This document shows, piece after piece, positions 1-40,323 of a DNA stretch of 40,323 bases. The translations under genes and the position numbers were made by a program. The notes under the pieces are model-generated. The model made no database searches. It had not been told where the DNA came from and saw nothing but the letters and a program-made list of their open reading frames with translations. This stretch comes from Acidobacteriota bacterium (GTDB taxonomy: Bacteria; Acidobacteriota; Blastocatellia; HR10; JACQTD01), in assembly GCA_016210985.1 (NCBI GenBank), contig JACQTD010000058.1, positions 1 to 40,323 of the forward strand, read 5' to 3'. How positions within the stretch are numbered: position 1 is the stretch's first letter; every line of letters starts with the position of its first letter.

Positions 1-970
1 ACCGGGCCGGGAGGGTGTAGTTGAAGCGGGCGAGGGCTTCCGGCTGAGCGTGAACAATCTTATCGATCGTCTCACTGCCGTTGGCGCCGGAAAACGGCAG
101 ACGCCCAGTCGTCATCTCGTACAGCACCACGCCCAAGCTAATGAGGTCGGTCCGCTGGTCAAAGGCTCGTCCCAGCGCCTGCTCCGGACTCATGTACGCC
201 ACCGTACCCATCACCAGGCTGGGTTCGGTTGTAGTTGCAAGTACGCCGTCACCGCTCAGCGCGGGCTCCTCGGTTCGGGTCACTCTGGCCAGCCCGAAGT
301 CAACCACCTTCACACGACCGTCAGGCGTGATCATGATGTTGCCGGACTTGATGTCCCGGTGAATGATGCCTTCCCCGTGTGCCTCCTTAAGCGCGTCCAC
401 TACCTGGATACCGATGTCGATGACCTGAGCGTTCTCCAGTGAGCCGGCCTGGAGCCTGGCTGCCAGCGTCTCCCCTCGGACATACTCCATCGCGATGTAG
501 TTCACACCCTCCACGTCACCGATGTCATAGAGCGTGGCGATGTTCGGGTGGCTTATCGCCGAGGCCGCCCGCGCCTCCTGCTGAAAGCGCTTAACCCGCG
601 AGCCATCCGTGGTGAAGTATTCAGGCAGCAGTTTCAGCGCCACCTGACGCCCCAGCCGATGATCCTGGGCCAGGTAGACCTCTCCCATTCCGCCGGCGCC
701 AAGGCGGGACACAATCCGGTAGGGACCGATGTCTTCCCCGATCCTTGACCCGGTCTGTTCTTCAGCCATTAACTCAGCCGCTACATCCACCGCAGGGGCC
801 TCGATGAAGCTCCCCGCCTCCGCGTGCGCATGAAGCATCGCCTCGACTTTCCCACGCATCTCGTCATCGTTCGCGCAGGCTTTGTCCAGCAGTGCGGATC
901 GTTGCTCAGGCTCGTGCCCGAGGGCCGACTGGAAGACATTCTTGATCTTTTGCCAGCGCTCCGGGGTCAT
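1..970 (-). CDS. Hanks-type Ser/Thr protein kinase (partial, runs off left edge)
   Basis: Manual translation from ATG at 970: MTPERWQKIKNVFQSAL... LGAGGMGEVYLA, VALKLL, HRDIKSGN, DFGLA, GTVAYMSPEQ. Frame stays open to position 1; absent from the ORF track because it has no stop in the window. Confidence 0.95.
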   Translation of the reverse strand, partial: MTPERWQKIKNVFQSALGHEPEQRSALLDKACANDDEMRGKVEAMLHAHAEAGSFIEAPAVDVAAELMAEEQTGSRIGEDIGPYRIVSRLGAGGMGEVYLAQDHRLGRQVALKLLPEYFTTDGSRVKRFQQEARAASAISHPNIATLYDIGDVEGVNYIAMEYVRGETLAARLQAGSLENAQVIDIGIQVVDALKEAHGEGIIHRDIKSGNIMITPDGRVKVVDFGLARVTRTEEPALSGDGVLATTTEPSLVMGTVAYMSPEQALGRAFDQRTDLISLGVVLYEMTTGRLPFSGANGSETIDKIVHAQPEALARFNYTLPAR

Positions 971-1018
971 ACACCATGACTCATCATTCCTCACTCCTCA
1001 CGCATCATTCGTCAATCA

Positions 1019-1466
1019 TCACTCGCCACTCATCCCTGTATTCGTGATTTCGCAATAAAGCCATGCGCCAGCAGTCTGCCATTCGCGTTCTACCGTCGCA
1101 TGTGAAATCTGGAGCACCTCGGCCGTCTCAAAGCGACACCCGGAGGGCTCCGCCTCAACGCTTAGCGTGACGATGACTCCGGGCATGGTCCACCAGGACG
1201 CGACGCATCAATTGGGCGGCAACGCCGAAGAAATGGGCTGGATTCTGCCAGCGGATATTCTTGTAATCAATCAGCTTCAGGTACGCCTCATTGACCAGGG
1301 CTGAGGTTTGCAAGGTGTGGCCCGGGCTCTCCCGGCGCATGTAGAGACTGGCGAGCTGGCGCAGCTCCCCATCGACCATCGGAACCAGTTTCTCAAGGGC
1401 TGTCTGGTCCCCATTCCTCCAGTCCAAAAGCAGCTGGGTTACTTCCCCCTGTGAGGATGTCGCCAT
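1019..1466 (-). pseudogene. ECF sigma-70 factor (ECF43/TIGR02999-like), disrupted
   Basis: N-terminal VTQLLLDWRNGD..HTLQTSALVNEAYLKL..FFGVAAQLMRRVLVDHAR; TGA at 1155-1157 in place of the first G of KRGGG; then GGALRVSL and, after a frameshift, region-4 tail ETAEVLQISHATVEREWQTAGAWL ending at 1019. The linker and start of region 4 are missing. Confidence 0.85.
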
Positions 1467-1719
1467 AGCCCCTCATTTGCCTGATCAGATTGGTCTTGCA
1501 AGACGCAAGCATATCACATGCTCTCACCAGCGGACATTCCTGCGAAACCCGGGTAGTGGGTCAGTTTCGATGGAACAACCATGTATTACCATTTCCAAGG
1601 AACCGGATGGAGTGCCAATTCTGTAGATAGTATGAGAAGGCCAGTTTCCACGGAGTACCGGTAAAATGGTCTCCAGATTGAGAAAATCACGGGCTCGAAG
1701 CCCAAGGAGGAAACTGGCC

Positions 1720-2796
1720 ATGACCGAGTATAGCGCAACGATACCGAGCAGGACGATTGGAATCGATTTAGGGGATCAGTACAGCCACTTTTTTGTGTTG
1801 GATGAGGCCGGGCAGGAGGTGGAATCAGGGCGGGTAGCGACCAGCCAGGCGGGTATGAAGAAGTTCAAAGGGATGGAACGGGCACGGATCGTGATCGAGG
1901 TGGGGACGCACTCGCCGTGGGTGAGCCGGAAGCTGGAGGAATGGGGGCACGAGGTGGTGGTGGCCAATGCACGGCAAGTGCACTTGATCTCGAAGAATGA
2001 TCGCAAGAGCGACCGGGTCGATCCGGAGCTGTTAGCGAGGCTGGGGCGGATGGATACGAAGCTGTTGAGGCCGCTTCGGCATCGTGCGGCGAAGGGGCAG
2101 GCGGATCTGGCGGTGTTGAGATCCCGGGATGCGCTGGTGCAGGGGCGCAGTGCGCTGATCAATCACGTGCGAGGATCGGTGAAATCGTGGGGGGCGAGGA
2201 TTCGGAAAGGCTCAGCCGAGGGTTTCCACAAACGGGTCGGGGACATACCGGAAGCGTTGCAGCCGGCGCTGAAGCCGGTGATGCAGACAATCGAGCGGCT
2301 GACGCAGGAGATTCGGCAATATGATCGGAAAGTGGAGAAGATGGGCGAAGCGGAATATCCGGAGACGGCACAACTGCGGCAGATCACGGGCGTCGGGCCG
2401 TTAACGTCGCTGGCGTATGTGTTGACGCTGGAGGATCCGCATCGTTTTCCGAAAGGGCGTACGGTGGGTCGATACCTGGGGCTGACGCCGAAGCAGAGCG
2501 ATTCGGGCGATCAAGCGCCGCAGTTGCGGATTAGCAAGGCGGGAGACCGGATGCTGCGAAGGTTACTGGTCAGCAGCGGACAATACATCCTCGGGCCGTT
2601 TGGGCCGGATTGCGACCTGCGCAGATGGGGGATGCAACGGTATGAGCGGGGAGGGAAGAATGCGAAGAAACGGGCGGTGGTGGCCGTAGCTCGGAAGCTG
2701 GCCGTGTTGTTGCACCGGTTATGGGTCAGCGGGGAGCAATATGATCCCTGGCGCCATCACCGGGGCCAACCGCCGGTTGTCGAAGCCGTCGCCTGA
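1720..2796 (+). CDS. IS110-family DEDD transposase/recombinase
   Basis: IGIDLG, VIEVG, KSDRVD (DEDD), C-terminal GVGPLT..GLTPKQSDSG..RISKAG..AVARKLA; AAGGAGG RBS before ATG 1720 (ORF track starts at 1666). Confidence 0.95.
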   Translation: MTEYSATIPSRTIGIDLGDQYSHFFVLDEAGQEVESGRVATSQAGMKKFKGMERARIVIEVGTHSPWVSRKLEEWGHEVVVANARQVHLISKNDRKSDRVDPELLARLGRMDTKLLRPLRHRAAKGQADLAVLRSRDALVQGRSALINHVRGSVKSWGARIRKGSAEGFHKRVGDIPEALQPALKPVMQTIERLTQEIRQYDRKVEKMGEAEYPETAQLRQITGVGPLTSLAYVLTLEDPHRFPKGRTVGRYLGLTPKQSDSGDQAPQLRISKAGDRMLRRLLVSSGQYILGPFGPDCDLRRWGMQRYERGGKNAKKRAVVAVARKLAVLLHRLWVSGEQYDPWRHHRGQPPVVEAVA

Positions 2797-2899
2797 GGTC
2801 AAAGCGTTAGGTTGGAGGCTAGGGCAACCCTGAAGCCAGGAGTGCCGAGAGAGAACCGTTCGAGCCTAGACGAGGATGCCAAGGAATACCATGAGCGCA

Positions 2900-3070
2900 T
2901 TGCCGGGTCCCGGTGACTGCGGACCTCCCCCAGACTCTACGACCGAACCCAACCGGGTAAGGTCGAGGTCGGGCTGTAGATGGCAGCACCGGAACTTGTC
3001 GAACACCATAGTGCACGTCGTCGCCCAGGGGTCGATGACACCCAAGTGCGAATGGAAGCAGGGCAAGCCA
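2900..3070 (+). ncRNA. Predicted bridge RNA / seekRNA of the IS1111 element
   Basis: Two consecutive stem-internal loop-stem units; loop 1 holds ACCTCCCCC (2923-2931) and CTGTAG (2974-2979), matching both sides of the target; loop 2 holds ATGGAAG (3052-3058), matching the donor junction. RNA boundaries approximate. Confidence 0.75.
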
Positions 3071-3271
3071 AAGGTGGAATCTCGAGGGCATCAAGCGCCA
3101 AGGCAAGGCATGGCCATTAAGGCACGATATCTGTGAGGGGCTGAACCCTGATCAGCAGGTATGACCGACCGAACGCACAGCCACAACGCAAGGGGACCTT
3201 AAGGGCGCAGTGAGAGGTGGTCCCGAAAGCACTACCAGCAAAGACCGTTGGATCTGCCCGCCACGTCGGGC

Positions 3272-3277
3272 TTGACA
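3272..3277 (+). promoter_or_regulatory. Outward-facing -35 hexamer at IS right end (circle-junction promoter half)
   Basis: Perfect TTGACA just inside the right inverted repeat; on the predicted circle it sits 18 bp from GATAGT supplied by the core and left end. Confidence 0.7.
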
Positions 3278-3295
3278 AGAGGCCTTCTCATGGAA

Positions 3296-3400
3296 GGGGG
3301 AGGTGGCCCTGCCTCCCCCGTCCTTGCGGTCAGGGAAGAATCGAGTCGGGTAAACAGCTCGGCGCAAACCCGGGGGAGGCAGGGCCACCTCCCCCTACAG
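3296..3400. repeat. GTAG-class REP doublet (REPIN-like), left arm interrupted by the IS
   Basis: 3371-3400 is the exact reverse complement of CTGTAG (1621-1626) joined to 3297-3320: CTGTAGGGGGAGGTGGCCCTGCCTCCCCCG; each arm has an internal GGGGGAGG/CCTCCCCC palindrome. Confidence 0.85.
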
Positions 3401-3456
3401 CCGATCCGGGAAGCCGGCTTGTTCGCTGAGGCCGATCTCTTTAAGATGATCGCGCA

Positions 3457-4299
3457 ATGTTTCTTCGGTTCATTGCCGTGACCATCCTGAGCGCGCTGTT
3501 GATCGGCGGCAACCTGCCGTATGGACAGGAGAAAGGCAGAGATAAAGGCAAGGATAAGGAGCCCCCGCCGGTCAAGCTGACGAGAAAGGGTGACAAGCGC
3601 GCGTTGGAGGCTGCCGACCGGGCTTCAGACGCCTATGGCGGTTCCGGAGCGCTCGCTCTTTTCCGTCAGAAGGGGCAGCTTCGGGGTATCCTGAAAATCT
3701 TTACCGATGAAGATACCCACAGGGAAGGCAGCATCACGATCCGGTTCAAACGCACCCTGGGCAAGATGGATGACTTTAAGCGAGTCGATATCGAACTACC
3801 GGGAGCGCCTATCCTGTCCATCGGGTACGACGGCGAGAAGATCTGGGGGGCCGAGAACGGCCAACCTACCGTCCTGCGCCTGCGGGCAGAACAGATGTTT
3901 CAGTTGGAATTGATCAACCACTACGAAACCCTGTTGCGGAATCGTGAGCTGGTTCACGAATTGAAGTATGTCGGTCGTGAGAAGCGGTCGGGTATCGAGG
4001 TCGACATCATCGACCTGGTCGCCGGCTCCGGAACGCCCTTACGGAACTTTGTCAGCACCAAGACGTCGCGGGTGCTTCGCGTTGAATACGACGTGGCTCT
4101 ACCCCGCGATGAGCGACCCATCCGCATTCAGGAAGCCTACTTCGATTTTCGCGTGGTGCAGAATACCCTCGCGCCATATCGCGTGGAGCGTTACGAGAAC
4201 GACCGACGCGTCCAGGAGATCCAATTCACCGAAATCGCCTTCGGCATCGCCATTGACGATGCCGTCTTCAAGTCCGCCGACGACCTAAAATCGAAATAG
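3457..4299 (+). CDS. Exported hypothetical protein, possibly LolA-like/outer-membrane lipoprotein-sorting fold
   Basis: 280-aa ORF with signal peptide and beta-rich body ending YFDFRVVQNTLAPYRVE..IDDAVF, a pattern common in LolA-like proteins. Confidence 0.6.
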   Translation: MFLRFIAVTILSALLIGGNLPYGQEKGRDKGKDKEPPPVKLTRKGDKRALEAADRASDAYGGSGALALFRQKGQLRGILKIFTDEDTHREGSITIRFKRTLGKMDDFKRVDIELPGAPILSIGYDGEKIWGAENGQPTVLRLRAEQMFQLELINHYETLLRNRELVHELKYVGREKRSGIEVDIIDLVAGSGTPLRNFVSTKTSRVLRVEYDVALPRDERPIRIQEAYFDFRVVQNTLAPYRVERYENDRRVQEIQFTEIAFGIAIDDAVFKSADDLKSK

Positions 4300-4312
4300 A
4301 CCGGACATCCTC

Positions 4313-5323
4313 CTAGATCGTCCTGCCCATCGCGGATACGATCACCCGCAACTGACCCATCAGCCCGTCAAACTGCGCGGGCAGGAGCGCTTGTGGGCCG
4401 TCGCACTGGGCGTTGTCGGGATCATGATGCACCTCCAGGATCAGCGCGTCGGCGCCTGCGGCCACCGCAGCGCGGGCCATCGGGATAACTTTGTCGCGGC
4501 GTCCGGTGGCGTGGCTGGGATCCGCCACCACCGGGAAATAAGTCAGTTTTTTCAGGACGGGGATGGCGGAGATGTCCAGTGTGTAACGGAGCGAGGTCTC
4601 GAACGTACGAATGCCTCTCTCGCAGACCAGCACCTGGTTGTTACCACCGGAGACGATATACTCGGTGGAGAGCAGCGTCTCTTCGATCGTAGCCGCCGGA
4701 CCCCGTTTGAGCATAACCGGTTTTCGCTGGCGGCCGAGTTCCCGAAGCAGGTTGAAGTTCTGCATATTGCGCGCGCCAACCTGGAGGATGTCGGCGTATT
4801 CGGACACCATGGGAATCTGGGAAATCTCCATGACCTCCGATATGACCTTGAGACCATGCCGGTCCGCGGCTTCGCGCAGGTATCGTAAACCCTCCTCACC
4901 CAGTCCCTGGAAACTGTATGGAGAAGTTCTCGGCTTGAAGGCGCCGCCGCGGAGAATCCTGGCGCCGCTCCGGCTCACGTACGAGGCGATCGTGTCCACC
5001 TGTTCGCGGCTCTCCACCGCGCACGGACCCGCCATGACCACGACCCGGTCGCCGCCGATCCGTACGTCGCCGATCCGGATCTCCATGCCTTCCGGCTTGA
5101 ACTCACGCGAGGAGAGTTTGTATGGCGTCGTGATCCGAACCACCTCCGCGACGCCTTCCAGCAGTTCAAGTTCGCGGGTGTCCACCACCTTGGCCCCTAC
5201 CGCGCCCAGAAGCGTTCGCGTTACGCCTGTGCTCCTGTGGGTGTCGAAACCGAGGTTGGTGAGTCGGTCGATCACCTTGCTGATTTGGGTTTCGGTGGCC
5301 TTCTCTTCCATTACGACAATCAT
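4313..5323 (-). CDS. aroF: DAHP synthase (class I-beta) with N-terminal regulatory domain
   Basis: [52 protein letters not shown]. Confidence 0.95.
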
Positions 5324-5327
5324 GGAA

Positions 5328-5654
5328 TTACCTCACTTGAGGATCGGGTTCGGGCGGCGAGTCGAACGAGGCCTGTTGAGGCCCATCCCCTGCCATGGTG
5401 ATACGCTCCAGCCGCCGCGCCTCGTCAATAATTCGCTCGAAGAGCCGGCGAATGGCATCATCGGGCAGGGGGCCGGGGTTGCAGTGCGTGACGTGCTCAA
5501 TGACCTCGGCTTCGCGCGCAGGTGAATAGATCTCCAGCCCGCGGGAGTGCTTGATCTTTCCAATCTCGACGGCGTATTGAGAACGCGCGTTGAGCAGGAT
5601 GACGAGCTGGCCGTCCACTTCATCGATTCTCTTGCGCCAATCCTCTATGTCCAC
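5328..5654 (-). CDS. Chorismate mutase (AroQ type)
   Basis: [34 protein letters not shown]; between trpA and aroF. Confidence 0.9.
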
Positions 5655-5658
5655 GCGA

Positions 5659-6459
5659 TCATCCCTCCGAACCTTCCTTCAGCCACCTGAAGAAATCCGT
5701 GACGCGCTTGACCAGATCCGCCTGGCCTCGCCGTTGCTCAATCTCGCGAACCAGGGCGCTGCCGACGACAGCGGCATCGGCGAATTGCCATACCTCGCGT
5801 ACCTGTTCGGGGCGGGATACCCCGAAACCCACCGCGACAGGCAGGGAGGAGAATCTCCGGATCCGGCCGGCGAGTTGCCTCGCCGCCTCGGAGAGATTCT
5901 CCTGAACGCCGGTCACCCCGGTTCGCGACACTGCGTAGATGAACCCGGAGGCGGCCCGGCTGATCAGCTCTAGACGGTCATCCGTGCTCGTCGGCGCCGC
6001 CAGAAAGATGACATCAATCCCGCGCGCGCGGAACGCGGGCGTGACGGCGCCCGACTCCTCCGGCGTCAAATCGGTGACCAGCAGTCCCTCGATCCTGCTT
6101 TCCGACATCTCCTCGGCGAGGCGCTCCAGCCCGAAACTGAGTAGCGGGTTTAAATAACTGAAGAGCACGATCGGAAGGGAACACTCCCGCCGCGCCTGGC
6201 CGGCCAATGCGAGACAGTCAGAGACCGATACCCGGTTTTTCAGCGCCCTCTCCGAGGCGCGCTGGATCACGGGTCCATCCGCCATCGGGTCCGAAAATGG
6301 AACGCCGAGCTCCAGAACAGCTGCGCCCGCGCGATCCAGGGCGAGAATCAATTCGCCCGTGGTTTCGAGATCCGGATCGCCTGCGGTAATAAACGGAATC
6401 AGCCCATTAGGGCGCTGTCCCTCGACCCTCGCCAGTCTCGCTGCCGTGCCCGGCATCAA
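5659..6459 (-). CDS. trpA: Tryptophan synthase alpha subunit
   Basis: [42 protein letters not shown]. Confidence 0.97.
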
Positions 6460-7709
6460 AACGCCCCCGCGATCGGATCCGCGGCCAGCCTGTCAGCCAC
6501 CGTCTGTACGTCCTTGTCGCCCCGCCCGGAGAGATTGACGATCAGGATCTCACGAGCGGACATCGACGGAGCCATCTTGAGCGTATGCGCAACGGCGTGA
6601 GCCGATTCGAGCGCGGGGATGATGCCTTCGAGCCGGCTTAAGAGTTGAAACGCTTCGATTGCCTCATCGTCGCCGGCACGGGCATACTCGACCCGGCCGA
6701 GATCGTGGAGCAGCGCATGTTCCGGACCTACGGCGGCGTAGTCAAGACCGGCGGAGATCGAGTGCGTGCTCGCGATCTGCCCCTGGCCGTCCTGCAGAAT
6801 GAAACTCCGGGTTCCCTGGAGAACGCCGACGCGGCCGCCGTCAAACCGCGACGCATGCTGCCCGAGCGCCGGTCCCATTCCGCCGGCTTCGACACCCACC
6901 ATGCGGATTCCGGGCTCATCCAGGAATTCGTGGAACAGGCCGATCGCGTTGCTGCCTCCGCCTACACAGGCCACCAATGCATCCGGCAGCTTCCCTTCAG
7001 CCTCCATGATCTGCCCTCGGGTCTCTCTTCCGATGATCGACTGGAATTCCCGCACGATCAGCGGGTACGGGTGAGGACCGAGGGCGGAGCCCAGCAGGTA
7101 ATAGGTGGATTCCACATTGGTCACCCAATCCCGCAACGCCTCATTGATCGCGTCCTTAAGCGTGCGGCTTCCGGCCCCGACCGCTCGCACCTCGGCGCCG
7201 AGCAGGCGCATGCGGAAGACATTAAGCTCCTGCCGCCGCATGTCCTCCGACCCCATGTAGACGACGCACTGCAGCCCCATGAGGGCGCAGACGGTCGCGG
7301 TGGCCACCCCGTGCTGCCCGGCCCCGGTCTCGGCAATGATCCGGTGTTTGCCCATCCGGCGGGCAAGCAGGATCTGACCAATGGCATTGTTGATCTTGTG
7401 CGCGCCGGTATGATTGAGGTCTTCGCGTTTGAGGTAGATCCTGGCACCGCCGCAACGCTCGGTCAGCCGCCGGGCGAAGAACAGTGGAGTCGGCCGTCCC
7501 GAATAATGGCGCAGAAGCGCCCCGTTCTCAGCGAGAAATTCCGGATCGTGACGCGCCCGAAGGAATTGGCTCGTTAACTCCTCCAACGCGCGCATCAGCG
7601 TCTCGGGGACAAACCTCCCGCCATATTCGCCGAAGTGTCCAAGGGCGTCCGGATCGGACCGAAGACTCGGGCCGGTCGGTTGATGGGAGCGGGTTGATTG
7701 GTTGGCCAT
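6456..7709 (-). CDS. trpB: Tryptophan synthase beta subunit
   Basis: [48 protein letters not shown]. Confidence 0.98.
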
Positions 7710-7758
7710 CCCATCAACTATACGGGCATCGCCTCATAGCCGTAAAGTGGAGCCTGGC

Positions 7759-7824
7759 TCGTAGTTCCGCCTTATAGGCGGGCAGTGCCTGGGGGGCAAG
7801 ACCCGGCTGAGGCCGGAACTACGA
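7759..7824. repeat. GTAG-class REP doublet upstream of trpB
   Basis: TCGTAGTTCCG (7759-7769) / CGGAACTACGA (7814-7824) perfect inverted repeat; each arm continues into a short hairpin (CCGCCT-TAT-AGGCGG; CCGGC-TGAG-GCCGG). Confidence 0.7.
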
Positions 7825-7855
7825 ACCCGGGGTACTACCATCACCATACGAACGC

Positions 7856-8926
7856 CTACTTCAATTCCTCGTACCGAAGGAGTACGCCCCCGTTTCCCGC
7901 CGCCCAACCGTGATTAGAGGTCAGGAATTGAATGTGGGTGAGATCCGTGGTGACGGTCGATTCAACGACACGCCAGTCGTTCCCGCCGTTGCTGGTGTAT
8001 AGCATCGTGCCGCCGTTACCCACGATCCAGCCTTCGCGAGGGTTGAGAAACCAGACATCACGCAGATCCTTGCCATGTCCGGCTCTTCGGTATTCCCAGC
8101 TCCGGCCTCCGTTGCTTGTCCGCAGCGCGTACCCGCCGTTGCCCACGATCCAGCCATGCTCAGTGTCGGAGAAACTCAGCGCGTTTCCGGTGAATCCTTC
8201 CCGCGTGGTCATCATCGACCAGCTCCGGCCACCGTCGGTGGTCTTGTAGCTGCTTCCCTTCATCTCGCAGGTCCAACCGTGATCGGCGTCGACAAAATCG
8301 AGCGCCACGATTTCATTGCCGAACGGATACCCGAGCGTCTGCCAGGTAGCCCCGCCGTCCACGGTCCGAAGCAGCACGCCGGGCATGGAGAATCCCGGCT
8401 GCTGCCGGCCGCCGCCCCAGGCCCAGCCTGTCTTTGCATCAACAAAGAACAGGTGGTCCACCGGCTCGGGCATTTCAACCAACTTCTTGCCCTCCGGCAT
8501 CGATTCGTTGCGGGCCTGGATCACGCCGGCCGAGCGCTGGACGGTCCAGAGCGCCCCGGCATCTTGCGTGTGGAGAATGTGGTTCTCCAGCGTGATCGCC
8601 CATCCGGTTTGCGGCGTGAGGAAGAATACCTTTCGAATCTTCGCCTCGGCCTGGCCGGTCATCGGTTTCCACGTCAGACCCGAATCGTCGGACACGATGA
8701 CCGTCCACCCTCCAGTCTTTCCTTCGCTCAGCCCGTCCCAACCGACGAGGAAGCCGTTTCGCTCGTCAATAAACCGCAGCCCGAAGAAGGCGTCCTGACG
8801 CATCGTCGGCTGCTGCACCCACCGGCCCCGAGCGCCTTCGCGGCCACAGCCCGCCGAAAAGAGGATAGGGCAGAACAGCAGCACTAGTCCGACCGTGCGA
8901 CAACCGCTGCTTCCGATCAATGCCAT
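7856..8926 (-). CDS. YCF48/BNR-repeat beta-propeller lipoprotein
   Basis: Lipobox-like SAGC; repeated F....GW.VG..G and T.DGG.TW (Asp-box) units. Confidence 0.85.
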   Translation of the reverse strand: MALIGSSGCRTVGLVLLFCPILFSAGCGREGARGRWVQQPTMRQDAFFGLRFIDERNGFLVGWDGLSEGKTGGWTVIVSDDSGLTWKPMTGQAEAKIRKVFFLTPQTGWAITLENHILHTQDAGALWTVQRSAGVIQARNESMPEGKKLVEMPEPVDHLFFVDAKTGWAWGGGRQQPGFSMPGVLLRTVDGGATWQTLGYPFGNEIVALDFVDADHGWTCEMKGSSYKTTDGGRSWSMMTTREGFTGNALSFSDTEHGWIVGNGGYALRTSNGGRSWEYRRAGHGKDLRDVWFLNPREGWIVGNGGTMLYTSNGGNDWRVVESTVTTDLTHIQFLTSNHGWAAGNGGVLLRYEELK

Positions 8927-8984
8927 TTCTCCCCCGGGCGGCGTACAAAGTGCGTCGATACTACATCATGCTCATGCGTGCGCA

Positions 8985-9278
8985 TCAGGGTGAGCCAGCC
9001 TTCTTCCTCTTCTTTGCCTCACTGTGCAAAAAACGAACCGATTCCTTTGCCGAAGCAAAGGGACCGTGGGTACGTCCGGCGCGAATGTCCTCGATGCTCT
9101 CGGCAAGCCGCTTCTCGATTAGCGTCTTCGGGGTGAAGACAAGCCGATGACCATGAAGGGCAACTTCGAGGTAGTCACCCGGAGCCAAGCCCAGCTCATC
9201 GTGGAGCTTCTTAGGAATTACGACCTGTCGGCTTACGCCAAGCTTAACAGCGGTACCCTTCTGAGATTGTATTTTCAT
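8985..9278 (-). CDS. AbrB/MazE/SpoVT-family DNA-binding protein (antitoxin-like)
   Basis: VKLGVSRQVVIPKKLHDELGLAPGDYLEV swapped-hairpin motif; C-terminal EDIRAGRTHGPFAS tail typical of antitoxins. Confidence 0.85.
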   Translation of the reverse strand: MKIQSQKGTAVKLGVSRQVVIPKKLHDELGLAPGDYLEVALHGHRLVFTPKTLIEKRLAESIEDIRAGRTHGPFASAKESVRFLHSEAKKRKKAGSP

Positions 9279-9315
9279 ATAATTGTATTGTCATATGCTA
9301 AGGGTCCTCCGTCAA
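9266..9315 (-). promoter_or_regulatory. Promoter and direct-repeat operator of the AbrB-like gene
   Basis: Minus strand TTGACG (9315-9310), 17 bp, GACAAT (9292-9287); 15-bp direct repeat ATTGTATT(T/G)TCATAT at 9266-9280 and 9282-9296. Confidence 0.55.
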
Positions 9316-9472
9316 GCCCAAATTGAATCGATTGGAGCGTGGCGGGTAGTCGAACTCACTGGTCGTGGTGTTCGCCCTCTTCCCGGCGCCTCTGCGGTCC
9401 TTGCGGGGCGACCGGGCCCTGGGGCAGAATCGCAGGTGCTTCCTCGCTAGCATGAAACTCGGGAGTTTTCGA

Positions 9473-11992
9473 ATGAAGTCCAGGTTCTCTCGCGGGTCGG
9501 CGTCACTCGGTCTCGCATTAATACTCCTTTCTCAAATTCTTTTTGCCCGGCCGTCTTATCCGGTTGTCATCCAACGTGAGGAAATCGCCTCAGCGCGGCG
9601 CGCGCTCGAAGAACGGCACTGGCGGAATCATGATTTTGACCAACAGCACATCCGGCTGGACCTCCGGTTCGACCCGGCGCGCAAGAGTGTAAAGGGAAGC
9701 GTTACCCATACGATCAAGCCGGTAATAGATGGCTTTGAGGTCGTCGAGCTTGATGCGGTCAACCTCGACATCGCCCAGGTTCGACTCGCCGGCGGGTTGC
9801 CCTTGCGATTTGAAGTCTCGAAAGAGCGGCTGAGGATTCATCTGGACCGGGCTTATCGGCGGGATGAATCGATTACCCTCTCCATCGACTACTCCACCAC
9901 CAATCCGAAAAAGGGCATCACGTTCATCGGGCCGGATGCGGGTTATCCCGACCGGCCGCAGCAGCTATGGTCCCAGGGAGAGGCCGAAGAGAGCCGGCAT
10001 TGGATTCCGCTCTATGACCATCCCAATGACAAGGCCACGACCGAGGCACTGATCACCGTCCCTCGGCCACTGACGGCCGTGAGCAACGGGAAGTTGATCG
10101 CGGTGACGGAGGATTCAGACGGCACGCGGACCTTTCACTGGTCCCAATCGAAACCGCACTCCTGCTACCTCATCACTGTTTCGGCGGCGGAGTACGTTGA
10201 AATCCACGACAAAGCTTACCAGGGAATTCCTATCGTCTATTACGCCCTGAAGGAACAAGCCCGCGATACCTTGCGGACCCTGGCCAAGACTCCGGCCATG
10301 ATGGCGTTCTTTGCCGAGAAGATTGGATTTCCATACCCGTGGGAAAAATATGCGACCGTGCTCGCCAGCGGTTTTCCTGGCGCGATGGAGAATACTTCGG
10401 CCACCACGGTGATGGACACCGCAATTCACGATGAGCGGGCGGCGCTCGACGTCACCAGCGATGACATCGCCAGCCATGAGATCGCCCACCAGTGGTGGGG
10501 AAATACCGTTACTTTTCGAAACTGGACGGACTTGTGGCTGAGCGAGGGATTCGCCAGTTATTCCGAGAATCTTTGGGAGGAACACGACCTGGGCTGGGAC
10601 CAGGCCAGCTACTCACGCGGGCAGGAGAACCAGATCTACATCATGCAGGCGCGCCACCGCCTCCGTCCGGTCGTGTACGCCGGGTATGACGATCCTGAAG
10701 AGCTGTTCGACATCACGACCTATAGCAAGGGCGGGGCGGTTGTGCACATGATGCGCTTCGTACTGGGAGACGAGGGATTCTGGAAAGCCTTGCGACATTT
10801 CATCCGCAAGCACGCTTTCGGCAGCGTAGATACAAACGATCTCAAAATCGCCATCAGGGAAGCGACCGGCCAGGACCTCGGATGGTTCTTCGAGGAGTGG
10901 CTTGAAAAGTCCGGATGGCCGGAGTTCGAGGTCAGTTATCGCTACGATGTTTCGAAGCGTGCCATCAGGCTGCGCGTGCGTCAGGTCCAGGAGACGAACG
11001 AACAGGTGCCCGTGTTCCGGATCCCGGTGGAGGTGGAAATCGTTTCCGCTACCGGGAGGCGGCTCGAGCGGGTGATGATCGACCAGAGGGAACACGAATT
11101 CACGCTGGCCACCAGTGCGGAGCCGCTGGCGGTCAATTTCGATCCCCGCAACTGGATCCTCAAAACGGTCAAGTTCAAGAAATCGAAAGCCGAGTGGCTC
11201 TATCAATTGAAGCATGACCCTCAGGCCTTGAACCGGGTCAGGGCGGTAGAGGAACTCAGGGCTTTCCTTGCCGAGGATGAGGTCATCGAAGCGCTTCAAA
11301 ACGCCATGTCGGGAGACAAATTCTGGGCGGTTCGATCCGAGGCTGCTCACGCGCTCGGGGATCAGGAAGGGGAGCGCATCCGGGCAATCCTGATTTCCGG
11401 ACTCAAGGATTCGGACGCCAAAGTCAGACGGGCCGCGGTGACCGGCCTGGCCCGGTACAACGACGAGACTACCATCGGGGAGCTCAAGCGCGTGTTCGCC
11501 CACGATCCCAGTTACTTTGCCTCGGCGGCGGCGGTCTCCGCACTCGCGCAGATCGGCGGGCCGGCGGCACAAGACGTGGTCATGACGGCGCTTCAGCGGG
11601 ATTCGTATCAGGAGGTGATCCGCGCGGCGGGTCTGAACGGGCTGATCGCAATCGAGCATGAGCGCACTCTGGAGATTGCCATGGAGTTTGCGGCGTACGG
11701 TAAACCGGGCATGCTACGGACGGAGGCGATCAGGGCCCTTGGCCGGTTTGGCCAGGGCCGAGGCGAGGTCACCCTGAAGTTGATCGGATTCCTGAAGGAT
11801 CAGTCTACATTCGTCCGCCTCACCACAGTGAGCGCACTCGGTAATCTTGGTGACGAAAGCGCACTTTCGCCCCTGGAGGAGTTGAGCAAGGGAGAAACCG
11901 ATCCCATGCTCCAGGGCGCGGTCCACCAAGCTATCGAACGGATCCAGGCCGCCATGAAGAAGGCGCGGGAAGTTGAAAAGAAGGCGGCCTGA
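9473..11992 (+). CDS. M1-family zinc aminopeptidase with C-terminal HEAT repeats, exported
   Basis: GAMEN, HEIAHQWWG..WLSEGFASY, YSKGG; HEAT-like repeats; signal peptide after ATG 9473 (GGAG RBS). Confidence 0.92.
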   Translation: MKSRFSRGSASLGLALILLSQILFARPSYPVVIQREEIASARRALEERHWRNHDFDQQHIRLDLRFDPARKSVKGSVTHTIKPVIDGFEVVELDAVNLDIAQVRLAGGLPLRFEVSKERLRIHLDRAYRRDESITLSIDYSTTNPKKGITFIGPDAGYPDRPQQLWSQGEAEESRHWIPLYDHPNDKATTEALITVPRPLTAVSNGKLIAVTEDSDGTRTFHWSQSKPHSCYLITVSAAEYVEIHDKAYQGIPIVYYALKEQARDTLRTLAKTPAMMAFFAEKIGFPYPWEKYATVLASGFPGAMENTSATTVMDTAIHDERAALDVTSDDIASHEIAHQWWGNTVTFRNWTDLWLSEGFASYSENLWEEHDLGWDQASYSRGQENQIYIMQARHRLRPVVYAGYDDPEELFDITTYSKGGAVVHMMRFVLGDEGFWKALRHFIRKHAFGSVDTNDLKIAIREATGQDLGWFFEEWLEKSGWPEFEVSYRYDVSKRAIRLRVRQVQETNEQVPVFRIPVEVEIVSATGRRLERVMIDQREHEFTLATSAEPLAVNFDPRNWILKTVKFKKSKAEWLYQLKHDPQALNRVRAVEELRAFLAEDEVIEALQNAMSGDKFWAVRSEAAHALGDQEGERIRAILISGLKDSDAKVRRAAVTGLARYNDETTIGELKRVFAHDPSYFASAAAVSALAQIGGPAAQDVVMTALQRDSYQEVIRAAGLNGLIAIEHERTLEIAMEFAAYGKPGMLRTEAIRALGRFGQGRGEVTLKLIGFLKDQSTFVRLTTVSALGNLGDESALSPLEELSKGETDPMLQGAVHQAIERIQAAMKKAREVEKKAA

Positions 11993-12052
11993 CACGATTC
12001 AGATACCACCCCGCTGGTTTCGGGACCGATTTCGTATGGAGAACAGAAGCAC

Positions 12053-14095
12053 ATGAAACCTTACAAGATCTTGGCATGGCTCATCCTGATCACTACAGCC
12101 CTCACCGGTTGCGTCCTCGCAGCCCAGCAGCGCCCCTTCACCGTCGAGGAGATTTACAAGTTCGCCAGGGTGTCGGACCCCCAGCTTTCGCCCGATGGGA
12201 AGACCGTGGCGTTCGTGATCAATAACGTCGACCTCGATGCCAATCGAGGCAACAGTGATATCTGGCTCGTCCCGGTCACCGGCGGCCCGCCACGACCGCT
12301 TACCAACAGCCCCAGGTCCGATGACCGGCCCCGCTGGTCACCCGACGGACGCCGGATCGCGTTCCAATCGACCCGCGAGGGCACGCCCCAGCTCTTTGTG
12401 ATCGACATTCACGGAGGCGAGGCGCAGAAACTCACTTCGCTTTCCACCGGCGCGACCGGGCACATCTGGTCGCCCGACGGACAGTTGATCGCCTTCCTTT
12501 CGGACGTCTATCCCGATTGCGGCGGCGACGATGCGTGCAACCGGAAGAAGAATGAAGCGAAGGAGAAGGATCCAGTCAAAGCGCGGCTACATGAGCATCT
12601 GCAATATCGCCACTGGGTAGCCTACGACGAGGGCACGCGGACGCATCTCTTCGTCGTTCCATCTTCAGGAGGGACACCGAAGGATCTGACTCCCGGACGA
12701 TGGGACGCGGTCCCCTTCGAGCTCTTCTCTTCGGCCGATGAATACGATTTCTCTCCCGACAGCCGGGAACTGGTCTTCGCGGCCAATCGAACCGAAACGC
12801 CCTGGAGTAACATCAATTGGGATCTCTTCACCGTGCCGGTAACGGGCGGTGACCTGAAACGCGTCACCAGCAACACAGCTCCGGACCAGCAGCCCCGCTA
12901 CTCTCCAGACGGCCGGTTCATCGCCTATCGCGCCGGCCGGCGTTACAACTACGAATCGGACCGCATGGAGTTGATGATCTATGACCGGCAGTCGGGCAGC
13001 TTTCGGAGTTTGACCGCAGGATTCGATCGCTGGGTACAGAATCTCTACTGGGCGCCGGGGAGCAAACGCCTCTATTTCACCGCCGAAGATCAGGGGAATG
13101 TCCCTATCTTCACCGTCTCACTGGAGGGGGATGACGTTAAGACTGTCGTGGGCGGCCGGGCTTGGAACGAGGGCGTCTGCCTGTCGCGTGACGGAAATCT
13201 CCTCGCTTTCACGCGCCGGGATCTGGCGCGGACACCGGAGGTCTATACGGCGACCACGGACGGCAGGACGCCACAGCCGCTGACTGCAATTAATGAAGGG
13301 TTCTTCAGGCAGGTGCGGACCCTCGAGGGTGAGGAGATCCGTTACCGCGGCGCGGGTGGAGCCGAGGTCCATGGATTCGTGATCAAGCCTTCGGGGTTTG
13401 ATCCGGCGAAGAAGTATCCGCTGGTGGTCGTGATTCATGGCGGTCCCCAGCAGATGTTCGGGAATGCGTTCCGATCGGAGTTCCAACTATACGCCGCCGA
13501 AGGCTACGTCGTCTTCTTTCCCAATCCGCGCGGGTCTCCGGGTTATGGCCAGAAGTTCATCGACGAGATTAACCGGGACTGGGACGGAAAAGTGGTTGAT
13601 GACATCATGGCCGGCGTCGATTACATGGTCCAGACGGGCTATGTCGACGCTTCACGCATGTGTGCTACGGGCGGGAGCTTTGGCGGTTTCGTGGTCAATT
13701 GGCTAGAGGGGCATAGCACAAAATTCAAGTGCCTGATTTCGCACGCGGGACTGGCCAATCAGTGGAGCATGTACGGGTCGACGGACGAACTTCATTTTCC
13801 CGAATGGGAATTCGGCGGCCCGCCGTGGGAACAACCGGAGATGTACAATCGGTATTCGCCTGTTTTCTATGCCAAAAACTTCAAGACACCAATGCTGATC
13901 ACGCACGGTGAACTCGATTTCCGCGTGCCCATCACCGAAGGCGAGCAGATGTTCACGGCCCTGCAAAGGCAGGGCGTGCCCTCGAAGATGCTGCGGTTTC
14001 CCGATGAAGGCCACTGGATTCTGAAGCCGAAAAACGCCGCGCTCTGGTATCGCACCATGTTAGATTGGTGCGCCGGGTATCTGAAGTCGCACTGA
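12053..14095 (+). CDS. S9-family (acylaminoacyl/dipeptidyl) peptidase with PD40 propeller, exported
   Basis: WSPDG repeats, IHGGPQ, NPRGSPGYG, GGSFGG nucleophile, HGELDFRV, FPDEGHW. Confidence 0.95.
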   Translation: MKPYKILAWLILITTALTGCVLAAQQRPFTVEEIYKFARVSDPQLSPDGKTVAFVINNVDLDANRGNSDIWLVPVTGGPPRPLTNSPRSDDRPRWSPDGRRIAFQSTREGTPQLFVIDIHGGEAQKLTSLSTGATGHIWSPDGQLIAFLSDVYPDCGGDDACNRKKNEAKEKDPVKARLHEHLQYRHWVAYDEGTRTHLFVVPSSGGTPKDLTPGRWDAVPFELFSSADEYDFSPDSRELVFAANRTETPWSNINWDLFTVPVTGGDLKRVTSNTAPDQQPRYSPDGRFIAYRAGRRYNYESDRMELMIYDRQSGSFRSLTAGFDRWVQNLYWAPGSKRLYFTAEDQGNVPIFTVSLEGDDVKTVVGGRAWNEGVCLSRDGNLLAFTRRDLARTPEVYTATTDGRTPQPLTAINEGFFRQVRTLEGEEIRYRGAGGAEVHGFVIKPSGFDPAKKYPLVVVIHGGPQQMFGNAFRSEFQLYAAEGYVVFFPNPRGSPGYGQKFIDEINRDWDGKVVDDIMAGVDYMVQTGYVDASRMCATGGSFGGFVVNWLEGHSTKFKCLISHAGLANQWSMYGSTDELHFPEWEFGGPPWEQPEMYNRYSPVFYAKNFKTPMLITHGELDFRVPITEGEQMFTALQRQGVPSKMLRFPDEGHWILKPKNAALWYRTMLDWCAGYLKSH

Positions 14096-14097
14096 TG

Positions 14098-14144
14098 GTG
14101 GGAGGGGTCTCCCGACCCCGATGAGGTTCGCGGGTTGCGACCTC
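14098..14144. repeat. REP-like palindrome plus second hairpin after the S9 peptidase
   Basis: GTGGGA followed by GGGGTC-TCCC-GACCCC, then an imperfect GAGGTTCGC/GCGACCTC hairpin. Confidence 0.4.
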
Positions 14145-14234
14145 AAAGCCTATCGCGGAGCGACGCCGGAACAACGGCTTGTTCACGGGTAGCGAAACGT
14201 GGAGATAGATGTTAGGTTATCTTCATCGGTACGC

Positions 14235-14957
14235 ATGAAGATCTATGGACAGCACCGATTCCCCGGCCGCCTCTTTGTCGTCGAAGGCATCGACGGTTCG
14301 GGAAAATCCACCCAGCTATCCCTTCTCCAGCAATGGTTGGCTTCTGAAGGATATGGCACGTTTTTTAGTGAGTGGAACTCTTCCCCGCTCGTGAAGGACA
14401 CGACCCGCCGTGGAAAGCGGAAGCGCATGCTGACGCCCACCACGTTCAGCCTCATTCATGCGACGGACTTCGCCGACCGCACCGAACGGGAGATCATACC
14501 GCCGCTGAAGGCGGGTGCGCTGGTGCTGGCCGACCGTTACATCTACACCGCGTTCGCCCGGGATGTGGTCCGTGGAGTAGATCCGGGATGGGTACGGAAG
14601 CTCTATCAATTCGCCGTGAAGCCGACGATCGGGTTCTATTTCCAGGTTCCGCTCAAGGTCGCCATGAAGCGGATTCTCGGCGGCCGGGATGCCATCAAGT
14701 ATTACGAAGCCGGGATGGATCTCGACTTGAGCGAGGATATCGAAGAGAGTTTCAGGCTGTTTCAAGCGCGCATCATCGAAGAATATGAGAAAATGGTCGA
14801 GGAATTCGGACTGACGGTCATCGATGCCACCCGGTCCATCGAGGAGCAACAAAACGAGGTCCGCGCGCAAATCAAACGCAAGCTGATCGGCGTAAAGAAG
14901 GTAAGGGTACAGCGGTGGGTAAATTTGAGTTCTACGGTTCAGGGCTACCGGGGATAG
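14235..14957 (+). CDS. Thymidylate-kinase-fold P-loop kinase, subunit A (candidate polyphosphate kinase)
   Basis: VEGIDGSGKSTQ, ATDFADR, LADRYIY, YYEAGMDL; lacks the usual TREP motif of dTMP kinases. Confidence 0.85.
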   Translation: MKIYGQHRFPGRLFVVEGIDGSGKSTQLSLLQQWLASEGYGTFFSEWNSSPLVKDTTRRGKRKRMLTPTTFSLIHATDFADRTEREIIPPLKAGALVLADRYIYTAFARDVVRGVDPGWVRKLYQFAVKPTIGFYFQVPLKVAMKRILGGRDAIKYYEAGMDLDLSEDIEESFRLFQARIIEEYEKMVEEFGLTVIDATRSIEEQQNEVRAQIKRKLIGVKKVRVQRWVNLSSTVQGYRG

Positions 14958-15643
14958 ACCTCGAGGAACTTAGCGGCAAGCTTATCGTGCTCGAGGGCAC
15001 GGATGGCGTGGGTCGCTCGACACAAGTTTCGCTGTTAAGACCATGGCTCGAGCACTCCGGTCATGCGGTGATGGACACCGGCATGGCGCGATCCGCCCTC
15101 GCCGGCAAAGGCATTAAGCGCGCTAAGGAGGGTCACACGCTGGGCGGAATCGCGCTGAGCCTTTACTACGCCACGGACTTCGCCGACCGGCTGGAGAACG
15201 AAATGATCCCGGCGTTGCGGGCGGGCTTCATCGTGCTCACCGACCGTTACATATACTCGATGATCGCGCGTGCGATCGTCCGGGGAGCTTCACCGGAGTG
15301 GATCAAACAGGTTTACAGCTTCGCGCTGAAACCGGACGTCATTCTCTATCTCAGGATTTCCCTCGACGACCTGACCCCTCGCGTCCTGCATACCTCGGGG
15401 TTCGATTATTGGGAATCGGGCATGGATCTTCGACTCGGCGAGGATCTCTATGACAGCTTCGTCAGTTACCAGACCGGGCTCCTTCGCGAATTCGACCGGA
15501 TGGCTGAATCTTATGACTTTAAGATTATCGACGGTTCAGGTACGATTGAAGAGACGTTCGGCAAATTGCAGGAGGCGATCACGCCGTTGATCAGGACAAA
15601 GCCCATGTTGGATCTCGCTGCTGAACCGGCCGAAGTTCCGTAG
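14915..15643 (+). CDS. Thymidylate-kinase-fold protein, subunit B (P-loop Lys to Arg)
   Basis: LEGTDGVGRSTQ, ATDFADR, LTDRYIY, YWESGMDL; paralogue of the upstream gene, overlaps it by 43 bp. Confidence 0.85.
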   Translation: MGKFEFYGSGLPGIDLEELSGKLIVLEGTDGVGRSTQVSLLRPWLEHSGHAVMDTGMARSALAGKGIKRAKEGHTLGGIALSLYYATDFADRLENEMIPALRAGFIVLTDRYIYSMIARAIVRGASPEWIKQVYSFALKPDVILYLRISLDDLTPRVLHTSGFDYWESGMDLRLGEDLYDSFVSYQTGLLREFDRMAESYDFKIIDGSGTIEETFGKLQEAITPLIRTKPMLDLAAEPAEVP

Positions 15644-15649
15644 ACATCC

Positions 15650-16636
15650 ATGCGCATTGCCGCGATCGATATTGGATCGAACTCACTTCACCTCCTCATC
15701 GTTCGCGCTGATCCTACCCACCGCTTTCACGTCCTCCATAAGGAGAAGAAAATGATCCGCCTGGGTTCGGGATCGCTCCAGTCGGGAAAGATTCCGACCG
15801 CAGCCGCGGACCGGGCCTTGCGCGCACTGAGACGGTTTTCGGGGAAGTGCCGGAAATACGAGGTAGACGAAATCACGGCCGTCGCCACGAGCGCGATTCG
15901 CGAGTCGCAGAACCGGCAGCACCTTCTGGAGCGCGTCAGGCGGGAAACCGGGATCGTCGTCCGCGTGCTGTCGGGGGAAGAGGAAGGGCGTCTGATCGCC
16001 CTCGCCGTCTCCCGCTTCAATCGATCCCACGCGCTGAAGGATCTGATCATCGACATCGGCGGCGGGAGCACCGAGTTGATCGTCACGTCAGCCGGCAAAC
16101 CCTCCTATCTCAACTCCCTCAAGCTGGGATCGGTGCGCCTCACCGAGCGATTCCTCGAGAGTGATCCGCCCGCCCGGGAAGAACTTGCACAACTCCGCCG
16201 TTATGTACGGCGGCTGCTCGAAGAGCCGGCGGCCAGCATCAGGGCCGAAGGGTTCGACCGGGTAGTCGGCACTTCAGGCACGATTCGCGCGCTGGCAAGG
16301 ATGTGCTTGTGGACCGGAGATTCGCCGGGTGATTTGCGCCGGGCGGGACTGGCGTTCGGCACTCAAGCGCTTCAGGACTTGAACCGGCGCCTCTGCAAGC
16401 TGGCGCTGGCGCAGCGATCGGAACTGCCCGGACTCCCCGGACGGCGGGCCGATATCATCGTGGCCGGCGGATTGTTGCTCGAGGAGACCATGGCGGCGAT
16501 CGGCCTCGATCGGCTGACGACTTGCCCCTGGGCCCTTCGCGAGGGGGTGCTGCTCAGCTCGCTGCGGGCAAACGGCCTGCTCGATGCGCGATGGTCAACC
16601 AGGCCCATGGCGGGAAAATTACGCATTTCGGCCTGA
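15650..16636 (+). CDS. ppx: Ppx/GppA exopolyphosphatase, short form
   Basis: IDIGSNSLHL, VATSAIRE, LSGEEEG, DIGGGSTE, GTSGT, RADII, LREG; no C-terminal HD domain. Confidence 0.92.
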   Translation: MRIAAIDIGSNSLHLLIVRADPTHRFHVLHKEKKMIRLGSGSLQSGKIPTAAADRALRALRRFSGKCRKYEVDEITAVATSAIRESQNRQHLLERVRRETGIVVRVLSGEEEGRLIALAVSRFNRSHALKDLIIDIGGGSTELIVTSAGKPSYLNSLKLGSVRLTERFLESDPPAREELAQLRRYVRRLLEEPAASIRAEGFDRVVGTSGTIRALARMCLWTGDSPGDLRRAGLAFGTQALQDLNRRLCKLALAQRSELPGLPGRRADIIVAGGLLLEETMAAIGLDRLTTCPWALREGVLLSSLRANGLLDARWSTRPMAGKLRISA

Positions 16637-16724
16637 GCTTTCACAAGTCGCCTGACGCCGACGGCTTGCAATTTTCCGGGCCCGACGGGACGGCAGATCA
16701 GACGAAGCCCGCGGACCCTGCCCG

Positions 16725-17201
16725 ATGGTCAAGTTTAAGCCTGAAGACGGCGTCACGCTCGCGACGCCCCTCCACCAATGCGCCAGCCAGCTCATCCGGC
16801 GGCGCCTTGAGAGCATGTGGAAACGGAAGCCGGTTGTGCTCACCCGCGCGGATCCTGAGGGTGTGCACCAGATGCGCGTGGCCTCCCGCCGATTGCGGGC
16901 GGCCTTGGCCGATTTGAGCGGCGCGCTCCCGGAAAAGGGGGAACGAAAGCTGAGACGGCGTCTCCGCGCCCTCACCGACGCCCTCGGGGCCGTCCGCGTC
17001 CTGGATGTTCTTCTGGGATCGCTCCAGATCAAACGAACTAAGCTTCCGCCGCGGCTGCGCACGGGCGTGGACCCGCTCATCCGCAGATACCGGCGGGAGC
17101 GTACCCTTCGGCACCGGGAATTGACGTCGTTACTCGGCCAGCTCGACGAGATGGAATTCGAGAAGCGGTTCCATCGTTGGCTGAAGCCCGGAGGCAGGTG
17201 A
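16725..17201 (+). CDS. CHAD-domain protein, N-terminal-half type
   Basis: EGVHQMRVASRRLRAAL..LGAVRVLDV; very Arg/Lys rich; 158 aa. Confidence 0.85.
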   Translation: MVKFKPEDGVTLATPLHQCASQLIRRRLESMWKRKPVVLTRADPEGVHQMRVASRRLRAALADLSGALPEKGERKLRRRLRALTDALGAVRVLDVLLGSLQIKRTKLPPRLRTGVDPLIRRYRRERTLRHRELTSLLGQLDEMEFEKRFHRWLKPGGR

Positions 17202-17208
17202 TCGTGGC

Positions 17209-17766
17209 ATGAAAGCCGTGAAGCTCCCCTCCGTCGGTCCGGCGGAGACCCTCGGACAAGCGGCTGCGAAAATCCTCTCCGTCCGTCTTCGTGAGACCTG
17301 GTCAAGGGTGCGCCCGGTGATGAAGCGCGGCCGTGCGGAGGCGCTTCACCGGTTTCGAATCGCCATCAAGCGTCTCCGATACTCCATGGAGATTTACGCA
17401 CCCCTTCTCGGCGCTGAATTCCACGACGTGCTGGCAGAGATCAAGAACGCTCAGGACATCCTTGGACAGTTGCATGATCGGGACATGGCACTGGAGCGAC
17501 TGGCCGATTATCGTGCGAAGGTCATTGCCGTGCCCGCCAGGGCTCGGAATTCATCCGGATACCCGAAGGGCAGAGTGCTGGAGGAGCGGGCACTCGCGAA
17601 ACTGGCTACGGACTACCAGCGGGAACGTGACCTCCTGTACCGGAGGTTTCTATCAAATTGGCGCAGGATGGGTCGGTCCCGCATACGGGCCAGACTGCTC
17701 CACGCGCTCACGGTTCAGGCTCAACCTGCTCCCTCTCGGGGACGAAGACCGGCCACCTCAAGGTGA
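17209..17766 (+). CDS. CHAD-domain protein, C-terminal-half type
   Basis: EALHRFRIAIKRLRYSME..QDILGQLHD; 185 aa. Confidence 0.85.
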   Translation: MKAVKLPSVGPAETLGQAAAKILSVRLRETWSRVRPVMKRGRAEALHRFRIAIKRLRYSMEIYAPLLGAEFHDVLAEIKNAQDILGQLHDRDMALERLADYRAKVIAVPARARNSSGYPKGRVLEERALAKLATDYQRERDLLYRRFLSNWRRMGRSRIRARLLHALTVQAQPAPSRGRRPATSR

Positions 17767-18964
17767 ATCGCGACCCACGCGCCGGCTGGCTCTCCACCTC
17801 GATCTGCGCGCCCTGGGCGCGCACCAGGTGCTTCACAATGGAAAGCCCGAGGCCGGTTCCGCCGCGTTCGGTAGATCGCGACTTGTCAGCACGGTAGAAC
17901 CGCTCGAAGATGCGGGGCAAGTCGGAACTGGATATCCCGATCCCCGAATCCTCGATGTCGATGACCACCACCTGACCGTCCCGGGAAGCACGAATGCAAA
18001 CCTCCCCTCCGGACTGGTTGAACTTAATCCCGTTATCCGCAAGATTGAGCAAGACCTCTTCGAATCGCTTCGGATCGGCCAGAATCATCAGTCCCGGAGG
18101 CACGTCGCATCGGATGGCCACGTTGAATTCCTGCGCGCGAGGCGAGAGCGTCCCGGCGATCTCCGCTACCACTTGCGACAGGTCGACCGCGCAGGGTTCC
18201 AGGCGGAGACTACCAGACTCGATGGCCGAGAGGGAGGATATATCCTCCACCAGGTTGGTCAATCGCTGAGCGTTGCGTCGTATGGTTTCCAAAAAGCGGG
18301 TGTTGTTCTCCTCATCCTCCAATCCGCCGTCCAGAAGCGTATCCGCATAAGCCGTGATCGAGGTGATCGGGGTCCGCAATTCGTGCGAGACGTTGGTAAG
18401 GAACTCCTGCCGGACTCGCTCCAATTCCTCAAGGCGGGTGATATCGAGGAACACACCCGCCGCGCGGTTTCCCGGCAGCGGGGTGATCCTCAGCGAGAAT
18501 GATCGCGCTTCCACGCCGGCGTATACCGTCACCTGACCCTCGTAGCGCGTCTGACTCATGACGGCGGCCTGAAAGGCGTCGTAGATCGGCTTCTCCCGCG
18601 TTACCTCGGCAAGCCGTTTCCCTCGTAGCGCGTCAGCCGGCTGATGAAATATCGCTGCCGCCGCGGTGTTGGCGAAAAACAATTTGAGGTCCAGGTCGAC
18701 GACTACTACGCCGTCGTGCGCCCGGTCGAGAATCGACTGCAACCAGGCCCGACGCTCCTGCTCCGCCAGGATCCGCCCCGAGAGAAGATCGAACTGCCGG
18801 AGCACTTCGTATCGGATGTCCTGATCGTCCAGGGCGCCTTCCAGTTTCGGAACACGTCCCGCCAGGTCAAGTTTCCAGGCTCGCTGCCGCATGCGTTCAC
18901 GACGAAGAAAGATCAGGGTCACGAGGCCCCCGGCCACCAAAGCTGTTAGAAGCACCGTAGTCAT
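17708..18964 (-). CDS. phoR: PhoR-like PAS sensor histidine kinase
   Basis: DITRLEELERVRQEFLTNVSHELRTPITSI, NLADNGIKFN, DSGIGI, RIFERFYRADKSRS..GGTGLGLSIVKH; Pho context. Confidence 0.88.
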   Translation of the reverse strand: MTTVLLTALVAGGLVTLIFLRRERMRQRAWKLDLAGRVPKLEGALDDQDIRYEVLRQFDLLSGRILAEQERRAWLQSILDRAHDGVVVVDLDLKLFFANTAAAAIFHQPADALRGKRLAEVTREKPIYDAFQAAVMSQTRYEGQVTVYAGVEARSFSLRITPLPGNRAAGVFLDITRLEELERVRQEFLTNVSHELRTPITSITAYADTLLDGGLEDEENNTRFLETIRRNAQRLTNLVEDISSLSAIESGSLRLEPCAVDLSQVVAEIAGTLSPRAQEFNVAIRCDVPPGLMILADPKRFEEVLLNLADNGIKFNQSGGEVCIRASRDGQVVVIDIEDSGIGISSSDLPRIFERFYRADKSRSTERGGTGLGLSIVKHLVRAQGAQIEVESQPARGSRFTLRWPVFVPEREQVEPEP

Positions 18965-19188
18965 GCAGAACCGGATCGATTATCAGCCCAACCGGGTTTT
19001 CAAGTCACGCGATTCGCGCTTGGAGTTCAACCTTTAGGTTGGCCTCCGCTGGGTACAAGCTAAAGCTTGAACGCTGAACCGACCCGGTACCCCCCGTAGG
19101 GCTTGTTGTCGACTCAGAATCGACCTAGCATTTAGTGGGCCCACTCGCTCCGCGGAGGGATTGAACCCATGCCGACCGGGAGTAAATA

Positions 19189-19692
19189 ATGAGACTGATC
19201 CTGATCCGCCACGCCAAGGCAGGCAATCGCGACGATCCGAAGTATCCCGATGATCGGACCCGGCCACTGACCCGGGAGGGTCGGCGTGAGCACAAACGGA
19301 TCGCGGGCGCGCTGGCTAAGATGTCCGTCGACCTCGATCATATATGGACGAGCCCGATATTGCGCGCGAAAGAGACCGCCGAGATCACTGCACGGGAAAT
19401 GGGATTCACAGGCGCGCTTTTCGAGAGCCCGTTATTGGGCGAAGCCTTTTCGATCGACGGACTGATCGCCGCGCTCAAGCCGCTGCCTTCCGAGTGCAGC
19501 GTGGCCTGCGTGGGGCATGAGCCTCATCTCGGCAGACTGGCCGCCGCGCTGCTTCATCCGGATGGCTCGATCGCGATCAAATTCAAGAAGAGCGCGGCGA
19601 TGGGGCTGGATTTTCCAGCCCGGGCCGCCCGGGGAAAAGGGACGCTCCTCTTTTTCCTGCGCCCGGACCACCTCCTCTCCCTGCTGGGGTAA
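19189..19692 (+). CDS. sixA: SixA-like phosphohistidine phosphatase
   Basis: LIRHAKA, RPLT..G, TSPILRAKETA, VGHEP. Confidence 0.9.
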   Translation: MRLILIRHAKAGNRDDPKYPDDRTRPLTREGRREHKRIAGALAKMSVDLDHIWTSPILRAKETAEITAREMGFTGALFESPLLGEAFSIDGLIAALKPLPSECSVACVGHEPHLGRLAAALLHPDGSIAIKFKKSAAMGLDFPARAARGKGTLLFFLRPDHLLSLLG

Positions 19693-19815
19693 ACCCGTCA
19701 GCCTCGTCGTCTCTCCCTAAAATTCTTGGCAGTAGGTGGTTCGATGAGTACACCCCCGCTGTCGAACGCGAAATTCCACTTTCCCGAACCGGATGGCTCT
19801 CTGCCATCACGAATG

Positions 19816-19854
19816 TTCACATTGAATTAACATCTACGTAACAATCAGGTTACC
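19816..19854 (+). promoter_or_regulatory. Pho-box array (four half-sites)
   Basis: TTCACA 19816, TTAACA 19827, GTAACA 19838, GTTACC 19849: exact 11-bp period, upstream of the TonB receptor. Confidence 0.75.
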
Positions 19855-19955
19855 CCGCGGGCATAGAGTGCATCCGGTACTGCGGCATATGAGGTATCGT
19901 TGGTGGTTTCCAAGTTCGGCTTCAAGGAGGGAGAAGTGCGAGAGGATGTCTACCT

Positions 19956-22853
19956 ATGAGCAGAACTTTGATCTCCAGGCCCGCTAAATTGATCCTCGTT
20001 TTAGTTCTGAGTTGTCTGGTTTGCGCGTCGGCCCCCGGATCCACTCCTCCTGAAGGAAATGATCAGGGGACGGTCGCCGGCGTGGTGGTGGATGTCTCCA
20101 CCAACCGCAATATTACCAACGCGACGGTTATGGTGCCGGGAACGACGATTGCCGTCGAGACCGACCTGGATGGCAACTTCACCTTCCGTCTCAAACCCGG
20201 CACTTATCAAGTTCGAGTCAACCGTTCCGGCTATCAGGAGCACCTGTTGAGCAGTGTCATCGTTCATGCCAATCAAACGACCGGCGTTGAAGCGGCCTTG
20301 AGCTCGGAAGGCATGACGCTCGGGGAAGTTGTCGTGACGGCCGAGAACGGCGGCAGCGGATCAGAGGCTGGGCTCCTCGCGGACCGCAAAGCCGCGGGCG
20401 TCATGAGCGACGTGATCAGTGCGAGGGAAATGAGCCAGGACACCAGTTCCAATGCAGCCGGAATCCTGCAGCGAGTGGTGGGGATTTCGGTCGTACAGGA
20501 CAAGTACGTATACGTGCGCGGGTTGGGTGAACGTTACAGCAATACCGTCTTGAATGATTCCCTGTTGCCCACCACCGACCCGGACCGTCGCGTTGTCCCC
20601 ATGGATCTCATGCCGGCCCAGATGCTGGAGAATGTGAAGGTGTTCAAGACCTTCACACCCGACCAGCCGGGAGAGTTCTCCGGCGGACTGGTTAAGATCG
20701 CGGCGAAAGACTTTCCGCAGGGCAGCTCCTTGAAAGTTTCGATAACGGCTGGGGCCAACTCGCAGACCAGTTTCCGGGATTTCGTTACGTATCCGTCCGA
20801 TCGGCTTGACTGGCTGGGATTCGGAGCCGGCCGCCGATCGTTGCCGAGTATCATTCCCGCCGATGAGCGGCTGATTCGCGGCACGCCCTTCACACCCGGA
20901 TTTTCGCCGCAACAGCTTCAGACCTTCGGCCGGGCCTTCGAACCAATTTTGGAACCCGACCACGTTCACGCCCGCGCAAACCAGAGTTACAGCGTGTCCG
21001 GAGGCACGACGATCGGCAAGTGGGGCTTCGTGGGAGGGCTCACCTACTCCAACCAACTGCATACCCTTGAGGAGAACCGCCTCTACTACGTACTGGGCCG
21101 TGGCGGCCACCTCATCCCAAGAAGCGTTTTCGCCAGCGACGGATTCGTCCGTGACAACGGATTGGTCTCTACGCTGCAGGGAAGTGTTCCGGACGAATTT
21201 ATCACCAATGAGTTCCTGAAGGGTTACACCTCGGGTTCGAACGCCGTGCGCCTCGGAGGAACCGCGAACGTCGCGTACCGGTTGAGCACGAATCATAACC
21301 TGATGTTCAAGAACTTCTACACACACGAGGGCAACCGGAGTACGCGAACTTACGTAGGATGGTACGAAAGCCGCGGTACGCCGATTCGGGATGAGCGCCT
21401 TCGCTACCTGCAGGAAGGGATTTATTCAGGCCAGCTCTCGGGCGAGCATGTCTTTCCCGCATTCGGAAACAGTGTCCTGGCCTGGCGGTGGAACTATTCG
21501 CGCGCGACGCTCGATGAGCCCGACCTTCGAGAGAACATTTACGAATTCGATCAATCGGTCCAGCGGTTCAAGTTTTACAGCCAGTTACAGAGCAGCTTAC
21601 GGATGTTCAACACGATGAGTGAGAACCTCCGCGAGCCGGCGGTAGATTGGAGTACGTTCTTCTTTTTTCCGAATGTGACGCTCAATATCAAGGCCGGGGG
21701 ATCCTTCAGCAACCGCGATCGCGGCTTTCTCTCACGCCGGTTTCGATTTAACACCCGAGGGATAAAAGGTCTCGATTTTTACTCGCCGGCCGAGCAGCTG
21801 CTCGCGCCCGGGAACATCCGGCCGGATGGCTTTGAGATCTTTGAAGAAACTCGGCAGACCGATGCCTACACGGGCAGGCACGACATCTGGGCCGGGTATG
21901 GGATGGCCGATTTTACACTCAGGAAGTGGCGGGTCATCGGCGGTCTCCGGGTGGAGCGATCCGACCAGCAGGTCTTGACCTTCACGCCCATCAGCCGCGA
22001 CCCCGCGACCGTGACGGCGGGACAGGAGACTACCGATCTTCTCCCCAGCATTGGCCTGGTTTACGGATTCACCGGGAATATCAATCTGCGCGCCGGCTAC
22101 AGCCAGACGGTCTCCCGGCCCCAGTTCCGGGAACTCAGTCCCTTCGAATTCACCGATGTGACCGGCGGTCCCTCGGCCGTGGGCAATCCTAACCTGGTCC
22201 GCACGAAAATCCGGAACTACGACCTGCGCTGGGAATGGTTCTTCGCGCCGCAGAAGTTGATCGCGGTCAGTTTCTTTTACAAGGACTTCACGAACCCGGT
22301 CGAACAGGTCATTCAACCCTCGAATGAACTGACCGTCATTTCGTATCGCAACGTGCGGGCCGCGAAGAACCGCGGGCTGGAAGTGGAGTTCCGCAAGCGG
22401 CTCGGGGCGCTCTCCCCGCGATTGGAAAACCTGAGCGTGATGTTCAATTACACCTACGTGAACTCCACCGTGGAGATTGGTGAACAGGAAATCTCGGTCG
22501 TGACGTCGCTTAAGCGACCCCTGGTGGGTCAATCGGCGAATGTCCTGAACGCCACCGTACACTACGAGATCCCTCGCTGGAATCTGGAGGCGAGGACGAT
22601 GGTCAATTACGTCGGGGAGCGCATCAGCGATGTGGGTGCCTATGGCCTGCCCGACATCCGCGAAAAAGGATTTCCTACGCTCGACCTCTTCGTTTCGAAG
22701 AGGTTTCTGGGTGAGGCCAAGCGCATGGAGGCGAAATTCTCCGGAGAGAATCTGATCGATCGGGAAGTGCGATTCAATCAGGGTCCAATTCCGTACTGGT
22801 ATTTCCGCCGGGGTCGTTCGTTCAGTGTCAGCCTCTCCTACACTTTCTTTTGA
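19956..22853 (+). CDS. TonB-dependent receptor with N-terminal carboxypeptidase-regulatory-like domain
   Basis: Signal peptide, plug YVYVRGLGERYSNT..DLMP..KTFTPDQPGEFSGG, barrel YSQTVSRPQFRELSPF, GNPNL, terminal YTFF. Confidence 0.93.
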   Translation: MSRTLISRPAKLILVLVLSCLVCASAPGSTPPEGNDQGTVAGVVVDVSTNRNITNATVMVPGTTIAVETDLDGNFTFRLKPGTYQVRVNRSGYQEHLLSSVIVHANQTTGVEAALSSEGMTLGEVVVTAENGGSGSEAGLLADRKAAGVMSDVISAREMSQDTSSNAAGILQRVVGISVVQDKYVYVRGLGERYSNTVLNDSLLPTTDPDRRVVPMDLMPAQMLENVKVFKTFTPDQPGEFSGGLVKIAAKDFPQGSSLKVSITAGANSQTSFRDFVTYPSDRLDWLGFGAGRRSLPSIIPADERLIRGTPFTPGFSPQQLQTFGRAFEPILEPDHVHARANQSYSVSGGTTIGKWGFVGGLTYSNQLHTLEENRLYYVLGRGGHLIPRSVFASDGFVRDNGLVSTLQGSVPDEFITNEFLKGYTSGSNAVRLGGTANVAYRLSTNHNLMFKNFYTHEGNRSTRTYVGWYESRGTPIRDERLRYLQEGIYSGQLSGEHVFPAFGNSVLAWRWNYSRATLDEPDLRENIYEFDQSVQRFKFYSQLQSSLRMFNTMSENLREPAVDWSTFFFFPNVTLNIKAGGSFSNRDRGFLSRRFRFNTRGIKGLDFYSPAEQLLAPGNIRPDGFEIFEETRQTDAYTGRHDIWAGYGMADFTLRKWRVIGGLRVERSDQQVLTFTPISRDPATVTAGQETTDLLPSIGLVYGFTGNINLRAGYSQTVSRPQFRELSPFEFTDVTGGPSAVGNPNLVRTKIRNYDLRWEWFFAPQKLIAVSFFYKDFTNPVEQVIQPSNELTVISYRNVRAAKNRGLEVEFRKRLGALSPRLENLSVMFNYTYVNSTVEIGEQEISVVTSLKRPLVGQSANVLNATVHYEIPRWNLEARTMVNYVGERISDVGAYGLPDIREKGFPTLDLFVSKRFLGEAKRMEAKFSGENLIDREVRFNQGPIPYWYFRRGRSFSVSLSYTFF

Positions 22854-22907
22854 TTGTCGCCGGCAGAATATCCCTTTGCAGTGACATCCGAATCGGAGAA
22901 AAACCCT

Positions 22908-24194
22908 ATGAACCTGAAAGTGATCAGCGCCTCGGCCGGGCTCATCCTGATCCTGGCCTCACTCTTCACACCCTTGACCCGCTCGGTCGCGGCCGATGGA
23001 TCAGCGATCATCGTCGTAACCGGCGACATCACCTCCAGCGTGACCTGGACGTCGACCAACACGTATCTCCTCAACGGCGCCGTCTTTGTCAAGGAACCCG
23101 CCATCCTTACGATTCAGCCCGGAACGACCATCAAAGGGCTGGATCGCAGCTTCCTCGTCATTGAGCGGGGCGCGAAGCTCATGGCGGAAGGAACACCGGC
23201 GGCGCCGATCGTCTTCACCAGCTCGCAGGAACCCGGGTTCCGCAGCCCCCGGGACTGGGGTGGATTGTGGATCAACGGCCGGGCCCCGATCAATACTCCG
23301 GGAGGTCAGGAACTTGGAGAGACCGGCATCACCGGCACCTATGGCGGCGGAGCCGATCCCGACCCGCACGACAATAGCGGTATCATTCGTTATGTCCGCA
23401 TCGAATTCGCGGGCTTCCCGGTTGCTCCCGACGCCGAGATCAACAATTTCACGCTCGCCGGGGTTGGTGATGGGACGAGAGTCGATCACATCCACGTCAA
23501 CCGGGGCGCGGATGACGGCATTGAGTTTTTCGGCGGTACGGTAAACGTAAAGTACATCCTCGCGACCGGAACGGGCGACGACGGATTCGACTGGCAGATC
23601 GGTTACGTTGGGAAGGTCCAGTTCGTGGTGATCCAAGCCGACAACACGGTCGATCCCGCCTCCGACCGGGGTATCGAAGCGGACAACAATGAGAATAACA
23701 ACAATCTCCTGCCCGTCTCCGATCCGCAGCTCTACAATTTCACCATCGTCGGCGACAAGGGCCCGGGCGGCGGCACGGCCGGCATTGTACTCCGCAGGGG
23801 CACCGCCGGAGACCTAAGGAACTTCATCGTGGTCAACTACAAGGGCGCCGGAATCGATATCCAGGGCGGAGTGGCACAGGCTCGTGCTGGCAGCGGCGAA
23901 CTCACGATCACCAACTCGATCTTCTTCAACAACAACCCAAATTTCCAGGCGGGTGTGAGCGATTTAATGTTAAGCCAGGTGGCCACGATCCTGCGTTCCG
24001 ATCCCCTGCTGCGGGATCCGCGGAATCTGACCGCCCCTGATTTTCGTCCGTTGGAGGGATCGCCGGCGCTCGATGCGAGCAACGTCGCCGTTCCTCCGGC
24101 CGATGGGTTCTTCACCCCGGTTGCATTCATGGGGGGTGTCGATCCTCAGAATGACTGGACCCAGGCCGCCTGGATCAGCGTCGTCAGGAACTAG
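22908..24194 (+). CDS. Exported beta-helix protein, ElpS-like TonB-receptor partner
   Basis: LTIQPGT, PIVFTS, DWGGLWINGRAP, DNSGIIRYVRIEFAG, GVGDGT, DDGIEFFGG, GIEADN; GGAG RBS before ATG 22908. Confidence 0.7.
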   Translation: MNLKVISASAGLILILASLFTPLTRSVAADGSAIIVVTGDITSSVTWTSTNTYLLNGAVFVKEPAILTIQPGTTIKGLDRSFLVIERGAKLMAEGTPAAPIVFTSSQEPGFRSPRDWGGLWINGRAPINTPGGQELGETGITGTYGGGADPDPHDNSGIIRYVRIEFAGFPVAPDAEINNFTLAGVGDGTRVDHIHVNRGADDGIEFFGGTVNVKYILATGTGDDGFDWQIGYVGKVQFVVIQADNTVDPASDRGIEADNNENNNNLLPVSDPQLYNFTIVGDKGPGGGTAGIVLRRGTAGDLRNFIVVNYKGAGIDIQGGVAQARAGSGELTITNSIFFNNNPNFQAGVSDLMLSQVATILRSDPLLRDPRNLTAPDFRPLEGSPALDASNVAVPPADGFFTPVAFMGGVDPQNDWTQAAWISVVRN

Positions 24195-24254
24195 GGAATT
24201 TCAACCACACACGCCCGGCTTCTACGGCGGGCAACGCGCGAGTGCGAGAGAGCC

Positions 24255-24791
24255 ATGTTCAGGATGACCTGGAAATTTACCGAAAGCCGCGCTTCCGCTC
24301 TCGCGCTGTGCATCCTGGGCCTTCTGTTCTCGTCGGGCTGCAGCATCATGGGTAGGGAGCCGCGAATGATGCCGAACGCCCAGCCGAGCCCGGAGGTCCT
24401 GGTTGAACAGGTGCTTGAGGCCCTCGCCCGTAACGATGGCGGGAGCCTCAAGAACCTGGCGCTTACAAAAGAAGAATTCTGCGATATCCTCTGGCCTGAA
24501 CTGCCTTCCAGTGAGACACCGAACCTGACGTGCGACTGGGTCTGGAACACGTTCGGACCGAGCAGCCTGAACAAGCTCAGTCAGACCTTGGGAGCGCATG
24601 CGGGCAGGAAATACCAATTGGTCCGCCTACGGTGTGTCAGGGGAACAACCGCCTACAAGAGTCTCAAAGTCCATGAGGATTGCCGGGTTGTTGTCGGGGA
24701 CGACGAAGGACGCGAGCGCGAGCTCAAACTATTCGGATCGATCCTGGAAATGGATGGTCAGTTCAAGCTCTGCAATTTTATCGTCGATTAA
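24255..24791 (+). CDS. Hypothetical lipoprotein
   Basis: 178-aa ORF with hydrophobic leader and SSGC lipobox; co-directional with the TonB operon. Confidence 0.65.
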   Translation: MFRMTWKFTESRASALALCILGLLFSSGCSIMGREPRMMPNAQPSPEVLVEQVLEALARNDGGSLKNLALTKEEFCDILWPELPSSETPNLTCDWVWNTFGPSSLNKLSQTLGAHAGRKYQLVRLRCVRGTTAYKSLKVHEDCRVVVGDDEGRERELKLFGSILEMDGQFKLCNFIVD

Positions 24792-25003
24792 CTGAACGCG
24801 CTCCCGGGTATGGGGTCAATGCATCTCTCCGGTTCGCTCAGGACAAGCAGGCGCGACCGGGATGATCGGTCCGGGAATCGATTACGCCATCTTCAGGAGC
24901 GACGCTCCCCATCCAGCGGCTCTCGCACCGCAGCGGGGGCCGTGGAACTTCCCCGTTTGAAGACCTACCTCATGCAGGAATCGGATTGGCGTTGAAATTC
25001 TAC

Positions 25004-25039
25004 TTGACATTATTTGGTTATTTGGCTAAATTACCAAAT
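25004..25039 (+). promoter_or_regulatory. arsR promoter with overlapping palindromic operator
   Basis: TTGACA (25004-25009), 17 bp, TAAATT (25027-25032); palindrome ATTTGGTTATTTGG/CTAAATTACCAAAT at 25012-25039. Confidence 0.75.
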
Positions 25040-25047
25040 GGTTAATT

Positions 25048-25374
25048 ATGGAACGGAAACTCTTCAACCAGTACCAGGCACGCGCAAACGTGATCAAGGC
25101 ACTCGCGCACCCCACTCGTTTGTTCATTGTTGACGAGCTATCCAGGAGCGAGCGATGCGTTTGCGATTTGAGGGACATGGTGGGTGCCGACTTTTCGACC
25201 GTCTCCAAGCACTTATCAATATTAAAGAACGCGGGCATCGTGGACGCGGAAAAGCGCGGAGCACAGGTGATATATCGCTTGCGGATTCCATGCGTCCTCC
25301 ACTTTTTCGAATGCGTCAGTCAAATTATCGAGTCCGTGGCGAAAGAGCAGTTGCAACTCGTTGAGATTAGTTGA
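25048..25374 (+). CDS. arsR: ArsR/SmtB metalloregulator
   Basis: KALAHPTRLFI, ERCVCDL, STVSKHLSILKNAG, KRGAQVIY. Confidence 0.92.
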   Translation: MERKLFNQYQARANVIKALAHPTRLFIVDELSRSERCVCDLRDMVGADFSTVSKHLSILKNAGIVDAEKRGAQVIYRLRIPCVLHFFECVSQIIESVAKEQLQLVEIS

Positions 25375-25396
25375 TTTGCTTTTTTTTGATTGATAT

Positions 25397-25420
25397 ATGG
25401 CGATTTGGCCAAATAACCAT
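25397..25420 (+). promoter_or_regulatory. Second copy of the ArsR operator
   Basis: ATGGCGATTTGG/CCAAATAACCAT palindrome, same consensus as 25012-25039. Confidence 0.7.
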
Positions 25421-25448
25421 TGATGACCGAAATTCAGTCATTAAGGAG

Positions 25449-25526
25449 TGGAGCCTGGTTGGCACGAGAGACCAGTTCATCCACTACGTTCAGACGAATG
25501 TACGGGCCTACCTCGGAGGTGGCTGA
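25449..25526 (+). pseudogene. 3' remnant of a probable ArsF-family gene
   Basis: WSLVGTRDQFIHYVQTNVRAYLGGG* directly after an AAGGAG RBS with no start codon in that frame after the RBS; TGATG coupling to the next gene. Family call from recall of ArsF-like C-termini. Confidence 0.5.
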
Positions 25527-26170
25527 TGGACAGCCTCGCGATCGGTGTAGTCTCCGCGCTCTGGCTGGGCATTCTAACCTCGATAAGTCCTTGCCCACTG
25601 GCAACCAATATTGCAGTGATGTCCTTCATCGGGAAAGACCTGTCTTCCCCGCAGCAAGTTTTTCTGACCGGAATTTTTTACACTCTTGGGAGAACCCTGG
25701 CCTACTCGGTCCTGGCGGCCTTGGTGATCGCCAGTGTCCTGGCCATCCCGGAGGTTTCGTTCTGGCTCGAGACCTACATGAACAAACTCCTCGGGCCGAT
25801 CCTGATGAGCGACCTGCCCGAAGCTGTCTTGGAGTTACTGCCGCGTCTGCGCGACCGGAACTTTACCCGGATCCTTCTCGTGACCTTGCCGGAGGCGACC
25901 CCCGTGCACGAGGCGGGGCGGTTGCAGCAGGATCTGCTGCGGGCAGGCATCGAGCCATTTGCCTGGGTCATCAACCAGAGCTTTTCCGGCGACGCATTCC
26001 GCGATCCGGCGCTGGTCGAGCGCGGAAGCCGCGAGTTGCCGTACATTGCTGAGGTAGGCGATCGATATAGTAGCCGCGTGGCTCTGATTCCGTGGAAGGC
26101 CGAGGCTCCGGTGGGGCCCGAGAGACTCAGAGGTCTCGCGACCAACTCGATTCTATTGGCCGAGGTGTAG
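25526..26170 (+). pseudogene. In-frame chimera: ArsG/CcdA-like permease N-terminus fused to ArsA ATPase C-terminus
   Basis: LGILTSISPCPLATNIA..YTLGRTLAY..NKLLGPIL, then [53 protein letters not shown]; junction near 25806. Confidence 0.8.
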
Positions 26171-26172
26171 TC

Positions 26173-27252
26173 ATGAACACAGCCGTCGCTTCCCGCCTCT
26201 CGTTCCTGGACAGGTATCTAACGCTCTGGATTTTCTCCGCGATGATCGCAGGCGTCGCTGCGGGGTACCTGGTCCCCGGCGTCGTGCCGTTGCTGAACCG
26301 GTTTAATGTTGGAACCACTTCGATTCCGATCGCCATCGGACTGATCCTGATGATGTATCCTCCCTTGGCCAAGGTCAAGTATGAGGAGATGGGCCGGGTT
26401 TTTGGACGTCGCAGGGTACTCGCGCTCTCCCTGATCCAGAACTGGGTCGTCGGTCCCATCCTGATGTTCGGACTGGCTGTGACCTTCCTGCCAGACAAAC
26501 CTGAATACATGACCGGCCTGATTCTCATCGGTCTGGCGCGATGCATCGCCATGGTCATCGTCTGGAACGATCTGGCGCGGGGCGACCGCGAATACTGCGC
26601 GGGCCTGGTGGCCTTCAACTCGATCTTCCAGGTGTTGTTCTTCTCCATATACGCCTACTTCTTCCTAGCTGTATTACCGGGATGGTTTGGAATGACTGCG
26701 GTGCATGTGAACATTTCAATGGGAGATATCGCCGAAAGCGTCTTCATTTACCTCGGCATTCCCTTCATCGCCGGGTTTATCACGCGCTTCGCCCTCACCC
26801 GGGTCAAAGGCAAGGATTGGTATCAGACAAAGTTCATCCCGAGGATCAGCCCGATCACGCTGATCTCGCTGCTGTTCACGATCGTGGTGATGTTCTCGTT
26901 GAAGGGCGAAATGATCGTAGAGCTCCCGTTCGATGTGGTGCGGGTCGCCACACCCCTGGCTGTTTACTTCGTGCTGATGTTCCTTGCCTCCTTCTGGATG
27001 AGCAAGCGGGTCGGCGCAAACTACGCGGAGACCACGACGCTGTCGTTCACGGCGGCATCGAACAATTTTGAGCTGGCCATCGCCGTCGCAATCGCTACGT
27101 TTGGCATCCATAGTGGCGCCGCGTTCGCGACCGTCATCGGGCCACTGGTTGAAGTGCCGGTATTAATCTCGCTGGTAACCGTAGCGCTCAGATTTGAGAA
27201 GCGATACTTCTCCGCTGCGGGAGCCGTGGGGCCGGGTGTAGCACGTGCCTAG
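26173..27252 (+). CDS. acr3: ACR3-family arsenite efflux transporter
   Basis: [55 protein letters not shown]. Confidence 0.96.
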
Positions 27253-27645
27253 TGCGCTCATTGACGGGATCCCTCCTTGCTCCAATTCACATTGGTGCCT
27301 CCAGTCTTGCTCGTGACACTGGTCATACGTCAGCTGGTGTCTGTGGACCAAGAATTGTCCCGCCTCCGCCAGGTTCTTGCTCACCTTGGCCGGGAACAGT
27401 GCCTTTGGTGACCGGATGGATTGCGGCCGAAGAGCCGTTCAACGCGACGGACACGTTGCATACTTCGTGATTGCGGGATAACTTCCAACCCTTTATCTGT
27501 TCTCGAGATCCATGAGCTTGATCACCCTGTGATCCACAGTTGGGCAATCATTTGGCGGACTTGGAAAATTGAGATAGTGCCTGACCTGATACATCGAACA
27601 TGCTTGCCGGTCGGGCAAGTCGTCACCAGGAGGGGGAAGATCATC

Positions 27646-29445
27646 ATGTTCGCAATAAGATTCTATGTCATGCTCCTGATTTCCGCAGGTTTAACGCTCG
27701 TTGTCCATATTAGCTCGGCAACGGCCGGTCCACGCCGGGATGACCGCCGGGTGCAATCCTCAGAGACCTCCGAGCAAGCGGGTACCGGGAAGGAAAGTCT
27801 GAGAATGGACGATGGAGAGATTTCGACCAAGGGGCGGCCACGGCCGGAGGTCGAAATGGGTACGAAGCGTGATGCGGTGAGGTCCCGCTTAAATGATGCC
27901 GATTCCGATGACCTCGATCGGCTGAGAGAACAAATCGCCATCCAGGGAGCACGAATCGAGGAGCTGCGCCAGGCACTTGAAGAACAACGGCAGTTCATCT
28001 TGCTGAACCTGCAGTTCCTGCGGGAGCGGCTAGCGCCGAACGACCCGTCAATCCGGCTGCCCGAGGCAGATCCGGAAGGGCGATCATATCCCGGACAGAA
28101 TCGTACCGGTCTGGATGGGGTGCTTGCAGTCTCGGAGTCGGCGCCGTCGATCGAGCACGCGGCGAGCGTGTCATCCACTCCGTCACCAGGCCAGGCGGAA
28201 ACGCTCGCTAAGAAAGTTGAAGAGACCTCCAGGAATCTGGGCGGTTTCAAGTTCAGCGGCGACTTCCGCCTCCGCGCGGATATACAGTTACGCTCCGGCA
28301 ATGCCATTGGCCCGCCGCTGCAGAGCGCTCGCGCCCGGTACCGGCTGCGGCTGAACATCGAGAAGGAAATCGATCCCCGCTTCTCCTTCCGTCTTCAGCT
28401 GGCAACCGGCGCGCTTAATTCCGGCACGACCATGGACCAGGATTTTGCCGGCATGGTGGCCAGGCATCCCTTTTCGATTTCAGAGGCCTATGTGGACTTT
28501 CACCCGAACCCCAGACTCTCTCTCCGTGCGGGCCGGATGGAGGAAGTATTCGCCGATGGCATGAGATTCCTCTGGGACGACGATGTCCGCTTCAACGGGT
28601 TCCATCAGATCCTGACGATTCCCTTCAATTCGAGTCGATTCGGTGTCCATGCGCTCCAGTTCCGAGCCGGGGAGTACATTCTCAGCAATCCCAATATCGT
28701 GATTCTCCCGGCTTCCTCGCCGTTCGTACTCGCCGGCTACCAACCCGGACAAAAGGTGAGAGCCGCTAAGCTCTTTCATCCCGGTTTCGTCATCAAGGGG
28801 AATGTCAACGAACGATGGGGGCATCAATTCACGTCCGACATTCAGATCTTCCTGAATCCCAATCAGATCCAGCTGGCAACGCTGCCCAGCGGATTCCCGG
28901 TCCTGGTCAGTAACGCGCTGGGCATCGCACTATCGGGTCCGATCGGAGCGCGGGGGAACGGAACCACCACCGCTGATGGAGCCATCCTCAGCGCGCGGGA
29001 CTTCCAGATCGTACGGGCAGCCTATCGTCTGGAACGGAATGGGCTGATGTGGGGGAGCCGCGAAATGCCACTCTGGTTTGATTTGCAGGTTGCGCGAAAC
29101 ACCGGAACATCGAAATTGCGTGACGCGCTCTTGGCCTCGGTTAATCTCGGGGCTGTCAGGAAGTACGGTGACACTCGGTTTCTCTATCAGTTCGCGCTTA
29201 AGGATGCCAACTCACTTATTTCGCAGTTCACCGATGATGACATCGGTACCGGTATCGGGGTCAATGTGGCCACGCATGCACTGCGGTTTGATCTCGGTTT
29301 GACCCGGTTCCTGCAGTGGCAGAATCTGTTCTTCATTCAGAACGAACGCCGGGGCAACAACCCTGCGGAACAGTTTTTCGTCCCCCTGCAGAGAGAAGCC
29401 AAGACCACCTACAGGTATCTGGGTCAGCTGTTGTTCTCTTTTTAG
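27646..29445 (+). CDS. Putative outer-membrane porin (Porin_5-like) with N-terminal coiled coil
   Basis: AGGAGG RBS, signal peptide, coiled coil, FSGDFRLR..RARYRLRL..LATG..EAY..LWDDD, terminal aromatic LLFSF; upstream of pstS. Confidence 0.75.
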   Translation: MFAIRFYVMLLISAGLTLVVHISSATAGPRRDDRRVQSSETSEQAGTGKESLRMDDGEISTKGRPRPEVEMGTKRDAVRSRLNDADSDDLDRLREQIAIQGARIEELRQALEEQRQFILLNLQFLRERLAPNDPSIRLPEADPEGRSYPGQNRTGLDGVLAVSESAPSIEHAASVSSTPSPGQAETLAKKVEETSRNLGGFKFSGDFRLRADIQLRSGNAIGPPLQSARARYRLRLNIEKEIDPRFSFRLQLATGALNSGTTMDQDFAGMVARHPFSISEAYVDFHPNPRLSLRAGRMEEVFADGMRFLWDDDVRFNGFHQILTIPFNSSRFGVHALQFRAGEYILSNPNIVILPASSPFVLAGYQPGQKVRAAKLFHPGFVIKGNVNERWGHQFTSDIQIFLNPNQIQLATLPSGFPVLVSNALGIALSGPIGARGNGTTTADGAILSARDFQIVRAAYRLERNGLMWGSREMPLWFDLQVARNTGTSKLRDALLASVNLGAVRKYGDTRFLYQFALKDANSLISQFTDDDIGTGIGVNVATHALRFDLGLTRFLQWQNLFFIQNERRGNNPAEQFFVPLQREAKTTYRYLGQLLFSF

Positions 29446-29551
29446 CCGCCACTTCCGGTACAATGCCTTGTTCCTGCTAGGATTTGGATCACGTCAGGAG
29501 CGAAGGTTGGGTTGTTCAACCAGTGCGGTTATAGAGGGAGGGGATGGACTT

Positions 29552-29572
29552 GGATTTAACACGGATTTAACA
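29552..29572 (+). promoter_or_regulatory. Pho box upstream of pstS
   Basis: GGATTTAACA exact direct repeat at 29552 and 29563 (11-bp period). Confidence 0.8.
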
Positions 29573-29692
29573 TTCCTCCGGTAGGTTAATTCATTCTAAG
29601 TGATTTTTTGTTTTCGCCTTTTTACATTTTCCACTAAGCCGCTGCCCGGTTGCGGTAGACTGATCAGTTTCCTTCGATTTGAGGCTTTTCCT

Positions 29693-30754
29693 GTGCGAAC
29701 TCAGCTTTCGATGCTCTTATTGTGTCTGCTCATCCTCTCCACTGGCGGGTGCGGAGGGACGAAGGACGGCGCGGAGGAAGTCTCGCTACAAGGCGCCGGC
29801 GCCACGTTTCCCTATCCGCTCTATTCCAAATGGATCAGTGAATACCACAAGGTCAATGCCCGGGTCCGCCTCGATTACCAGTCGATCGGCAGCGGGGGTG
29901 GAATCAAGCAGCTCACTGAACGGACGGTGGATTTCGGTGCCAGTGACGTTCCGATGACGGATGAACAGCTCCGGACGGCCGCGAAGGAAGTCCTTCACAT
30001 TCCGAGCGCCTTGGGAGCGGTCGCCGTCATTTACAATCTTCCGGGGGTCGCTTCGGGTCTCAAGATCACTTCCGATCTGCTGGCCGACATTTTTCTGGGA
30101 AAGATCACCAAGTGGAATCATCCAGGGATTTCCGCTCACAATCCGGGCGTGTCGATGCCGAATGCAGACATCCTCGTCGTTCATCGGACCGATGGCAGCG
30201 GCACGACCGCGGTCTTCGTGGATTATCTCAACAAGGTGAGCAGCGAGTGGGTAGGACGCGTGGGCAGAGGAACCTCCGTGAACTGGCCCGCGGGCATCGG
30301 CGGAAAGGGGAATGAGGGTGTGGCGGGCCAGGTCAAGCAGACGGCGGGTTCGATCGGATATGTGGAACTTGCATACGCGGAACAGAATCAAATCGCCTAT
30401 GCTGAAATCCGGAATCGGTCCGGTATTTTTCTCAAGCCTTCGGTGGCGAACATCACCGCGGCGGCGGCCAGTATGTCGGCGCAGGTTCCTGACGATTTGC
30501 GAGTCTCGATCACCGATGCCGAGGGACCTGCGGTCTATCCCATTTCGGCGCTGACCTACATCCTTGTTTTTCGCGAACAGGTCGATGAACAGAAGGGCAA
30601 GGCGGTGGGGGATTTCCTCTGGTGGGCGATTCATGATGGCCAAAAGTTCACCGGGCCGCTCCAGTACGCTCCGTTGCCCGATGACCTGGTGAAAAAGACC
30701 GAGACCAGGCTGAGACTGCTCTCCTTTAATAACCAGCCGCTCCTGCACCGCTGA
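29693..30754 (+). CDS. pstS: Phosphate ABC transporter substrate-binding lipoprotein
   Basis: GAGATFPYPLY, YQSIGSGGGI, DFGASD, HRTDGSGTT, GKGNEGV, IGYVE; GTG start at 29693 inferred. Confidence 0.97.
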   Translation: MRTQLSMLLLCLLILSTGGCGGTKDGAEEVSLQGAGATFPYPLYSKWISEYHKVNARVRLDYQSIGSGGGIKQLTERTVDFGASDVPMTDEQLRTAAKEVLHIPSALGAVAVIYNLPGVASGLKITSDLLADIFLGKITKWNHPGISAHNPGVSMPNADILVVHRTDGSGTTAVFVDYLNKVSSEWVGRVGRGTSVNWPAGIGGKGNEGVAGQVKQTAGSIGYVELAYAEQNQIAYAEIRNRSGIFLKPSVANITAAAASMSAQVPDDLRVSITDAEGPAVYPISALTYILVFREQVDEQKGKAVGDFLWWAIHDGQKFTGPLQYAPLPDDLVKKTETRLRLLSFNNQPLLHR

Positions 30755-30758
30755 ATTG

Positions 30759-31742
30759 ATGAGTTCTCTCGCGCTACGGGATAATGAACAGTCCGGGCTG
30801 ATGGCCCGCTGGTCGCGCAGCCGGCATCGTTGGAGCGACGTCCTGTTCCGGCGCCTCACGGCTTGCTTCGCACTGAGCATTCTGATCCTCCTCGTTTGGA
30901 TGCTGATCACCCTCGCGCTGAATGCCCGGCAGGCCCTCGCGCGATTCGGCTGGGGTTTTCTGTGGGGTCGGACCTGGGACCCTGTCAGGGAGCAGTTTGG
31001 AGCGCTGCCTTTTGTGTACGGTACCATCGTCTCATCGACGTTGGCGCTGTGCATCGCAGTACCTTTGAGTCTCGGTGTGGCCATTTTCCTGTCCGAGCAT
31101 GCTCCGCGCGGATGGGAAAACGTTGTGGCCTTCCTGGTGGATACGCTCGCGGCGATCCCGAGCGTGATCTACGGGCTTTGGGGAATCTTTATTCTCTCGC
31201 CGGCGTTGCGCAATTACATTGAGCCGTGGCTGGCGAGCACATTCGGGTTCCTTCCTTTGTTCCAAGGTCCGCCGTATGGAATCGGGATGTTGGCAGGGGG
31301 CATCATCCTCGCGATCATGGTCCTCCCGATCATCACGGCTGTTTCCCGCGATGTGCTGCAGGCCGTGCCTAATACACAGCGGGAGGCCGCGCTCTCCCTC
31401 GGCGCCACCCGCTGGGAGACGACCAGGGTGGTCCTGGCACATGCCCGTGCGGGACTCACTGGCGCGGTGATTTTGGGATTAGGCCGCGCGATCGGGGAGA
31501 CCATGGCGGTTACGATGGTGATCGGGAACCGGCCGGAGATCTCCTATTCACTTTTTGACCCTTCCTACACCATCGCCAGCGTGATCGCCAACGAATTCAA
31601 CGAGGCGACCTATGAGCTTTACGTGCAGGCGTTGATTGAGTTGGGCCTGATTCTCTTCCTGGTAACTTTAATCGTGAATGCGGTGGCACGACTTTTGGTC
31701 TGGAGCGTAACGAGAAGGACTCGAGAGGTGCAGCGGGTATGA
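30759..31742 (+). CDS. pstC: Phosphate ABC permease
   Basis: WDPVREQFGALP, LAAIPSVIYGLWG, REAALSLGATRWE, GRAIGETMAV. Confidence 0.97.
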   Translation: MSSLALRDNEQSGLMARWSRSRHRWSDVLFRRLTACFALSILILLVWMLITLALNARQALARFGWGFLWGRTWDPVREQFGALPFVYGTIVSSTLALCIAVPLSLGVAIFLSEHAPRGWENVVAFLVDTLAAIPSVIYGLWGIFILSPALRNYIEPWLASTFGFLPLFQGPPYGIGMLAGGIILAIMVLPIITAVSRDVLQAVPNTQREAALSLGATRWETTRVVLAHARAGLTGAVILGLGRAIGETMAVTMVIGNRPEISYSLFDPSYTIASVIANEFNEATYELYVQALIELGLILFLVTLIVNAVARLLVWSVTRRTREVQRV

Positions 31743-32590
31743 TCGACCCACTCCGTTACCGAAAGGTAGTCAATGGCGTCATGACGGGAGCGACGTTCAT
31801 TTGCGCGCTAGCTGTCCTCGCCATCCTTTTCGCGATCCTTGGATATATCGTCGCCCAAGGCATCGCCGCGCTGAATATCGACTTCCTGACCAAGTTGCCG
31901 AAACCGGTCGGCGAATCCGGTGGTGGGATCGCGCACGCCATTGTCGGATCGATGCTGCTGATCGGTATTGCCATCCTCCTGGGTCTGCCGTCAGGGATTC
32001 TTGCCGGGCTGTATCTGGCCGAGTTCGGTAAGAACAAACTCGGGCGATTCATCGAGTTCGTCACGGACATTCTGGCGGGTACGCCTTCGATCATCGTCGG
32101 CATTTTTGCCTATACCCTGATCGTCCTGCCGATGAAGCGGTTCTCCGCCTTTGCCGGGGGTGCGGCGCTCGCCCTCATCATGATCCCGATCATTACCCGG
32201 ACTACACAGGAGATCATCCAGCTCGTGCCGCAGACCTTACGGGAGGGGGCCCTGGCCCTGGGAGCGCCGCAGTGGCGCGTGACGCTCGGAGTCGTGCTGC
32301 GATCCGCGGCCGGCGGGGTGGCGACGGGCGTAATGCTCGCGATTGCCCGCGTCGCCGGCGAGACGGCGCCGCTGCTTTTTACCGCCCTGGGGAGCCACCA
32401 TTGGAGCACGGCCCTGGACCGCCCGGTTGCGTCGCTGACGGTCACGATTTACGATTACGCGAAGGCCCCGTATGATGACTGGCATGCCCAGGCTTGGGCA
32501 GGGGCACTGGTCCTGGTAATGATGATCGGCATGACCAATTTGGCGGTAAGGCTTTTCACCCACAGCCGATATTCAGGTACTCATCCATGA
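31739..32590 (+). CDS. pstA: Phosphate ABC permease
   Basis: [34 protein letters not shown]. Confidence 0.97.
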
Positions 32591-33423
32591 TGACCAAGGC
32601 GAAATTAGCTATGCCTGTAAACTTGCTGGAGAAGTCCACGGCTGAGCCGATGAAGCGGCCCGCCCTGGATAGCAAAGTCACGATCGAGCAACTGAATTTT
32701 TTCTACGGCCCGGTTCAGGTATTGTTCGACATATCGCTCACGATGCCCAGCCGGCGAGTCACCGCCTTCATCGGACCATCCGGATGCGGCAAATCGACCC
32801 TCCTGCGGACGCTCAATCGGATGAACGACATCATCCCGCACGCGCGTCTCCAGGGTCGCGTGAAGATCGATGGGACCGATATCTACCAGACCGGCATGGA
32901 TGTCGTGAGGCTCCGACAGCGCGTGGGAATGATCTTTCAGAAGTCCAATCCGTTTCCAAGATCGATTTTCGAGAATGTAGCCTATGGCCTGCGCATCAAC
33001 CAGCTGGTCCGGTCCCGGCGGGAGCTCGATGAGCGGGTGGAACAGGCGCTCCAACAAGCTGCGCTCTGGGACGAAGTGAAGGACCGGTTGAAGGAATCGG
33101 CCTTCGGGCTCTCCGGCGGGCAACAGCAGCGTCTCTGCATTGCCCGCGCGCTTGCCATCCGTCCCGATGTCATCCTAATGGACGAACCTGCCTCGGCCCT
33201 CGATCCGATTGCGACGCAGAAAATCGAAGAGCTCATCGTGCGACTGAAGGAGGAATATACGGTCGTCATTGTCACGCACAATATGCAACAGGCCGCCCGT
33301 GTCTCGGATCATACCGCCTTCTTCTGGATGGGCCGGCTTATTGAGTTTGATCCTACGGAGAAGATGTTCACCAAACCGGCACATCAGATGACGGAGGATT
33401 ACATCACCGGTAGGTTTGGCTGA
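32587..33423 (+). CDS. pstB: Phosphate ABC ATPase
   Basis: [52 protein letters not shown]. Confidence 0.97.
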
Positions 33424-33433
33424 GGAGTGATGT

Positions 33434-34099
33434 ATGCCTGAACACCGCTTAGTCGATCATGATTTGAACCGGTTGAGAGATAAGGTCCTGCTCATCGGCG
33501 GCGAGGCCGAGCGCGCCGTCGCCGAGGCCATGCAGGCTTTCATCTCGAGAGACAGTCAGCGAGCACGCGCCGTAGTCGATCATGACGACGCCATTGACGC
33601 CATCGAGTTGGAGATCGACGATTTGTGCATCGACGTGCTGGCCTTGAGGCCGCCCGTGGCCGGGGACCTGCGGTTCGTCATGACTTGCGCGCGGATCGCT
33701 CCGGTACTCGAACGCATCGCCGATCATGCCTGCAATGTGGCGCGGCATGCCCTGGCCCTGAACCTGGAGCCCCAGGTCAAGCCTTTCATCGATCTTCCGG
33801 AGATGGGGCGGCTCGCTGTCGAGATGGTACACGCCAGCATGGACGCGTTTGCCACGCGTGACGTGAGCCAGGCGAGAGCATTGATTCTCCGCGACCATCG
33901 CATCGATGACCTCTATAATCAGATTTTCCGGGAGCTCCTGACCTACATGATCGAGGACCCGCGGACGATCTCACGCGCCACACACCTGCTTTTTGCCGCC
34001 AAGCACCTCGAGCGCATCGCCGATTACGTGAAGAATGTCTGTGAGCAGGTTGTTTACATGGTGGAAGGGCGGGTCATCAAGCACGTCGGCATCGAATAG
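33434..34099 (+). CDS. phoU: Phosphate signalling protein
   Basis: DDAID..E, PVAGDLR, LERIADH, second repeat LERIADY. Confidence 0.96.
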   Translation: MPEHRLVDHDLNRLRDKVLLIGGEAERAVAEAMQAFISRDSQRARAVVDHDDAIDAIELEIDDLCIDVLALRPPVAGDLRFVMTCARIAPVLERIADHACNVARHALALNLEPQVKPFIDLPEMGRLAVEMVHASMDAFATRDVSQARALILRDHRIDDLYNQIFRELLTYMIEDPRTISRATHLLFAAKHLERIADYVKNVCEQVVYMVEGRVIKHVGIE

Positions 34100-34108
34100 A
34101 AACCAACC

Positions 34109-34828
34109 GTGAAACGGCGGATCCTGATCATTGAAGACGACGCGGACATCGCCCGGTCGATTGCCTATAACCTGGAGCGCACGACGGGATTGAAGACCGA
34201 CTGGGCCGCGGATGGAGAGAGCGGCCTCGAGAAGGCCTTCGAAGTCCCTCCCGATCTGATCCTGCTCGATCTGAACCTGCCGCAGATGAATGGGGTGGAG
34301 ATCTGCCGCCGGCTCAGGCAGGAGAGCATGACGCGATTGATTCCGGTTCTCGTCCTGACGGCTCGTACCGGTGAGAATGACCGGGTCACTTGCCTCGACC
34401 TGGGGGCGGACGATTACATGGGAAAGCCGTTCAGTATGCGGGAGCTCGTGGCCCGAGTGCGGGCGCTCATCCGTCGATCCTATCCGGCTGAACAGGTTGC
34501 ACCTTACGATGACGGATTGTTGCGGGTCGATCATGAAAACTTCCAGGTGATTTCCGCGGGCCAGGAAGTGCGGCTCACCCGCAAGGAATTCGCTCTCTTC
34601 TGGCTGCTGGTGCAGAACCGGGGACGGGTGTTAACCCGCGACCTCCTGCTGGATCGCGTGTGGGGATTCAGCTACGGTGGAGAAACGCGGACGCTCGATG
34701 TCCACGTCCGGAGACTGCGGAAGAAGCTCGGAGAGCAATACAACTTCATCGAAACCGTAGTCGGCGTCGGCTACCGGTTTAACCCACCTAACTTGAAGGC
34801 CCTCTCCGCCGTCGGACTGTCGGAATAG
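34109..34828 (+). CDS. phoB: PhoB/OmpR-family response regulator
   Basis: IIEDD, LLDLNLP, GADDYMGKPF, LTRKEF, RTLDVHVRRLRKK, ETVVGVGY; follows phoU. Confidence 0.9.
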   Translation: MKRRILIIEDDADIARSIAYNLERTTGLKTDWAADGESGLEKAFEVPPDLILLDLNLPQMNGVEICRRLRQESMTRLIPVLVLTARTGENDRVTCLDLGADDYMGKPFSMRELVARVRALIRRSYPAEQVAPYDDGLLRVDHENFQVISAGQEVRLTRKEFALFWLLVQNRGRVLTRDLLLDRVWGFSYGGETRTLDVHVRRLRKKLGEQYNFIETVVGVGYRFNPPNLKALSAVGLSE

Positions 34829-34899
34829 CCGACCGTGATCCCGGATGGCTTGAACGTGCAATTAGTTCTCCGATTCTATTCCAGCTGCGCCGCAAGCCA

Positions 34900-35090
34900 T
34901 CAGATTCATTAGCATTAGCAGCCAATTCCGGATCTGTCGACTGTCTGTTAAAAGCCAAGACTCAACTTCCCGGACAGCAATTCGAAAACACATGTAGGTA
35001 CTCGGTGCAGGTACCCATGAAGTTTTGAGTGGGGGAGCACCGTGCACCTCGTCATCGAGATCCACAAGAACCACCCAAGGACTGAATGGA
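34900..35090 (-). pseudogene. Fragment of a DUF4276-like (TOPRIM-type) gene
   Basis: FSPWVVLVDLD..AP..W.P.P..MCFRIAVREVESWLL; no plausible start or end; lower GC. Confidence 0.55.
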
Positions 35091-35234
35091 TATGTGTAAA
35101 TCGTGGAGTCCTGCTCGGTCGTGCACTCATAGAGTTGACAATAATCGCTCTGGAATAATGCGAAGATCGCAGGGTGTGATGATCCTCACCAGAGTACAAC
35201 TCTTTCGCGAGAGTCAACAATCCCCTAAGGGGAC

Positions 35235-35531
35235 CTACCCATGCAACCGGGCCAATGATTCGTTGTAGGTTGGATTCCGGCCGTCCTCCACGTCTTTCCG
35301 CCGCAATTGATGAAACTGGGTAAGTAGGGTGTTCGACTTGGACAAGATGGCGATGCGCTCCGCGTAGGGTCCGACCTTGTTCCCAGGGAGCACCCAGAGC
35401 GCGATGTCATCCGAGATCGCATCGAGGTAGGCCCGGGCTCCGCAGCATCCGAGGCTCAGTGTCGCCCGGCCGCTGTTTACGCCCATACTTCGTGCAAGAT
35501 CAGCGCAAACGCTCATGACAGGCTCCCTCAA
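35235..35531 (-). pseudogene. DUF169-family remnant (C-terminal part)
   Basis: NSGRATLSLGCCGARAYL; under 100 aa, much shorter than a typical DUF169 protein. Confidence 0.6.
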
Positions 35532-35773
35532 TCATTCAATTTTACGAGTGACTCATCAGATCAAAGGATACCTTGACACGGTTCAGGAACGCGGGGAACG
35601 TGTTGGCTGGCCCTGAATGCAGCTTCCCAGAAACTTGCGAATCAATGCTAAACTACCCGGGACCCGGATGCGCAAAATAAACCCTTGGAGAACATGCCAG
35701 TTCAGCTTCAGTGGCATGAGGTCCATGTGACAATGGCCCGGGCAAGACGACAAGGACGACAAGGAGCGCTTAA

Positions 35774-36346
35774 ATGCTGAACCGATTGAGGATTCTAGTG
35801 GCCATGCTCGGGATCCTGTTTGCGACTGGATTCACCGCCGCAAATTGGAATCGAGGTCGAGACGCGGCTCCGGAAGTAGGGGGGCCGGCGCCTGACTTCA
35901 AGCTGCCCTACGCCACCCAGGAGGTGGTGAAATTCAACCCGGCCGAAGGGATGAGCCTGTCACAACTCAAAGGTAAGACGGTCGTGCTGGCGTTCTATCC
36001 CGCCGACTGGTCCTCGGGGTGCACCACGGAGGTTTGCACCTTTCGTGATGCCTTCGGCGATCTGGAGAGCCTGGGTACCGTGATACTCGGCATCAGCGGG
36101 GATTATGTCTTTTCTCACCGGGAGTGGGCGAAGCATCACAATCTGAAATTTCCGCTGCTTTCGGACCATGATCATGCGGTAGCCAGGTTGTACGGGAGTT
36201 ATGAACCGAAATTCGGCCTCAACAAGCGTACCGTTTACGTGATCGACAGCCAGGGCATCATCCGTTTTCGAAACCTCGAGTTCAAAGCGGCCAACAAGGC
36301 CGACTACGATGCGCTTCGGGCCGCGATTGATAAACTGAAGAAGTGA
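35774..36346 (+). CDS. Exported peroxiredoxin (AhpC/TSA, AhpE/BCP-like)
   Basis: APDFKLP, FYPADWSSGCTTEVC, ILGISGD, FPLLSD, RTVYVID; signal peptide. Confidence 0.9.
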   Translation: MLNRLRILVAMLGILFATGFTAANWNRGRDAAPEVGGPAPDFKLPYATQEVVKFNPAEGMSLSQLKGKTVVLAFYPADWSSGCTTEVCTFRDAFGDLESLGTVILGISGDYVFSHREWAKHHNLKFPLLSDHDHAVARLYGSYEPKFGLNKRTVYVIDSQGIIRFRNLEFKAANKADYDALRAAIDKLKK

Positions 36347-36350
36347 CACC

Positions 36351-37841
36351 ATGATCAGCGAATGGCTCGTCCGGGGTGATGAACGGAAGATCGCCGTCAA
36401 GGTCACCGAAGACGGTCCGGCCGTCAGTTACGAACAACTTCGAAGCCAGGTGGATCGATGGTCTGCGTGGCTGCGAAGCTTGGGCCTTCAACCGGAGGAC
36501 CGCATCGCGATAGCCTTGCCGAACGGTCTCGAAATGATTGTCGCGTTTCTGTCGGCCGCGACGGCAGGAACGGCCGCACCGCTCAATCCGGGCTACAAGC
36601 TCGATGAGTTCAGGTTCTTCCTCTCAGATACCCGCGCCCGAGCCCTGATTGTTCCCCGAAGGGGCGGCAGCGAAGCCTGCCGGGCCGCTGAAGGACTGGC
36701 GCTGATCATCGAAGCTGGTGTGGAGCCCGATGGTGAAGTCCAATTCGCTTCCGCGGGACCGCTCCAGAATTCTCGCGGCGATGCGACTTCGTCCACCGGC
36801 TCCATAGCGTTACTGCTGCACACCAGCGGCACGACGAGCCGGCCCAAACGGGTCCCGCTTACCCACGCCAACCTGGTTGCATCGGCGCGGAATGTAGCTG
36901 CGACTTATCGCCTCGGTCCGGAGGACACCTCCCTCTGCGTCATGCCGCTTTTCCATGTGCATGGCCTGGTGGCATCGACACTGGCTACCCTCCTGACGGG
37001 AGGCACGGTCGCGGTCGTTCCGCGTTTCAATCCGCTCTCTTTCTGGCCTACGGTGCGCGAACAGCATGCCACCTGGTACTCCGCGGTACCAACGATCCAC
37101 AGGCTGCTCCTTGCGAGGTCGAAGCCCGGCGAAAGGCCGCGCGGGGCGGAGGGCCTTCGGTTCATCCGCTCCTGCAGCTCGCCCCTGGCGCCTCGAATCA
37201 TGGAGGAAATGGAACACAGATTCGAAATCCCGGTTATCGAAGCCTATGGGATGACGGAGGCTGCGCATCAGATGGCGTCGAATCCGCTCCCTCCCGGAAC
37301 TCGTAAACCCGGTTCAGTCGGTCGCCAAACCGGATTGGAGATGACCATTCTAGATGACCATGGAAACCGGCTACCTTCCCTGGTCCGTGGCGAAGTAGCC
37401 ATCCGGGGAACCAATGTTTTCGGCGGCTACGAAGGCAATCCTCTTGCCAACGCCGAATCGTTTGTGGATGGCTGGTTCAGGACCGGGGACGAAGGATTTC
37501 TCGGTGAGGATGGTTATCTTACGCTGGTCGGACGGATCAAGGAGTTGATCAACCGCGGTGGCGAGAAAGTCTCGCCGCGGGAGATCGACGATGCGCTGCT
37601 TGCTCACCCGGCCGTGGCTGAAGCCGTCTGCTTCGGCGTACCGGACCGGATCTACGGAGAGGAGGTCGCGGCGGCCGTTGTGCTCAGGAGTCCGGTCACT
37701 GAAAAGGAATTGATCAACCATTGCCGAACCCTGCTGGCTGATTTCAAATGCCCGCGGGTGATCCATATTCTTGAATCGATGCCGAGGACCGTCACCGGGA
37801 AGATTCAACGGCGTCTGGTTGCGAAGCAGATTAGAGGATAG
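36351..37841 (+). CDS. Acyl-CoA synthetase, oxalate-CoA ligase (AAE3/Pcs60/Oxs) type
   Basis: LHTSGTTSRPKRVPLTH, MPLFHVHG, WYSAVPTIH, FIRSCSS, EAYGMTEAAHQMASNPLPP, INRGGEK. Confidence 0.85.
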   Translation: MISEWLVRGDERKIAVKVTEDGPAVSYEQLRSQVDRWSAWLRSLGLQPEDRIAIALPNGLEMIVAFLSAATAGTAAPLNPGYKLDEFRFFLSDTRARALIVPRRGGSEACRAAEGLALIIEAGVEPDGEVQFASAGPLQNSRGDATSSTGSIALLLHTSGTTSRPKRVPLTHANLVASARNVAATYRLGPEDTSLCVMPLFHVHGLVASTLATLLTGGTVAVVPRFNPLSFWPTVREQHATWYSAVPTIHRLLLARSKPGERPRGAEGLRFIRSCSSPLAPRIMEEMEHRFEIPVIEAYGMTEAAHQMASNPLPPGTRKPGSVGRQTGLEMTILDDHGNRLPSLVRGEVAIRGTNVFGGYEGNPLANAESFVDGWFRTGDEGFLGEDGYLTLVGRIKELINRGGEKVSPREIDDALLAHPAVAEAVCFGVPDRIYGEEVAAAVVLRSPVTEKELINHCRTLLADFKCPRVIHILESMPRTVTGKIQRRLVAKQIRG

Positions 37842-37848
37842 CGGGTCG

Positions 37849-38835
37849 ATGAAATTCGCGGTCATGGGAGCGGGGGCCATCGGGGCCTTCTTTGGTGCCC
37901 TAATGGCGAAGGCAGGCGAAGACGTGTCGCTCATAGCGCGAGGGCCGCACCTCCGAGCGATGCAACAGCATGGAATTCGCGTGCGGGGATCACTGGGTGA
38001 ATTTGCCGTCTTCCCGCCGGCAACCGATGATCCGGCCTCGATCGGCGCCGTCGATGTCGTGCTGTTAACGGTCAAGGCACACAGCCTGACCGACGTGGCT
38101 CCGAAGCTCGGCCCGCTTACTGGACCCGACACGGCAGTCGTTTGCATGCAGAACGGAATCCCCTGGTGGTATTTCTTCCGTCATGGCGGTCCCTGGGAGG
38201 GCACCCGACTCGAGACGGTCGATCCCGGCGGCACGATCTCCACCCATATCGATATTGATCGAGTGATCGGATGTGTCATGTATTGCTCGACGATCATCAG
38301 CGAGCCGGGGGTTATCGAGTACCTGGAGAACACACGGCTTTCGATCGGTGAATTGGATGGGGGTCACAGCCCGCGCTGCGAAGCGCTCGCGGCCGTATTC
38401 AAAAATGCCGGGATAAAGTGCTCCGTGCGGAGTGACATACGACAGGACCTTTGGGTGAAACTGATGGGGAACGTCGCTTTCAATCCGATCAGCGCACTCA
38501 CCGGAGCAACGTTGGAGGAGATGACCGAGTGCAATGAGATCCGTACGCTCGCCGGCCATATCATGAGCGAAGCGGGTGATGTCGCCGCCGCACTTGGAAT
38601 CAAACCGGGAATTACGATTGAGCAGCGAATCGCGGCCGCGGCAAGAGTGGGTCCCCACAAGACCTCGATGTTGCAGGACCTTGAGGCGGGCCGTCCTCTC
38701 GAGCTTGATCCCCTGGTCGGTGCCGTGGTGGAATTAGGTGAAAGACTTTCCATACCGGTGCCTCATACTTCCACTCTCTACGCCTGCACGAAACTCCTGG
38801 GCGCGCGACGGAGCGAGGAGTCGCATCCCCGGTGA
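37849..38835 (+). CDS. Ketopantoate-reductase-family protein, probable oxalyl-CoA reductase (PanE2-like)
   Basis: GAGAIG, TVKAHS, QNGIPWWYF..VDPGG, WVKLMGNVAFNPISALT, HKTSMLQD. Confidence 0.8.
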   Translation: MKFAVMGAGAIGAFFGALMAKAGEDVSLIARGPHLRAMQQHGIRVRGSLGEFAVFPPATDDPASIGAVDVVLLTVKAHSLTDVAPKLGPLTGPDTAVVCMQNGIPWWYFFRHGGPWEGTRLETVDPGGTISTHIDIDRVIGCVMYCSTIISEPGVIEYLENTRLSIGELDGGHSPRCEALAAVFKNAGIKCSVRSDIRQDLWVKLMGNVAFNPISALTGATLEEMTECNEIRTLAGHIMSEAGDVAAALGIKPGITIEQRIAAAARVGPHKTSMLQDLEAGRPLELDPLVGAVVELGERLSIPVPHTSTLYACTKLLGARRSEESHPR

Positions 38836-38880
38836 TCAGCTCTGAATGTCCGGCCGGCTGACAGGCCGCCAAGGAGACGA

Positions 38881-40029
38881 ATGACCACGAATAGACTGCT
38901 GTTGGGACCTGGCCCCAGCCCGGTAGATCAACGGGTGCTACGCGCGCTTTCAGAACCCTTGCTCGGGCACCTCGATCCGGAGTTTCTTCGAATCATGGAT
39001 GAGATTCAGGAGCTGCTTCGTTACGTCTTCGAGACCCGGAACCGCCTTACGATACCGATCTCGGGAACCGGCAGCGCCGGCATGGAGGCGTCGCTCGTGA
39101 ATCTGCTGGAGCCGGGCGATGCGGCCGTCGTCGGCATCGCCGGCGTCTTCGGCGAACGGATGGTTGACATCGTGGAGCGATCGGGAGCGAAACCTGTCGC
39201 CGTGCGGGCGGACTGGGGAAGGCCGATCGACTTGAGTCTCATCGAGGAAGCGGTAGCGAACTCACATCCGGCGGTCCTGGCGATCGTTCACGCTGAGACT
39301 TCGACCGGTGTCCTGCAGGAGCTAGAAGGACTGGCAGACCTGGCGCATCGCCACGGTGCGTTGCTGGTCGTGGATGCGGTGACTTCGCTCGGGGGTCATC
39401 CGGTTGGCGTGGATGCGATGGGAATCGATGTTTGCTATTCCGGCACGCAGAAGTGCCTGGGCTGCCCGCCAGGACTTTCGCCGATCACCTTTTCGGATCG
39501 CGCGATGGAGCGCATCCATGCCCGCAAACAGAAGGTGCAGAGCTGGTACCTGGATGTGAGCATGGTCGAGAAGTACTGGGGCGCCGACCGGACGTACCAT
39601 CATACGGCGCCGGTTTCGATGAATTATGCTTTGCGCGAAGCGCTCAGGATGATTCGTGAGGAAGGACTGGAGCCTCGCTGGAAACGTCACGAGCGCAATC
39701 ATCGGGGCTTCGTGGCAGGTATCGAAGCGATGGGCCTGGAAATGTTCGTCAGCCGGAAAAACCGGCTCTGGAGCCTGAACAGTGTTCGAGTGCCGGAGGG
39801 TATCGATGAGGCACGGGTGCGAGTGCGTCTCCTCGAACGGCATGGCATCGAGATCGGCGGCGGACTCGGGCCGCTGAAGGGCAAGATCTGGCGTGTCGGG
39901 CTGATGGGGTCCGGCAGCACGCGTGAGAATGTCCTTCTAGTCCTTGAGGCCTTGCGCGAGTCGCTTGAGTTCGAGGGCAAGGTCTGTCCATCCGGCGTCT
40001 CCGCCGCTGAACGGGTCTACTTCCCCTAG
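38881..40029 (+). CDS. Alanine/serine-glyoxylate aminotransferase (class V PLP)
   Basis: [58 protein letters not shown]. Confidence 0.93.
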
Positions 40030-40323
40030 CCTTACTAAGCCACGACCATAAAGCGCTATGTCTTGGATGGAGCGGGATCGTGAAGGGCGATCAACCCAAA
40101 CCTTCCTGGAAAGAGCTCAAACCTTCGCAGTTCCATTAACGTAGCGAATGGAGAATGGAAATCTCCTCTTATATTTGAGCGTCTTGGCTTCTTTGAAATC
40201 TGGACCCTGGATATGAAATCACACGGATACAAGTGGAAGTCGACAGCTTTTCAAAACGTGTTTGCTGAGGCCATGGAGTGCGCAGCGATTGACCAAAGTG
40301 ATTCTACGAATACTTGATTGATC

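Follow-up and report, generated by a model that had tools for sequence, protein, structure and literature searches.

How an insertion sequence came to lie exactly within the GTAG of a hairpin repeat, and what selected that site, was the question raised by the locus described here. The window (the whole stretch of DNA analysed, 40,323 nt; positions 1 to 40,323 of contig JACQTD010000058.1 in assembly GCA_016210985.1) corresponds to contig C337 of a 3.85-Mb Acidobacteriota MAG (347 contigs, 79% complete). Insertion of an intact IS1111-group element into the GTAG of a GC-rich hairpin arm was very probably guided by RNA. Features are on the forward strand unless indicated.

The insertion sequence was delimited to 1627–3296 (equivalently 1625–3294), or 1670 bp counting the right-hand AG, and removal of the element plus one AG restores the interrupted arm. 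The left copy of the AG core occupies 1625–1626, the last two bases of the GTAG at 1623–1626, and the right copy, read from the sequence, occupies 3295–3296. When the left fragment of the arm (CTGTAG, 1621–1626) was joined by script to the 24 nt following the element (3297–3320), a 30-mer was obtained that matched the reverse complement of 3371–3400 at 30 of 30 positions. The ends, the AG core without other duplication and the restored arm proposed in the first-pass annotation were each upheld by this comparison. Since the 24 nt to the right of the element simply form the second arm of an inverted pair, the match is informative through the 4–6 nt to the left of the element (chance match, ~1 in 256 to 4096); the left-flank match is backed by the junctions on contigs C50 and C78 and by GGGCTGTAG in the element's own RNA module.

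The interior of the element was found full-length once in the MAG, and its ends recurred at the ends of C50 and C78. The left-end junction on C50 reads ...GGCTGT-AG|ATAGTATGAG and the right-end junction on C78 reads GGAAG|GGGGAGGTGGCCCTGCCTCCCCCG. For this 100%-identical element the junctions agree (two of two left ends and two of two right ends), with the AG core only, and a second copy, split over the two contig ends, shares the junctions of the window. Its ends and TGT-AG-GGGGAGG flanks are those foreseen for further copies by the first-pass annotation. In the 32 related insertions that were compared, each junction likewise has AG. The four junctions of the present element show site- and orientation-specific insertion with duplication limited to a short core, a trait of the IS110 family.

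In a REP, GTAG (GT[AG]G) by definition precedes an imperfect palindrome. The arm targeted here has this form (CTGTAG followed by GGGGGAGG-TGGCCCTG-CCTCCCCC), and its right fragment at 3297–3320 (GGGGAGG TGGCCCTG CCTCCCCC G) is itself a hairpin. The intact partner arm lies inverted, on the reverse strand, 50 nt away (3371–3400) and constitutes an unoccupied perfect target. The 30-mer, whose uniqueness in the genome would have counted against the first-pass reading, is not unique: two exact uninterrupted copies were found in the MAG (C337:3371–3400 and C78:6089–6118), both of them partner arms of occupied doublets. Allowing up to 6 mismatches, 12 arms were counted in the MAG, the two interrupted arms included. 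Classical REPs typically number hundreds of copies. The arm is low-copy and lacks the many-copies-per-genome trait of REPs. Inverted doublets with arms 50 nt apart were found on C337, C78, C339, C183, C133 and C19; REP doublets are described as "separated by <51 bp" in the discussion of the ISPpu9 paper.

The arm doublet forms the core of a MITE-like unit bounded by terminal inverted repeats (TIRs). In the window, the left half of this unit, which starts with the TIR GGTAGTGGGTCAGTTT, lies at 1552–1620; elsewhere it flanks the arm doublet, with 93–95% identical copies on C339, C183 and C236, and a complete unit with both TIRs spans C339:8460–8720 (~260 bp). Eight matches to PF01797 were found in the MAG (C147, C173, C17, C166, C318, C213, C221 and C52). 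Contigs that carry this arm yielded no Y1/RAYT gene, and none of the eight PF01797 contigs has such an arm; where the flanks of PF01797 genes were read (5 of 8), other palindromes were present. Because the MAG is incomplete, the absence of a cognate RAYT is not proven. The earlier designation of the target as a REP therefore stands for its GTAG-plus-palindrome form and inverted doublets but not for its copy number (12 arms), its place inside a MITE-like unit or its neighbours, no RAYT having been found beside it; "REP" is a generous name for this arm.

The order of the unit bears on whether the two flanks belong together. C337 may have been mis-joined across the 1.67-kb repeat, so that the sequence left of the element (to 1626) and that right of it (from 3297) derive from two different insertions while the element and its junctions are real; we regard this as a serious possibility, albeit somewhat unlikely. 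In the intact units on C339 and C183, the left half lies next to the spacer's GTGCGCC side, and in the window it lies next to the CTTGCGG side; if the left part of C337 were paired with C78, or C50 with the right part of C337 (or with C183), the usual order would in each case return on one side; the MAG is in 347 contigs and the other ends of the element stop at contig ends. Neither alternative pairing yields a complete unit, however, the window spacer is just 73–80% like the others, and 30-bp inverted arms could flip a spacer. Short public contigs confirm each junction (one spans 1590–1650 with identical sequence) but are unable to connect the left side with the right. The claim that the empty site can be rebuilt from the window is accordingly safe for the target sequence but, because flank homology suggests a possible mis-join, unproven for the physical locus. 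In public contigs (Logan, four runs of one study), none was found joining 1626 to 3297 as an empty site. Two other joints, 1620 to 3294 (with TTT between) and 1620 to 3396 (on opposite strands), represent the paralogous units on C339 and C183.

The element itself was assigned from its protein, ends and layout. An intact transposase gene of 358 aa (1720–2796) has AAGGAGG (1704–1710) ahead of its ATG at 1720. The longest open reading frame starts at 1666, and alignments with relatives begin at residue 12 of the 358-aa form. Pfam searches with the 376-aa frame gave PF01548 (DEDD_Tnp_IS110; E 3.4e-17, 63.1 bits against a cut-off of 29, residues 31–171) and PF02371 (Transposase_20; E 2.5e-17, 63.4 bits against a cut-off of 21.3). 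In the 358-aa form, IGIDLG (residue 13), VIEVG (58) and SDRVD (97), which we take to supply the catalytic residues, and GLTPKQSDSG (254–263) were located; the conserved Ser-Gly of the PF02371 domain is present within the last of these, which fits GL-P----S(t)G, the motif given for IS1111 transposases (Siddiquee et al. 2024). The C-terminal half of the protein aligns with the structure of the IS621 transposase (8wt6, E 4e-8), and the protein also aligns with the ISCro4 transposase structure. Its length is 8 residues above the 330–350 aa quoted for IS1111-family transposases, a range that is descriptive and not defining (Siddiquee et al. 2024).

Subterminal inverted repeats of 11 bp were found at 1632–1642 (ATGAGAAGGCC, 5 nt inside the left end) and 3281–3291 (GGCCTTCTCAT, followed by GGA and then the AG core). 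They are perfect reverse complements and fall within the 7–17 bp described for the IS1111 group (Durrant 2024); the left one is kept in 30 related loci despite transposase identities of only ~43–55%. The non-coding stretches measure 93 nt upstream of the transposase gene (1627–1719) and 500 nt downstream (2797–3296), the longer downstream region being a criterion for the IS1111 group (Siddiquee 2024). By its domains, motif, inverted repeats, non-coding layout and guide order (below), the element is classed as an intact IS1111-group member of the IS110 family, as the first-pass annotation had proposed from the sequence.

A guide RNA module, corresponding to a long seekRNA or bridge RNA, was predicted in the downstream region at 2900–3066, with an outer stem (TTGCC, 2900–2904, with GGCAA, 3062–3066) enclosing two stem-loops. 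An alignment showed the module to be kept in 21 distinct sequences, with compensatory changes at 8 of 37 predicted pairs; because the stems are highly conserved, most pairs are uninformative either way. Columns 2/174, which form the base of the outer stem, are U-A in 2 sequences and C-G in 15. The first, target-binding stem-loop (2910–2992, 83 nt, equivalent to a short seekRNA) is closed by 2910–2920 with 2983–2992, with a bulged A at 2916, and its stem is unchanged in 21 of 21 sequences save for the compensatory columns 12/97 (A-U in 14, C-G in 6). A search with the module alignment (nhmmer) returned only C337:2900–3088 and C145:303–496 in the MAG. As a single sequence the module folds unexceptionally (z = -1.74; 10 of 200 shuffles fold as well). 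Rfam 15 gave no match to a bridge-RNA or seekRNA family on 1500–3500. Sub-threshold miRNA-type matches were the only ones returned by Rfam and lay on the REP doublet, owing to its long hairpin.

Two stretches within the first loop match the two sides of the target. A top-strand guide, ACCTCCCCC (2923–2931), is complementary over 9 nt to the core G plus GGGGAGGT (3296–3304), and matches at most 5 nt of the right flank in any of the other 31 insertions. A bottom-strand guide, CTGTAG (2974–2979), is the same over 6 nt as the left flank plus core (1621–1626), and matches the other 31 left flanks over at most 4 nt; extended to GGCTGTAG (2972–2979), it matches 8 nt of the flank of the C50 copy. The core A is left unpaired by the top-strand guide here; in relatives, that guide ends in CCT, which pairs it. 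The top-strand match lies 5' of the bottom-strand match, both here and in the 32 tabulated insertions, which is the order described for IS1111 seekRNAs (Siddiquee 2024).

On the 3' strand of the second loop, AATGGAAG (3051–3058), which ends in the same 7 nt as the right end (3290–3296), is presumed to be the donor-side guide; ATGGAAG was found in 20 of the 21 aligned sequences and GTGGAAG in the remaining one. The 5' strand of this loop holds nothing in this element that convincingly complements the left end, with the locus L076, a mini element (below) and relatives also checked; in relatives it pairs at 6 of 7 positions (CCCAACT with AG-ATGGG), with no covariation with left-end variants, so that donor recognition is only half explained.

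Relatives were compared for whether their guides fit their own insertion sites. The module was found in 107 of 134 sequences (the window, the mini element and 132 fetched loci), whose hosts are Acidobacteriota MAGs. The guide stretches vary (16 distinct pairs), and across these sequences the guides follow the flanks: the longest match between a guide and its cognate flank averaged 7.0 nt (top) and 5.6 nt (bottom) over 32 insertions with both ends, which are kin and not 32 independent events, as against 3.8 and 3.6 nt for 908 non-cognate pairings. At the DNA level, a search of 60 further genomes from the order and class returned one weak match (E 7.8e-4, 33 nt), and the element is not shared at that level with the genomes searched. 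Plasmid-borne IS110-family transposases, the sole named set searched, were at most 31% identical to this transposase.

That the protein, or the hairpin shape of the arm, chooses the target and the 3' matches are chance or hitch-hiking sequence is very improbable. The matches are indeed short (9 and 6 nt), the guide stretch CCTCCCCC is also the arm's own 3' half, so that GC-rich REP-like sequence may have been picked up, and the public runs holding the stretch (four, from one study) include none recorded as RNA. The matches nevertheless occupy homologous positions of a conserved stem-loop and co-vary with the flanks over the 16 guide pairs, relatives and siblings with like ends hit quite different targets, and the programmability of the family has been shown by experiment (Siddiquee 2024).

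RNA-guided insertion would proceed as follows. The DEDD/serine recombinase (1720–2796) would be partnered by a transcript of the 3' non-coding region (~2900–3066), the first loop of which would read the target on both strands: ACCUCCCCC would pair with the top strand to the right of the crossover (core G plus GGGGAGGU) and CUGUAG with the bottom strand to its left (CTGT plus AG). The second loop, with AAUGGAAG (its last 7 nt being those of the right end), would presumably hold the joined ends of the excised circle, and strand exchange at the common AG would give insertion in one orientation with duplication of the core only. The target specificity would then be readable from the element itself, two guide stretches matching the two sides of the target. 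Production of the RNA, its binding by the enzyme, circle formation and the chemistry are carried over from the published family mechanism; the anatomy, the junctions, the second copy, the conservation of the RNA module and the guide–flank fit across relatives come from the present analysis.

The ends were also joined computationally. The right-end to left-end joint brings TTGACA (3272–3277, near the right end) and GATAGT to a spacing of 18 nt, a consensus-level promoter candidate formed only on the circle, with the hexamers judged by eye. In relatives, TTGACA sits 3 nt further in and the fit is poor. A circle-junction promoter is possible by inspection of this joint. A promoter scan of the linear sequence (1500–3500) returned no promoter-like site, and no right-end to left-end circle joint was seen in the Logan contigs of the same four runs.

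Sibling elements from this MAG or study end almost identically, the final 41 nt of their right ends being exact matches, but carry other guides and lie in other GC-rich hairpin repeats. A transposase-less mini element of 517 bp (C145:123–639) carries the guides GCCCTGGG and AATAG and is inserted in ATAAT-AG-CCCAGGGC, which its own guides match; uninterrupted copies of that target site were found on C11 and C26. At L076, the transposase is 86% identical, the guides are CCCGCCCGC and CGATAG, and the left flank is ATAG. All three (the window element, the mini element and L076) aim at repeats of (G/A)TAG plus hairpin. Conceivably, though we hold it in some doubt, this one genome contains a small radiation of IS1111-type siblings with practically the same ends and swapped guides, each aimed at a different (G/A)TAG-hairpin family, together with a transposase-less element bearing a complete, self-matched guide module. 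The reading in which the hairpin arm is part of the element, as an IS200/IS605- or REPIN-type terminal hairpin, so that there is no target, draws on the identical 24 nt plus partner arm following both right-end junctions and on several Y1-transposase genes with their own REPs in the genome, but is scarcely credible given that arms without the element occur on C339, C133, C19, C211 and others, that siblings with the same last 41 nt adjoin unrelated hairpins, that the left flank completes the arm exactly and that, in homologous doublets, one copy lies in one arm and the other copy in the opposite arm.

An RNA-guided IS1111-group insertion has close parallels. ISPa11 (IS1111 family, Pseudomonas aeruginosa) likewise inserts at a set position close to the 5' end of a REP and makes no conventional direct repeat (Tobes & Pareja 2006), and from its downstream non-coding region comes a 96-nt seekRNA in which the top-strand match precedes the bottom-strand match (Siddiquee 2024); set beside it by published descriptions, the present element differs in host phylum and in targeting a low-copy doublet in a MITE-like unit and not a REP family spread across the genome. 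ISPpu9 and ISPpu10 (Pseudomonas putida KT2440) both target REPs specifically and have a 2-bp repeat where they insert (Tobes & Pareja 2006), and their genome also holds modular, transposase-less derivatives. In ISPpu9, however, the bridge RNA precedes the transposase in the transcript (ISPpu9 paper), whereas it lies downstream here, and the ssr9 module is a different small RNA, whereas the transposase-less derivative here retains the guide RNA. ISEc11 and ISXne4 illustrate natural retargeting, with seekRNA stems conserved, guides replaced and targets different (Siddiquee 2024), a pattern matched by the window element, the mini element and L076, although here the right ends of the siblings are exactly alike over their final 41 nt and the siblings come from one MAG or study. 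IS621 (IS110 group, E. coli) is similar in its REP targeting, DEDD plus serine recombinase, two-loop bridge RNA and 2-nt core, but has its bridge RNA in the left end and subterminal repeats of just 2–3 bp (Durrant 2024); the order of guides is reversed in the IS110 type (Siddiquee 2024), and the alignment noted above is limited to the C-terminal half (E 4e-8).

The element is a well-behaved new example of an already described mechanism and not a new kind of element, and the picture of how IS110/IS1111 elements work is unchanged by it. It supplies a fully specified natural set of donor, core, target and guides for an IS1111-type recombinase of Acidobacteriota, a phylum far from the studied proteobacterial elements, and some hundred relatives with a common scaffold and differing guides are useful for cataloguing and mining programmable recombinases and for annotating such MAGs. 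No guide-bearing mini element was found described in a limited search of the accessible literature on bridge RNA in non-autonomous IS110 elements, and one may be in print. If the mini element on C145 is moved in trans by a sibling transposase, it would be a self-addressed MITE, non-autonomous with its own address; if the sibling reading is true, recombination between siblings would readily allow retargeting. Specialist attention is best directed to the set of siblings and to the mini element that lacks a transposase but keeps its guides.

When the insert was removed computationally, CTGTAG (1621-1626) and 3297-3320 of the window joined into a 30-mer that reads the same as 3371-3400 on the opposite strand, and the empty site was rebuilt exactly as the first-pass annotation had read it. 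AG was present at 1625-1626 and again at 3295-3296, so the 1670-bp insert spans either 1627-3296 or 1625-3294; the ends, the AG core and the lack of further duplication described earlier all stand. The 24 nt right of the insert form one arm of an inverted pair, and information on the insertion point is therefore held only in the 4-6 nt to its left. The MAG (347 contigs, 79% complete) was searched for further copies of the insertion sequence (IS). Contig C50 carries a further left junction at its end (...GGCTGT-AG/ATAGTATGAG, slash at the junction), and contig C78 a further right one at its end (GGAAG/GGGGAGGTGGCCCTGCCTCCCCCG); over the element part both are 100% identical to the copy in the window, and both agree with the window's junctions, as had been anticipated. 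The IS is intergenic and interrupts no ORF; a Ser/Thr-kinase-like ORF (2-994, minus strand) and a small ORF resembling the start of an ECF-type sigma factor (1155-1466, minus strand) were recognized upstream of it by eye from translation.

The target arm consists of GTAG plus a palindrome and was found as inverted doublets 50 nt apart, and therefore resembles a REPIN. The 30-mer is rare in the MAG and not unique: 2 exact copies are uninterrupted, each of them the free arm of a doublet whose other arm is occupied, and 12 arms are found when up to 6 mismatches are allowed. The original designation of the target as a REP agrees with the form and the inverted doublets, and is weakened by the low copy number and by the PF01797 genes, none of which lay on an arm-bearing contig (0/8 matches in the MAG). 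In contig C339 (8460-8720) a doublet was central in a MITE-like unit of ~260 bp with inverted GGTAGTGGGTCAGTTT at both bounds, and parts of this unit were present beside doublets in C183, C133 and C50 and beside the window's IS (1552-1620). This TIR, matched 32 times with up to 2 mismatches allowed, encloses other interiors as well (C242:6303-6539 and C184:6768-7003 among them); no transposase cognate to the MITE-like repeat was identified. The window's two flanks may have been mis-joined in assembly across the 1.67-kb repeat. The left half of the MITE-like repeat borders the spacer on its GTGCGCC side in intact units and on its CTTGCGG side in the window; pairing the window's left flank with C78, and C50 with the window's right flank or C183, would bring each closer to the usual order on one side. 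Public contigs confirm each junction separately and cannot connect one side to the other. Such a mis-join would leave target, ends and core untouched, given that the two left junctions agree with each other, as do the two right ones.

The transposase gene (tnp) starts with ATG at 1720, preceded by AAGGAGG at 1704-1710, and its 358-aa product carries the Pfam domains PF01548 (DEDD_Tnp_IS110) and PF02371 (Transposase_20) and the motifs IGIDLG, VIEVG, SDRVD and GLTPKQSDSG. The last agrees with GL-P----S(t)G, given as the motif of IS1111 transposases (Siddiquee et al., 2024), and over its C-terminal half the protein could be aligned with the transposase structures of IS621 and ISCro4. Perfectly matched subterminal inverted repeats of 11 bp were found at 1632-1642 and 3281-3291, with 93 nt of non-coding sequence upstream of tnp and 500 nt downstream; subterminal inverted repeats and a long non-coding region after tnp are described as separating the IS1111 from the IS110 group (Durrant 2024; Siddiquee 2024). 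The product is 8 residues above the 330-350 aa quoted for the IS1111 group (Siddiquee et al., 2024). By the sequence features tested, this length range excepted, the element is an IS1111-group member, and the domains, motif, subterminal repeats and 3' non-coding region bear out the type first assigned. The nearest public proteins were 86, 84 and 78% identical to the transposase, all unnamed; identity was at most 55% among GTDB representatives and at most 31% among plasmid-borne IS110-family transposases. Judged from these proteins, the element would probably rank as a new IS under ISfinder's identity rule.

A guide RNA module of ~167 nt was predicted on the plus strand of the element's 3' region, both loops being enclosed by an outer stem (TTGCC, 2900-2904, with GGCAA, 3062-3066). 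The first, target-side stem (2910-2920 with 2983-2992) is predicted to close a loop with a top-strand guide ACCTCCCCC on its 5' side (2923-2931; complement of core G plus GGGGAGGT, leaving core A unpaired) and a bottom-strand guide CTGTAG on its 3' side (2974-2979; left flank plus core). The left flank of the C50 copy matches the bottom-strand guide stretch over 8 nt (GGCTGTAG). Guide order and size of this predicted 83-nt stem-loop, with the top-strand match 5' of the bottom-strand match, are as in the seekRNAs of ISEc11, ISPa11 and ISKpn4, described at 82-96 nt with the same order (Siddiquee et al., 2024); the whole predicted module resembles the 145-170-nt long seekRNA or two-loop bridge RNA of published accounts. 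The 3' strand of the second stem-loop, AATGGAAG (3051-3058), and the element's right end share their final 7 nt. The 5' strand was compared with the left end in this element, in its siblings L076 and the mini element (both described below) and in relatives; this element gave no convincing match, and relatives showed 6 of 7 pairs and no covariation with left-end variants. The top-strand guide (CCTCCCCC) repeats the sequence of the 3' half of the hairpin formed by the arm itself (window 3297-3400), and predicted guide binding would therefore compete with the target's intrastrand hairpin. A candidate junction promoter (TTGACA at 3272-3277, 18 nt, GATAGT over the computed joint) was recognized by consensus match and fits poorly in relatives; no empty-site or circle read was seen in public contigs.

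Relatives were fetched with flanks as 44 loci of Acidobacteriota and other MAGs (transposases 43-55% identical) and 80 metagenome loci (50-59% identical, plus one at 86%). The predicted module was found in 107/134 sequences examined. In an alignment of 21 distinct modules, stems were invariant or compensated (compensatory changes in 8/37 predicted pairs) and the variable parts were the two guide stretches. Both ends were located in 32 of 46 insertions examined, and all 32 share the AG core as well as the end motifs ATGAGAAGGCC and GGCCTTCTCATGGAAG. Mean longest guide-flank match was 7.0 nt (top) and 5.6 nt (bottom) for cognate pairs (n = 32), against 3.8 and 3.6 nt when guide sets were paired with another element's flanks (n = 908); the window's guides matched the other 31 flanks over at most 5 (top) and 4 nt (bottom). 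On this agreement of predicted guides with flanking sequence, guides follow flanks across related insertions. Since the relatives are kin and hold 16 distinct guide pairs, independent events are nearer 16 than 32.

Close relatives carried other guides. Ends of a sibling IS in the MAG (sibling B) were identical to the window's right end over the last 41 nt and started ATGGT at the left, versus ATAGT in the window; its right flanks were other hairpins (AG/CCCCGGGTGG..., AG/CCCCGTCCGTCAGGGCGGGG and AG/CCCAGGGC...), and one of its insertions, in C173, lies in a REP array directly 3' of a RAYT-like Y1-transposase gene. A derivative of the sibling, 517 bp long and lacking tnp (mini element; C145:123-639, minus strand), retains both ends and a complete predicted two-loop module, whose guides GCCCTGGG and AATAG match its own insertion site, ATAAT-AG-CCCAGGGC; intact, uninterrupted copies of this site are present in C11 and C26. 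A third sibling (L076, metagenome contig, transposase 86% identical) has CCCGCCCGC and CGATAG as guides, and the visible part of its left flank is ATAG. By their predicted guides, the siblings have been naturally retargeted, as was described for ISEc11 and ISXne4 (Siddiquee 2024); in this case the elements have almost the same ends, and each is directed at a (G/A)TAG-plus-hairpin repeat.

In C173:1-1286 three REP units in tandem come after the Y1_Tnp gene, and the sibling IS occupies the last; five strong Y1_Tnp (IS200/RAYT-like) genes were found in all (C173, C166, C147, C17 and C318), each beside its own palindromic-repeat family. A remnant at C160:6841-6992 (minus strand) comprises 152 nt of the left end (92% identical; left flank ...CTGCTGA-AG), breaks off just within the beginning of tnp, is not part of any REP or MITE unit and is an old, decayed insertion. 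At the contig end C183:8697-8766, IS positions 621-690, inside tnp, are joined directly to the arm's GTGGCCCTGCCTCCCCCG with GGAG common to both; this fusion is either a third copy, deleted from mid-tnp through the right end plus 7-8 nt of target, or an assembly artefact.

REP-specific IS110/IS1111 elements are already known (IS621, ISPa11, ISPpu9/10 and ISRm19), and the RNA-guided mechanism has been published (Durrant 2024; Siddiquee 2024). The element and its REP targeting fit the known IS1111 pattern; only the set of siblings and the mini element with its own guides extend slightly past the published descriptions found.

Follow-up and report, generated by a model that had tools for sequence, protein, structure and literature searches.

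A predicted family-3 polyphosphate kinase encoded by tandem thymidylate-kinase paralogues in a polyphosphate operon of an Acidobacteriota bacterium

The window, a stretch of 40,323 nucleotides of an Acidobacteriota genome (assembly GCA_016210985.1, contig JACQTD010000058.1), was found to contain two adjacent genes, named here A and B, that overlap by 43 nt on the plus strand (Table 1). The product of A contains 240 amino acids from its ATG codon, or 252 amino acids from an alternative GTG start at 14199, and the product of B contains 242 amino acids. Both belong to the thymidylate-kinase fold and are paralogues of each other, with an identity of 40% over 203 amino acids in the sequence comparison (E 2e-55). 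The sequence-only reading had described two overlapping paralogues with a set of shared motifs and without the TREP motif of dTMP kinases, and each of the quoted motifs was recovered from the translations. ATDFADR, DRYIY and YYEAGMDL/YWESGMDL were found in both products, followed by the presence of a Walker A GSGKST and a basic RRGKRKR patch in A and of GVGRST as the Walker A of B. The REPGGT stretch was missing from A and B as well as from all the A-type (0/81) and B-type (0/78) sequences, whereas 11 of 12 canonical Tmks contained it.

The same reading had placed the pair at the head of an operon with ppx and CHAD genes, and Pfam confirmed both genes downstream of B. The Ppx/GppA gene scored 275.7 bits against TIGR03706, under the cut-off of 307. 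The CHAD gene was found to be split into two ORFs at this locus, whereas it forms a single ORF in 9 of the 11 related loci in which the two halves are present. Among the further neighbours claimed, sixA-like and pst genes were identified by Pfam, whereas the gene called phoR is a sensor kinase by Pfam and owes that name to its context only. The contig holding the operon contained neither PPK1 nor PPK2, as had been said of the window.

Table 1. Position and basis of assignment of the genes of the A/B locus and its surroundings.
Feature	Coordinates	Strand	Basis
A, cPPK3-type catalytic subunit (predicted)	14235..14957	+	PF02223, 2plr/5h70 match, motifs, tree; current name dTMP kinase
B, rPPK3-type regulatory subunit (predicted)	14915..15643	+	PF02223, 2plr match, 40% identity to A, tree
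Short-form exopolyphosphatase (Ppx/GppA family)	15650..16636	+	PF02541, 241.3 bits; starts 6 nt after B
CHAD domain protein, N-terminal half	16725..17201	+	PF05235, profile positions 2-135
CHAD domain protein, C-terminal half, other reading frame	17209..17766	+	PF05235, profile positions 138-228
PAS/HisKA/HATPase sensor kinase, convergent with the operon	17708..18964	-	Pfam domains; PhoR-like by context only
SixA-like histidine phosphatase	19189..19692	+	PF00300 (His_Phos_1), 43.3 bits, residues 3-72
pstS, pstC, pstA, pstB, phoU	29600..34099	+	Pfam matches
OmpR-type response regulator	34109..34828	+	Pfam matches

A perfect TTMACA-N5-TTMACA repeat was found upstream of pstS (29556-29572) and another perfect match upstream of a TonB-receptor gene. 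Seven matches to this repeat were counted in the whole window against a chance mean of 3.08, and 7 of 100 shuffles reached the same number, which is thus not above chance. No Pho-box-like repeat with up to 2 mismatches to TTMACA-N5-TTMACA was found upstream of A. In the scan of positions 13900-19300, the region upstream of A contained no promoter-like site and terminator-like sites were no more frequent than expected by chance, and a comparison of the upstream regions by 9-mers brought nothing convincing. A space of about 650 bp between Ppx and A in many related loci was suspected to contain a conserved gene and was found to be the C-terminal domain of a long-form Ppx (about 520 aa).

In the Pfam profile search, A scored 79.7 bits and B 60.9-61.1 bits against PF02223, with the match of B limited to profile positions 1-139. 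The score of A against TIGR00041 (85.2) was just above the cut-off of 83.25 and that of B (65.3) was below it, whereas neither protein was matched by the PPK2 profile PF03976 at E 0.01 or better. In the PDB, A and B had the same best match, STK_15430 of Sulfurisphaera tokodaii (2plr, 4nzy, 4rzx, 5h70), a cPPK3 homologue. A was matched to 2plr/5h70 at E 8.6e-58 with about 49% identity (hand count over the alignment) and B to 2plr at E 1.4e-37, whereas the true Tmks of the PDB got no further than about 1e-12 with A and about 1e-9 with B. The motifs ATDF(A/S)DR, DRYIY and E-A-G-x-D are common to STK_15430 and the pair, whereas STK_15430 has only about half of the residues of A, was crystallised alone and was deposited as a 'probable thymidylate kinase'. 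[quoted passage not shown] In the HMMER alignment with the Tmk of A. aeolicus, the Arg of the Tmk 'ASR', which we take to be the residue binding the dTMP phosphate, was placed opposite the invariant Asp of ATD.

The IQ-TREE tree was built on 74 rows, including A-type and B-type sequences, both subunits of Sulfolobaceae-like loci and 12 canonical Tmks. The A-type, B-type and both Sulfolobaceae-like subunit types formed one clade (SH-aLRT 99) on a separate branch of length 3.16, apart from the 12 Tmks. The B-types were found together with the Sulfolobaceae r-subunits in a clade (SH-aLRT 96) that contained B of this locus, and A was placed among the catalytic-type rows, so that the phylogeny called for by the sequence-only reading set A with the catalytic and B with the regulatory PPK3 subunits. 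The A and B subtrees were largely congruent, and FastTree on all 184 rows agreed with the 74-row tree. The anchors of the tree were six Sulfolobaceae-like loci; anchoring on S. tokodaii itself was rejected, as none of the six was identical to 2plr, and the one tested matched it at E 2.1e-106.

PPK3 as an enzyme type was described in archaea in 2024-2026. In the available text of Hofmann et al. (JBC 2026, PMC12995831), the heteromeric PPK3 of Sulfolobus acidocaldarius (SaPPK3) is composed of Saci_2019 and Saci_2020, an alpha2beta2 heterotetramer in which Saci_2019 (cPPK3) synthesises polyP and Saci_2020 (rPPK3) activates it. SaPPK3 favours the formation of ATP from polyP and ADP about 50-fold, and the loss of the DRX Arg, which is replaced in rPPK3, is used to explain the inactivity of that subunit (section 7 of that text). 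The term 'PPK3' in older literature refers to PPK2-family enzymes, judging by titles and abstracts. The proposal of the sequence-only reading, a catalytic plus accessory polyphosphate kinase in bacteria, agrees with the homology, tree and motifs but is not new: PMC12995831 predicts PPK3 operons in bacteria that include PPX, SixA, CHAD and Pst genes, and A/B is a predicted member of this known family. The literature search found no paper on a bacterial dTMPK-type PPK3 or on the enzyme activity of a bacterial pair.

The locus resembles that of SaPPK3 in its adjacent Tmk-fold paralogues beside ppx and CHAD with SixA near, in a c subunit with intact P-loop, DRX motif, lid and basic cleft followed by a degenerate second subunit, in a canonical tmk elsewhere in the genome, and in the position of A and B in the same clade as the Sulfolobaceae-like anchor operons. 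It differs in gene order, which is c-r-ppx-CHAD here and ppx-c-r-CHAD in the anchors, in the likely inactivating change, which is DGY in the Sulfolobaceae-like r-subunits whereas B contains DRY with a Walker-A Arg, and in its host, a bacterium that also has a PPK2. The likeness to PPK2 (PF03976), especially its two-domain class II, extends to a P-loop kinase, phosphate transfer between polyP and nucleotides, and an inactive domain or subunit serving oligomerisation (discussion of PMC12995831). The only PPK2 match of this genome (245.7 bits) was a separate gene on another contig, C151, and PPK1 was not matched in the assembly, which is 79% complete. The pair is thus not the only candidate polyP kinase of the genome, a point that the sequence-only reading had left to be checked, and because of the PPK2 it need not be the main polyP enzyme.

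A division of labour was visible in the motifs of 81 A-type and 78 B-type sequences from bacteria and Nitrososphaerota. The A-type sequences were found to contain conserved Walker-A Lys (K24), DRY Arg (R101), R146 and lid R151 (81/81 each), followed by the presence of K155 in 77/81. In the B-type sequences the Walker-A position was occupied by Arg in 78/78, R151 was kept in 9/78 only, and position 155 contained Asp or Asn in 74/78. The stretch corresponding to A positions 54-68 contained a mean of 5.7 basic residues in A-type and 2.7 in B-type sequences. The DRY Arg was nevertheless kept in 77/78 B-types, including 7/7 of those from Nitrososphaerota, which PMC12995831 counts as PPK3, whereas the Sulfolobaceae-like r-subunits contained DGY in 6/6 and kept the Walker-A Lys in 4/6. 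Since DGY was seen only in these six and DRY in nearly all the B-types, the loss of the DRX Arg is treated here as a trait of the Sulfolobaceae branch and not of the PPK3 family as delimited by clade and operon, and by these counts the published explanation of r-subunit inactivity fails to hold family-wide. Because B keeps the DRY Arg, we infer its inactivity only from the Walker-A Lys-to-Arg change and the absent lid and cleft residues. A Lys-to-Arg change in Walker A usually abolishes phosphotransfer in P-loop enzymes. The retained DRY Arg and the invariant Walker-A Arg of the B-types may be new relative to the text of PMC12995831, the supplements of which may already list this lineage, r-subunit motifs and cleft residues.

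The homology, the place in the clade, the pattern of motifs, the order of the genes and their genomic linkage observed here make it very probable that A and B belong to a family-3 polyphosphate kinase, A as its catalytic (cPPK3) and B as its regulatory (rPPK3) subunit. The two would be a Tmk paralogue pair exapted for polyphosphate metabolism. Activity, preferred reaction direction, subunit stoichiometry and regulation of the pair are predictions. By homology with SaPPK3, the intact P-loop of A would bind ATP or ADP and its basic cleft polyP, and A would transfer phosphate reversibly between polyP and ADP/ATP. B would be non-catalytic; attached to A at the classical Tmk dimer face, it would activate A by oligomerisation. 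Both genes would be co-transcribed with the exopolyphosphatase and polyP-granule (CHAD) protein genes and probably translationally coupled through their overlap. Points that count against the assignment are the DRY Arg kept by B, the PPK2 of the genome, the TIGR00041 score of A, the split of the CHAD gene and the lack of a Pho-box-like repeat upstream of A.

It is unlikely, though the best placed of the alternatives, that a pair of this clade performs a different reaction in vivo, such as transfer from polyP to GDP, AMP or another acceptor, or that both subunits are catalytic, B then being a slower second site or sensing nucleotides. The B-types keep D100, R101, R109, R113, R146 and the E-x-G-x-D lid motif in at least 75/78, and their invariant Walker-A Arg does not look like random decay; the PPK2 of the genome could handle bulk polyP turnover, and SaPPK3 also uses GDP at a reduced rate in the available text of PMC12995831. 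The Walker-A change itself, the absence of R151, K155 and most of the basic patch from B, and the inactivity of the archaeal r-subunit alone (PMC12995831) argue the other way. A more novel reading, possible if doubtful, is that the second subunit of bacteria and Nitrososphaerota is no dead scaffold but a conserved sensor, binding nucleotide or polyP, that could set the direction of PPK3 by the ATP/ADP ratio, the Sulfolobus enzyme then being an atypical, further-degenerated form; the invariant Walker-A Arg together with the retained DRY clamp, R109, R113, R146 and lid motif suggests it.

The genomic linkage of the predicted PPK3 pair was followed in 80 related loci, the best-matching ones, which were selected with A alone and are 55-77% identical to it. 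A B-type gene was found directly downstream of the A-type gene in 75 of them, and of the remaining five, two contained B elsewhere in the locus, two ended at a contig edge and one had room but no B. The loci contained Ppx (52/80), SixA (30/80) or CHAD (20/80) genes, and any polyP or Pho gene in 57/80, a linkage to ppx, CHAD, sixA and pst genes that the sequence-only reading had anticipated. Such a gene lay at most about 1.5 kb from the pair in 56/80 loci, as against 0/13 control loci, which had a canonical Tmk or the third paralogue at their centre and 1.5-kb flanks. A match was found in 46 of 301 evenly sampled Acidobacteriota genomes, 44 of which contained two; at least 400 clusters at 50% identity scored E 1e-30 or better; and the carriers belong by record titles to Acidobacteriota, Nitrospirota, Chloroflexota, Planctomycetota and others. 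The predicted pair is thus common, which is new relative to the text of PMC12995831, where bacterial members are 'few'. A count of 534 of 600 stretches was discarded as a number of PPK3 genomes, since of its two search patterns one does not distinguish them from canonical Tmks.

The reading implied by the present annotation, that A and B are genuine duplicated dTMP or nucleoside-monophosphate kinases, is highly improbable. Both pass the Pfam Thymidylate_kin threshold, A just passes that of TIGR00041, close homologues are named 'dTMP kinase' in their sources, and, according to the available bioRxiv text, an earlier report described the homologue of S. tokodaii as an unusual thymidylate kinase. 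The genome, however, was found to contain a separate canonical tmk on contig C167, with 178.8 bits as against 79.7 (A) and 61.1 (B), as well as a third, divergent Tmk paralogue on contig C77. The missing REPGGT, the long branch apart from the Tmks and the tight ppx/CHAD/sixA linkage, absent from the control loci, also speak against it, and neither Saci_2019 nor Saci_2020 phosphorylates dTMP in the available text of PMC12995831.

The complex model supports a contact between the two predicted subunits. Three runs of the 1:1 model of A and B gave ipSAE values of 0.72, 0.71 and 0.72, whereas the best control gave 0.01. Of 80 solved complexes 58 attained this mark, as did 2 of 110 mismatched pairs, though the pass may reflect likeness to the solved Tmk homodimers. 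The contacts agreed between runs by at least 96%, with a partner pLDDT of at least 81, and the interface on the A side comprised residues 52-84 and 113-126. This interface presumably resembles the classical Tmk homodimer face, and because Tmk homodimers including 2plr are solved, the pass may be memory. That A is active alone, with B a decaying paralogue without a role and the predicted contact an artefact of such memory, is most improbable: the likeness of the interface and the partial activity of cPPK3 alone in Sulfolobus (PMC12995831, available text) would fit it, whereas B is kept beside A across many phyla, 24 columns are invariant in 36 B sequences, an N-terminal FYG..LP extension of B that lies within the modelled interface is conserved, and the tree of B is congruent with that of A.

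Should the assignment of A and B to PPK3 be correct, genes now annotated as 'dTMP kinase' in soil, sediment and wastewater bacteria would in thousands of cases encode polyphosphate kinases, and surveys based only on ppk1 and ppk2 would underestimate the polyP capacity of the carriers. The Walker-A Lys-to-Arg signature would make r and c subunits easy to distinguish, and a bacterial pair like A/B would provide a mesophilic enzyme for testing the mechanism of PPK3.

The tandem pair of the window, ORF A (the proposed catalytic subunit, cPPK3) and ORF B (the proposed regulatory subunit, rPPK3), was confirmed, with the coordinates exactly as first read and with the motifs quoted for it (ATDFADR, DRYIY, Y(Y/W)E(A/S)GMDL, GSGKST, RRGKRKR and GVGRST) all found in the two translations. 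The presence in the window of a bacterial operon of the dTMP kinase-derived polyphosphate kinase family PPK3, with cPPK3, rPPK3, ppx and CHAD genes in a Pho neighbourhood, is supported by homology and phylogeny, by the motif pattern and synteny, and by a complex model. ORFs A and B overlap by 43 nt and were found to be 40% identical across 203 residues. With the NCBIfam dTMP kinase model, A scored 85.2, barely above the cut-off of 83.25, and B scored 65.3, under the cut-off. The ppx and CHAD genes 3′ of the pair and the SixA-like and pst genes nearby, which the sequence-only reading had described, were all seen with Pfam (table).

Features of the window and of the third Tmk-fold paralogue, with their positions
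Feature	Coordinates	Strand	Details
ORF A, 240 aa	14235-14957	+	Pfam Thymidylate_kin, 79.7 bits
ORF B, 242 aa	14915-15643	+	Pfam Thymidylate_kin, 60.9 bits, profile positions 1-139 only
Short-form Ppx/GppA gene			6 bases 3′ of B
CHAD gene, split into two ORFs	16725-17766		3′ of the Ppx/GppA gene; different frames
PAS/HisKA sensor kinase			3′ of the CHAD ORFs; convergent
SixA-like phosphatase			Beyond the PAS/HisKA sensor kinase
TonB-dependent receptor, pstS, pstC, pstA, pstB, phoU, OmpR-type regulator			Farther along the window
Three TT(A/C)ACA half-sites, 11-bp period	19816-19843		5′ of the TonB-dependent receptor gene
Two ORFs, 446 aa and 178 aa	22854-24791		Between the TonB receptor and an SBF transporter
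Two TT(A/C)ACA half-sites, direct repeat, 11-bp period	29556-29572		5′ of pstS
Third Tmk-fold paralogue (contig C77, locus L003)	1489-2118		75.8 bits

The two CHAD ORFs were found to be separated by a 7 nt gap and to cover Pfam profile positions 2-135 and 138-228, and CHAD was found as one ORF of about 300-356 aa in 9 of the 11 related loci containing both halves. The halves in loci L045 and L084 also lie in different frames or are ambiguous, and the split in the window reflects a frameshift or else an error of assembly. Both TT(A/C)ACA direct repeats, perfect or near-perfect, look like Pho boxes; a pattern scan of the window found no such repeat 5′ of the PPK3 operon. No Pfam profile matched the 446-aa or the 178-aa ORF at an E value of 1e-4 or below.

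The best PDB match of A by far was 2plr/5h70, an S. tokodaii protein deposited as 'probable thymidylate kinase' (E 8.6e-58, about 49% identity by manual count on the alignment), against no better than about 1e-12 for genuine Tmks, and B was found to match the same structure at 1.4e-37 against about 1e-9. In Hofmann et al. (JBC 2026, PMC12995831), Saci_2019 of Sulfolobus acidocaldarius is reported as a polyphosphate kinase activated by Saci_2020, with neither protein phosphorylating dTMP, the complex behaving as a heterotetramer and polyP + ADP to ATP as its preferred direction; the family name PPK3 is coined there and STK_15430 (5h70) is given as a cPPK3 homologue. The sequence-only reading, which had named the Sulfolobus pair and proposed a bacterial polyphosphate kinase of catalytic and accessory subunits, was thus correct in its essentials and had already been published. 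Since that paper describes PPK3 and predicts its occurrence in bacteria, the pair of the window is a further predicted member.

The phylogeny was built on the best 80 loci obtained by scanning genomes of species representatives (55-77% protein identity to A), on six Sulfolobaceae-like anchor operons of the order ppx-c-r-CHAD (one c subunit matching 2plr at E 2.1e-106), and, as the outgroup, on 12 canonical Tmks encoded by the genome of the window and by related genomes. By their titles, 72 of these loci were bacterial, from at least 12 phyla (including Thermodesulfobacteriota, Binatota, Acidobacteriota, Chloroflexota, Planctomycetota, Nitrospirota, Armatimonadota, Bacteroidota, Verrucomicrobiota, Gemmatimonadota and Hydrogenedentota), and 8 were Nitrososphaerota or Thermoproteota archaea. 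In the 74-row tree, all A-types, all B-types and both Sulfolobaceae-like subunit types, A and B among them, were found in one clade (SH-aLRT 99), separated from the Tmks by a branch of 3.16 substitutions per site. The B-types and the Sulfolobaceae r-subunits formed a clade within it (SH-aLRT 96), and the rest contained the A-types and the Sulfolobaceae c-subunits. A 184-row FastTree was concordant (support 95 for the B-types with the r-subunits). The A and B subtrees were mirror-like, which argues that the pair travels as a unit.

The dTMP-kinase motif REPGGT, noted as lacking (as TREP) in the sequence-only reading, was found in none of the 81 A-type and none of the 78 B-type sequences, against 11 of the 12 Tmks. 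The Walker-A position 24 (numbering of A) contained Lys in all 81 A-types and Arg in all 78 B-types, the lid residue R151 was present in 81/81 and 9/78, respectively, and position 155 contained Lys in 77/81 A-types and Asp or Asn in 74/78 B-types. Positions 54-68 contained a mean of 5.7 basic residues in A-types and 2.7 in B-types, and the E-x-G-x-D lid motif was common to both. The DRY arginine R101 was conserved in 81/81 A-types and 77/78 B-types, whereas rPPK3s are described in PMC12995831 as having the DRX arginine replaced, which is offered there as the reason for inactivity. The replacement was found as DGY in all six Sulfolobaceae-like r-subunits and was absent from the bacterial B-types and from seven Nitrososphaerota B-types. 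Since B-types keep this arginine, the probable inactivity of B would rest on the Lys-to-Arg change in Walker A and on the lid and cleft residues that B lacks.

The complex model of A and B, from our own 36-row alignments, gave ipSAE values of 0.72, 0.71 and 0.72 against 0.01 for the best control; among solved complexes 58 of 80 reached this mark, and among mismatched pairs 2 of 110 did. Between runs, at least 96% of contacts were concordant, with a partner pLDDT of at least 81. The modelled interface contained residues 52-84 and 113-126 of A and residues 8-12, 61-95 and 124-136 of B, including the shared ATDFADR helix and the conserved N-terminal FYG..LP extension of B. We take this interface to resemble the classical Tmk dimer face, and the pass may partly be memory of Tmk homodimers, since these are solved.

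The A-type gene was directly followed by the B-type gene at 75 of the 80 best loci. The Planctomycetota loci L042 and L049 contained the inverted, interrupted order r-type, about 1 kb, ppx, c-type; a contig edge was found in place of B at two loci, and one locus had the space and no B. Ppx was found no more than 6 kb from the pair at 52 loci, SixA at 30, CHAD at 20 and Pst at 9, and any of Ppx, SixA, CHAD, Pst or PhoU at 57. A polyP or Pho gene was present within about 1.5 kb at 56 of the 80 loci, against none of 13 canonical tmk or third-paralogue loci (1.5-kb flanks). These are descriptive counts without tests, because related genomes are not independent.

Four fused proteins (P0121, P0132, P0140 and P0144) were found in the 50%-identity protein library, one containing two Tmk-like domains in 460 aa and three, of 650-696 aa, containing two Tmk-like domains followed by a Ppx-GppA domain III/HD domain; they are Rosetta-stone links of c and r with each other and with the C-terminal domain of Ppx. 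A PPK3-like domain, 46-50% identical to A, was also contained within four very long proteins (P0187, P0190, P0153 and P0194), two of about 1250 aa with an MFS transporter, a Tmk-like domain and APH/DUF2252, and two of 1610-2575 aa that were polyvalent-type with an InPase pyrophosphatase domain, one with ART-PolyVal in addition. Genomes of family f26 (e.g. G256, G343 and G284) contained stop-to-stop frames of about 483 aa around the r-type match and, in several, of up to 925 aa around the c-type match, which hints at further fusions.

The window's genome (79% complete, 347 contigs) contained four Thymidylate_kin matches: A, B, the third paralogue and a separate canonical tmk on contig C167 (178.8 bits). 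The third paralogue was very divergent, on a tree branch of about 3, with HAD-hydrolase and methyltransferase genes as neighbours. Canonical tmk was found in all 20 relatives and the extra pair in three (one of the same order, two of the same class). PPK1 gave no match in the window's genome, at that completeness, or in any of 11 same-order relatives, and was present in all nine same-class relatives, including both pair-holders, one of which contained ppk1 about 5 kb from the pair. The only PPK2 matches found in the order were those of the window's genome and of the single relative with the pair, and 10 of the 11 same-order relatives (G203-G212, most 87-98% complete) contained no PPK1, PPK2 or PPK3 pair with the models used. 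From this distribution, PPK3 does not simply replace PPK1 or PPK2 here.

Of 301 genomes sampled evenly across the window's phylum, 46 matched A with an E value of 1e-40 or below, the window's own genome and an unpublished one being counted. Among genomes of good quality the count was 43 of 274, and among genera 28 of 186; two matches were present in 44 of the 46. At least 400 clusters of the 50%-identity library matched at 1e-30 or better and at least 1766 at 1e-10 or better, and at least 8000 candidates of the 90%-identity collection passed 1e-10, which were all of those scored. The phrase 'a few bacteria' understates the family, as judged from these matches. What is added here to the family is the Walker-A Lys-to-Arg signature that marks B-type subunits, the DRX arginine retained outside Sulfolobaceae, the breadth of PPK3 in bacteria and its co-occurrence with PPK2 and PPK1.
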